Positions 1 through 64,000 are shown, counted from the stretch's first letter. The stretch: 64,000 nt of DNA from an uncultured Rickettsiales bacterium (GCA_964504165.1 CAZDDH010000017.1:103-64102), one strand, 5' to 3'. Notes: generated by a model not told the origin, from the letters alone. Made by a program: numbers and translations.

Positions 1-1
1 C

Positions 2-988
2 TTGCCGGTCCCGGATCACGTAGACGTGGCCACCATGGTCAACGGCGAGTACTGGCACTTCTACGTGCCCCAGCCCACCTGGGCCTTTGCCACCTTGCAC
101 GCCAGTCGGAGGTATGGGCCGGACATGGCGCCGGTCTCCCCGTCCCCCTCGTTCTTCTTCGCCACGGCCATGAAGGAGAGCTCCATGGGGTGCTCCTATG
201 AGAATTCCTATGATCCCCAGCACGCGGGGGCCTACTTCCCGCCGCTGGAGGCGTCGTGGGGGGACGGCTGTTTCCAGTTCGAAAATGGCACCGCCTTCGT
301 CGAGATGAACCGGATGTTCGTCTACCCCTTCGACCAGTACAACTACGGGGTGACCCACACCGAGATCATCTCATCCCTGGAGCCCGGCCAGGACCGGGAC
401 AACTTCGAGACCTCCGCGCTGGCCGCGGGGTACTACCACACCTTCGCCTACGGCATGTTTTGCTATCACGAGCACAACCCCACCGACTGGCTCAACAGCG
501 CATCCGATCCGATGGCCGCCGACAAGATGATGGCTGTCGTGTACAACCGGGGCGCTTGGGATGGGGAGTTCATCTTCGCGCTGGAAGGCTGCAACCAGGC
601 CCAGATCGAGGACTGCCTGTCCTACAACTCCGTCGTCTGGCAGTACGTCACGACCATCTCCGCCGTTCAGCAGGAGTTGGAGACGGCCGTGGCCAACGAG
701 GAGTGCTATCATGGTGATATCACGGAAGAAATCGTCACGGAATATGTAGAGAACATCCTCCCGTTGTTCCCCGATACCCCGGACTTCGGCGTGGACCACG
801 CCGCCGTGCTGTCCGATGCGCTGGCGGCCTTCAACGCCAACGCGGGGGGGCAGCCCAGCGCGGATTTCCAGGATGTTGGCGGCGACGTCGTGGACGCCAT
901 CGACGCGCACCTGCCGCAACTCTACGTGCCGTACACCTCCCTGGTGAACTGGTACATCTACAATGGGTCGGTGGCCTGCAACCTATAG
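2..988 (+). CDS. Hypothetical protein, 5'-truncated by the window edge (C-terminal 328 aa). It carries a weak SLT/lysozyme-like 'A(T/I)AMKESS' motif.
   Basis: Long ORF in frame from the window start with protein-like composition. No domain was recognised confidently. Confidence 0.5.
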   Translation: MPVPDHVDVATMVNGEYWHFYVPQPTWAFATLHASRRYGPDMAPVSPSPSFFFATAMKESSMGCSYENSYDPQHAGAYFPPLEASWGDGCFQFENGTAFVEMNRMFVYPFDQYNYGVTHTEIISSLEPGQDRDNFETSALAAGYYHTFAYGMFCYHEHNPTDWLNSASDPMAADKMMAVVYNRGAWDGEFIFALEGCNQAQIEDCLSYNSVVWQYVTTISAVQQELETAVANEECYHGDITEEIVTEYVENILPLFPDTPDFGVDHAAVLSDALAAFNANAGGQPSADFQDVGGDVVDAIDAHLPQLYVPYTSLVNWYIYNGSVACNL

Positions 989-1100
989 CGCCGCGCGCTG
1001 CTCGACGTCCTAGGACTCCTGGGGTTCCACCCACCGCTCGTGGCTGGCGGAAGGGAATGGTACGCTGGCCAAGAGGGTTAGCGGGCGAGGAGGGCGGCCA

Positions 1101-1676
1101 ATGCAAAACCAGCCACAGAAGAGCACGCCCTGGGCGGGCATCATCATCACCATCGTCGGGCTGGTGGGGGTCACCGCCATCGTCTGCAGTGGCATGGGCG
1201 CCCTGTTCGGGGCGGCGTTCCTGCTCAACGACAGCCCGGCGGAACCGCCGGTGGTCATCGCCGATTTTGATCCGGAGCCGGGCTCGGTCCAGCTACGGGC
1301 CACCGAGCCCTATGCGGATCCCGCCGGCTACGGGATGGTGCTGGAGCTGGTGGCCACGGACGGCGCCGTGCTGCCCATGTTCATCGGAACCGCCGAGGCG
1401 GAGGCCATCAGTTGGGAGCTGGCCGGCATCGAGATGCCCCGGCCGATGACCCACGATCTGCTGGTCAATGTCATCGATGGCCTGGGCGGCCAGCTGGAGG
1501 GCGTGATGATCCGCAAGGTGGACGACAACGCCTTCCACGCAGCGCTTTTCGTGGAGCAGGCCAGCGGCACAACGGTGCAGATCGACAGCCGATCCAGCGA
1601 CGCCGTCGCCGTCGCGCTGCGGGCCGGGGTGCCGATCTATGCGGCGCCGGGGGTGATGGATTACGCGGTTCGTTGA
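1101..1676 (+). CDS. Bifunctional nuclease family protein (BFN/DUF151 domain) with an N-terminal TM helix
   Basis: N-terminal hydrophobic helix, then a region (PRPMTHDL...IDGLGG...VDDNAFHAALF...IDSRSSDAVAVALRAGVPIY) matching the DUF151/BFN fold pattern. Confidence 0.65.
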   Translation: MQNQPQKSTPWAGIIITIVGLVGVTAIVCSGMGALFGAAFLLNDSPAEPPVVIADFDPEPGSVQLRATEPYADPAGYGMVLELVATDGAVLPMFIGTAEAEAISWELAGIEMPRPMTHDLLVNVIDGLGGQLEGVMIRKVDDNAFHAALFVEQASGTTVQIDSRSSDAVAVALRAGVPIYAAPGVMDYAVR

Positions 1677-1799
1677 CAACCCATCGATCTATCCCGCACG
1701 ACGCCCACATCTCGTCTACTGGCCGCTTTTCCGTGTCTGCTACATCTGGATGGAGTGACAGGATCCCCAGGACAAGTGTTTGTTCCGGTGTTTTTGTCG

Positions 1800-2432
1800 C
1801 TACTCGTACCCCAGATCACAGTACTGGGCGCTGAACGTGCCGCTGACCTCGCCGTCCTCGAACTGGACGGTGTATTTGCCCGATAGCTGGGCCTCTTCCC
1901 GATACACCGTGATCTTCACCTCGCCGCTCATCGCGAAGCTGGACTCGGTGAGGGCGAGGCCGGCTTCGCAATCGGCGATGCAGGTGTCGACGTCCAGCCA
2001 ATCATCGGGCTGGATGAAACGGATCAGGGCCGACGAATCAGCCGGTTTACTGCAATCGAATGGGCTGCCGATTTCGTAGGTGTCCGCATCATCCCAGCTG
2101 TAGTGGGCCAGGGAGAGTTCCAGGCTCCAGTATTCGTCCCCGTCCAGGTGATCCTCGGCCAAAACGGCGAGATCGACGCATCTCGTCTCGCAGCTGTCGA
2201 CGTCCATGTCCCGCTTGTCACGGTAGAAGGCGCACGAGTCTTCGATCCCGCCGGCCCGCACCCAGTACTGAACCTGGCGCTCGTCCTCGTTGGCCGGGAC
2301 GAAGTCGTCGAAGATCGCCGAGCGGATCGGGCCCACGTCCTGGCCATCGAGGGTGCCATTCATCGTGTTGCAGCCGATGGTGAGGGCGGCGGTGAGGCAG
2401 CAGAGGAGCGGGATCGTCAATCGTGGTTTCAT
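1800..2432 (-). CDS. Hypothetical lipoprotein
   Basis: Signal peptide ending in a lipobox (LTIGC). Cys-rich and acidic mature part. Confidence 0.55.
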   Translation of the reverse strand: MKPRLTIPLLCCLTAALTIGCNTMNGTLDGQDVGPIRSAIFDDFVPANEDERQVQYWVRAGGIEDSCAFYRDKRDMDVDSCETRCVDLAVLAEDHLDGDEYWSLELSLAHYSWDDADTYEIGSPFDCSKPADSSALIRFIQPDDWLDVDTCIADCEAGLALTESSFAMSGEVKITVYREEAQLSGKYTVQFEDGEVSGTFSAQYCDLGYE

Positions 2433-2551
2433 TTGAGATCAATAACGCCTCATCGAAGGGAACGGTTCGGCCCCTGTTGGAATTTCCATCCGAGAATATC
2501 AAACCCCCATCACCCGCGACCGGCGGACACGGGTAGGATCCCCGCATCACC

Positions 2552-3334
2552 ATGACCGATCTCACTCCCGATGCCGAAGCGCCCGCACCGCCCAGCGACG
2601 GCCTGCGGCGGATCGTGTGGTACAGCCTGCTGGGTGGCCTGTGCCCCCTGTTGCCGATCCCGTTTTTAGACGACGCCATCGTGCGCTACCTGCGCAAGCG
2701 GATGTACCGCGGGCAGCTGCGGCCGGTGGGGATCCAGGCCACGAGCTTGCAGCTGGACGTGCTGGCCTATGCCCCGCTGCGCAGCATGATGCTGGGGTGC
2801 CTGATCGGGGCGGTGTGGACGGTGTTCAAGCGCATCTTCCGCAAGATCTTCTACGTGCTGGCGGTCAAGGACTGCGTGGACGTGGCCTCGTCGATGTTCC
2901 ACGAAGGGTGGCTGTTCCAGCACGCGATCCGTGAGGGGCGGGTGACCCCAGAGACGTTTGCCGACGACGACAAGATCCGCGAGATCCGCGAGCTGATCCG
3001 CCGGACCTGCGAGGCCATCGACACCCGCCCCATCAACCAGCTGCTGCGGCGCGCCTTCACCGGCAGCAAGGCGATGATGAAGGCCTCCGCGTCCGCCCTG
3101 GCGCGGATGATCCGCAGCGGCGGCGCGGCCCGCCACCCCGAGAAGGTGGACGCCGCCCTGGACGAGCTGGACGTGGAACAGGCGGGGGAACTCGAGGGTT
3201 TGCTCGACCAGGTGGTCACCGGCCTCGGCGCCGAGAAGAAATACTTCGAGCAGCTCGAGCGTGCTTATGAACAGGCCCTCCTACCCGAGGCTCGCACCGA
3301 GCCGGGCGACGGAGAGCCCAGCAAGGCCCAGTAA
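2552..3334 (+). CDS. Hypothetical protein
   Basis: ORF with normal composition. Shares a 'P(I/L)PF(L/I)DD' segment with the next gene, so the two look like paralogues. Confidence 0.5.
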   Translation: MTDLTPDAEAPAPPSDGLRRIVWYSLLGGLCPLLPIPFLDDAIVRYLRKRMYRGQLRPVGIQATSLQLDVLAYAPLRSMMLGCLIGAVWTVFKRIFRKIFYVLAVKDCVDVASSMFHEGWLFQHAIREGRVTPETFADDDKIREIRELIRRTCEAIDTRPINQLLRRAFTGSKAMMKASASALARMIRSGGAARHPEKVDAALDELDVEQAGELEGLLDQVVTGLGAEKKYFEQLERAYEQALLPEARTEPGDGEPSKAQ

Positions 3335-3352
3335 CCCCGAAAGGCGGACCCC

Positions 3353-3958
3353 ATGGCCCAGGAATCCAGCTATCTCGAGACCCTCAAGCGGGTGATGGAG
3401 GGCGATTACGACGACGCCACCGAGGAAGAAAAACGTGAAGCCGTCAAGGACGTGATCCAGGTCTGCTCCGTGGCCGCCGGTGCGGTGGCGTTCCAGCCGA
3501 TCCCGTTCATCGACACGGTGCTCATCTCCCCGATCCAGATCGCCATGGTGCAGGCCATCGGCCGCATCCACGGCTCCAAGCTCGACAAGAAATCGGTGCT
3601 GGAGATCCTCAGCACCTTCGGCGCCTCGCTGGTGGCCCAGAACGTGCTCATGGCGGCGGCCAAGTTCGTGCCCTTCGCAGGCTGGATGGTGGCCATCGCC
3701 ATGGCCTACGCCCTGACCTACGCCATCGGCGAGGTGAGCGACTACTACTTCAGCCACGGCCGCGGCGTGCCCCAGGACGATCTGCGGACCATGTTCGACC
3801 GGGTCTACAAGGAAAAGAAGAAGGAGAAGACCGCCGCCCACAAGGACAACGAGACCCTCAAGGACAAGCTGGACCAGCTGCGGGAGGCGCGCATGTCCGA
3901 GTTGATCACCGAGGAGGAGTTCGAGCGCAAGAAGGAAGACCTGCTGTCGGACTTCTAG
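3353..3958 (+). CDS. Hypothetical membrane-associated protein with a C-terminal SHOCT-like motif
   Basis: Central hydrophobic region. The C-terminus 'MSELITEEEFERKKEDLL' resembles the short SHOCT domain. RBS-like GGAC/AGG is upstream. Confidence 0.5.
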   Translation: MAQESSYLETLKRVMEGDYDDATEEEKREAVKDVIQVCSVAAGAVAFQPIPFIDTVLISPIQIAMVQAIGRIHGSKLDKKSVLEILSTFGASLVAQNVLMAAAKFVPFAGWMVAIAMAYALTYAIGEVSDYYFSHGRGVPQDDLRTMFDRVYKEKKKEKTAAHKDNETLKDKLDQLREARMSELITEEEFERKKEDLLSDF

Positions 3959-3972
3959 GAGCGGGGAGCCCG

Positions 3973-5361
3973 GTGCTGGCGCCCATCAGCTACAAGCAGG
4001 CCATCGCCTGCATCCTCGGCGCCGTCGTCTCTTTCCATCTGGCCTTCACCACCCCCTGGGCCGGGTTCTTCGCCGGCATCCAGCTGTTTTGCCTGTTCCA
4101 CCTCACCCGCGCGCCGTCGATGCGCGTGGTCTTCTATCCGGCCCTGGCGATGGGCATGGCGATGTACGGGCCCCAGCTGGGGTTCTTCTGGGGCATCTTC
4201 GGGCAGATGGCCGGCGCGTTGTGGCTGCTGCTGGCGCTGTGGCTCACCGCCTTTTTGGTGCTGGCCCGCTTCTGCGTGACGATGTGCCGTGGCCCGGTGG
4301 CCGTCGCGCTGGTGCCGTTGCTGTGGACCGGCCTCGAATACGCCCGCTGCGAGCTGTACTACCTGCGCTTCTCGTGGCTGATCCCCGGCTACTCCTTTGC
4401 CACGGACGGCGCCCGCCTGCCCCAGCACCTGCTGGGCATGTACGGCGTGGGCTTGGCGATGATGCTGGCGGTGGGATTGCTGGCGCTCATGTCGGGCAAG
4501 GCCCGCTGGCCCGCCCACGCCGTGGCCCTGCTGCTGCTGGCGGTATTGACCAACCTGCCGGCCCCGTCGCCACCGACGGATCCCGATGGCCCCCAGGTCG
4601 TGGGGATCCAGATCGAGGGCGTGGACAGCCGCCGCTTGGTCCAGCTGCTGGATGACGCCGTCGCCGCCCACCCGGACGCCGACCTGTTCGTGCTCCCTGA
4701 GTACACGCTGGACTACGGCGTGCCCGAGCGGGTGCGCGACTGGTGCCGGGCCCACCGCAAGCACCTCATCGTCGGCAGCCTGGACTACCCGGTCCCCGAC
4801 GAGCCCGATTTCTACAACACCGCCTTCGTCGTCGGGCCGGAAGGGGAGGTGGTGTTCAAGCAGGTCAAGGCCGTGCCGATCCAGTTCTTCAAGGACGGCA
4901 AGCCCGCCCCCACGCAGCAGGTGTGGGACTCGCCGTGGGGCCCCATCGGGATCTGCATCTGCTACGACCTCAGCTACACGCGGGTGACGGACGAGCTGAT
5001 CCGCCAGGGGGCCGTGGCCCTGATCGTGCCGACGATGGACGCCTCCAGCTGGGGCCGCCACGAGCACGAGCTGCACGCCCGGGTGGCCCCCACGCGGGCC
5101 ACGGAGTACGGGATCCCCATCTTCCGCCTGGCCACCTCGGGCATCTCCCAGGCGGTGAACCGGTACGGTACGATCACGGATATGGCGCCGTTTCCCGGCC
5201 AGGGGGAGCGGATCGAGGCGAGGCTGGACACAGGCCGCCCCGGCCGCCGCCCGCTGGACCGCTGGCTGGCCCCGGCGGCGACGGCCGTGGCCGCCGGGTG
5301 GCTGGTTGCCGTCGGGCCGCTGTGGTGGTGGCGCCGCCGCACCCACCAGAAAGGAGAATGA
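3973..5361 (+). CDS. lnt: Apolipoprotein N-acyltransferase-like (polytopic N-terminus + CN-hydrolase domain)
   Basis: About 200 aa of N-terminal TM helices, then a CN-hydrolase region with an E-K-C triad context (LPEY..., FKQVKAVP, ICYDLSY). Confidence 0.6.
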   Translation: MLAPISYKQAIACILGAVVSFHLAFTTPWAGFFAGIQLFCLFHLTRAPSMRVVFYPALAMGMAMYGPQLGFFWGIFGQMAGALWLLLALWLTAFLVLARFCVTMCRGPVAVALVPLLWTGLEYARCELYYLRFSWLIPGYSFATDGARLPQHLLGMYGVGLAMMLAVGLLALMSGKARWPAHAVALLLLAVLTNLPAPSPPTDPDGPQVVGIQIEGVDSRRLVQLLDDAVAAHPDADLFVLPEYTLDYGVPERVRDWCRAHRKHLIVGSLDYPVPDEPDFYNTAFVVGPEGEVVFKQVKAVPIQFFKDGKPAPTQQVWDSPWGPIGICICYDLSYTRVTDELIRQGAVALIVPTMDASSWGRHEHELHARVAPTRATEYGIPIFRLATSGISQAVNRYGTITDMAPFPGQGERIEARLDTGRPGRRPLDRWLAPAATAVAAGWLVAVGPLWWWRRRTHQKGE

Positions 5362-5420
5362 ACAAGATCCGCGGTCAATCGTTACGGGGGTAGGAGCAAC
5401 GTTCAGACGAGGGGACACGG

Positions 5421-5963
5421 ATGGTAGCCAGCAGCGACCACGCGACGAGCCGGGCCGACTGGGTACAGGCCGCGCTGGAGCGCTACGAGCAGCCGTTGAT
5501 CCGCTACGCCGCCCGCTTCACCGGCGACCTGGAGCGGGCCCGCGAGGTAGTCCAGGACACCTTCATGAAGCTCTGCGCCGCCGACCGCGGCAAGGTCGAG
5601 GCGCGCCTGGCGCCGTGGCTGTACACCGTGTGCCGCAACCGGGCCCTGGACGTCCGCGACAAGGAGGGCCGCATGAAACCGCTACCCGCATACAGCCAGG
5701 ACGCCATCGCGTCCAAGGGCGCCGGCCCCCGGGAGATGGCCTCCCTGGGCGAGGCGCAGCAAGCGGTCACGAAGATCCTCGCGGCCCTCCCGGAAGACCA
5801 GCAGGAGGCGTTCTACCTCAAGTACCGCGACCAGCTGACCTACCGCGAGATCGGCGGGGTGATGGGCAAATCGCTGGGCACGGTCAGCCAGCTCATCGGC
5901 GCGGCCCTGGGCACGGTGCGCGAGCAGTTGATGGCCGGCGGCCATCTGGGACAGGAGGGCTGA
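5421..5963 (+). CDS. RNA polymerase sigma-70 factor, ECF subfamily
   Basis: Region 2 (PWLYTVCRNRALD) and region 4 HTH (LTYREIGGVMGKSLGTVSQL) are typical of ECF sigma factors. Confidence 0.85.
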   Translation: MVASSDHATSRADWVQAALERYEQPLIRYAARFTGDLERAREVVQDTFMKLCAADRGKVEARLAPWLYTVCRNRALDVRDKEGRMKPLPAYSQDAIASKGAGPREMASLGEAQQAVTKILAALPEDQQEAFYLKYRDQLTYREIGGVMGKSLGTVSQLIGAALGTVREQLMAGGHLGQEG

Positions 5964-5966
5964 GCG

Positions 5967-6772
5967 ATGACCAAACTACTGACCCAAGAGAAGCTCACCG
6001 CCTATCTCCTGGACGAACTGGATGACCTGCAGCGGCGCGCCGTCGAAGACGCGCTGGAGGAGGACGCCGAGGCCCGCCAGACGTTGGCCGAGCTGGAGGC
6101 GGCCTCCCAGCTGGTGATGGATGTTTTCGGGACGCAGCCGGAGGTGTCGCTGACGGAGACGCAGCGGCGGGAGATCCACGAGAGCGCTCGGGGGACCTCC
6201 CGGGAGGCCCCGCCGGCGCCGAGCCCCCGGCCCCAGGGGACGAACCGGGGTACCTGGGCGGCGGTGGCGGCGTTCGTGTTGCTGCTGGGCGGCGGGGTGT
6301 TGCTGGTGAATATCTTCGGGACGAGCGGGGGCGATTTGCTCGACGCGGGGCCGAGAGCCGAGGAGGTCCGGGTGGCGGACGCCACCTTCCGTGAGGAAGC
6401 GAGGGAAAAGATCGACCGGCAGCTCAAGGAGCAACAGGATCGGATCCGTACCGACACGGAGTCCCTGGACGGCGTTGTGGATGGTTTTGAGGGAGTGACA
6501 CCCGCCGAGGATGCCATGCCTGAAACCGATGAAGCCGAAGACCTAATCGCGAGTCACACCGGTACGGACGAGTTGCACCCCACCAGCTACAACGGTAGAC
6601 GTTCATCGGCCCGAGAGAGAGCCCTGGAAAGACGCCGCGGCAAATCCACCCCCCAAGACCGATCCCCCGGCACCGAGTCCTACTCCCGCATCGCCGAAAA
6701 CACCTTCCGCTACCCCACCACCGACCCCCTATCCACCTTCTCCATCGACGTGGACACCGCCTCCTACGCCCA
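5967..6772 (+). CDS. Anti-sigma factor N-terminal part (zf-HC2-like, TM). It appears to be interrupted by a frame change before the VWA part.
   Basis: Starts 4 nt after the sigma factor. The 'LTAYLLDEL...' anti-sigma N-terminus is followed by a TM helix (WAAVAAFVLLLGGGVLLV). The YfbK-like motif 'STFSIDVDTASYA' runs up to the frame break. Confidence 0.55.
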
Positions 6773-6816
6773 TCCGCCGCTTCGTCCGCTCGGACCAGCT
6801 GCCCCCCCGAAACGCC

Positions 6817-8112
6817 GTGCGCATCGAGGAGATGGTCAACTACTTCTCCTACGACTACCCCCAGCCCCGCGGCTACGATCCCTTCGCCACCCACGTGGAG
6901 ATCGCAGGCTGCCCATGGAACAGCGACCACCGCCTGGCCCGCATCGGCATCCAGGGCCGGGACATGGCTCCATCCAGGCGGCCCCCCACCAATCTGGTGT
7001 TCCTGCTGGACGTCTCCGGATCCATGTCGGCGGACAACAAGCTGCCGCTGCTCAAGCAGGCGATGAAGCTGCTGCTGCTGGAGCTGGATGAACGGGATCG
7101 GGTCTCGATCGTGGTGTACGCCAGCGATACAGGCCTGGTACTGCCCCCCACCCCCTGCAACGAATCCGCCACCATCTTCGCGGCCCTGGACGGACTGGAA
7201 GCCAAGGGCCGTACCAACGGCGGCTCCGGCATCCGGCAGGCCTACGACACCGCCGCCGAGGCCTTCATCGAGGGCGGCGTCAACCGCGTCATCCTGGCCA
7301 CGGACGGCGACTTCAACGTGGGCATCACCGACCGCCGCGCCCTGACCCATCTCATCAAGCAGAAGGCCGCCGGCGACATCTTCCTGACCATCCTGGGATT
7401 TGGCATCGGCAACCTCAAGGACGCCACCATGGAGCAGCTGGCGGACGAGGGGAACGGCAACTACGCCTACATCGACACCCTCAACGAGGCCCAGAAGGTG
7501 CTGGTGGACGAACTCACCGCCACGCTCGTCACCATCGCCAAGGACGTGAAGATCCAGGTGGAGTTCAACCCGGCCCAGGTGCAGGCCTACCGCCTCATCG
7601 GCTACGAGAACCGCATTCTCGCCGCCCGGGATTTCAACGACGACTCCAAGGACGCCGGTGAGATCGGCGCCGGCCACTCGGTGACCGCCCTGTACGAGAT
7701 CGTGCCGGCTGGAACCACCGGTCCGATCCCGGGCGTGGACCCGCTCAAGTACCAGCAGTCCCCCGACGCCCCTCCCTCCCTCGAGCTGTCCCCGGCCTCC
7801 TGGAACGGCGAGCTGATGACCGTCAAGCTTCGTTACAAGCAGCCCACCGGCACCACCAGCCGGCGGCTGAGCTTCCCGGTCACCGATGACGGCGACAGCT
7901 ATGCCTGTGCCTCCGCCGACTTCAAGTTCGCGGCCTCCGTGGCCGCCTTCGGCATGCTGCTGAGGGACTCACCTTACAAAGGCACGTCCAGCTACGACGG
8001 CGTCCTGGAGCTGGCGGAGGAGGGGATCGGCGGGGATCGCTTCGGCTACCGCGAGGAGTTCATCGAGGTGGTGGAGAAGGCCCGCTCGCTGTCGTCGCGG
8101 AGCCGGCGCTGA
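6817..8112 (+). CDS. VWA-domain protein (YfbK-like, vWA + DUF3520-type C-terminus). This frame is open upstream to about 6766.
   Basis: MIDAS motif 'DVSGSMS'. Also 'RIEEMVNYF' and 'ILATDGDFNVG', typical of YfbK-family VWA proteins. Homology continues upstream of the GTG at 6817, in the +1 frame relative to the anti-sigma ORF. Confidence 0.75.
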   Translation: MRIEEMVNYFSYDYPQPRGYDPFATHVEIAGCPWNSDHRLARIGIQGRDMAPSRRPPTNLVFLLDVSGSMSADNKLPLLKQAMKLLLLELDERDRVSIVVYASDTGLVLPPTPCNESATIFAALDGLEAKGRTNGGSGIRQAYDTAAEAFIEGGVNRVILATDGDFNVGITDRRALTHLIKQKAAGDIFLTILGFGIGNLKDATMEQLADEGNGNYAYIDTLNEAQKVLVDELTATLVTIAKDVKIQVEFNPAQVQAYRLIGYENRILAARDFNDDSKDAGEIGAGHSVTALYEIVPAGTTGPIPGVDPLKYQQSPDAPPSLELSPASWNGELMTVKLRYKQPTGTTSRRLSFPVTDDGDSYACASADFKFAASVAAFGMLLRDSPYKGTSSYDGVLELAEEGIGGDRFGYREEFIEVVEKARSLSSRSRR

Positions 8113-8122
8113 CCTTCGGGGC

Positions 8123-9094
8123 TCAATACCAGCTGTAGCACATCCACGAGTTGGCCAGCTCCAGCCCCACCTTGTGGTCGCCGCCGATATCCTCCAGCGA
8201 CTGGCTGTAGCGCGTAAGGATGAACAGGCCGTGGAACTCGTCGTCGCCCAGCATGTGCGAGTCCACCAGATCAGCGGGCACCGTCAGCGAGCCGTTGTCC
8301 GCCACATCGCAGTAGATGCGGTCCTTGGCCCCGCCGTGATTCCAGGCGATGACCTCTAGCCGGATGCGGCCGTCGCCGGCCGGGGTCCAGCTGAACATCA
8401 TGTCCTCGCCGGGCACCATACCCAGGCCGGTGGGATGGCATTCGAGGTCGGGCTGCAGGGGGCTGACCGCCGCCGTGGAGACGGCGAAAGCCGGGGTCGC
8501 ATCCCCCGTGGCGGTGAACTCGATGAGGTCGCCGGGGCTGACGGAGCCCGCCGGGACCTCCTGGTTCCAGTACTCGCCTGCGGTCCACACGAGGGCCAGG
8601 CCGGGCCCCTGCAGCGCCAGCGCGCCGGCTCCGGCCTCCGCAGGGTAGGGCCGGCACTCCAGCTCCACGGGATCGCAGTACTCGTCGAACGTGCACTCCG
8701 GCTCGCAGTAGGTGAAATCGAAGGTCATCCGGCCACAGTCCTCGCCCTCGTCGGACACCTCCCACCCGGTGGCGCCGTGGATGGGGTTTTGCACCAGGCC
8801 GAAGATCTCGCCGGGCCAGGGCTGCTCCCAGAACCCCCACACCGACGCGATGTGGCTCTCGGTGTCCTCGCTGCCGTCCGCGTGGGCCATGATCTGGTGG
8901 TTGACCTGCAGGCCGCCGATGAAGCCCTCGGCGTGGACGATGTCGTCGTCATCATCGTCGCCGGAGTCGTCGTCGTCATCCGCCGTGTCGTCGTCGTCCG
9001 CCGCGTCGTCATCGTCGTCCGGGCAGCCCAGGCACAGGAGCATGGCCGCACAGAGCGCGGCGAACCAACCCATCCATCCGTATCGGTCACACAT
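8123..9094 (-). CDS. Lipoprotein with a poly-Asp linker
   Basis: Signal peptide with CLGC lipobox, followed by DDDDDAADDDDTADDDDDSGDDDDDD. Cys-rich mature domain. Confidence 0.6.
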   Translation of the reverse strand: MCDRYGWMGWFAALCAAMLLCLGCPDDDDDAADDDDTADDDDDSGDDDDDDIVHAEGFIGGLQVNHQIMAHADGSEDTESHIASVWGFWEQPWPGEIFGLVQNPIHGATGWEVSDEGEDCGRMTFDFTYCEPECTFDEYCDPVELECRPYPAEAGAGALALQGPGLALVWTAGEYWNQEVPAGSVSPGDLIEFTATGDATPAFAVSTAAVSPLQPDLECHPTGLGMVPGEDMMFSWTPAGDGRIRLEVIAWNHGGAKDRIYCDVADNGSLTVPADLVDSHMLGDDEFHGLFILTRYSQSLEDIGGDHKVGLELANSWMCYSWY

Positions 9095-9208
9095 TCCGGA
9101 TTCTCCCAGACCCCGCCGGGGCGAAACGCACCGCTACTCCACAGCAAACCTTGTACCAGTGGAGCGGGTATCTTTGTGGAGGGATTTGCTCAATGCGCGG
9201 CCCGTATC

Positions 9209-11392
9209 TCAGCACCCCTGATCCGGGAACACACCCGGGTCCAGATCGTCGCAGTCCAACCCCATCGACGTGGCGGGATCATAGGGCCCGGGCTTCCACC
9301 AGCCGTTGTAGCCGTCCCAGTCCAGATCCCAGTCGCCGGCGCCGGGGCCGCCGTGGGCCCCCAGGTCGGCGGGAGAGCCGTCGGGATCGGTCTGGCCGGC
9401 CTCGCCGGCGTCGATGAGCGGGGAGGATCCGGCCAGGTGTAGATCCCAGCTGCCGGCCTCCTCGGGGCTGGTGTCGAGGAACGCCGGATCTTCGCTGAGG
9501 TTTCCCTCCGTGCCCACGGGGTGGGTACAGCCTGCCATGTCCTCCGGGAGATTACCCCACACGTCGTTGTTCCGGTACATCGGGAACGAGGGGTCGTCCG
9601 ATGCGGCGATGCCGCCCCCCCGGTCCCCCCCGTCGTTGGCGGCGATGATCGCGTTTTGCAGCGACAGCGATGACGTGCCATCGAGGTACACCCCGCCGCC
9701 GCCTTCCACCGCGCTGTTGGCCGCCAGGCTCGAGTTGAACAGCTCGACGATCGCCGCCTCCTGCGCGCACACCGCGCCGCCGATGCTCTGTGCCGTGTTG
9801 CCCAGCGCGGCGGTATTTTGCAGCTTGACCTGGCCGCCGTGGACCCAGACCGCGCCCGCCTGGTCAGTGGCCTCGTTGTCGGTGAAAAGGCAGTTGTTGC
9901 ACAGCGATTGCTGGGAAAAGAGGAAGGCGATGCCGGCACCATTCTCGGCCGCGTTGCCCGCCACCCAGGCGTTGTGAAGCTCCGCGGTCTCCATCGAGAA
10001 TGCCATCCCCCCGCCGGAGGTCTCCGCCGTGTTGGACACCAGCACCAGCTGCTGGATCACCGTGGACGTCTCGAGGATGAACAGGCCGCCCCCCTGAGCG
10101 GCGTCGTTGCCGCTGGCCTCCACCCGCTCCATCGTGGTGTAGCCGTGCGTCTGGAACAGGCCGCCACCCCAGTTGGCGGCGTGATTGCCGGTGAACGTCA
10201 CGTCGAAGAGGGTCAGGCTGCTGTCCTCGGATGCCAGGCCGCCGCCGGACTGCCCGGCGTTGTTTCCGTCGAACAGGACGTGGTCGAGGATGGCGACGGT
10301 CGAGTTGCCGGTGTACAGGCCACCGCCGAAATCGGCGTCGTTGGCCTCGATGATCAGATGGGTCAGCTGGAGCAGCCCCCCGCCCGCGTAGATCCCTCCT
10401 CCCTGCTCGGCCTCGCCGCGCCTCAGCGTGAAGCCGGCGATGGTCACCTCCATGCCGTTGGAGTTGGCGAACGAGAAGATGCTGCCGGCGCTCCCGCCGT
10501 CCAGGATGGTCAGGTTCGGGCCGGCGATCCCCACGATCTGGACGTGACGCTCCCCATCGACGGCTGTGTTGGTGGCCCAGGTCCCCGGATCCACACAGAC
10601 CACTCCGTTGGGCGGGACCGCGTCCACGGCGTCCTGGACCGTCGCGTGATCACCGGGCACGGTGGCGCTGCACAGCACGCAGTCCTCGTCCGCCACGCCG
10701 TCGCAGTTGTTGTCCAGGTCGTCGCACAGCTCGATGGCCAGCGGGCTGATGAGGATGTTGCCGTCGTCGCAGTCCCCCTCGCAAGTGGTGACCCCGTCCC
10801 CGTCGTCATCCGAGTCTTCCACCGTGGAGGGGTCGCAGTCGTTGTCCAGCCCGTCGCAGATCTCCTCGGCGGTGGGGTAGATGCCGTCGTCGCCGTCGTT
10901 GCAGTCCCCCGGTTCGGCGTCGTTGCAGCACCCCAGCGTGCCGTCCATTTGCGCCCCGGGGCAGTACCCGTCGCCGTCGCCGTCGATGCTGTCCAGCTCC
11001 TCGTCCTGCTGGCCGTCGCAGTCGTTGTCGATGCAGTCGGCGATCTCATCGGCGCCTGGGTTCACGGTGGCATCGGCGTCGTTGCAGTCCAGCAGCTCCT
11101 CGTTCACCTCTGGGTTGGCGGGGTATCCATCGCAGTCCCGATCGATGCCGTCGCCCACCAAGCCGTCGCACTCGTCGCAGTCCTGGTCGATGCCGTCGCC
11201 GTAGACGTCCTCCGCCCCGGGGTAGATGGAGGCGTCCTGGGGATCGCAGTCGTCCTCGTCGTTGGTGCCGTCGTGGTCGAAGTCGTAGGCATAGGTGGTG
11301 TCGTCCCCCCCGCAGCCCCCCGCTCCCAGCCAGCACACCGCCGCCCCGAGCGCCAGCGCCGCGAGCCGGCGCTTCGTCCTCCGTTTGCTCAC
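9209..11392 (-). CDS. Lipoprotein with MopE-like putative metal-binding repeats and a parallel beta-helix repeat region
   Basis: Signal peptide with GGC lipobox. Multiple 'CNDxDxxxNPGAxExxDxIDNDCDG' repeats (PF11617-like). Then repeated 'GGGxx...N.A' units typical of right-handed beta-helix / Pmp-like repeats. Confidence 0.7.
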   Translation of the reverse strand: MSKRRTKRRLAALALGAAVCWLGAGGCGGDDTTYAYDFDHDGTNDEDDCDPQDASIYPGAEDVYGDGIDQDCDECDGLVGDGIDRDCDGYPANPEVNEELLDCNDADATVNPGADEIADCIDNDCDGQQDEELDSIDGDGDGYCPGAQMDGTLGCCNDAEPGDCNDGDDGIYPTAEEICDGLDNDCDPSTVEDSDDDGDGVTTCEGDCDDGNILISPLAIELCDDLDNNCDGVADEDCVLCSATVPGDHATVQDAVDAVPPNGVVCVDPGTWATNTAVDGERHVQIVGIAGPNLTILDGGSAGSIFSFANSNGMEVTIAGFTLRRGEAEQGGGIYAGGGLLQLTHLIIEANDADFGGGLYTGNSTVAILDHVLFDGNNAGQSGGGLASEDSSLTLFDVTFTGNHAANWGGGLFQTHGYTTMERVEASGNDAAQGGGLFILETSTVIQQLVLVSNTAETSGGGMAFSMETAELHNAWVAGNAAENGAGIAFLFSQQSLCNNCLFTDNEATDQAGAVWVHGGQVKLQNTAALGNTAQSIGGAVCAQEAAIVELFNSSLAANSAVEGGGGVYLDGTSSLSLQNAIIAANDGGDRGGGIAASDDPSFPMYRNNDVWGNLPEDMAGCTHPVGTEGNLSEDPAFLDTSPEEAGSWDLHLAGSSPLIDAGEAGQTDPDGSPADLGAHGGPGAGDWDLDWDGYNGWWKPGPYDPATSMGLDCDDLDPGVFPDQGC

Positions 11393-11482
11393 TATCAGCC
11401 TCCACCATCCGCTGAATTTTAGGCCCCTCTTAGCGGCCCATTGGTTAGCTTCCAGACGGGAGCACCCAGAAAGGATACCAAG

Positions 11483-12256
11483 ATGGGGACGTGGCTGCGG
11501 GCCGGAATCAGCACCTATCTGGCCGGCCTGCTGGTCGTCGCATCCGGATGCAACGTCGGCTTTGAACGGGCCTCTACGCCGCGCCCGGACGAGCAGGGGG
11601 ACGACGACACGGCGGGGGACGATGACGCGGTGGATGACGACGACGTGGCGGATGACGACACCTACGGCGACGACGACGACACCTCCGGCGACGACGACAC
11701 CACGGGCGACGACGACACCACGGGCGACGACGACACCTCCGGCGACGATGACACCTCCGCCGCGGCGCCCTTGCTACCCCAGAATGCGGGCTTCGAAACC
11801 TACGGCGACAGCGTCTGGCCCTGGCTGGGCATCGGCGACCCCGGAGGCATCTACGAACCGCCCACCTATGGCATCACTTCGGCGGCCGAGGGGTCCCGCA
11901 TCTTCGGCGCGGTGGTCGACGGGAGCCGCCTCAACGGCGCCTTACACCAGGTGATCCCCGGGGCCATCGCCGGCAACCCCTACCTGGCTTCGGTGCAGGT
12001 CTACCACCACACCACCGAGGACGGCGTAGTGGCCAGCTTGCTGGGAGTGGACCCCTTCGGCGGCACGGATCCGAACGATCCGGCCGTCATCTGGAGCGTG
12101 CCGGGCAACGCCCAGAACATCTGGTCGCCGCTTTATGTGTCCTTTGTCGCGGCGGCCGGATCGGTGACCGTGTTCGTGGAGTTTCAGCAGGGTGGCGTGT
12201 CGGACAACGGCTTCACCATCAACTACTTCGACGACGTGCGGGTGGACCCTAACTGA
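11483..12256 (+). CDS. Lipoprotein with a long poly-Asp (DDDT[ST]GDD) tandem-repeat linker
   Basis: ATG at 11483 followed by a signal peptide and ASGC lipobox. The linker is encoded by a tandem 24-nt DNA repeat, then a globular C-terminal domain. Confidence 0.6.
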   Translation: MGTWLRAGISTYLAGLLVVASGCNVGFERASTPRPDEQGDDDTAGDDDAVDDDDVADDDTYGDDDDTSGDDDTTGDDDTTGDDDTSGDDDTSAAAPLLPQNAGFETYGDSVWPWLGIGDPGGIYEPPTYGITSAAEGSRIFGAVVDGSRLNGALHQVIPGAIAGNPYLASVQVYHHTTEDGVVASLLGVDPFGGTDPNDPAVIWSVPGNAQNIWSPLYVSFVAAAGSVTVFVEFQQGGVSDNGFTINYFDDVRVDPN

Positions 12257-12273
12257 ACCGAACGGGGGTGGGG

Positions 12274-13260
12274 TCACGGCGAGGTCGTGAAGGACCAGGC
12301 GCTCGCCCAGGGTTGGCCGTGGACGCTGGCCGTGAGCCGCACATCGTAGGTCTGGCCAGCTTGCAGCGGTGACATGGGGATCAGGAACACGGAATCGTGC
12401 AAGTGGGGGTCGGTGTCGGGCTCGCGGTACAGCAGGGGGACCTGGTCGCCATCCCGGCTTTGCACCGAGCAGCCGTCGGGGTCCAACCGCACGTCGAAGT
12501 GGTTGCCGTTGTCGTGCCAGAGCTCGCCATGGAAGGTCACCGAGATGGGGTAGCCGACCAGGTTCCGGTCCGCCACCGGGTCGGGCTGCTCGCTGTCCGT
12601 GGCAAAGCTCACCGGCACGCCGGTCTGGCCGTCCGCCGGGTAGGCCGCCGCGGTCACATCCCCGGCCCCCCCTGCGGCCAGCGAGTCCCAGGGGCCTGCG
12701 GTGACCAGATCCACATAGGGCCCGCTGGCACCGATGCCGACGATATCGACGGCCGGGCGCAGCAACGGCGAGCGGTGATAGACCGTGTCGATCCAGGCGT
12801 CGATGGCGTCCCGCGGGGCGGCCGTCCTGTCCTCGCCCGCGTAGGTGATGATGTCGTCCAGATAGTGGCTGGCCAGGTCCAGCTCGAAGCCGGTGGCGTC
12901 CAGCCGGTCGAGGACGTCGTAGCCGCTGTAGTTGGCCGCCGCCACGTCCTCCTCCAGGAACCCGAACTCCTGGGTCTCGTCCATGTAGGCCGCGTGCCGC
13001 GAGGCCGCCACGCTCACGTCGGTACCCAGCGGGGCGGGTGGCAGGCCGGCCAGGTTGCGGTAGCAGTTGAGCCAGTAGCCGCCCTGCTCCTGGATGGCCC
13101 ACGAGCCGATTTCATCGGCCGGAGCCTCGAACAGGCATGCCCCCTCGACGGTGTGGGAGTCCCCGCTGTGGTCCACGTAATCGAAGCAGCCGCTGCCCAT
13201 CCCCAGCAGGATTGCGACGATCAGCCACACAGGGTCCGCAAAAAAGCGCATGCAACACAA
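12274..13260 (-). CDS. CAP/SCP-domain lipoprotein
   Basis: Signal peptide with GSGC lipobox. The CAP-domain pattern (AASRHAAYMDETQEFGF ... TVYHRSPLLRP) is present. Confidence 0.65.
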   Translation of the reverse strand: MCCMRFFADPVWLIVAILLGMGSGCFDYVDHSGDSHTVEGACLFEAPADEIGSWAIQEQGGYWLNCYRNLAGLPPAPLGTDVSVAASRHAAYMDETQEFGFLEEDVAAANYSGYDVLDRLDATGFELDLASHYLDDIITYAGEDRTAAPRDAIDAWIDTVYHRSPLLRPAVDIVGIGASGPYVDLVTAGPWDSLAAGGAGDVTAAAYPADGQTGVPVSFATDSEQPDPVADRNLVGYPISVTFHGELWHDNGNHFDVRLDPDGCSVQSRDGDQVPLLYREPDTDPHLHDSVFLIPMSPLQAGQTYDVRLTASVHGQPWASAWSFTTSP

Positions 13261-13277
13261 AACCGCAGTGGCGTGGC

Positions 13278-13316
13278 GAGGGGAATTACCATGCTGTTAC
13301 CTGCCGTTACCTGCCG
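13278..13316. repeat. Tandem 10-nt repeat GC(C/T)GTTACCT, 3 copies plus a partial one
   Basis: gctgttacct gccgttacct gccgttacct gcccgg, read directly. It is intergenic, in the promoter region of the CAP lipoprotein gene. Confidence 0.9.
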
Positions 13317-13367
13317 TTACCTGCCGTTACCTGCCCGGCGGAGTAGGGGAGGCCGTGGGGGGGCGGA

Positions 13368-13832
13368 TCAGAGGTAGTACAGCAGCTTGATGCTCTCGTT
13401 GTGGGGGCCGGTGTCCATCTCGATGGCGATCTTCTTGAAGCTGGGTTTGCCGAACCGCCCCGAGGCCCCGTTGGAGAATCCGTACCCCTCGACGGGGATG
13501 CCCAGGCGCCCCGTGTCCAGCGCGTCGTTGCCGTTCTCGTCGTGGAAGATGGTCACGGCGTAGCTCCCGGCGGGAAGACCGTCGATGCGCGTGGTCACCG
13601 TGCCCGCCACCGCGGTCAGCGACGTGGATGCCACCGGATCCCGCATCAGCTCGTAGTCCTCTGCGCTGTCGAATACAGCGACCTTGATGGTGCCCGTCGC
13701 GTTGCGCACGCCGGTGATCTCCAGCTCCAGCTGGGCCTCGTCCGCGCTTGCAGGGCCGGCGCCCGGCACGGCCAGCAACAGCCCGGCCAACAGTGTCCTC
13801 GCTGCTCGGTATCGGGATGGACGAACCGCCAT
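13368..13832 (-). CDS. DUF2141-family secreted protein
   Basis: Signal peptide, then 'KVAVFDSAEDY...GSYAVTIFHDENGNDALDTGRLGIPVEGYGFSN', characteristic of DUF2141. Confidence 0.7.
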   Translation of the reverse strand: MAVRPSRYRAARTLLAGLLLAVPGAGPASADEAQLELEITGVRNATGTIKVAVFDSAEDYELMRDPVASTSLTAVAGTVTTRIDGLPAGSYAVTIFHDENGNDALDTGRLGIPVEGYGFSNGASGRFGKPSFKKIAIEMDTGPHNESIKLLYYL

Positions 13833-13862
13833 TGACAATCTCCCTGTTGATAGATAACGTAT

Positions 13863-13886
13863 GTTTCGTAACACCTGTAACGAAAC
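13863..13886. promoter_or_regulatory. Imperfect palindrome GTTTCGTAACA-cc-TGTAACGAAAC, a candidate TetR operator
   Basis: 11-nt inverted arms with one mismatch, 10 nt upstream of the TetR start. It sits between the divergent DUF2141 gene and the TetR gene. Confidence 0.5.
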
Positions 13887-13895
13887 GAGTCAAGT

Positions 13896-14474
13896 ATGCC
13901 ACCCAAGGTAACCGTCACCCGCGAGCAGGTTCTGGACGCCGCCTTCGCCATCGTGCGCGAACAGGGCCGCGACAAGCTCTCGGCCCGCGCGGTGGCCCAG
14001 GCCCTGGGTTGTTCTACCCAGCCCATCTACCGAGCCTACGGGTCCATGACGAAGCTGCACGACGATGTATTCGGCCGGGCCAGCGCGGTGGCGCTGCAGT
14101 TCCTCACCGGCGACGGCAGCGATCCTCCCTTCCTGGCGATGGGGTACGGCAACCTGCGTTTTGCCCAGCAGGAGCCCCACCTGTTCCAGGTCATCACCAG
14201 CGCCGACGAGGTGGTGCGGGGGCTGGTCGCCGGTGACTCACCGCCGGATTTCGTCCTGCATCAGATGCGCTTGATACCGGAGCTGGACGCCATGAGCGAC
14301 GACCAGCTGCGCCGCATCCACACCCTGCTGTGGTTCTTCAGCCAGGGCATCGCCTCGGTTTTCACCGCCGACACCGGTGAGGACGCCATGCCCATGGCCC
14401 GCGAGTACCTGGCCCTGGCTGGCCAGGCGGTCATCGCCCACGAGCAGGGGAAGATCGGGGAGGTCACGCCATGA
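13896..14474 (+). CDS. TetR/AcrR family transcriptional regulator
   Basis: N-terminal TetR HTH (LSARAVAQALGCSTQPIYRAY). Confidence 0.85.
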   Translation: MPPKVTVTREQVLDAAFAIVREQGRDKLSARAVAQALGCSTQPIYRAYGSMTKLHDDVFGRASAVALQFLTGDGSDPPFLAMGYGNLRFAQQEPHLFQVITSADEVVRGLVAGDSPPDFVLHQMRLIPELDAMSDDQLRRIHTLLWFFSQGIASVFTADTGEDAMPMAREYLALAGQAVIAHEQGKIGEVTP

Positions 14475-15847
14475 AGTTCGTCGTCCTGTTGGGCAGCCCC
14501 ACAGGCAAGGACAGCCTGACCCGCCTGTACGTGCGCTACATCCAGCAGCAGTTCCCCGACCACGCCTTCGAGGCCATCGATATAGGCCGCGGGATCCGCC
14601 GCATGGAGCGGGATCGGGACCGCTTCGACGGCCTGGTGTCGCAGATGGCGGAGGCCGATGGCGTGATCTGGACCTTCCCGGTGTACACCATGCTGGCCCC
14701 CGTGGCGGTGGTGCGGTTCATCGAGCTGTTGTTCGAGCGTTCCGGGGACGGCAGCCCACTCGCGGGTCAGGTGAGCACAGTGCTGACCACATCGGAGCAC
14801 TTCTTCGACCACACCGCGCATCTGTACATGGAGGAGATCAGCGAGGATCTGGGCATGCAGGTGCTCAAGGGGTACTCGGCGGCGATGGAGGACCTGCAGG
14901 AGGAGCAGGGGCAGCGGAACCTCAAGGGATTCGTGCGCCAGTTCCTGCGGGCCTCCCGGGAGCGAACGGCCCTGGAGATCCATCACGACCGCGTGCGCTG
15001 GACCCCCCCGGCCTATGAGCCCCAGCTTGGCGCGGAGGTGCCCACCGACGGCGGCCGGCGCATCACGCTGATCACCGATCACCGTGAGGGTGACGACAAC
15101 CTGGGCCACATGATCGGGGCCTTCGTCCACCACAGCCGGCACCCGGTGGACGTGCTCAACCTCCACGAGATCGACATGAAGGGGGGCTGTCTGGGCTGCC
15201 TCAAGTGCGTCTATGACGGCACCTGCATCTACAAGGACGGCTTTGCCGCCCACTTCGATGACCGCATCCGCGCCGCGGACGTGCTGGTCTTTGCTTCCAC
15301 CATCCGCCACCGATACCTCTCCTCCACCTTCAAGGCGTACTTCGACCGCAACTTCCGCAACGGCCACCGCCCGGTCCTTCACGGCAAGCCGGTGGGCTGG
15401 CTGGTCAGCGGACCCCTGCGCCAGCTGGCCAACTTGCGTCAGATCCTGGAGGCCGTGGCGGAGGTCCAGAGCAGCCCGCGGCTGGGCATCATCACCGACG
15501 AGTACCTGGACGAGGCGGCCATCACCGGCCGCATCACCGCCATGGCCCGGGAAGTGGACCACTGGGACGAGGAGGCCTGGACCCGGCCGGCGACCTTCCT
15601 GGGGGTGGGTGGGCGCAAGATCTTCCGGGACCTGATGTGGACCGTGCGGGGCATCGTGCGCGCGGACCACGCCTACTACCGGCGCGAAGGGCTGTACGAC
15701 TTCCCCCAGTGGGACTGGCGGCGCACCCTGCTCAACTGGATGATGGCGGCGATGATGGCCCTGCCGTGGAGCCGTCGCTGGATGCTGCGCAAGATGGGGG
15801 AGCTCAAGCTGGCGGCGTTCAACAAGGTGGTGGTGCCGGAAGGGTAG
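14471..15847 (+). CDS. NADPH-dependent FMN reductase / iron-sulfur flavoprotein-like oxidoreductase (two flavodoxin-like halves)
   Basis: Flavodoxin-like folds (KFVVLLGSP..., VLVFAST...). Compact Cys cluster 'GGCLGCLKCVYDGTC' typical of Isf-type proteins. The start overlaps the TetR stop (ATGA), suggesting a TetR-regulated operon. Confidence 0.6.
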   Translation: MKFVVLLGSPTGKDSLTRLYVRYIQQQFPDHAFEAIDIGRGIRRMERDRDRFDGLVSQMAEADGVIWTFPVYTMLAPVAVVRFIELLFERSGDGSPLAGQVSTVLTTSEHFFDHTAHLYMEEISEDLGMQVLKGYSAAMEDLQEEQGQRNLKGFVRQFLRASRERTALEIHHDRVRWTPPAYEPQLGAEVPTDGGRRITLITDHREGDDNLGHMIGAFVHHSRHPVDVLNLHEIDMKGGCLGCLKCVYDGTCIYKDGFAAHFDDRIRAADVLVFASTIRHRYLSSTFKAYFDRNFRNGHRPVLHGKPVGWLVSGPLRQLANLRQILEAVAEVQSSPRLGIITDEYLDEAAITGRITAMAREVDHWDEEAWTRPATFLGVGGRKIFRDLMWTVRGIVRADHAYYRREGLYDFPQWDWRRTLLNWMMAAMMALPWSRRWMLRKMGELKLAAFNKVVVPEG

Positions 15848-15855
15848 GGGAGGGC

Positions 15856-16725
15856 CTACTCGAAGGTGGCAGGTACCCCGTACTCGATGTCCAGCAGTTC
15901 CAGATCCTCGATGTAGGTGAAATCCCCGTCGTCCAGGTGCCACACGGCGTGGCCGGCGGCGGGTAGCTGGAGCCCGTCGAATTCGCCATAGCGGGTGATG
16001 GGGGTCGACCAGTCCTTCAGGACGAAGGCCCCGTTGTTTTCCCAGTAGCGGGGGGCGTGGAAGTTGGTCAGCCGGCCGGCGTCGTCGAAGGACATCACCG
16101 CCGTTGCCTCCAGCTCTCCAACCGTCAGCAAGACCCGCGCAGACCCGTCGTCCACCGGCTCCCAGCGCACCCCGGGCCCCAGGAAGGCGCTGGGGAACCA
16201 CATCATCTCGTTGAGGTAGCGCACCATGGCGCCCTGATTGATTTCCGGCCCGGCCTCGTACTCGATCTTGAACAGCGATAGGGGGCGTACGGTGACTCCA
16301 CCCACGCCGGCGAGGAAGTAGTCCCGCACATGGATCGGTGCGCCCTTCATCCGCGCCGTCGCCTGCCAGACGAAGCCCGGTGCGTCCACCGCGTAGTACT
16401 CCACGGCGGTGGTGGGCATCCACGGCCGGTCGGCGGCCATGCGGAACCGTGCCCGCTGGTGGATGCGGGCGTAGCGTACCGGCGGGCGGCCGACGATCCC
16501 GCTGTGGCGTAGGTACCTCTGGGCGGGTTCGGGCAGGCCGGCCAGATCCCCTTCGGTGATGGCCGCTTCGGACCACGGCTGCTGAGCGCCGGCGGCGAAC
16601 AGGCGCCTGATCTCCTTGTCCACGGTGCGGTTGAAGGTGGCCTCCGAGGAGCGCATCAGGGCCATCAAGAGCAGAGCCAGTCCGGCCGTGATTCCGATGC
16701 ATATCCCAAGAGTTTTCATGAACAT
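15856..16725 (-). CDS. Hypothetical membrane-anchored protein, conserved and uncharacterised
   Basis: N-terminal TM helix and normal composition. No confident domain. Confidence 0.5.
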   Translation of the reverse strand: MFMKTLGICIGITAGLALLLMALMRSSEATFNRTVDKEIRRLFAAGAQQPWSEAAITEGDLAGLPEPAQRYLRHSGIVGRPPVRYARIHQRARFRMAADRPWMPTTAVEYYAVDAPGFVWQATARMKGAPIHVRDYFLAGVGGVTVRPLSLFKIEYEAGPEINQGAMVRYLNEMMWFPSAFLGPGVRWEPVDDGSARVLLTVGELEATAVMSFDDAGRLTNFHAPRYWENNGAFVLKDWSTPITRYGEFDGLQLPAAGHAVWHLDDGDFTYIEDLELLDIEYGVPATFE

Positions 16726-16732
16726 ATCTCCG

Positions 16733-17203
16733 TTAATTCGCGTTCTTGTCGAGGTCTTCAGCCCGCCGGGCGAGCTTCCCCATGAACCGGGCCAAGGCCC
16801 CTAGCTCGTCGTCCTCCAACCCCTCGAATAGGGACCCGATGAAGGCCAGGTCCCGGTCTCCCCGCTCCTCCCAAAGGAGGGTATTGGCCTCGGTGACCTC
16901 CACCCGCCATACCCGCCGGTCCGCCGCATCGTGGGTCATGCGCAGCAGGCCCCGTTGCTCCAGGCGGGTGGCGATGCCCTTGACGTTCTGGTGGGAGGTG
17001 TTGAGGGCGTGGGCCAGCTCCTTGATGGACGGGGGCTCGGGGAACAGCTTGACGACCGCCGCCAGCAGCAACCATTGCTTCATGGTGATCTGGGCGTCGG
17101 CCAGGGCCCGGTCGGCCAGGCGTGTCCAGCGGCGCTCCAGCAGGAACAGGGACCCGAAAGCCCGGCTGGCCAGCTCGTCGCGGTGGGAGGGGGTACGGCT
17201 CAT
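16733..17203 (-). CDS. MarR family transcriptional regulator
   Basis: Winged-helix MarR pattern (LLAAVVKLFPEPPSIKELAHALNTSHQNVKGIATRLEQRGLL...DRRVWRVEVT). Confidence 0.85.
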   Translation of the reverse strand: MSRTPSHRDELASRAFGSLFLLERRWTRLADRALADAQITMKQWLLLAAVVKLFPEPPSIKELAHALNTSHQNVKGIATRLEQRGLLRMTHDAADRRVWRVEVTEANTLLWEERGDRDLAFIGSLFEGLEDDELGALARFMGKLARRAEDLDKNAN

Positions 17204-17215
17204 CTCGACTCCGAT

Positions 17216-17258
17216 GGGTAACCTGTTACCTATAAAAGGGTAATAGGTTACCTAATGG
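17216..17258. promoter_or_regulatory. Imperfect palindrome GGGTAACCTGTTACCT-ataaaa-GGGTAATAGGTTACCT, a candidate MarR operator / divergent promoter
   Basis: 16-nt inverted arms, 13/16 complementary, flanking a TATAAAA core. It lies 13 nt upstream of the MarR start and between MarR and the divergent lipoprotein gene. Confidence 0.55.
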
Positions 17259-17375
17259 AGATTGTCAAGGGTCATCGGGGCCGTGACGAAATCGTCCACG
17301 CCCTTCATTCGCGGCTCGCTGGTTTCCCGTGCTAGTAGTACGGCAGCTCGGAAACGGGCTTGACCGGGAGGGAGC

Positions 17376-26757: not shown

Positions 26758-28083
26758 ATGATGCGCAAGGGACGATTGGCCCGCCTGGCCCGCCTGGGGG
26801 GCATGGCCGTGGGCCTGGCCGGGGACGCCACCGCCGCCGCCACCGATCTGGTGGCCCACTCCACCGACGAGGCCGCGGAGCGGCTGCACCGCCACGCCGC
26901 CAAGCGCATGCTCAAGGTGTTCGGCGAGATGAAGGGCCTACCGCTGAAGGCCGGGCAGATGCTGTCCTACATCGACGAGATCCTGCCGCCGGAGCACCAG
27001 GGCGTCTACAACGAGATGCTCGGCAATCTCCAGGTCCACACGCCCCCCATGGAGTGGGAGGCAGTACGGGAGGTGTTCGAGGCCGAGTTCGATGGCCGCC
27101 AGCCCGAGGAGCTGTTCGCCACCTTCGACCGCGAGCCCATCGCCGCCGCCTCCATCGGCCAGGTCTACCGCGCCACCCTGCCCGACGGCGCCCTGGTGGT
27201 GGTCAAGATCCAGTACCCGGGGGTGGCCGACGCCGTGCGCTCCGACCTGGACAACGCCGAGACCCTGGTGAGCGCCATGAGCGCCGTCATGCCCAAGGCC
27301 GATCTGGCCCACTTCGTCGAGGACATCGTCTCGCGCATGATGGAGGAGTGCGACTACGTGGCCGAGGCGGGCCACCAGCGGGCCTTCCGCGCCGCCTGGG
27401 AGGGGGTGGACCAGGTGGTCATCCCCCACACCATCGACGAGCTGAGCACCGGCCGCGTGCTGGTCAGCGAGTACCTGGACGGCCAGGAGTGGGCCCCCAT
27501 GCTCGAGTACGCCAGCCCCACCCGCAAGAACGGCTACGGCATGGTCATCTTCCGCTTCGTCTTCGAGTCGTTGTTCCGCCATGCCATGTTCAACGGCGAT
27601 CCCCACCCGGGCAACTACCTGTTCTACCCGGACGGCCGGGTGGCCTTCATCGACTACGGCTGCGTCCAGCGGTACTCGGCGGAGCAGGAAGAGGAGTTCG
27701 GCGAGCTGCGCCACGCCGTGCTGGCCGGCAGCCGTGGCCCGGCCTTCCAGTCGCTACTGGGCCGGGTGCTGGGCTTCCCCGATGAGGTGGACCCGGAGAT
27801 GAAGCAGCTGCTCGAGGACTACATGCACCTGACCTTCGAGCCCATCACCGCCCCCCAGCCCTACACCTTCACCCGCGAGTACACGCGCCAGCTGATGAAG
27901 AAGGGCATGGACGCCAAGATGGTCATGACCAAGAAGATGATCACCGGCCGCAACGTCAACGTCTTCGACTCCGAGCACCGGGGGGTGGCCTTCCTGGGGC
28001 GCATCAACTTCGGGCTGGGATCCATCCTCACCACGCTTGGCACAACGGGCGACTTCAGAAGTATTATCGAAGATATAGGCTAA
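26758..28083 (+). CDS. ABC1/UbiB (AarF) atypical kinase family protein
   Basis: RBS AAAGGAGAA 8 nt upstream of the ATG at 26758. 'FDREPIAAASIGQVYRATLPDGALVVVKIQYPGV' and 'HGDPHPGNYLF', 'IDYG' kinase motifs are present. Confidence 0.8.
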   Translation: MMRKGRLARLARLGGMAVGLAGDATAAATDLVAHSTDEAAERLHRHAAKRMLKVFGEMKGLPLKAGQMLSYIDEILPPEHQGVYNEMLGNLQVHTPPMEWEAVREVFEAEFDGRQPEELFATFDREPIAAASIGQVYRATLPDGALVVVKIQYPGVADAVRSDLDNAETLVSAMSAVMPKADLAHFVEDIVSRMMEECDYVAEAGHQRAFRAAWEGVDQVVIPHTIDELSTGRVLVSEYLDGQEWAPMLEYASPTRKNGYGMVIFRFVFESLFRHAMFNGDPHPGNYLFYPDGRVAFIDYGCVQRYSAEQEEEFGELRHAVLAGSRGPAFQSLLGRVLGFPDEVDPEMKQLLEDYMHLTFEPITAPQPYTFTREYTRQLMKKGMDAKMVMTKKMITGRNVNVFDSEHRGVAFLGRINFGLGSILTTLGTTGDFRSIIEDIG

Positions 28084-29963
28084 TCAGCTTCAGGTAATTC
28101 TTCAGGTAATTCAGGGTCTTCGGCATAGCTGTCGATGGCGTCGAGGAATTGCTGCCCGAAGCGCTCCAGCTTGCGCTCCCCGATGCCCTTGATGGCCAGC
28201 ATCTCCGGCAACGTGGCCGGCCGCTCGGCGGCCATCGTGCGCAGCGTGGCGTCGCCGAAGACGATGTAGGCCGGCACGTCCAGCTGGTCGGCGATGTCCC
28301 GGCGCAGCTCCCGCAGGTGGTCGAACAGGCCCCGGTCCACCCCTTCCCAGCCTTCGCGGTCGATCTTGGCCCGGCGGGGGGCCTTGGCCGCCGCCCGCAG
28401 CAGCTGCACCTGGCGCCCGCCCTTGAGGACCTCCATGGAGGCGCTGTTGAGGGACAGGGTGGGGCGGTCGCCGCCCTCGCGGCCCAGCAGGTCCTGCTCC
28501 AGCAGCTGGTAGTACCAGTTGACGATCTGGCTGCGGGGGGTGCCCTTGAGCAGCCCGTAGGTGCTCAGCTCCTGGTGCCCCCAGCGGCGCACCTGCTCCG
28601 TGTCCCCCCCGGCGAGCACCTCGGCCAGGTAGGTGATGCCAAAGGGCCGCCCGGCTCGGTAGACGTTCGACAGCAGCTTCTGGGCCGTGACCGTGCCGTC
28701 CTCCACGCCCTCGACCTCGCCCAGGCAGACGTCGCAGGCCCCGCAGGCGTCTGCTTCCAGCGACTGGCCGAAGTACTCGGACAACGCCTTGTGGCGGCAG
28801 CGCAGACCGCGGGCGTAGTTCTCGACGTGGCGCAACAACTGCACGGACGACTCCATGGCCGCCTGCGGATCCTCAGCCTCGGCGGTGGAGCGCTCGATGA
28901 GGCTGCGCCACTTGAAGGCGTCGGCGGCGGAGTACAGCAGCACGCACTCGGCGGCCAGCCCATCGCGGCCGGCGCGCCCGCTCTCCTGCTGATAGTGCTC
29001 CAGGGACTTGGGGATGCCCGAGTGGACCACGCAGCGCACGTTGGAGCGGTCGATACCCATGCCAAAGGCGACGGTGGCCACCACCACGTCCAGGCGCTCC
29101 TCGGAGAAGGCGTCCTGGATGCGCCGCCGCTCCTCCGGCTCCAATCCCGCGTGATACGCCTCTGCCTGGATGCCCCGCCGCCCCAGGGCGAGGGCCAGCG
29201 ACTCGGTCTCCTTGCGGGAGATGCAGTACACGATGGCCGCCTCGCCCCCGTGGCGCAGCAGCACCTGGGCCACCTGGGCCCGGGAGTCCACCTTGGGCAC
29301 CACCCGGTAGACCAGGTTGGGCCGGTCGAAGATGCCCACCAGCAGCGCCGGGTCCCGCAGCCCCAGTTGATGGGCGATGTCCTCCCGCACCCGCGGCGTG
29401 GCCGTGGCGGTGAAGGCGTGCATGGCGGCGCCGGGCAGCCGCTCCTTCAGCGACGCCAGCTTGCGGTACTCGGGGCGGAAGTCGTGGCCCCAGTGGCTGA
29501 TGCAATGGGCCTCGTCGATGGCGACGGCCCCCACCGGCAGGCTGGCCAGCATGGCGGGCAGGCGGGTGGTGAACAGCCGCTCGGGGGCCACGTAGATCAG
29601 GCGCAGCTTGCCCGCCATCAGCGCCTGCTCGGCCTCGGTGATCTCCTCGGGGGTGCAGTTGCTGTGGATGGCCGCGGCGGGGTAGCCGGCGGCCCGCAGC
29701 CCGTCCACCTGGTCCTTCATCAGGCTGATCAGCGGGGAGATCACGACGTCGGTACGGCCGGCGAGGAGGGGCGGCAGCTGGTAGCACAGGGACTTGCCGC
29801 CGCCGGTGGGCAGCACCACCAGCGAGTCCCGTCCGCCCAGTCCGGCCTGGATGGCCTCGGCCTGCAGGGGTCGCAGCGTGTCGTAGCCCCAGGTCTTGCG
29901 CAGGGCTTCGTGGACCTGCTCCTCGGGCCAGGGGGGTAGGGGAGTGTCGTGCGGTCGATTCAT
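28080..29963 (-). CDS. recQ: ATP-dependent DNA helicase RecQ
   Basis: Full set of motifs: 'LVVLPTGGGKSLCYQLP', DEAH 'DEAHCISHWGHDF', RecQ-Ct zinc-binding Cys cluster 'CGACDVC', and an HRDC-like C-terminus. Confidence 0.95.
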   Translation of the reverse strand: MNRPHDTPLPPWPEEQVHEALRKTWGYDTLRPLQAEAIQAGLGGRDSLVVLPTGGGKSLCYQLPPLLAGRTDVVISPLISLMKDQVDGLRAAGYPAAAIHSNCTPEEITEAEQALMAGKLRLIYVAPERLFTTRLPAMLASLPVGAVAIDEAHCISHWGHDFRPEYRKLASLKERLPGAAMHAFTATATPRVREDIAHQLGLRDPALLVGIFDRPNLVYRVVPKVDSRAQVAQVLLRHGGEAAIVYCISRKETESLALALGRRGIQAEAYHAGLEPEERRRIQDAFSEERLDVVVATVAFGMGIDRSNVRCVVHSGIPKSLEHYQQESGRAGRDGLAAECVLLYSAADAFKWRSLIERSTAEAEDPQAAMESSVQLLRHVENYARGLRCRHKALSEYFGQSLEADACGACDVCLGEVEGVEDGTVTAQKLLSNVYRAGRPFGITYLAEVLAGGDTEQVRRWGHQELSTYGLLKGTPRSQIVNWYYQLLEQDLLGREGGDRPTLSLNSASMEVLKGGRQVQLLRAAAKAPRRAKIDREGWEGVDRGLFDHLRELRRDIADQLDVPAYIVFGDATLRTMAAERPATLPEMLAIKGIGERKLERFGQQFLDAIDSYAEDPELPEELPEAD

Positions 29964-30460
29964 GATCCCTCCGCCGGAGTCCGTCGTCCGGTCTGACCGC
30001 AGCTGTTGTGCAAGCCCGATGCCACCTTATACACCCCCGCAACGACAGGGGCTGGCACGGGGGGGCCAGCATCGATGGTCCGATTTCCGGACGGTGCGTC
30101 CGGCGGAGGGTCCGGATTCCGGTCCGGACCGTCGTCGCCCCCCGGTGGCACACCTGTGACACGGCTGGCACACCTGTTTTGGGCGTGTGTCACACCTGTC
30201 AAAAGTTAAAGTAAAAAGTCTGTACAAGCGGAATAACTAATGGAAATAAGAGACAAAATGAATTGAACGTGGTTTTTTCCGGCTGGGCTCGGATCTGGCC
30301 CGCCCCTTGCTTTATCAACCTACCGAAACGCACGACGAACCACAGACAGCCAGGCGGGAGACAAGACGATGATCAAGATCGACAGCTAGGGCACGCAGCA
30401 AAAACCGCACGCGAACTTCAACCCCAAACGAGACCACACACAGGCGAGGCAGGCAGATGA

Positions 30461-30950
30461 ACCGAACCCGCACCACGACATCCACAGCTTCACCGTCGAT
30501 ACCCTGGACGCTCTGCTCACCCGCCTGGAGGATGAGGGCTACCAGTTCACCACCCTGGACGACGCCGAGACCTTCCCCCTGCTCAACGGGGTCATCCCGC
30601 CCCATCAGCCCTGGATCGGGGATCCCTGCGGCCAGGACGCCGACTGCGCCTTCAGCGACGGCGGGGATGCGGGCTACTGCCATCTGTTCGAGGATGGAGA
30701 GGGCCAGGAGCGGGGCTACTGCTCCCTGCCCTGCGACGGCTACTGTCCCGACCTGTCGGGTACGGCCCCCAGCTTCTGCATCGGCACCAGCCAGCCTGAC
30801 GAGGGTATGTGCGTGTCCAAGACGTCGCCCATCAACGACTATTGTGCGGCGATTCCGGGTACGGAGGAGCTGGTGGAAGAGCGGTTCGTCTACGAGAGCG
30901 GTGCGTCGGCCTCTTCAGCAACGGTCTGTGTCGAGGGTTAACCTCTTCGT
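30461..30950 (+). pseudogene. Remnant of a polysaccharide deacetylase (NodB-family C-terminal end) plus a Cys-rich tail. It has no N-terminus and no start codon.
   Basis: The frame opens directly after a TGA at 30458-30460. 'HDIHSFTVDTLDALLTRLEDEGYQFTTLDDAE' matches the C-terminal end of NodB-type deacetylases. No in-frame start until near the end. Upstream sequence is AC-rich non-coding DNA. Confidence 0.5.
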
Positions 30951-30961
30951 CCCACTCCCAG

Positions 30962-31048
30962 TCGTCGTCCCACTCGCGGTCATCGTCCCACTCGCGGTCG
31001 TCTTCCCACTCCCAGTCGTCGTCCCAGTCCCAGTCGATCCAGCTCAAA
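30962..31048. repeat. Tandem 18-nt repeat, 5 units (cccactcSCRgtcRtcgt); on the minus strand it encodes a (D/E)DD(W/R)EW hexapeptide repeat
   Basis: The units cccactcccagtcgtcgt / cccactcgcggtcatcgt / cccactcgcggtcgtctt / cccactcccagtcgtcgt / cccagtcccagtcgatcc are contiguous. Confidence 0.85.
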
Positions 31049-31774
31049 TCAGTCCACCCGTTCCCCGGCGACCTCGGTGGTCCAGCCGCCGCTGGAGCTG
31101 GTGCTCACGTCCACGGTCCAGCTCTCACCGGTCTCACGCTGGTGCTCGTCGAGGAGGGCGGCGCCCTCCACGCGGGCCTCGGCCATGGCGGCGTGCATGG
31201 CAGCCAGGACCTCGTCCTCGGCGGAAACCGCAGGTGCCGGCGGCGGCGTGGGCTCCATGACGGGTGCGGGGACGGGCTCCATGACGGGCGCGGGGACGGG
31301 CGCGGGAGCGGGGGGGGGGGCGGGGGCGGGGCGGGGGGCGGGGGCTGGGGAGAGCGCGGGAGCAGGCGCCGGGGCCGGTGTCGGGGTTGGATTCCGGACC
31401 GGCGCCGGCTCCGGCTTAGGGAGCTGAATCGGAGTGATGGTGGCCGTGCGCGCCGTTACCGGCGGCGCTTCGAAAGAAACATGGACCCCGTTGAGCGACG
31501 GAACATCGAGCTTGGCGGTGGATTCATCCGCCAGCGGTTCCGTCCGCACGACCAGCACATCGCCTTCCATGCTCACCTGATGATGGGGAGTCGCACCGCT
31601 GCAGCGGATCTCCAACTCCAAGGTGTCTGCCCCGCCGTCCAGCAGCCCGAGCTCGGCCAGGTCCAGATCGAGGACCACCCGCTTCGTATTGGCGTTCGAC
31701 GGGGTGACAACGGCCAGGGAGAACCCGGTGACCGCGACCAAAAGGATAAAAGTGGAAAAACGATGATTGAACAT
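31049..31774 (-). CDS. Secreted AMIN-domain-like protein with a Pro/Ala-rich linker
   Basis: ATG at 31774 with a GGAGG RBS, and signal peptide MFNHRFSTFILLVAVTGFSLAVV. 'RVVLDLD...LELEIRCSGAT...VSMEGDVLVV' resembles the AMIN domain. Followed by a (PA)n linker. Confidence 0.6.
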   Translation of the reverse strand: MFNHRFSTFILLVAVTGFSLAVVTPSNANTKRVVLDLDLAELGLLDGGADTLELEIRCSGATPHHQVSMEGDVLVVRTEPLADESTAKLDVPSLNGVHVSFEAPPVTARTATITPIQLPKPEPAPVRNPTPTPAPAPAPALSPAPAPRPAPAPPPAPAPVPAPVMEPVPAPVMEPTPPPAPAVSAEDEVLAAMHAAMAEARVEGAALLDEHQRETGESWTVDVSTSSSGGWTTEVAGERVD

Positions 31775-31963
31775 GAAAGCCTCCTGAACCCCAAGGTACG
31801 AGGCAAACGCCGGTAGCCCTAGTACCGGGCTATTACCGCCCTCCGGAGTGCGCTGCTCGGTGGCCGGCTTTGCGCACACGCGGGCGCGATCGATTTGCTC
31901 GCCAACGACCCGCCCTATAAGCTCCGCCCAGCAAAAAACGTTCGCTCCGACAGGAGGCCATTC

Positions 31964-32593
31964 ATGATCGGTCTGATCATATTCGGAACACGCGGTGTGA
32001 CCTACAGCGCGGACAAGGGCGATTTCGACTGCCCGATCTGCAACGGACACTCGCCCTACAACCACAAGCGGGTGCGCCGGTTCTTCACGCTGTATTTCAT
32101 CCCGGTCATCCCGCTGGATCTGCTCGGCGAGTACGTGGAGTGCGGGGGCTGTGCGGGCACCTTCAAGCCCGAAGTCCTGGAGCTCACCGCGGGGGCGGGC
32201 GGGGAGCAGGGGGACTTCGAGGCCGAGTTCCACCACGCCATGAAGCGGGTGATGGTGCTGATGATGCTGGCCGACGGCGTCATCGAGATGTCGGAGATCC
32301 AGTCGATCCAGGAGATCTACGAGCGCCTCGCCGGCAAGCAGCTCACCGAGGCGGACATCCGCACCGAGGCGGCCATCGCCCAAGAGGAGGGGCTCAACGT
32401 GCACGACTACCTGGGCCGCCTGCTGGGGTCCCTCAACGACGCCGGCAAGGAGATGGTGGTCAAGGCTGCCTACATGGTCGCCGCGGCCGACGGCGACATC
32501 CCCGAGGAAGAGATGCAACTGCTGCGGGACGTGGGCAAGGCGCTGGAGATGACCGACGCCCACTTCAACGGCGTGCTGCAGTCGATGGTCTAG
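31964..32593 (+). CDS. Zinc-ribbon + TerB-like (tellurite-resistance TerB family) protein
   Basis: RBS CAGGAGG upstream of the ATG at 31964. N-terminal 'CPICNG...CGGCAG' zinc ribbon. C-terminal 'MKRVMVLMMLADGVIEMSEI...VKAAYMVAAADGDIPEEE' is TerB-like. Confidence 0.6.
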   Translation: MIGLIIFGTRGVTYSADKGDFDCPICNGHSPYNHKRVRRFFTLYFIPVIPLDLLGEYVECGGCAGTFKPEVLELTAGAGGEQGDFEAEFHHAMKRVMVLMMLADGVIEMSEIQSIQEIYERLAGKQLTEADIRTEAAIAQEEGLNVHDYLGRLLGSLNDAGKEMVVKAAYMVAAADGDIPEEEMQLLRDVGKALEMTDAHFNGVLQSMV

Positions 32594-32610
32594 GACCACT
32601 CGACCGTCCC

Positions 32611-33273
32611 ATGACCCACATCGATCCTGGAAGACTCGGGGGCTTGCCGGCCGGTTTGATGGGCGCGGCGGCGCACCTGGCCGTGCTGGCCCCGCCGTGG
32701 TGGTTCGGTGGCGGCGCCCGGACGGCGCCCGTCCTGCTGTTCGCCGTGCTGGCCATGGCCTTCTCGTTTGCCGAGGCCGCCAGCCAGATCCGGCGGGATC
32801 GTATGGGAGATTTCGAACCAGGTGCCGCGGCCACCGGCGTGGCGCTCTACGCCCTGTTCGCCAGCGCGTTGATGTGGCCATCGGCGCTGCCTGCGCCGGT
32901 GACCACCGTGGGTGTGGCCCTGGGCGCAGTGCTGTTCGCCGGCGGGATCACCCTACGGGTGATGGCCATCCGCGCCCTGGGGGAGCGCTTCGTGACCAAG
33001 GTGGTGATGCGCGGCGGGCAGGACCTGCAGACCCGGGGCCTGTACGCCGTGCTGCGCCATCCCTCCGAAGCCGGCACCCTGTGCCTGTCCCTGGGGGGCT
33101 GCCTGCTGCTGGGCAGCTGGGTGGCGCTGGCGTTGTGGGCGGGCGTGCTGCTCCCCCTGGTGGCCGTACGGGTCCGGTTGGAAGATGGCCTGCTGCGCCA
33201 GATGTACGGCCATCGGTATGCGGCGTATTCGACGCGCGTGCCTGCGCTGCTGCCGTTTTTGGGCCGGGGTTGA
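32611..33273 (+). CDS. Isoprenylcysteine carboxyl methyltransferase (ICMT)/PEMT-family membrane methyltransferase-like protein
   Basis: Multiple TM helices. The 'LQTRGLYAVLRHPSEAG' motif resembles the ICMT 'L.T.G.Y...RHP.Y' signature. Confidence 0.55.
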   Translation: MTHIDPGRLGGLPAGLMGAAAHLAVLAPPWWFGGGARTAPVLLFAVLAMAFSFAEAASQIRRDRMGDFEPGAAATGVALYALFASALMWPSALPAPVTTVGVALGAVLFAGGITLRVMAIRALGERFVTKVVMRGGQDLQTRGLYAVLRHPSEAGTLCLSLGGCLLLGSWVALALWAGVLLPLVAVRVRLEDGLLRQMYGHRYAAYSTRVPALLPFLGRG

Positions 33274-33325
33274 CCGAACATTCGCGCGCCGCTGCTGTCT
33301 ATCCAGGGAGTCGAGGGAGGTTCGC

Positions 33326-36300
33326 ATGAGACCACGATGGGGATTGATCGCTGCTGCGATGGCGCTGGCGGCCTCTTTGCTCTGGCCCACCACACCGCCC
33401 CGCGCCGCCGATGACGAGGAGGCCGAGGCGCCGGCGACCGGCCTCGACGGCCTGAACGTACGCGTCGGGGAGGCGGACGACGCGGTGCAGGAGCCCAGCT
33501 TCGAGGCCGACGTGCAGCCGCTGCCGGCCGGCAAGGCCCGCAAGATCCTCAAGCGGCTGGCGCCCCTGGCCACGGGCGAAGACCCGGAACCGTCCCCCCT
33601 ACGGCCCGGTACCAAACCACCCCCCCGCACCGGCGTCACGGTGCAAGGAGCGTTCCCCGCCGCGGGCGACGCCGCTGCGCCCGGGGCCGGCGAGGTCAAA
33701 CCCCTGGAGGTCCTGCGCTGGTCCCCCGAGGGGGACGTCACCGACGTGCCCCAGGTGCAGGTGACCTTCTCCCAGCCGATGGTGCCCGTCACCGGCCTGG
33801 CAGAGATCGCCGCCGCCGACGCCCCGGTGCAGCTCACTCCGGACGCCGCCGGGCGCTGGCGCTGGATCAGCGCCACCACGCTGGTGTTCGAGCCGGAGTC
33901 CCCCCTGGCCAAGGGCACCCACTACCAGCTGGTCGTACCCGCCGGCGCCACCTCGGCCCTGGGCGGCACCCTGGAGCGGGATCACCGCTTCTCGTTCAAG
34001 ACCCAGCCCCCGCGCGTCACCCAGATCTGGCCCGGTGGCGGGGATCGTTCCCCCCGCTCGCCGATGATCTTCCTGACCTTCGACCAGCGCATCGACCCGG
34101 GGCAGGTGGCTCCGCTGGTGGAGGTCAGCGCCGCGGGCCACCGCTGGCCGGTCCACCTCTCCGAGGCGGGCGAACCCGGGATCATCGGCCCGCCATGGGA
34201 CTGGGCCGGCGGCACCGCCGAGGGCACCTGGCTGGCTCTGGCCGTGGAGCAGCCGCTGCCGCTGGGGGCCCGGGTCACCGTCCGCGTCGGCGCCGGCGTG
34301 ATGCCGCGGGACGGGGACGTGGCCTCCCGGGACGACCAGAACTTCGAGTTCCTGGTGCACGAGGCGCTGCGCATCGAGGACCACCGCTGCCAGGACTACC
34401 AGTGCCGGCCCGGCACCGGCTTCTGGGTCCGCTTCAACAATTACCTGGACGACCAGGCGGTGGATCCCGCCACGATCCAGCTCAGCCCGGCACCCCCGGA
34501 GATGAAGGTCGAGGTCTCCGGCAACACCATCTACCTGCGCGGCAAGACCCGCGTCGGCACGTACTACGTCACCGTGCCGCCGACGGTGAAGGACATCTTC
34601 GGCCAGACGCTGGGCCGGTCCCAGCAGTTCAAGTTCAAGGTCGTCGAGGCCGGGCCGGTGCGCGCCGAGCTGTCGGCCCCGGGCGGCGACATGGTGATCC
34701 TGGATCTGGACTGGGGCCCCAAGATCCCGGTGCTGACCCTCAACCAGCCGGCGCTGAAGGTGGAGCTGTACGACGTCGAGCCAGCTGACTATCCGGCCTG
34801 GACCCGTTTCCGCTCGGACCTCTATCAGTGGTACGAGCACGACCGGCGTGAGGGGCCGCGGCCCACCCCGCCGGGCAAGCGCATCTCCTCGCGGCGCATC
34901 CCCACCGGGGGCGGCAAGGACGAGGCGCTGGAGACCCGGCTCGATCTGGCCCCGGCCCTCAGCGACGGCCGGGGCCACGTGGTGGTGCTCATCGAGGGGG
35001 AGGCCCCCAAGGACCGCCCCCGCTGGGCCGCCAAGTGGGTGCAGGCCACGGGGTTGAATCTCACCGGCTTCAACACCGACGAGCAGGCCCTGATCTGGGC
35101 CACCTCGCAGCGGGACGGGAGCACCTTGCCCGATCTGCAGGTGGAGATGCTGGACTGGTCCGGGGGCACGCTGGCGGCCACCGTCACCACCGACGGGGAC
35201 GGCCGCGCTGCCTTCCCCGCAGCGGACGTCTCCGGCCAGATGGTGGCCGTCGCCCGCACGGATTGGGACTCGGTGCTGATGCCGTGGAGCTGGCACGCGC
35301 CGTCGGCGCGGACCCCTGAGCTGCGCTGGTACATCATCGACGACCGTCAGCTGTACCGCCCGGGGGAGACCGCCACCCTCAAGGGATGGGTGCGCCGTGT
35401 CGAGCAGGGGGCGGACGGGGTGGTGCGGTTCTCCGTGCCCGAGGATCTGAGCGTCCACTACAACGCCCGCGATCCCCGCGGCAACGATCTGGCCAGCGGC
35501 GATCTGGCCCTGGAGGGGCTGGGAGGCTTCAGCCTGGAGATCGATCTGCCACCGGAGGTGGACCTGGGCCGCGCCCGGGTCAACTTCGCCGTCAACGACA
35601 ACGAAATCCACGGCCGCAACACCCGCCACGAGTTCCGCATCGAGGAGTTCCGCCGGCCGGAGTTCGAGGTCTCGGCCACGGCCTCCGAGGGCCCCCATCA
35701 GGTGGGGGGGCGCGTGACGTTCTCCACCAACGCCCGCTACTTCAGCGGTGGCTCCATGCCCGGCAGCGACGTGGGCTGGGCCATCTGGGCCCGGGAGGGG
35801 GGCTACGTCCCGCCGGGGCGCGGGGACTTCTCCTACGGGCCGCGGGAGCCGTGGTGGGGGGATCACCACCACCACTGGGATTACTACTGGGAGCCCACCC
35901 GCACCCACTTCGCCGGCAAGACCGACAAGGACGGCAACCACGCCGTGCAGGTGGAGCTGGCCTCCATCCCCTCCGGCCGGCCGATGGTGCTTTTCGGCCA
36001 GGCCACGGTCCATGACATCAACCGCCAGGCCCGCGCCGCCGCCGCCCGGGTGCTGGTGCACCCCGGCGACCTGTACGTCGGGGTCCGGCTGGAGTTCGGC
36101 TTCGTCCAGCCGGGCCAGCCGCTGGCCGTGGAGACCCTCGTCACCGATCACGACGGCCAGATCGTCCCCGGCGCCGATGTCACCGTCACGATGGAGCCGG
36201 TGTGGGTCGACGATCCGTCCGGGCCGCCCCAGCCGGTGCAGCCCTATACGTTCAAATCCACCAAGGAGCTCTCCAGCTCCGTCTTCACCCCCGAGATGGG

Positions 36301-39238
36301 TGGGGTGTGGAAGGTGCGGGCGGTGGTCACCGACGGCCAGGGCCGCCCCGCGGTCAGCGAGCTGATCCTGTGGGTCGCCGGCGGTGGCCTACCGCCGGGA
36401 GCGATGTCCGCCAAGGACGACGTGCGGGTCATGCCGGACAAGGACAGCTACGAGCCCGGCGACACCGCCCACCTGCTGGTCACCTCGCCGGTCTACCCGG
36501 CCGAGGGGTTCTGGACCGTGCGCCAGGCCGACGGCGTGCACAGCGGCCGGCTGACCTTCGCCGGCCCCACCGCCTCCTTCGACGTCACCGTGGGGCGGGA
36601 GGACGTACCCAACCTGCCCGTGCAGGTCGTGCTGGTGGGGTCCGTGTTCGACGAGACCGGCGCCGATCCGGAGATCGCCTCGCGGCGGCCGGCCTGGGGC
36701 CGGGGCAGCGTCAGCCTGCGGGTCAATCCGGCGGACCGCATCCTGGCCGTGGAGGCCTCGCCGGAGGCCAGTGTGCTGGATCCTGGCAGCCCCACCGCCG
36801 TGGACGTCGCCGTGCGGGATCACGAAGGCAAGCCGGTGGCCGGCGCCGAGGTGGCGCTGATCGTCGTGGACGAGGCGGTGCTCTCCCTGGCCGGCTACCA
36901 GCTGGCCGATCCCATGGCCGCCTTCTATCGCTGGCGGCCGGGGATCGAGGTCGGCATCACCGACCTGCACGCCCACCTGCTGCCGCCGCCGGAGCAGGTG
37001 TTCGCCGAGCTGCAGCGTATGAAGGACATGGCCGACCCCCGGGCCTCCAAAGCCATGGGGGAGGAGTGCGAGGACGCGGCTGCGCCGGTGGAGGTGGGTG
37101 CCGCAGCTTCGGGCGATGCCATCGCCGTACGCTCCGACTTCCGGGCCCTGGCCGTGTTCACTCCGGCGGTGTCCACCGACGCCAGCGGCAAAGCCCGCGT
37201 CGAGTTCACCATGCCCGACAACCTCACCCGCTACCGGGTGATGGCCGTCGTCGCGGCGGACGCCCACCGCTTTGGCAGCGGCGAGTCCACCGTCACCGCC
37301 CGGCGCCAGCTGATGGTGCGCCCCTCGCCGCCGCGGTTCCTCAGCTACGGGGACGAGTTCAAGCTCCCCGTCGTTATCCAGAACCAGAGCGACCGCACCT
37401 TGGATATCCAGGTCGCCGCCCGGGCCAGTAATGCCGAGTTCCTGGACGGCATCGGCTGCAAGCTGACGCTGCCGCCCGGCGAGCGGGCCGAGGTCCTGGC
37501 GCCGGCACGGCCGCTGGGGGTGGGCACCGCCCGCTTCCAGGTCGTCGCCGTCGCCGGCGCCCTCAGCGACGCCGCCGAGGTCGCCGTCCCCGTGTGGATG
37601 CCCGTCACCACCGAGGCCTTCGCCACCTACGGCAGCACGGACGGCGAGATGATCGTCCAGCCGGTGGCGGCCCCGGACGGCGTCGTACCCAGCTGGGGCG
37701 GCCTGGAGGTCACCACCAGCTCCACCGCCATCCACGCCCTCACCGACGCTTACCTGTACCTGGCCCGCTACCCCTTCGACTGCTCCGAGCAGGTCGCCTC
37801 GCGCGTCTTGGCCGTGGCGGCGCTGCGGGACGTGCTGGATGCCTTCGACGCCGAGGGGCTGCCCCCGGCCGACGAGATCGAGGCCGCCGTGGCGGCGGAC
37901 ATCGCCATGCTACAGGCCCGCCAGCACCACAGCGGCGGCTTCAAGCTGTGGCCCGGCAGCCGGGACGTCCACCCCTACGCCTCCGTGCACGCCACCCACG
38001 CCCTCGAACGGGCCATCCAGGCCGGCTTCGACGTCCCCGCCGACATGCGTAAACGGGCGCTGCGGTATCTCGACACCCTCGATCGGCGTCTGCCCAACGA
38101 GTACGCCGGGCGCGCGGGCGTCGCCATCCAGGCCTACGCGCTGTACGTGAGGGCCCTGGCCGGTGACGAGATCAGCGGCGACGTGGAGGCCCTGCTCGCC
38201 GCCAACCCCCTCACCGACATGCCCCTGGAGGCGGCGGGCCACCTCACTTCGGCGCTGGCCCTCGGTGGCCATCAGGGCGAGACCCTGGATCGCCTGGTGA
38301 GGCACCTCAACAACCGGGCCGTCGAGTCGGCGGGCACCGCCGAGTTCCAGGACGACCTGGGGGACCAGCACTGGCGGATCTTCTGGGGCCAGCGGCGCAC
38401 CGACGCCGTCGTCCTCGAGGCGCTGCTGCGCGCCAACCCCGAGGGGGACCTGATCCCCAAGGTCGTGCGCGGGCTCCAGGGCCACCGCACCCGCGGCCGC
38501 TGGCGCACCACCCAGGAGAACGCCTTCGTACTGCTGGCCCTGCGCACCTACTTCGACGCCTACGAGGCCGTCGAACCCGACTTCGCCGCCCGGCTGTGGC
38601 TGGGCAACGACTACGCCGGCGAGCATGCGTTCGAGGGCCGTACCACCGAGCGCTTCCAGGTGGATGTCCCCATGGAGCACCTGGTCAAGGGCGGCGCGCA
38701 GGACCTGGTCCTGGACCACGACGGCGAGGGCCGGCTGTACTACCGCATCGGCCTGCGCTACGCCCCCGCCGACCTGTGGCTCGACGCCGCGGACTACGGC
38801 TTCGCGGTCACCCGCAGCTACGAGGCCGTGGACGACCCGGACGACGTCACCCGGGGCGAGGACGGCAGCTGGCACATCGTCGCCGGCGCCCGGGTGCGGG
38901 TCGTGCTGCAGCTGGAAACCGGCGAGCGGCGCTACCACGTCGCGCTGGTGGACAAGCTGCCCGCCGGGCTGGAGCCGCTGACCAGGGGGGTGGTGGGCAG
39001 CACCGCCGCCGCGCCCCGAGACGATCCCTGGTATCCCCACTGGATCGAGCACAGCAACCTGCGCGACGAGCGGGGGGAGGCCTTCACCTCCCTGCTGTAC
39101 GCCGGCGTCTACCGCTGGTCCTACGTCGTTCGGGCCACCACCCCGGGCAGCTTCACCGCCCCTCCACCCCGGGCCGAGGAGATGTACTTCCCCGAGACCT
39201 TTGGCCACGGCCCTTCGGAGCGGGTGATCGTCGAGTAA
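33326..39238 (+). CDS. Bacterial alpha-2-macroglobulin family protein (about 1970 aa) with an intact thioester motif
   Basis: RBS GAGGGAGG and a signal peptide. MG-domain-rich N-terminal part. Thioester 'CSEQ' at 37781-37792 (YPFDCSEQ). The C-terminal receptor-binding-like region is typical of the A2M/YfhM family. Confidence 0.85.
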   Translation: MRPRWGLIAAAMALAASLLWPTTPPRAADDEEAEAPATGLDGLNVRVGEADDAVQEPSFEADVQPLPAGKARKILKRLAPLATGEDPEPSPLRPGTKPPPRTGVTVQGAFPAAGDAAAPGAGEVKPLEVLRWSPEGDVTDVPQVQVTFSQPMVPVTGLAEIAAADAPVQLTPDAAGRWRWISATTLVFEPESPLAKGTHYQLVVPAGATSALGGTLERDHRFSFKTQPPRVTQIWPGGGDRSPRSPMIFLTFDQRIDPGQVAPLVEVSAAGHRWPVHLSEAGEPGIIGPPWDWAGGTAEGTWLALAVEQPLPLGARVTVRVGAGVMPRDGDVASRDDQNFEFLVHEALRIEDHRCQDYQCRPGTGFWVRFNNYLDDQAVDPATIQLSPAPPEMKVEVSGNTIYLRGKTRVGTYYVTVPPTVKDIFGQTLGRSQQFKFKVVEAGPVRAELSAPGGDMVILDLDWGPKIPVLTLNQPALKVELYDVEPADYPAWTRFRSDLYQWYEHDRREGPRPTPPGKRISSRRIPTGGGKDEALETRLDLAPALSDGRGHVVVLIEGEAPKDRPRWAAKWVQATGLNLTGFNTDEQALIWATSQRDGSTLPDLQVEMLDWSGGTLAATVTTDGDGRAAFPAADVSGQMVAVARTDWDSVLMPWSWHAPSARTPELRWYIIDDRQLYRPGETATLKGWVRRVEQGADGVVRFSVPEDLSVHYNARDPRGNDLASGDLALEGLGGFSLEIDLPPEVDLGRARVNFAVNDNEIHGRNTRHEFRIEEFRRPEFEVSATASEGPHQVGGRVTFSTNARYFSGGSMPGSDVGWAIWAREGGYVPPGRGDFSYGPREPWWGDHHHHWDYYWEPTRTHFAGKTDKDGNHAVQVELASIPSGRPMVLFGQATVHDINRQARAAAARVLVHPGDLYVGVRLEFGFVQPGQPLAVETLVTDHDGQIVPGADVTVTMEPVWVDDPSGPPQPVQPYTFKSTKELSSSVFTPEMGGVWKVRAVVTDGQGRPAVSELILWVAGGGLPPGAMSAKDDVRVMPDKDSYEPGDTAHLLVTSPVYPAEGFWTVRQADGVHSGRLTFAGPTASFDVTVGREDVPNLPVQVVLVGSVFDETGADPEIASRRPAWGRGSVSLRVNPADRILAVEASPEASVLDPGSPTAVDVAVRDHEGKPVAGAEVALIVVDEAVLSLAGYQLADPMAAFYRWRPGIEVGITDLHAHLLPPPEQVFAELQRMKDMADPRASKAMGEECEDAAAPVEVGAAASGDAIAVRSDFRALAVFTPAVSTDASGKARVEFTMPDNLTRYRVMAVVAADAHRFGSGESTVTARRQLMVRPSPPRFLSYGDEFKLPVVIQNQSDRTLDIQVAARASNAEFLDGIGCKLTLPPGERAEVLAPARPLGVGTARFQVVAVAGALSDAAEVAVPVWMPVTTEAFATYGSTDGEMIVQPVAAPDGVVPSWGGLEVTTSSTAIHALTDAYLYLARYPFDCSEQVASRVLAVAALRDVLDAFDAEGLPPADEIEAAVAADIAMLQARQHHSGGFKLWPGSRDVHPYASVHATHALERAIQAGFDVPADMRKRALRYLDTLDRRLPNEYAGRAGVAIQAYALYVRALAGDEISGDVEALLAANPLTDMPLEAAGHLTSALALGGHQGETLDRLVRHLNNRAVESAGTAEFQDDLGDQHWRIFWGQRRTDAVVLEALLRANPEGDLIPKVVRGLQGHRTRGRWRTTQENAFVLLALRTYFDAYEAVEPDFAARLWLGNDYAGEHAFEGRTTERFQVDVPMEHLVKGGAQDLVLDHDGEGRLYYRIGLRYAPADLWLDAADYGFAVTRSYEAVDDPDDVTRGEDGSWHIVAGARVRVVLQLETGERRYHVALVDKLPAGLEPLTRGVVGSTAAAPRDDPWYPHWIEHSNLRDERGEAFTSLLYAGVYRWSYVVRATTPGSFTAPPPRAEEMYFPETFGHGPSERVIVE

Positions 39239-39265
39239 GATGGATCCCTCGGGAGAGGGGGCCGT

Positions 39266-41716
39266 ATGTTGGATTGTCGAACACTCCGCCTGTCCATGGC
39301 GCTCTTGTTGGCCATCGCGGTGATCCCCGCCGGATGCAAGAAAGAGGCCCCCGACGACATCGTGGAGGGCTGGGGCGAGCCCCGGCTGTGGCCCGGCGAT
39401 GACCTGCGGCCGGATCTCGATCACCCCTTCTTCGACGACCACCTGGCCCTGGCCGATCTCTCCCTGTACGCCACCTACGTCGAGGGCGGCCCGGACGAGC
39501 GACCCGGCCACCAGCACCGCGGCGCCTTTGCGGTCGGCAACGGCAAGGTCTTCTCCCTGCTGGGCACCGCCGATCCGGTCAACACGCTGCACTCCCTGGT
39601 GGGCCCCGTGTACGAGCGGGACGGGTACTTCTTCGGAGACACGGCCGTGTCCCTCGAGGTGGACAGCGACCCCGAAGGGTTCGATCGGGAGTGGATCGCC
39701 CGGGTGCGTGGTTCGGCCGTCGTCGTCACCCGCGGCGACGGTGGCGGCGTGTCGCTGTACACCGTGGATTTCGGCCCCCACCCGGCCGGCGTGGACGACC
39801 TGGACGTGCCCCCGGCCCTGGTGCGGGTGATGCTGGTCACCAACGACGACGGCTACGCCCACGACGTGGACCTGCTGCTGGACAGCTACCGCACCCTGGA
39901 CGAGGCCGACGGGCTCGTGCACGAGGCGCTGGAGTCGGACGGGCGTTATCTGGGCTACCTGCCGTGGGGGGGCTCCCTGACCGAGGACGGGGGCGCCTAC
40001 CGCATCGAGCTCGGTGAGGTCGCTTCTGGGGACACGGCCATGGCCGTACTCGTGCTGGCCGCCGGCTACTCCCTAGACGAGGTGCGGGCCGTGGAGGACC
40101 AGCTGGCCGCCGCCAGCGTCGACGACTGGCTGGACGACACCCTCGACTGGTGGCAGGCCTACAGCAGCCAGGGGGTCCAGATCACATCGCACGACCCCCG
40201 CATCGCCGATCTGCACGACGGCATGCGCGCCGGCATCCGCGTCCAGCAGTCCGCCGCCGGCGCCGTCTGCCCCATGTCCCAGTACACCCTCATGTGGCTG
40301 CGGGACACCATCGGGCCCATCAAGTTCTACCTGCGCTCCGGGCTGCACGACGAGGCGCGCAGCGCCCTGGACTATCTCCATCTGTGCGCGGTCCTGGAAG
40401 GGGACTTCTCCAACGCCTGCGCCAGCGGACTGACTCCCCCGGAGGACTACGAGCATCCGGACTGGGACTCCCTGGGTGAGTTCTCTGGCCGCCTGGCTGC
40501 CGAGGGCCCCTCTTACGTGCCGCTGATGTACCGCGACTACCTGGCTTTCACCGGCGACGAGTGGACCGTCGATCAGCGCTGGCCTTACCTGCGCCGCGCC
40601 CTCACGGCCCAGCAGATGGAGCCCGACGGCCTGCAGACCTTCTCCGGCGACGAGACCTACCGCGTCGCCATGAGCGCCGCCCTGGGCCACGACCTGATGC
40701 TCATGTACGAGGAGGACACCTGGTCCGCCAACTCGTCGTTCCTCATGCAGGCCGCGGCGGGCTGGATGGCCGAGGCCGCCGGCGAGCTGGGCCACGACGA
40801 AGACGTCGCCACCTTCGAAGACATGGCCGCGTTGGCCGAGTCCGCCCTGGAGACCCACTACCTGCAGCCGGACGGCTACTACGCCCCGTTCCTCTTCCGC
40901 GACGGCCTGGTCCCCGAGCCCCGCCCCTTCGAGGACGTCAGTCTCAAGCCCCTGTGGACCGGCGCCCAGGCCGCCACCGACCCCGTCGCCCTGTCCAACC
41001 TCCAGGCCCTCCAGCAGCACGCCGGCCGCGGCAACGGCATGGTCCAGACCCCCCTCGACCCCGAGTACCACGACGCCCTGGGCTACCACGTCGAGGAGGG
41101 CATCCACACCGGCATGGTCCCCGGCTACTACCTCACCTCCGTCACCCTCCTGGGCGACCCCGACGCCCAGCCCGCCTTCAACGCCCTGCACACCTACGCC
41201 GACTCCGCCGGCCAGTACGGCGAGTACATGGTCTACGACGACCACTCCGCCTTCCAGCCCATCTACGACCCCGCCGGCGGCATCGGCGACTACACCGCCC
41301 GCCATCGCCCCTGGGAAGGCGGCATCAACATCGACGCCATGCTGCGCTACCTCGCCGGCCCCATCGTCCCCGACGCCGGCCAGGACGCCGACATGGTCCT
41401 GCGGCCGCATATCCCCAACGACCTGCGTTCCTTGACGCTGTCCGGACTGCGGGCCGGGGATGCGGTGGGGACCCTGGAGCTGATCCAGGCCGAGGACTCC
41501 ATCTCCGCCACCTTTACCTCCGAGGCGTACGAGCCGTTCACGCTGTTGCTGGAGATCCCCTTGCCGGTGGGCGCCACCTCCGAGGCGCCCGATGGCCTCC
41601 AGGAGGACGGCAGCGGTTTTTCCACCTTGCCGGGTGGGGAGCGCATCGTGCACTGGGGCCCCGTGGAGATCGGCCCCCAGGGCTCCAAGTGGTTCGTCAT
41701 CGAGGTGGCGCGGTAG
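39266..41716 (+). CDS. Lipoprotein, possibly a six-hairpin (alpha/alpha)6 glycosidase-like protein (GH15/GH63-like)
   Basis: Signal peptide with AGC lipobox. 'LMWLRDT' and an overall alpha-helical repeat organisation suggest a glucoamylase-like fold. It is tightly linked to the A2M gene, 27 nt downstream. Confidence 0.45.
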   Translation: MLDCRTLRLSMALLLAIAVIPAGCKKEAPDDIVEGWGEPRLWPGDDLRPDLDHPFFDDHLALADLSLYATYVEGGPDERPGHQHRGAFAVGNGKVFSLLGTADPVNTLHSLVGPVYERDGYFFGDTAVSLEVDSDPEGFDREWIARVRGSAVVVTRGDGGGVSLYTVDFGPHPAGVDDLDVPPALVRVMLVTNDDGYAHDVDLLLDSYRTLDEADGLVHEALESDGRYLGYLPWGGSLTEDGGAYRIELGEVASGDTAMAVLVLAAGYSLDEVRAVEDQLAAASVDDWLDDTLDWWQAYSSQGVQITSHDPRIADLHDGMRAGIRVQQSAAGAVCPMSQYTLMWLRDTIGPIKFYLRSGLHDEARSALDYLHLCAVLEGDFSNACASGLTPPEDYEHPDWDSLGEFSGRLAAEGPSYVPLMYRDYLAFTGDEWTVDQRWPYLRRALTAQQMEPDGLQTFSGDETYRVAMSAALGHDLMLMYEEDTWSANSSFLMQAAAGWMAEAAGELGHDEDVATFEDMAALAESALETHYLQPDGYYAPFLFRDGLVPEPRPFEDVSLKPLWTGAQAATDPVALSNLQALQQHAGRGNGMVQTPLDPEYHDALGYHVEEGIHTGMVPGYYLTSVTLLGDPDAQPAFNALHTYADSAGQYGEYMVYDDHSAFQPIYDPAGGIGDYTARHRPWEGGINIDAMLRYLAGPIVPDAGQDADMVLRPHIPNDLRSLTLSGLRAGDAVGTLELIQAEDSISATFTSEAYEPFTLLLEIPLPVGATSEAPDGLQEDGSGFSTLPGGERIVHWGPVEIGPQGSKWFVIEVAR

Positions 41717-41774
41717 GGCACGACCCCTTCACGGTGCACCCCGGCCCAGACACCGAGGAACTGGCCCTCCACAC

Positions 41775-41960
41775 ACGTGAACCCACGCCCCGAACGAACC
41801 GAACTCCCCGGGTGACGCGCCACCCCCCGAGCTGGGTTCACCACACGAACCCAACTCCCGAGGTGAGGCCTCACCCTCGCAGAACGGTTCACCACACGAA
41901 CCCAACTCCCAGGGTGAGGCGCCACCCTCGGAGTACGGTTCAGGGCGCCACCCTCCCCGG
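41775..41960. repeat. About 3.5 tandem copies of a ~51-nt repeat (GGTTCACCACACGAACCCAACTCCC[GA]GGTGAGGC[CG]CCACCCTCG...) between the lipoprotein gene and tRNA-Arg
   Basis: Units 2 and 3 (41834-41885, 41886-41936) are near-identical. Unit 1 is diverged and unit 4 is partial. Each unit contains a GC-rich hairpin. Confidence 0.8.
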
Positions 41961-42114
41961 GCCCCACCGTCCGAGCCAAAACGCCTCGGCGGCCACCGCG
42001 CCCGTGGTCCAGGCTGAGCTTGCGCAATTGCCGTACCGACCCACCTCATCCCCCCAAACCGAATGACATTCCCCCCTGGACATCACCGCCGCTTCGAGTA
42101 CGATCGCCCCGAGT

Positions 42115-42191
42115 ACGCCCGTGGCTCAGCTGGATAGAGCAACGGACTTCGGATCCGTAGGTCGCAGGTTCGAATCCTGTCGGGCGTGCCA
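42115..42191 (+). tRNA. tRNA-Arg: tRNA-Arg (anticodon TCG)
   Basis: Hand-folded cloverleaf: acceptor ACGCCCG/CGGGCGT, D-arm GCTC-AGCTGGATA-GAGC, anticodon arm ACGGA-CTTCGGA-TCCGT (TCG at positions 34-36), T-arm GCAGG-TTCGAAT-CCTGT, discriminator G and an encoded CCA. Confidence 0.85.
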
Positions 42192-42395
42192 CCTTCCAGA
42201 AATCGAAAAAATCCACAAATAACCGCCACTTGGCGATCTGGTTCCTCCTTCCGTTGAACCCCCATATGATCCCCGTTTTTGCGATCCGGGGGAGTTCTGG
42301 GGGAGTTCTCATCGACTACTGAACAACTGAACAGTCTTCGGTGCGGGTTGGGAACTACCTGGCCTGAGGGTGGGGAGTTGGGTCGTAGAGACCCC

Positions 42396-43485
42396 TCAGC
42401 GGCCCCGCTTCTGCGTCATCGGGATCACGTCCGCTGCCTGTCGCTTGCCACCGATGCTCAGCTTGGCGATTGCCTGTCGCATGTGGTCGCGGTTGACGTG
42501 GACGTACTTCATCGTCGTCTTGATGTCGGCGTGACCCATCAACTTCTGGAGCGTCGGGATGTCCATTCCAGCCATCACGGCGTGACTCCCGAAGGTGTGC
42601 CTCAGCGTATGGATGCAGGCCCCTTCGATGCCCGCCGCCGCGTAGGTATCCTTGAGGTCCCGATAGAAGTTGTTCACCAGGGGTGTCCCTTCCTCGGTCA
42701 CGAACACTTGCAGCGGTAGTTTGCCGAACCTGGCCTTCATCGCCAGCCGATGGTGCCGCAACGTTTCGACGGCCAGATCATTGAGATCTACGATCCGTTC
42801 CCGGTGGCTCTTGGTGTGCTTTTTGCCCTTGTGTCGGACGCTCAGGATCTCATGCTTGAGATCCAGATCCCGCCACTCCAGCCGTTCCATCTCGCTCTTA
42901 CGGATGCCCGTGTTCAGCATGATGACCACGACCGCGTAGAGCCGGTCGGGGACGGCGTCCATCAGGGCGCCAATCTCCTCACTAGTCAGCCACCGCATCT
43001 CCTTGACGTTCTCAGTCAACCGCTTGAGTCCAACCAGCGGGTTGTGCGGGATGATCTCCCACTCCACGGCCTTGGTCAGCATGTGGCTGATGACGCCGAT
43101 ATCGAGGTTGACCGTCCTGGGCTCCACGGTTCGCAACCGTTTTGTCCTGAACCTATCGGCCATCCGACGGTTGATACCCACAAGCGGGCAATTGCCCACA
43201 TGTGCCACCCATGTTTGAACACTCAGTTTGTCCCGCTTCAGAGTGGCAGGTTCCTTGTGGGCTTCGGCCCAGGGCAGGTACTCATCATCTGCGTAACGAC
43301 GGACGGTGATCCGGCGATCATAGTCAGGGTGCTCGACACCAAGATGGTGATCCTTGATGGCTTCAGCCAGAGCACGTTGGGCCTCCGGTTTGGTTCGTCC
43401 GCCACGACGCCTTTTGCGTTTCCCATCCACCATGATCAGGTAGTACCAAAACTTCCTGTCCTTTCTGTAAAAGACCGTTGCCATT
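42396..43485 (-). CDS. Tyrosine-type site-specific integrase (phage integrase family)
   Basis: ATG at 43485 with RBS GGAGGTG. The C-terminal catalytic region 'HTLRHTFGSHAVMAGMDI...LMGHADIKTTMKYVHV' carries the R..H..R..Y signature. It lies immediately 3' of tRNA-Arg. Confidence 0.9.
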
Positions 43486-43569
43486 ACGGCACCTCCAGCC
43501 GTCGTCGCCGTACTGGAAGGTGGCTGCAGCCTAACAGCAGCTCGTGGAAGCAGACCAGCTTCACCCCCC

Positions 43570-43797
43570 TCATCGCAGGCGTCCTCCGACGAGTCGGATC
43601 CGCTGGACCGCTCCCTCATTCTCGATCCACTCCTCGATCTCGTCGCTCGGGAACAGGAGCCGCCTGCGCAAGCGGCGAACAGGGATCTCCCCCTGGGCCG
43701 CGAGCTTGTAGATGGTGGCCTTGGAGAGTCTGGTCAGATCGACCACCTCGTCCGTGGTGATGTACTTCCGTTTTTTGCCGTGGTTCTTGTTGGGCAT
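43570..43797 (-). CDS. Excisionase / AlpA-like HTH DNA-binding protein
   Basis: 75-aa protein 'YITTDEVVDLTRLSKATIYKLAAQGEIPVRRL', typical of Xis/AlpA-family HTH proteins. It is adjacent to the integrase. Confidence 0.7.
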   Translation of the reverse strand: MPNKNHGKKRKYITTDEVVDLTRLSKATIYKLAAQGEIPVRRLRRRLLFPSDEIEEWIENEGAVQRIRLVGGRLR

Positions 43798-44230
43798 AGG
43801 CCCGATCTCCCAAGGCCTGCCGTGCTCATCCGGGGATGAGCGGCAGCAGGCCATCAGGGAGAGGCGGACCCGAACCGAACGATTGGCGGTCCCCGTGCCC
43901 CCCGCAGGGCACATGTTGGGGTGCCTTACCTCCGAAGAGGCTGTCGGCCCGTTTCGGGATCATCTCCGTAAACGTCGTCGGCTCCATGCCCAGCAACATG
44001 CTGGAGAGGAACCCCCGATAGTTCTAAGAAACGCAGGAATGGCGGAGGGCGAACCCCCCTCCGAGCAGAAAGTTGATCGAGAATTGGGCCCTTAACCAGC
44101 CGTCACCCGCCGTCGCCTCTCGCTGTGGCAGATGAGCGACCGTGCCGCCGTCACCGGCCCCGCAGGCGGGTGGCGATGTTCAGGTTGATGGTGGTGTGGG
44201 GTGAAGGCGTGGCGAGTGAACCGGCGCGAC

Positions 44231-45439
44231 CTACTTGCGCCGTCTGCGAGAAACGACGATCCCGATCAAACAGAACAACAACAGCACCTTCGCGGGCTGT
44301 GGGGGACTGATGGCAGTGGAGGAGCACTTACAGCCCTGACAGTCGGGCGAGCCTTCGCAGTCGCTGTCGTCGCAGTCGAACAGGCCGTCCATGTCGTTGT
44401 CCGCCCCGTCGGTGCACTCACCGGGTTCGTCGCCCTCAAAGGCATCATCGTCGTCCTGCGAGTCGTCGTCGTCCCCGGTGTCGTCATCGTCCGTCGAGTC
44501 GTCGTCGTCCGCCGAGTCATCGTCGCCCGCCGAGTCATCGTCATCATCGTCGTCATCACCAGTGCAGTCGGAGTCCTGGATGTCGATGTCGCCGTCGCAG
44601 TCGTTGTCGATGCCATCTCCGCAATCTTCAGCAACTCCGGGATTTACCGCTGCATCGTAGTCGTCGCAGTCGCCGCCGTCGGTGCTGTAGTCGTCGCAGT
44701 CCAGGTCCAACGCCCTGGCAGCGTAGAGCATTGCGTTAGCTAGCAGCCGGGCGCCGTCCGTGTCCGTATCCCAACATGTGGAGTGGTAGTCCTCGGACGC
44801 GGCGACCATGTTCAAAGCTACGACCCTGCCGGGCGCGGGCTGGTGGGTGGCAACCAGTAGTTCGCCGTTGTCCCAGGAGGCCACCTGGGCAGCACCAGGA
44901 ACGACGGTTGGGCAGCATGAGTGCGAGCTGTTCTCACCACCGTTGAACGTGATGACCCCATCGAGGATCGGGTGGTTGGGGACGTCCGGGACGAGCCACA
45001 TGAAGGAGCCCATGCTGCCGCTGTAGGCAGGTGTCACCGGGAAGTAGCCATCGTCACGGAATCTACCCTCGATGGCCACATTGTTGCCCGTGTCGTAGAA
45101 CATTTCTCCGGCCAGCACCACGCCACCGCCACCATCGATGTAGTCCGCAAGGTCGTCCCCAAGGTCCTCGTGCTCGAAGTATCCAGAGCTGCCTGAAATC
45201 ATCACGGCGTCGTAGGACTGCATCTCCGCGAGCGTCGGAGTGTAGTAATGGATGGTGTGCGCGTAGACCGTGGTGAATAGCCCCGTGCTCATCAGCTTGG
45301 ACTGGATGTCGTACCACGCTGCGTCTGGCGAACCGTAGATGGCCACGTCTGTACCGGCAGCTGGTTGTGGTCCCAGCAGGACCGATATCGCCACCAATCC
45401 AACGAGCCCCGATCTTCTGATTCCAGATCTTGTCCCCAT
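44231..45439 (-). CDS. Secreted ThuA-like/GATase1-like domain protein with one MopE-like repeat, a long poly-Asp stretch and a MYXO-CTERM-like tail
   Basis: Signal peptide. 'YDAVMISGSSGYF...YIDGGGGVVLAGE' is ThuA-like. 'DCDDYDAAVNPGVAEDCGDGIDNDCDG' is a MopE repeat. The tail 'QGCKCSST...LLLFCLIGIVVSRRRRK' is MYXO-CTERM-like. Confidence 0.6.
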   Translation of the reverse strand: MGTRSGIRRSGLVGLVAISVLLGPQPAAGTDVAIYGSPDAAWYDIQSKLMSTGLFTTVYAHTIHYYTPTLAEMQSYDAVMISGSSGYFEHEDLGDDLADYIDGGGGVVLAGEMFYDTGNNVAIEGRFRDDGYFPVTPAYSGSMGSFMWLVPDVPNHPILDGVITFNGGENSSHSCCPTVVPGAAQVASWDNGELLVATHQPAPGRVVALNMVAASEDYHSTCWDTDTDGARLLANAMLYAARALDLDCDDYSTDGGDCDDYDAAVNPGVAEDCGDGIDNDCDGDIDIQDSDCTGDDDDDDDDSAGDDDSADDDDSTDDDDTGDDDDSQDDDDAFEGDEPGECTDGADNDMDGLFDCDDSDCEGSPDCQGCKCSSTAISPPQPAKVLLLFCLIGIVVSRRRRK

Positions 45440-45838
45440 AGATTCCTCCCCTTCAGCATCAGTACATCACGCGGCCAACGACGTGTCGAGAACTCGGTCG
45501 AGGCGATCGGGGGCACGTATTTGAAGGTGACGGATTTCATCGTCAGGAACACCGACCGGCCCCGCAGGAGGGTGGCGGGAGCAGGGCGTTGGGCGAGGGA
45601 CACGGGTGGGTGGATGTCGTCACGATGTAAGGGGATGGAGGCATGTCTGTGTGACAACTAGCTGTAGGTGCAGACCACAAGTAAGCTCAACTAGATCTGG
45701 AGAAAGCCGTGACCACTGACAGCGAAGCAGCCGACAGGCATTTTCTTGCCCTCTGGCGCCGGGCTCTCAACGAGCCGTCACTCGATACCCTCACGCCACC
45801 CCTGATCTCGTCCTGGGCCACAGACCGGGGGCTCACCG

Positions 45839-55189: not shown

Positions 55190-56224
55190 CTACCTGTCGT
55201 CGCCCTCTTGATCACTCCGCAATATGAGGACAAGCCGGTACTTGTCCTCGCCTCGCATCCACCTGACGAGGGCGTACCTACCTTTCGACCGCCTGTACAG
55301 CTCTAGGCGGATATCTCCGGCAGGGTGGTGCTTGACCAAACATCGCAGGTATTTGACGCGGAACTCGGCCCTGCGGACGCCTCCTGTGGAGATTGCGGAC
55401 ACGGCACCGAGGCGGGTCGTCATGCCCGCCACTTCGATGTAGACGTCGTCGCCATCGATGTGGACGGCAACTCGGTCTAGATTCTTCGGACCACGCAGGC
55501 ACTGCTTCAGACCACTCTGGTCCAGGGTGACGACGGTCGGATCCTTGCCAGCGTCCACATTGAGCAACGGGAACGAGTCGATTGGTCTGGCTATGCCCAG
55601 TTGGACGCCATCTGGCACAGCCAAGAACGTCCCACTTGAATGCTCCCTCACGGTTACGACCTCGCTCCGGAAAAGTCGGAGCCACTGGGCAACCGGCGCG
55701 ACGTCCTCTTGCCGGACGCTCATCGCGATTCCCATCAGACCGTGCATGTCCACGGTTGCGACCACCCATTTGTCGCAGGCCCACAGCGTGCCGTCGATAA
55801 TCTCCACCTGCGCGGTTCCAGGATGGATGGGGCCTTTTCTGGATGCGAAGTCCGCCCCAAATCGGAGAGCGGCGCGGAGACGGTCGCCCTGGATATCGGC
55901 CACAGCAACGGACTCAGAGTACGATCTATCCCAGAATGGCCAATGGTCGCCGTCTGGCTGTTCCAAGCGGCCAACAGTTTCCCCGACGACGATGCTGGAA
56001 GGCCCGATAGCCACCCTCGCGCCCCGGTCCAGTACGGGCTTCCCACCGGCATACAGGGCGGACGCGGGAACGTATACGTGCCGATGGAGCCGGAGGCCTG
56101 GGACCGGGGCCGAGGCGAACAACCAACCATTGGTCGCGAGCACCGCGCCATCCTGCAGGACGAGGTAGGGCTGTTTCTTGGGATTGACCGCTGGCTTGAC
56201 CATGGCGAGGGCATCCGCCAGCAC
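55190..56224 (-). CDS. Hypothetical protein; possible sliding-clamp (DnaN)-like fold (tentative)
   Basis: 'VLATNGWLFAS' resembles the beta-clamp 'LVATDGHRLA' motif. Apart from that it is unassigned. Confidence 0.35.
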   Translation of the reverse strand: MLADALAMVKPAVNPKKQPYLVLQDGAVLATNGWLFASAPVPGLRLHRHVYVPASALYAGGKPVLDRGARVAIGPSSIVVGETVGRLEQPDGDHWPFWDRSYSESVAVADIQGDRLRAALRFGADFASRKGPIHPGTAQVEIIDGTLWACDKWVVATVDMHGLMGIAMSVRQEDVAPVAQWLRLFRSEVVTVREHSSGTFLAVPDGVQLGIARPIDSFPLLNVDAGKDPTVVTLDQSGLKQCLRGPKNLDRVAVHIDGDDVYIEVAGMTTRLGAVSAISTGGVRRAEFRVKYLRCLVKHHPAGDIRLELYRRSKGRYALVRWMRGEDKYRLVLILRSDQEGDDR

Positions 56225-56305
56225 ACCGCCGTCGCAAGTGCCTTCGTCGTTATCCTCGCCCCGGCCATCCCCGTCAACGCCCCCGACCGGGGCCGGCGGA
56301 GCCTG

Positions 56306-57988
56306 TCAGGTACCGTTCCGGAATTCCGCCTCTCCTACCGAGAGATGGCGTTCAAGGATCTGGACGATCTTCTCGCTGTGTTCCCGCCTTGAGGAGTTTC
56401 GCTGGCCTCGGGTCAACCCAGCCCACCGCCCTGACTCCTTTAATTGTCGAATCCTGCCATCACAGTATTGTTTGATGATCCGGTCGGTTTCCAGCAGGAG
56501 GCGGGTGGTTTCCTCAATGACTGGCATGTCGCCGCTCGCCACGACGGTCTTCCCGGAGTCCCGCGTCTCGCAGCCGTGAAGTCTGCACAGCAAGTGGACG
56601 AGCTGTCGCCTCCACGCGACGTTCGGTTTGATGGGAATCTCCGAGGCTGTGGCCCCAGCTCCCACATCCCTGCGGTCGCTCCCTACCTTTCTCCGAATCC
56701 AAATCGACATCATCCTACCCATCTCCTCTGGCGACTTCGGCTGGTTCATCTCCTCGAAGTCCGGCACCGGGTCGTCGTGGTGTTGTTTCTGGCAATCCGT
56801 GAGATGAGTCACCGATGCATCCCGCACCTCATCCTCTGGGGGCAACGAGGTGGTCGTAGTGGAATCGCCGCGCCCGCCGGGGACCAGCGTGAGAGCCGGG
56901 GTTTGGATGCCACAATCCACCCGACCCGGTGCGGCTTTCGCCACATCGTCGCACTTTCCTACCACCGTGGACCTCGCTCCCGTCTTCGGCTGCTGCTTCG
57001 GATTGGGCTTCGCCTTCGGCTTGGACGCCGGTTTCGCCTGTGAGGTGCCAGGTCCCTGCAAGGCTACTGCCACGGCGTCTAGCAGCTTGGTTTTCGCCGC
57101 TGCGGGACGCTCACTGTACGATCCCCCAATTCGCACCAGGGTGGGTGCCTCCTTCTTCGCGACCAACTGCCAGATCTCGATGTCGTCCCCTTCCACACGC
57201 CGCAGCAACACCGAGCCGGGCAAGACGTCGCGCCTACCGGACCCGTAGATGTAACGGGCCGGGGAGCCATCCCAGGACAGGTTTCGGGTCGCCTTTTTTT
57301 GACCGGAGGCCTTGTGGCTCGTGATTGCCGTGACGACCTCCCAGCGGTCGGTGTCCGCGAGTTCCGGGACGTCCACCTCCACCGCCCGTGCGGTCGCAGA
57401 CCTCAACTCCGTGACCCAGTTGGCGCTGAAATTTGCCCACATCTCCAGGTCGCTGGTCTCGCCGTCCTCGGCCAAGCGGTTGAGGAGCTTGCCGATGTGC
57501 TCAGACCGTTTCTTGACCTCCTCATCGTGGGTTGGTGGGGGCTTGGGCTCGACTTCCTCGTCGGGGTCCGTTCCGTTGATGCGGCACTTGAACGTGGCGT
57601 GCAGGCTCTCGTAGGAACGCCTCATGTCGGCGGCAGGAAGCGTCACTTCCTGCTCGACCGCCTCCTGGTACGTCCGTGCCGTCTTCAAGCAGGTGCGGAT
57701 CTGACGGTCGGTCAGGTCGTAGCCTAGTGGCTTAGACCTTTGCCACTGTTGCAGCTTGCCCTTGGGGACGGTTTCCGACTCCTGGAGCAGCAGGAGATCC
57801 CTCCGTAGGTACTCGGTGTTCGCAGCGGCCCTCACACCGTACTCCTTGGTCTCCACAATATCGATCCGTCTACGGGACGCCTCCGCCTCCTTCTCGGTGT
57901 CTCCGAGGGCTGGGTGTTTCTTCATCGCCGTCGCCAGCAATTCTGGGATGGTTGAGGATCCCTTGGTCTTGGTCTTGCCCGTGGTCAT
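56306..57988 (-). CDS. Hypothetical protein (about 560 aa)
   Basis: Long ORF (likely start MTTGKTKTKG) with a charged, coiled-coil-like N-terminal half. No known domain. Confidence 0.4.
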   Translation of the reverse strand: MTTGKTKTKGSSTIPELLATAMKKHPALGDTEKEAEASRRRIDIVETKEYGVRAAANTEYLRRDLLLLQESETVPKGKLQQWQRSKPLGYDLTDRQIRTCLKTARTYQEAVEQEVTLPAADMRRSYESLHATFKCRINGTDPDEEVEPKPPPTHDEEVKKRSEHIGKLLNRLAEDGETSDLEMWANFSANWVTELRSATARAVEVDVPELADTDRWEVVTAITSHKASGQKKATRNLSWDGSPARYIYGSGRRDVLPGSVLLRRVEGDDIEIWQLVAKKEAPTLVRIGGSYSERPAAAKTKLLDAVAVALQGPGTSQAKPASKPKAKPNPKQQPKTGARSTVVGKCDDVAKAAPGRVDCGIQTPALTLVPGGRGDSTTTTSLPPEDEVRDASVTHLTDCQKQHHDDPVPDFEEMNQPKSPEEMGRMMSIWIRRKVGSDRRDVGAGATASEIPIKPNVAWRRQLVHLLCRLHGCETRDSGKTVVASGDMPVIEETTRLLLETDRIIKQYCDGRIRQLKESGRWAGLTRGQRNSSRREHSEKIVQILERHLSVGEAEFRNGT

Positions 57989-58357
57989 CTCGCACCTCCT
58001 TCGTGCCGCGAATCCCGGCGTTCGCTTCGGTCCATTACGCGGATGAGCTGCATCCGGATCCATGGCCCGACCGCTAGCCCCTCGCGGGCGGCATGGTCAG
58101 CGATACGGCCCCGGAGGTCATGTGGCATCAGCACCGCGATGCGGACAGTTCCCGTGTTCTGGTTGTTGGTGTTCGATGTGCTCATGGTGTGCCTTCCCTT
58201 CATAGTAACTACGCGGCCAAGAGGCCCATGAAACACCCTGTTTGGGCTTTTCTTGGGAATTCGATGCACACGACGTGTGCGCCGCTGTGGCATGGGGTGG
58301 GCGGGCCGCCATCGCGGAGGTCGCGGTGGTCCGGGAACGCCACCATGGGCGGGATGG

Positions 58358-59644
58358 CTAGGGGATCTTCGCCACGCGGACTCGCCCGGTCATCAGGGCG
58401 GTGACGAGAACCGATTTCGTATGGACCAACTGGGAGAGGCCGTCCAGCTCCCGCCTGAGCGTCGTGTCCATCGCCTCGATGGTGTCCACCAGGTGGGCCT
58501 GCTCGTCAGACGGTGGCACCGGTATCCGGAGGTCCAGTAGGTCCCTGTGGTCGATGGAGCATTGGGCCACGCCCGGCTTGGCGCGGGAGCGGAGATGGTG
58601 TCGTGCGGCGGGTCCCGCGAGGGCCAGGGCGAGGTACCTGGGACACAGATCACTTTCGGACGACAGCCGAATGCGAATCAGGTTCGAGTCGTGAACGAGA
58701 GTCTCGTTGCTCTCCCCGACGACTCCCACGTCACCAAGGAACCTCAGGCTAGAGACCCGGACAACGAGGACATCCTCCTCAACCAGTCCGAACTTGTCGA
58801 TGTCGCTGTCGGTGGCCGCGATCCGTCGCAGCCCGGAGACGTCGATGGACGCCCCGTCCGCGACGGAATCGGCCCGGACGACAGGGACGCCGTCGTCGCA
58901 GGCCATGGCCCGGCGGAGGCCGTTTCTTATGCCACCCGGCTCCAGGAACTCACCCAACCTGGCCATCTGCCACCCGACGGGTAGATCCCCTCGTATCTCA
59001 ACAGAAGATCGCGTGTGCGAGGCTGCGGCACCAACGGCCAGCAACTCTGCAAGTAGCCCCCCACGGACCCGACGGGTCTGCTTCACGACCTCCTGCCCTG
59101 CCTCGATGGCCCCGTCCACGGCCGCGAGGGCTGTAGCGATCTTCTGCTGCTCCGCGAGCGGGGGTTGGAGTACCGGGAGGGCCAGCAGTCGGGGGCGGGT
59201 GATGCCCTGCGATGCCGTGCCGGCGACATGGGCCGACAGTCTCCTTTGGAACGGCGCGGCCAGGAGCTGTTGGACGAGGAAGTCACTCGATACGGCGGTC
59301 GGGTCGGCCCGGAGCAAGACCACCCGTTGGCCCAGCATGTAGAGACGGTCGTCGGGAACCATTGCTACACGACCCGGCGGACTGCCGGTCGTGACTATGA
59401 TGTCCCCTTTACGGCACCGCTCACCAGCCATCCATCGTTGGTAGACTTCGTCCGTCACCCTCAGGGTCTTGGACGATACGATCAGCTTCCCCGCCCTGAT
59501 CTCTGAGCTGGTCAGGACGGGAACGCCGTTTCCGTCGCCGTAGGCCAGGTCGCCCCGCCTGATCGATCTGCCCCTGCGATCAATGATGTTCTGGACGACC
59601 GCCCCCAGCGGAGACTGGGTCCAGCCGTGGGGCGAATCAGCCAT
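58358..59644 (-). CDS. hsdS: Type I restriction-modification system specificity subunit HsdS
   Basis: Two target-recognition-domain halves separated by the conserved 'LPPLAEQQKIA' spacer, with a repeated 'PPSDEQ' conserved region. Confidence 0.85.
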   Translation of the reverse strand: MADSPHGWTQSPLGAVVQNIIDRRGRSIRRGDLAYGDGNGVPVLTSSEIRAGKLIVSSKTLRVTDEVYQRWMAGERCRKGDIIVTTGSPPGRVAMVPDDRLYMLGQRVVLLRADPTAVSSDFLVQQLLAAPFQRRLSAHVAGTASQGITRPRLLALPVLQPPLAEQQKIATALAAVDGAIEAGQEVVKQTRRVRGGLLAELLAVGAAASHTRSSVEIRGDLPVGWQMARLGEFLEPGGIRNGLRRAMACDDGVPVVRADSVADGASIDVSGLRRIAATDSDIDKFGLVEEDVLVVRVSSLRFLGDVGVVGESNETLVHDSNLIRIRLSSESDLCPRYLALALAGPAARHHLRSRAKPGVAQCSIDHRDLLDLRIPVPPSDEQAHLVDTIEAMDTTLRRELDGLSQLVHTKSVLVTALMTGRVRVAKIP

Positions 59645-59739
59645 CCAACCCCAGATCTCGAAGGATGCGGTTCATTCGGACCTCGGCCTTGTACTTCATC
59701 CTCCAGGGCCGCTGGGCCAACACGTATACACCCATAGCC

Positions 59740-60471
59740 TCAAACAGCACGATGATCCCCTTCCCACTGTTCCAGCATGAGTTTCCGCTCCGCCCAGTCG
59801 GGCATCGTCGTCGCCAACAATCTCCAGAACTCCGGGGAGTGGTTCCGATGTGCCAGGTGGGCAACTTCATGGGCGACGACGTACTCCATCGCAGCGGCGG
59901 GAGCCTGTATCAGCCTCCAGTGAACCCGGATGATCCTGTCCCGCCCGTTCGAGCCCCACCGGCCCTTGGCCTCTGAGAGCCGATAGCCCTCCGCCTTGAT
60001 ACCCAGGCTGGCCTCATGGCGTCGTCCAAACCGAAGGAGGTCACGTCGGGCTCTCTCCCGGAGCCAGAGATCGAACCCCGTCCGGATTGCCTCCAGCTTC
60101 TCCACGCCATCCAACCCCTGCGGGACCACGACGTGGAACTTCGACCGGCAGGTGATCTCCACAGCCGCCACGTCCCCCACCTGGACGTCGAGCATCAACC
60201 ATCGTCCCCGGTACTGAAGTTTCGCTCCGCTGGCGTACCGCTGGGTCAGCAGCTTCCGGTGTTTCTCCTCAATCTTCCGAACCGAGTCGAAGACCCACCG
60301 CCGCTTGCCTTCCACGTAGGCCAGGAGGCCGTTAGAGCCGTCCCAGGGCGTCCCAGCGGGGGCAACGACCTCGACGCCTCCCGGAGTCACCACGATGCGT
60401 TTGCGGAGGGCCTTCTGCGAGTACCGCACCTCGTAGGGAATGGTCGTGTTGCCGATGGTCAGGACGGACAT
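59740..60471 (-). CDS. M48-family/DUF45 (YgjP-like) zinc metallopeptidase associated with type I R-M loci
   Basis: HExxH 'HEVAHL' and the DUF45 N-terminal pattern (MSVLTIGNTTIPYEVRYSQKALRKRIVV). Its start overlaps the upstream stop (TGATG). Confidence 0.7.
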   Translation of the reverse strand: MSVLTIGNTTIPYEVRYSQKALRKRIVVTPGGVEVVAPAGTPWDGSNGLLAYVEGKRRWVFDSVRKIEEKHRKLLTQRYASGAKLQYRGRWLMLDVQVGDVAAVEITCRSKFHVVVPQGLDGVEKLEAIRTGFDLWLRERARRDLLRFGRRHEASLGIKAEGYRLSEAKGRWGSNGRDRIIRVHWRLIQAPAAAMEYVVAHEVAHLAHRNHSPEFWRLLATTMPDWAERKLMLEQWEGDHRAV

Positions 60472-61202
60472 CACAACCTTCTCCGGTACTGCTCTAGCCA
60501 TGCCGGGACTGGCATGCGGGTGGTGGCTCTGAGCACCGACGCCCAGTTCTCCCGGACCTCGTCGTAGCCCCACCCGGCCGGCGCATAGAAGTAGACGGGG
60601 TGGGCGAGGCCGTAGAGGGTGTTCAGTACCTTGGTGGACTCGTTGTCGGGTTCATCACGCACGGCATGGCGTAGGAGTCGCTTGAAGGCCGCCTGCGTAC
60701 CGCCACCTGACAGGATCACGCTCTGCGGCGGATGAGCCACGAACTCTTCGATCAGGATGGAGCGTGAGACCTCTCGCATCTCGTCGTCCGCAGACGACCA
60801 TGCCTGTCCCGCTGGAGCGGCCCCCCGGTACTTCAACACGTCGGTCACCCGCGTCCGGGGCAGCATGTCGAAGTCAGAGAGTAGCTGGTAGAGCTGCCGC
60901 ATACCGTGGTGCTGGTGTCGATTTGGTGAGGGACGCATGGTCACGACCCACACCACCGGCTCAATGGGAACGCCGACACTGCCCAAGAAGCCATCGAAAT
61001 CTCGGACATCGGCTGCGTTGGTGGTGTACTTGCCAAGCTGGAGGCTGTTGAGGACGTCCTCGGGATCTAGTCCTTCCGCCACGAGTTCGTCGGGGTCTAG
61101 TCCCCAGGAGGACAGATCGGCACCGGAACCCTTCGGCCACCACCATGGATGGTAGGGACGAGGCCGTGACGCAAAGGCTCTGAGAAGGTCTCGGTGCATC
61201 AT
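60471..61202 (-). CDS. Hypothetical protein lying between hsdR and the M48 peptidase
   Basis: The ORF starts right after the hsdR stop. No confident domain. Confidence 0.4.
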   Translation of the reverse strand: MMHRDLLRAFASRPRPYHPWWWPKGSGADLSSWGLDPDELVAEGLDPEDVLNSLQLGKYTTNAADVRDFDGFLGSVGVPIEPVVWVVTMRPSPNRHQHHGMRQLYQLLSDFDMLPRTRVTDVLKYRGAAPAGQAWSSADDEMREVSRSILIEEFVAHPPQSVILSGGGTQAAFKRLLRHAVRDEPDNESTKVLNTLYGLAHPVYFYAPAGWGYDEVRENWASVLRATTRMPVPAWLEQYRRRL

Positions 61203-64000
61203 GGCTTGCTGTAGTGGATGACTGCGTAGTGCTCGACCGCCATGGGCACCGTCTTCGCCCACCCCTCCAGTCCCAGGTCCTTGATCATCCGTCTCACCTG
61301 GCCCCGGAGCCCTTTCTTCATCTGGTTTTTCTCCTGCCAGTGGTACGGGGCGGTTTCATCGGACGTGTACAGGGCGTCGATGGCAAGAGCCGCCTGCTGG
61401 AGTGCCGACAGGCCGGAGACTCCCTCACCTTCGCTCCCGTAGGAAGGCGGTTCGGACTCGCCCACGGCCTCCGGCTGCTTCTGGAACTTCTCCAGGATGG
61501 CGTGGATGTCGAAGGCCCGCTCGTTGAGGCCGGAGCCCTGGTGGGCCTCGTCCTCCTCCACGACCCCCTTGGCCACCTCCTCGGTCGCATCGAGGGCGTC
61601 CTGGGGTTTCAGCAGCCCCGCATTGAACTGCTTGATCAGCTCCTTGATGCGGTCGGAGAATTTCTCGTACCGGGCGGGGTTGTTGGCAGCCCGCTCCGAG
61701 GTCTCCTTCTTCAACTCCGCGAGCTTGCGGACGGCGGCGGTCTTGATGTCCACGGGGCCACCGAAGTCGTCCCAGAAACCGGGGTCTGAGAGGCTCCGTA
61801 GCTTGCAGACGGTCCTCAGCCCGGTGACATCCAGGTGTTCATCGAGCATCTCGCGGATCTTCTCGGAGTATTTCTTCCAGTCGGTCTCCTCGACCTGCTC
61901 AAATCTCTGGCGCCCCAATGGCAGGGTGACGGAGAGCCGCTTCAAATCCACCTGGTAGGCCAGGACACGGGGGTCAGGTGACAGGGTGGCGTAGGCTTTG
62001 ATGAAGGCGTCCAGACCGGCCCTGTACACGTACCAGGCATCCTCGGTGCCGAGGTGGTCGAGGATGGCCTTCCAGTCGTCCTTGGGCTCCAGGTCCGCTG
62101 GAACCCCATCGATCAGGTCCATGACGGCATGGTGGGCCGCACGGAGCTTGTCGGCAAGCTCGTCTTGGTCGTGCATCGCAGAGGCCACGTCCTCCTTGCG
62201 GTATGCAGCCAGGGCCTCGTTGAGCTTCTTGGACACCCCGATGTAGTCCACGATCAGGCCGTGGTCTTTCCGCGTCCCGTACCGCCGATTCGTCCGGGCG
62301 ATGGCTTGCAAGAGGTTGTGGTCGGTCAGCGGGTTGTCCAAGTACATCGCCTGCTCGATGGGGGCGTCGAAACCCGTCAGGAGCTTGTTGCAGACGATCA
62401 CGAACCTGAGAGGGTTGTCCGGATCGAGGAATCTGGGCACCCAGATGGGGGTGACGTCCTCTGGCGGAATTTGGTACGTGACGAGATCTGGGTACTGCTC
62501 TCCATCGTGCTGGCCGGGGCTGTAGACGCAGATCGACATCTTCCCGGCCCGCTCCTGGGCATCCTCTTCGGACAACCCATCCTTCTTCTTCAGGGTCTTG
62601 GCGATCACCCGGTCGAGGGCCTTCTTATAGGCCACGCACGCACGCCGGTCGATGGCACAGACCTGGGCCTTGAACCCGTCAGGCATGACGTGTGCCCGGT
62701 AGTGAGCCCAGATGTCCACGGCGATCAGGTCAATGCGGGGCTGGAACCGGGACAAGTCCCCCTTCGTGACCCCACGGTTCTTCAACTCCTCGATGACCTC
62801 ATCGGGCTCGTTCGCGAACCACTGGTCGAACAGGACATCGATCTTCTTGTCGTGCAGGTGCCACTCGGTCTTCCGGCCCTGGTAGTAGATGGGCACGGTG
62901 GCACCATCGGCCACGGCGTCATCGATCCCGTACTTGTCCAGGTACGCTTCACCGGGGGCACCGAAGTTACGGAAGGTGTCCTTGTCCCCCTTCTTGACCG
63001 GGGTGCCCGTGAAGCCGAACCGTACGGCGTCGGGGAGGATTGCTCGGACGTAGGCACCGAGATCCTTCTCTTGGGTGCGGTGGGCTTCATCCACCATCAA
63101 GATCCAGTTCTCCGACCCTTCAACCCCCAGTTCTTTCAGGGCGGTCTCACGTTCCTTCTTGACCCTGGATTTCAACCTCGGGTCGTCCCAATGGAACTTG
63201 AAGATGGTCGAGATGACCGTCCTGCCAGAGATGCCGGGGGCCACGACCTGACGGAGCTTGAAGATGGACTCGGCCGAGATGGGATTGGGAAGCCCGCACG
63301 CCTCAAAGGTGGAGGCGATCTGGTTGTGCAGGTCGATGCGGTCGGTGAGTACCAGCAGGTTGGGGTTCTGAAGCCGATTGCTGGCGATGCCCCGGTGGAA
63401 CTTGAGCTTCAGGGCGGCGAACACCATGGTCAGGCTCTTGCCGCTGCCCTGGGTGTGCCAGATCAGTCCCGCCCGGTGCTGGCCATCGATCACCCGCTCG
63501 ACCATCTTGTTCACGGCCCGGAACTGCTGGTAGCGGCAGACCTTCTTGACGGTCTTGCCGTCCCGAGTCTCGAACACGATGAAGTGGGCGAGGATGTCTA
63601 GCAGCCGGGACCGTTCCAGCAGGGCGTAGAGCCCCTTCTCGGTCTCGTCAGTGAACTCCTCGGCCTTACGAGGCCAGGGATCACGCCACCGGAACCAGAA
63701 TTCCGACGGGGCCCCTGTCGCCCCGTAGAGGAACGTCATGTCGTTGGTGGCTATGGAGAACAGGTTGGGGTGGAAGAGCCGGGGGACTTCCCTCTCGGCG
63801 GAGTGAACTTGGTCGATGGCGTCGAAGGCATTCTGGCTGGGATTGATCGGACTCTTGGCCTCGATGACCACCAGGGGGATGCCGTTGACGTAGATGACCA
63901 CATCGGGCTTGCGGACGACCTCGCCCTGGACGCGGAGCTGGTTCGTGCAGGCGAAATCGTTGTTGTTGATGTCATCGAAATCGATGACCCGGATGGTGCG
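61199..64000 (-). CDS. hsdR: Type I restriction enzyme R subunit HsdR; its N-terminus runs beyond the window end
   Basis: 'GLIWHTQGSGKSLTM' Walker A. DEAH-like 'LMVDEAHRTQ'. 'GFTGTPV'. 'QAIARTNR' motif VI. The ORF is open to the window edge. Confidence 0.9.
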   Translation of the reverse strand, partial: RTIRVIDFDDINNNDFACTNQLRVQGEVVRKPDVVIYVNGIPLVVIEAKSPINPSQNAFDAIDQVHSAEREVPRLFHPNLFSIATNDMTFLYGATGAPSEFWFRWRDPWPRKAEEFTDETEKGLYALLERSRLLDILAHFIVFETRDGKTVKKVCRYQQFRAVNKMVERVIDGQHRAGLIWHTQGSGKSLTMVFAALKLKFHRGIASNRLQNPNLLVLTDRIDLHNQIASTFEACGLPNPISAESIFKLRQVVAPGISGRTVISTIFKFHWDDPRLKSRVKKERETALKELGVEGSENWILMVDEAHRTQEKDLGAYVRAILPDAVRFGFTGTPVKKGDKDTFRNFGAPGEAYLDKYGIDDAVADGATVPIYYQGRKTEWHLHDKKIDVLFDQWFANEPDEVIEELKNRGVTKGDLSRFQPRIDLIAVDIWAHYRAHVMPDGFKAQVCAIDRRACVAYKKALDRVIAKTLKKKDGLSEEDAQERAGKMSICVYSPGQHDGEQYPDLVTYQIPPEDVTPIWVPRFLDPDNPLRFVIVCNKLLTGFDAPIEQAMYLDNPLTDHNLLQAIARTNRRYGTRKDHGLIVDYIGVSKKLNEALAAYRKEDVASAMHDQDELADKLRAAHHAVMDLIDGVPADLEPKDDWKAILDHLGTEDAWYVYRAGLDAFIKAYATLSPDPRVLAYQVDLKRLSVTLPLGRQRFEQVEETDWKKYSEKIREMLDEHLDVTGLRTVCKLRSLSDPGFWDDFGGPVDIKTAAVRKLAELKKETSERAANNPARYEKFSDRIKELIKQFNAGLLKPQDALDATEEVAKGVVEEDEAHQGSGLNERAFDIHAILEKFQKQPEAVGESEPPSYGSEGEGVSGLSALQQAALAIDALYTSDETAPYHWQEKNQMKKGLRGQVRRMIKDLGLEGWAKTVPMAVEHYAVIHYSKP

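Follow-up and report, generated by a model that had tools for sequence, protein, structure and literature searches.

A tRNA-Arg-associated genomic island of an uncultured Rickettsiales bacterium with a type I restriction-modification operon and a candidate defence cassette built on a rare reverse transcriptase

Many P4-type and integrative mobilizable islands that occupy tRNA or tmRNA genes carry defence genes, the tmRNA gene being another classic island site. Among the UG/Abi defence reverse transcriptases (RTs), the groups UG36, UG25 and UG35 are methylase-linked (Mestre et al. 2022, PMC9226505). We analyzed a stretch of 64,000 nucleotides (the window) from an uncultured Rickettsiales bacterium (GCA_964504165.1 CAZDDH010000017.1:103-64102). 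The DNA from ∼42.19 kb rightwards is very likely an integrative genomic island, gained by horizontal transfer and no shorter than 30 kb, that carries defensive cargo and an RT cassette (Table 1).

Table 1 Features of the island and its tRNA junction within the window.
Feature	Coordinates	Strand	Evidence
tRNA-Arg (anticodon TCG), encoded CCA end	42115..42191	+	ARAGORN; Rfam tRNA model 69.3 bits
Non-coding junction, tRNA-Arg to integrase	42192..42395	.	TRF, repeat/motif scans
Tyrosine integrase	42396..43619	-	Longest ORF 407 aa; Phage_integrase E=2.4e-31
Excisionase-like HTH_17/AlpA protein	43570..43914	-	HTH_17 2.3e-14, Phage_AlpA 5e-4
ORFan, 402 aa	44231-45439	-	No family match
ORFan, 426-435 aa	45839/45866-47146	+	No family match
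Small serine recombinase, resolvase/invertase type, C-terminal HTH	48373..49098	+	Resolvase 4.6e-44, HTH_28
Three small ORFans: 159, 165 and 119 aa	49253..50644	+, -, -	Gene calls in identical contigs
Small HTH_17/excisionase-family DNA-binding protein, 76 aa, first cassette gene	50943..51173	+	TIGR01764 'excise' 6e-4
RT partner, 432 aa, no known domain	51344..52642	+	Directly upstream of RT
Reverse transcriptase, 802 aa	52639..55047	+	RVT_1 2.1e-12
Three ORFans: 337, 560 and 66 aa	55190..58185	-	Gene calls
hsdS2, second type I specificity subunit, 428 aa	58358..59644	-	Methylase_S 1.7e-15; PADLOC Specificity_I 6e-46
YgjP-like metallopeptidase, inside R-M operon	59740-60471	-	YgjP-like 2.2e-43
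ORFan, 243 aa, inside R-M operon	60471-61202	-	
hsdR, type I restriction subunit	61199..64000, runs past window end	-	SWI2_SNF2 2.9e-66, HSDR_N, T1R_D3

The tRNA-Arg(TCG) gene is presumed to be the integration target and the left (attL) junction of the island. The sequence-only reading had placed a tyrosine integrase and an excisionase directly 3' of this gene, and the ARAGORN, Rfam, Phage_integrase and HTH_17 matches bore this out; the drop in GC that it had noted relative to the upstream DNA proved to be sharp and located at the tRNA gene. In 2-kb windows, the GC fraction was 0.70-0.73 at 32-42 kb versus 0.58-0.65 from 42 kb to the window end, and in 400-bp windows it fell from 0.67-0.69 to 0.58 between 41.8 and 42.2 kb, the interval in which the composition switch was placed, within about 200 bp of the tRNA gene. 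Overall GC was 0.680 to the left of tRNA-Arg versus 0.621 to the right. GC3 averaged 0.897 (range 0.81-0.94) for 25 genes on the left, versus 0.750 for 18 window genes and 0.731 for 11 genes of the extension described below on the right (Mann-Whitney p=5e-10, left versus right).

The integrase gene, which was called as 42396-43484 (362 aa) in contigs identical to the window, and the tRNA-Arg 3' end are 205 bp apart. Besides Phage_integrase, the integrase gave a weak match to Arm-DNA-bind_4 and shared ∼30% identity with those of phage 186 and its temperate enterobacterial relatives; its translation contained the complete catalytic set of R (NTGIRKSE), HxxR (HTLRH), H and Y (GHADIKTTMKYVH). The excisionase-like gene was called as 43570-43797 (75 aa) in L008, an identical contig. 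Between the tRNA and integrase genes, TRF detected a tandem 11-mer (GGGGGAGTTCT x2 at 42288-42309), and repeat and motif scans found GGGGAGTTGGGT at 42372-42383; we infer that the tandem and the latter sequence are candidate integrase arm-type sites. A motif scan placed four of the five window occurrences of GGGGAGTTB within 600 bp of tRNA-Arg. If the island works as tyrosine-integrase islands at tRNA and tmRNA genes are known to, a circular form with an attP copying the 3' part of the tRNA gene would have recombined with tRNA-Arg on the chromosome, a reaction carried out by the tyrosine integrase near the junction, and the adjacent HTH_17/AlpA-type protein would direct excision.

Metagenome contigs matching the window at 100% identity where they overlap reached the equivalent of ∼72.1 kb; this 8.1-kb extension completes hsdR, supplies hsdS1 and an HTH-fused hsdM, and continues the low GC. 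The 3' end of tRNA-Arg had no repeat within the 64-kb window when up to 3 mismatches were allowed, in agreement with the earlier placement of the right-hand att repeat outside the window, and no such repeat (attR) occurred in the extension up to ∼72.1 kb; the island therefore measures at least 30 kb. All contigs obtained, from several assemblies, end at ∼72.1 kb. Six contigs, drawn from JGI, ENA and Logan assemblies, all carried the island at 99.99-100% identity, and every contig with the left-flank protein also contained the island. In the genome scan, the nearest homologues of this protein were 59% identical and had no tRNA gene nearby. None of the accessible genomes or contigs scanned revealed a strain in which the tRNA-Arg site is empty, so integration of the island at this gene is well supported rather than proven.

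The cargo had been described from the sequence as a serine recombinase, HTH proteins, ORFans, an RT pair and hsdS/hsdR. Profile matches upheld this list apart from the RT pair, which consists of a single RT and a translationally coupled partner that is not an RT. The R-M system is the only documented defence function within the cargo. Its hsdR gene had been regarded as truncated; the frame is open to base 64000, the window edge, and the gene is complete at 1033 aa in the identical contigs, with a PADLOC REase_I match of 1e-97. Beyond base 64000, contigs L001/L009, whose overlap with the window shows 100% identity, contain hsdS1 (397 aa) and then the HTH-fused hsdM (580 aa), whose product combines N6_Mtase (7e-100) and HsdM_N matches with an N-terminal XRE-type HTH. 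HsdM, HsdS and HsdR are thus all present and intact, and the operon order on one strand is hsdM, hsdS1, hsdR, the 243-aa ORFan, YgjP and hsdS2. The two specificity subunits are 29% identical (blastp), and their genes shared no direct or inverted repeats suggesting hsdS shuffling. A YgjP gene also adjoins type I R-M genes in the related locus L024.

The serine recombinase was called as 241 aa, or as 215 aa with a start at 48451, and orthologues of 46-55% identity are encoded 2-3 kb upstream of the partner and RT genes in L013, L023 and L024. The 402-aa and 426-435-aa ORFans (GC3 of 0.70-0.76) matched nothing in Pfam, NCBIfam, PADLOC or PHROGs, and comparison with PDB sequences gave no credible match. 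Family matches were also lacking for the three ORFans at 49253..50644, and family and PDB matches for the three at 55190..58185, which form the tail of the minus-strand gene run that starts with the R-M operon. Association alone makes the ORFans defence candidates.

The cassette opens with the 76-aa HTH protein, which is 49-50% identical to the product of the HTH gene upstream of the partner and RT in L012; HTH_17 genes occupy the equivalent position at the L013, L019 and P0156 loci. The partner gene was found immediately upstream of the RT gene in all 13 of the distinct loci having upstream sequence, and in the window its stop codon overlaps the RT start by 4 nt (ATGA). In an alignment, the C-terminal half of the partner displayed the motifs ExGH, DAVVxNLP and GGxLvvxGD, ordered as in gamma-class N6-methyltransferases; this order resembles X-I-IV, with a degenerate motif IV (NLP, GLP or GIP). 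The PADLOC mad2 model matched one of four members (E=5e-4). No Pfam match was obtained for the partner at E<=5 and none among PDB profiles, and hhalign comparisons with HsdM and N6_N4 MTase were not significant (probability <1%). Judging from its motifs, the partner may adopt a methyltransferase-like fold, which is unproven.

Residues 1-415 of the RT comprise a conserved N-terminal extension (100 aa), the RT domain with an intact Y(L/V)DD, and the thumb, according to the alignment and the AlphaFold2 model. The model further contained a disordered linker of about 140 aa (416-554) and a novel alpha/beta C-terminal domain of ∼250 aa (555-802) that is conserved in the alignment. The enzyme is predicted to be catalytically active. 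The top structural matches in Foldseek were the GsI-IIC, G2L4 and DRT9 RTs (2e-13 to GsI-IIC, then G2L4), and the closest RTs by sequence were TIGR04416 (2.6e-11) and GsI-IIC (2.5e-4). Matches to all PADLOC DRT/UG models were weak (E=1e-4 to 1e-9) and covered palm motifs only; the best DRT-class match was UG21 for the query (2.9e-7) and UG19 among 8 family members (2.2e-9), and UG36, for which the PADLOC model was inferred from numbering, was not among the best 25 of the 45 families listed. The best PADLOC model was that of a CRISPR-associated group-II-like RT (1.4e-16). Assignment to the UG/Abi defence RTs (DRT1-9, UG1-39) was rejected since no class-specific model matched strongly. A group II intron was excluded as Rfam detected no intron RNA and TIGR04416 scored 43 bits versus a cutoff of 300; at E<=1 over 41.5-64 kb, Rfam returned the tRNA plus two chance matches only. 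A retron was discounted, there being no Rfam retron match and PADLOC retron models that missed the query and weakly matched three of eight family members, as was a DGR, given that 47-59 kb contained no direct repeat of at least 30 nt. By these comparisons the RT is a member of a rare family (∼96 representatives at E<=1e-30 among 1.84 billion) outside the described DRT/UG classes, and the family was absent from IMG/VR, phage records and PLSDB plasmids.

The RT cassette recurs in unrelated bacteria, where its usual company is a resolvase plus R-M, Abi or Cas genes; it stands beside a DNA methyltransferase or R-M system in six of the eight contexts with long flanks. L013 has the order integrase, excisionase, resolvase, HTH, partner, RT and then Cas3, with an integrase 33% identical to that of the window. 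In L023, the integrase is followed by TetR, resolvase, methyltransferase, HTH, partner, RT and then a type ISP enzyme; the resolvases of L013 and L023 are 49% and 55% identical to the window's. The L024 order is resolvase, methyltransferase, HTH, partner, RT, YgjP, hsdR, hsdS and hsdM. In a related island, L029/L030, the block (AbiEii, HTH_17, resolvase, partner, RT, type I R-M) lies directly 3' of the tmRNA gene, at which GC falls from 0.70 to about 0.6. The P0156 loci combine the RT block with a XerC-like integrase, and only a Mu-like transposase and host efflux genes adjoin the cassette in L014/L022. Across mobile backbones of different kinds, the HTH, partner and RT genes travel together with the small serine recombinase and with genes of R-M, Abi or CRISPR systems.

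The view of the region as an integrative island, advanced in the sequence-only reading, is sustained by the tRNA anchor, the composition switch located there, the intact integrase and an R-M operon that is complete once extended. Other arrangements could generate parts of this picture. GC within the island is uneven, stepping at ∼49 kb from 0.58-0.60 (42-49 kb) to 0.63-0.65 (49-64 kb), and the island may be composite in origin: an integrase-excisionase element (42.2 to ∼48 kb) and a separate resolvase-RT-R-M block (∼48 to >72 kb) would share one tRNA gene. The resolvase/HTH/partner/RT/R-M block does recur with different integrases or none (L024, L029/L030, P0156), the gene set at the L029/L030 junction differs, and the integrase of the P0156 loci is XerC-like. 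We regard two separate elements as somewhat unlikely, however, as the two parts are not separated by a further copy of the tRNA 3' end or any other att-like direct repeat, and L013 and L023 carry homologous integrase and resolvase genes in the same order as the window, which argues for one coherent backbone. The absence of attR over 30 kb and of any empty site, along with an island that is identical in six contigs and present in every sample with the flank, would also suit a fixed, immobile defence hot spot beside the tRNA gene, in which the integrase is relic or domesticated and the right end eroded. This explanation is unlikely: the integrase ORF is full-length and retains every catalytic residue, the neighbouring Xis-like gene is also intact, the composition shows no amelioration towards the host (GC3 of 0.75 versus 0.90), and the samples probably represent one population and hence are uninformative on fixation.

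The break of several assemblies at ∼72.1 kb is consistent with a repeat or variable region and, together with the resemblance to integrases of phage 186 and its relatives, could indicate a prophage, phage satellite or conjugative element (ICE/AICE) with structural or transfer genes beyond ∼72.1 kb. Such an element is very unlikely, since no Pfam domains of phage structural, packaging or replication genes (capsid, terminase) were present in the visible ∼30 kb, Pfam and NCBIfam detected no relaxase, T4SS, FtsK/TraB or replication initiator in 42-72 kb, a PHROG search of 10 island ORFans gave no match, and the RT family was missing from the phage and plasmid collections noted above. Given that neither phage structural nor conjugation genes are visible, the region resembles a non-autonomous island, which may be mobilizable, more than a prophage or ICE. 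The cassette itself might act for its mobile element instead of defending the host, for example by aiding replication, maintenance or a retro-mobility step; it always occurs on mobile backbones, goes along with a conserved resolvase and an HTH gene of the excisionase family, and matches no validated defence RT class. Yet the backbones vary, carrying tyrosine integrases of more than one family, a Mu-like transposase or no such gene, and what stays constant next to the cassette is R-M, Abi or Cas genes together with DNA methyltransferases; neither a group II intron RNA nor a retron or DGR repeat accompanies the RT, making this role distinctly unlikely. As judged from gene neighbourhood only, the RT cassette is most likely an accessory anti-phage module. 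Tentatively, and at a likelihood a little below even, we propose that HTH-partner-RT (50943-55047) is an undescribed defence system in which an RT outside the UG/Abi RTs, retrons, DGRs and group II introns acts with a partner of degenerate methyltransferase fold and which is coupled to DNA methylation or restriction.

Like tyrosine-integrase islands at tRNA and tmRNA genes (P4-type, integrative mobilizable), the island has integrase and Xis-like genes abutting a tRNA 3' end, an abrupt shift in GC and GC3, and R-M and other defence-type cargo. Unlike them, its visible part contains no recognizable mobilization, replication or transfer genes, no attR or att core was found up to ∼72.1 kb, and the integrase is only distantly related (∼30%) to characterized phage integrases. 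The R-M genes conform to type I operons of hsdM-hsdS-hsdR plus a YgjP-like peptidase in having HsdM, HsdS, HsdR and YgjP encoded on one strand; they depart from these in the XRE-type HTH of HsdM and in the divergent hsdS2 that follows YgjP and precedes three same-strand ORFans. The RT resembles UG36, UG25 and UG35 in being large, with an uncharacterized C-terminal region, in residing in defence islands and in being paired with an adjacent gene whose possibly methyltransferase-like fold is an assignment without statistical support, but differs from UG/Abi RTs in that no alpha-repeat domain is predicted in its AlphaFold2 model. Group II intron, G2L and CRISPR-associated RTs are nearest to it in sequence and fold; unlike these, it has neither maturase or endonuclease domains nor an intron RNA, and it possesses the N-terminal extension, disordered linker, C-terminal domain and obligate upstream partner. 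The island itself is of an ordinary kind, and its RT cassette is a candidate undescribed defence module.

Right of the tRNA-Arg(TCG) gene, the region is best explained as a non-autonomous genomic island of the tyrosine-integrase type, inserted at the 3' end of that gene and spanning at least 30 kb, that carries a complete type I R-M system and a candidate reverse transcriptase (RT) defence cassette. In 2-kb windows, GC was 0.70-0.73 at 32-42 kb and 0.58-0.65 over the rest of the window beyond 42 kb; 400-bp windows showed it dropping from 0.67-0.69 to 0.58 at the tRNA, within 41.8-42.2 kb. Mean GC3 was 0.897 (range 0.81-0.94) for the 25 genes to the left, 0.750 for the 18 island genes inside the window, and 0.731 for 11 genes of the extension, a further 8.1 kb beyond position 64,000 taken from matching contigs; left and right were almost completely separated (Mann-Whitney p = 5e-10). 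This contrast greatly exceeds chance and is what foreign DNA shows before its composition has drifted to that of the host. A sequence-only reading had placed an integrase and an excisionase directly 3' of tRNA-Arg(TCG), with a fall in base composition; the ARAGORN, Rfam, Phage_integrase, and HTH_17/AlpA matches and the GC and GC3 profiles bore this out. By ARAGORN, the tRNA-Arg gene is the only tRNA of the window. The translated integrase contains the catalytic R (NTGIRKSE) and HxxR (HTLRH) as well as H and Y (GHADIKTTMKYVH) and looks functional; its identity to the integrases of phage 186 and of related temperate phages of enterobacteria is ~30%.

Features of the island, from left to right (window positions unless L009, a metagenome contig identical to the window and reaching beyond 64,000, is named)
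Feature	Position	Strand	Match or remark
tRNA-Arg, anticodon tcg	42115-42191	+	ARAGORN; Rfam 69 bits
Tyrosine integrase	42396-43619	-	Phage_integrase E = 2.4e-31; gene-called 362 aa in identical metagenome contigs
HTH_17/AlpA-type excisionase-like gene	43570-43914	-	called 75 aa; second gene right of tRNA
ORFans, 402 and 426 aa	next after excisionase-like gene		no family match
ORF, 156 aa	between 426-aa ORFan and serine recombinase
Small serine recombinase, C-terminal HTH	48373/48451-49098		Resolvase 4.6e-44
ORFans, 159, 165, and 119 aa	between serine recombinase and 76-aa HTH gene
Excisionase-family HTH gene, 76 aa	50943-51173
RT partner, 432 aa	51344-52642
Reverse transcriptase, 802 aa	52639-55047		RVT_1 2.1e-12
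ORFans, 337, 560, and 66 aa	after RT	-
hsdS2	58358-59644	-
YgjP-like peptidase, then 243-aa ORFan	between hsdS2 and hsdR	-
hsdR	61199 to beyond 64000	-	intact, 1033 aa in extension
hsdS1, 397 aa	L009 5427-6620		upstream of hsdR
hsdM, 580 aa	L009 6610-8352 (window-equivalent ~65.5-67.2 kb)		upstream of hsdR; N6_Mtase 7e-100
HTH_3 regulator and six further ORFans	extension, after hsdM

Between the tRNA and the integrase, a tandem 11-mer (GGGGGAGTTCT, two copies at 42288-42309) and GGGGAGTTGGGT at 42372-42383 may be integrase arm-type sites. Four of the five GGGGAGTTB occurrences in the window lay within 600 bp of the tRNA; towards the other end of the sequence, near ~72.1 kb, the motif showed no enrichment. 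A 51-nt unit occurs three times in tandem at 41794-41942, on the host side of the tRNA and a short way upstream of it, and nowhere else in the window. Each copy holds a palindrome (GGTGAGGCGCCACC) between GAACC...GGTTC and, inverted, a close relative of the motif that recurs on the other side of the tRNA; this relative reads GGGGAGTTC in unit 1 (41801-41809) and GGGAGTTGGGT in units 2 and 3. Folding of the intergenic stretch at 41717-42114 gave z = -4.1.

Exact-protein look-up of hsdS2 supplied the extension, as contigs from the JGI, ENA, and Logan assemblies that matched the window at 99.99-100% identity along as much as 15.6 kb. JGI contig Ga0105013_1002634 reached window-equivalent position 72,068, and a second contig ran 45 bp further. 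The island spans at least 30 kb because its low GC (0.57-0.63) persisted through to the end of the extension. The right-hand att repeat had been reported as lying outside the window, and indeed the tRNA 3' 25-mer had no second copy there, either exact or with up to three mismatches. No repeat of the tRNA 3' end was found downstream, from 64,000 up to 72.1 kb, or in the fetched loci, and comparison of 42100-42420 with everything up to 72.1 kb (blastn-short) yielded nothing beyond chance matches (9-14 nt). The 302-aa protein at the right end had no match in a metagenome scan; homologue search and contig look-up led no further than one 5.7-kb contig and the same 37-kb contig, both ending at ~72.1 kb. 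The end of a 93-kb JGI contig fell inside hsdM, and a 367-kb contig with an hsdM fragment was rejected as a continuation because it belongs to an unrelated organism. Independent JGI, ENA, NCBI, and Logan assemblies break inside hsdM (~65-67 kb) or ~160-210 bp past the last, 227-aa gene (~72.1 kb), and these shared breaks suggest strain heterogeneity or a repeat. Among species-representative genomes, the 816-aa left-flank protein had two homologues (59% identical), both in MAGs with the tRNA absent nearby. Contigs with the exact protein or its 90% cluster all carried the island, and flank proteins, looked up both exactly and by 90% cluster, gave no island-free variant near the tRNA.

The Resolvase, type I R-M, and ORFan calls recovered the cargo that the sequence-only reading had listed, namely a serine recombinase, HTH proteins, many ORFans, and hsdS/hsdR. 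The type I R-M system is complete in the window plus extension (hsdM, hsdS1, and hsdR, plus hsdS2); the apparent N-terminal truncation of hsdR is only the window edge, as judged from the extension. HsdM is an unusual regulator-methyltransferase fusion, with an N-terminal XRE-type HTH_3 domain (7e-14) joined to HsdM_N and N6_Mtase. The two hsdS genes lie on the same strand, are 29% identical, and share no repeats, with no sign of a phase-variable shufflon. A shufflon or invertible hsdS segment driven by the resolvase was rejected, as inverted or direct repeats were found neither between hsdS1 and hsdS2 nor around the resolvase. Downstream of hsdS2, on the same strand, are the ORFans of 66, 560, and 337 aa. 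Three copies of the 13-nt CATGCCAGCAACC directly follow the resolvase stop codon (49112-49149) and may form a recombinase or regulator binding array. The island ORFans had no match in Pfam, NCBIfam, PADLOC, or PHROGs; when the four largest were compared with PDB sequences, two were without match and two gave weak matches (best E = 0.0018) to unrelated proteins.

The "RT pair" proposed earlier held in part: an RT module is present, and its second gene encodes a non-RT partner, so there is one RT only. The two genes overlap at gccATGAgc (52639-52642), where the partner's stop codon shares bases with the start codon of the RT. The RT keeps motifs 1-5, including Y(L/V)DD, and has a conserved N-terminal extension of ~100 aa. 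An AlphaFold2 model built on an 8-sequence alignment comprised a confident RT and thumb (residues 1-415), a disordered linker (416-554), and a confident alpha/beta domain (555-802). By Foldseek, the RT part was nearest to the GsI-IIC group II intron RT, followed by G2L4 and DRT9. The C-terminal domain had no sequence match in Pfam or PDB. It (profile positions ~540-776) also occurs in many proteins of 160-340 aa (P0088-P0142), which may be contig-truncated fragments or a stand-alone protein. Between the small HTH gene and the partner (51174-51343) lies an imperfect hairpin of ~85 nt (MFE -67 kcal/mol, z = -3.7); it is not conserved, the HTH and partner genes abutting in the related loci L013 and L023, and a small ORF after the HTH gene abutting the partner in L012.

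The RT family is rare, with 8 clusters in a word-indexed search of 5.8 billion proteins and ~96 clusters at 50% identity (E ≤ 1e-30) when a profile was run exhaustively against 1.84 billion representatives, where a clear gap separated it from generic RTs (~1e-10). No member was found in IMG/VR, GenBank phage records, or PLSDB plasmids. Among the matches listed, the PADLOC DRT/UG and retron models matched weakly and in the palm region only, with the best DRT class at 2.9e-7 for the window RT and 2.2e-9 among eight family members; the top PADLOC model was a CRISPR-associated, group-II-like RT (1.4e-16). A group II intron or retron was rejected, Rfam showing no intron or retron RNA, as was a DGR, DGR-like repeats being absent. 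The cassette appears to fall outside the current defence-RT classes compared, and it may match a minor group in RT classifications beyond those models.

A partner homologue lay directly upstream of the RT in 13 of 13 distinct loci with upstream sequence. Its conserved C-terminal half holds four motifs, RPPxxAVRxAAE, vLxxExGHxxaAQaLA, DAVVxNLP, and GGxLvvxGD, whose order recalls motifs X, I, and IV and the following strand of gamma-class N6-methyltransferases. The mad2 model, which represents the predicted methyltransferase of MADS (bioRxiv 10.1101/2023.03.30.534895), matched one partner family member (E = 5e-4). Because comparisons with Pfam, PDB profiles, and hhalign (HsdM, N6_N4 MTase) were all non-significant, motif IV, unlike that of N6-methyltransferases, has no aromatic residue, and a single-sequence structure model (pLDDT 34) was of no use, we put forward a methyltransferase-like fold only as a hypothesis.

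Related RT loci had varied surroundings. L013 encodes an integrase (33% identical), Xis, resolvase (49%), HTH, partner, and RT, then Cas3 and Cse1; left of its integrase, three adjacent genes (84-2263) encode highly repetitive proteins with 70-94% mutual identity over repeated segments. L023 contains an integrase, TetR, resolvase (55%), N6_N4 MTase, HTH, partner, RT, and a type ISP enzyme, and L024 a resolvase (46%), N6_N4 MTase, HTH, partner, RT, YgjP, hsdR, hsdS, and hsdM. In L012, the HTH, partner, and RT genes are flanked by a large MTase and by Abi_alpha plus a type I-like R-M, and the P0156 loci hold a XerC-like integrase, Abi_C, D12 MTase, HTH_17, partner, and RT. In L014/L022, the partner-RT pair lies beside a Mu-like transposase, adjoining host efflux genes. 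Directly 3' of a tmRNA gene, where GC falls from 0.70 to ~0.6, L029/L030 carry AbiEii, HTH_17, resolvase, partner, RT, and type I R-M; a triple CGTGTACCAA repeat lies just past the tmRNA terminator (L029 1566-2064, L030 1390-1888). The RT cassette thus travels on several kinds of mobile backbone. Its RT-partner coupling is conserved, and R-M, Abi, or Cas genes neighbour it in seven of the eight contexts with long flanks (DNA methyltransferase or R-M in six).

The junction anatomy, foreign composition, intact recombination genes, and complete R-M system are observed features of the island, and on these points the sequence-only reading of an integrated defence island was correct so far as testable. 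Integration would have come about through recombination of attP with attB inside the tRNA gene, and excision would be Xis-dependent. A composite of two elements is conceivable, though doubtful; the tyrosine integrase and serine recombinase of the island also have counterparts together in L013 and L023. That the region is a fixed relic, which would fit the presence of the island in every contig recovered with the left-flank protein, we judge unlikely; the integrase retains its catalytic residues. A prophage was rejected, given the absence of phage structural and packaging genes and PHROGs matches and of the RT family from IMG/VR and GenBank phage records. Relaxase, T4SS, and FtsK/TraB-type genes were likewise absent from the sequenced part of the island, and a prophage or ICE with its modules lying further right, past the assembly ends, is very improbable.

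We infer a defence function for the RT cassette. That the RT serves the element itself seems distinctly improbable; although the cassette does sit beside integrase and resolvase genes, its neighbourhoods are those of defence islands. As an island, the region is an ordinary, textbook object, one more example of R-M genes carried at a tRNA by an uncultured bacterium of high GC. Its worth is the RT cassette, with a rare family, an intact active site, a new C-terminal domain, and an upstream partner gene; no published description of it was found. New biochemistry has come repeatedly from defence RTs, for example from DRT2, which synthesizes genes de novo, and from DRT9, which makes homopolymers by protein priming. 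A further RT lineage consistently beside methyltransferases and R-M would be a concrete target for phage-challenge and cDNA-product work. Although model scores do not support membership, the closest published analogy to the cassette is provided by the methylase-linked UG36, UG25, and UG35 RTs (Mestre et al., PMC9226505).
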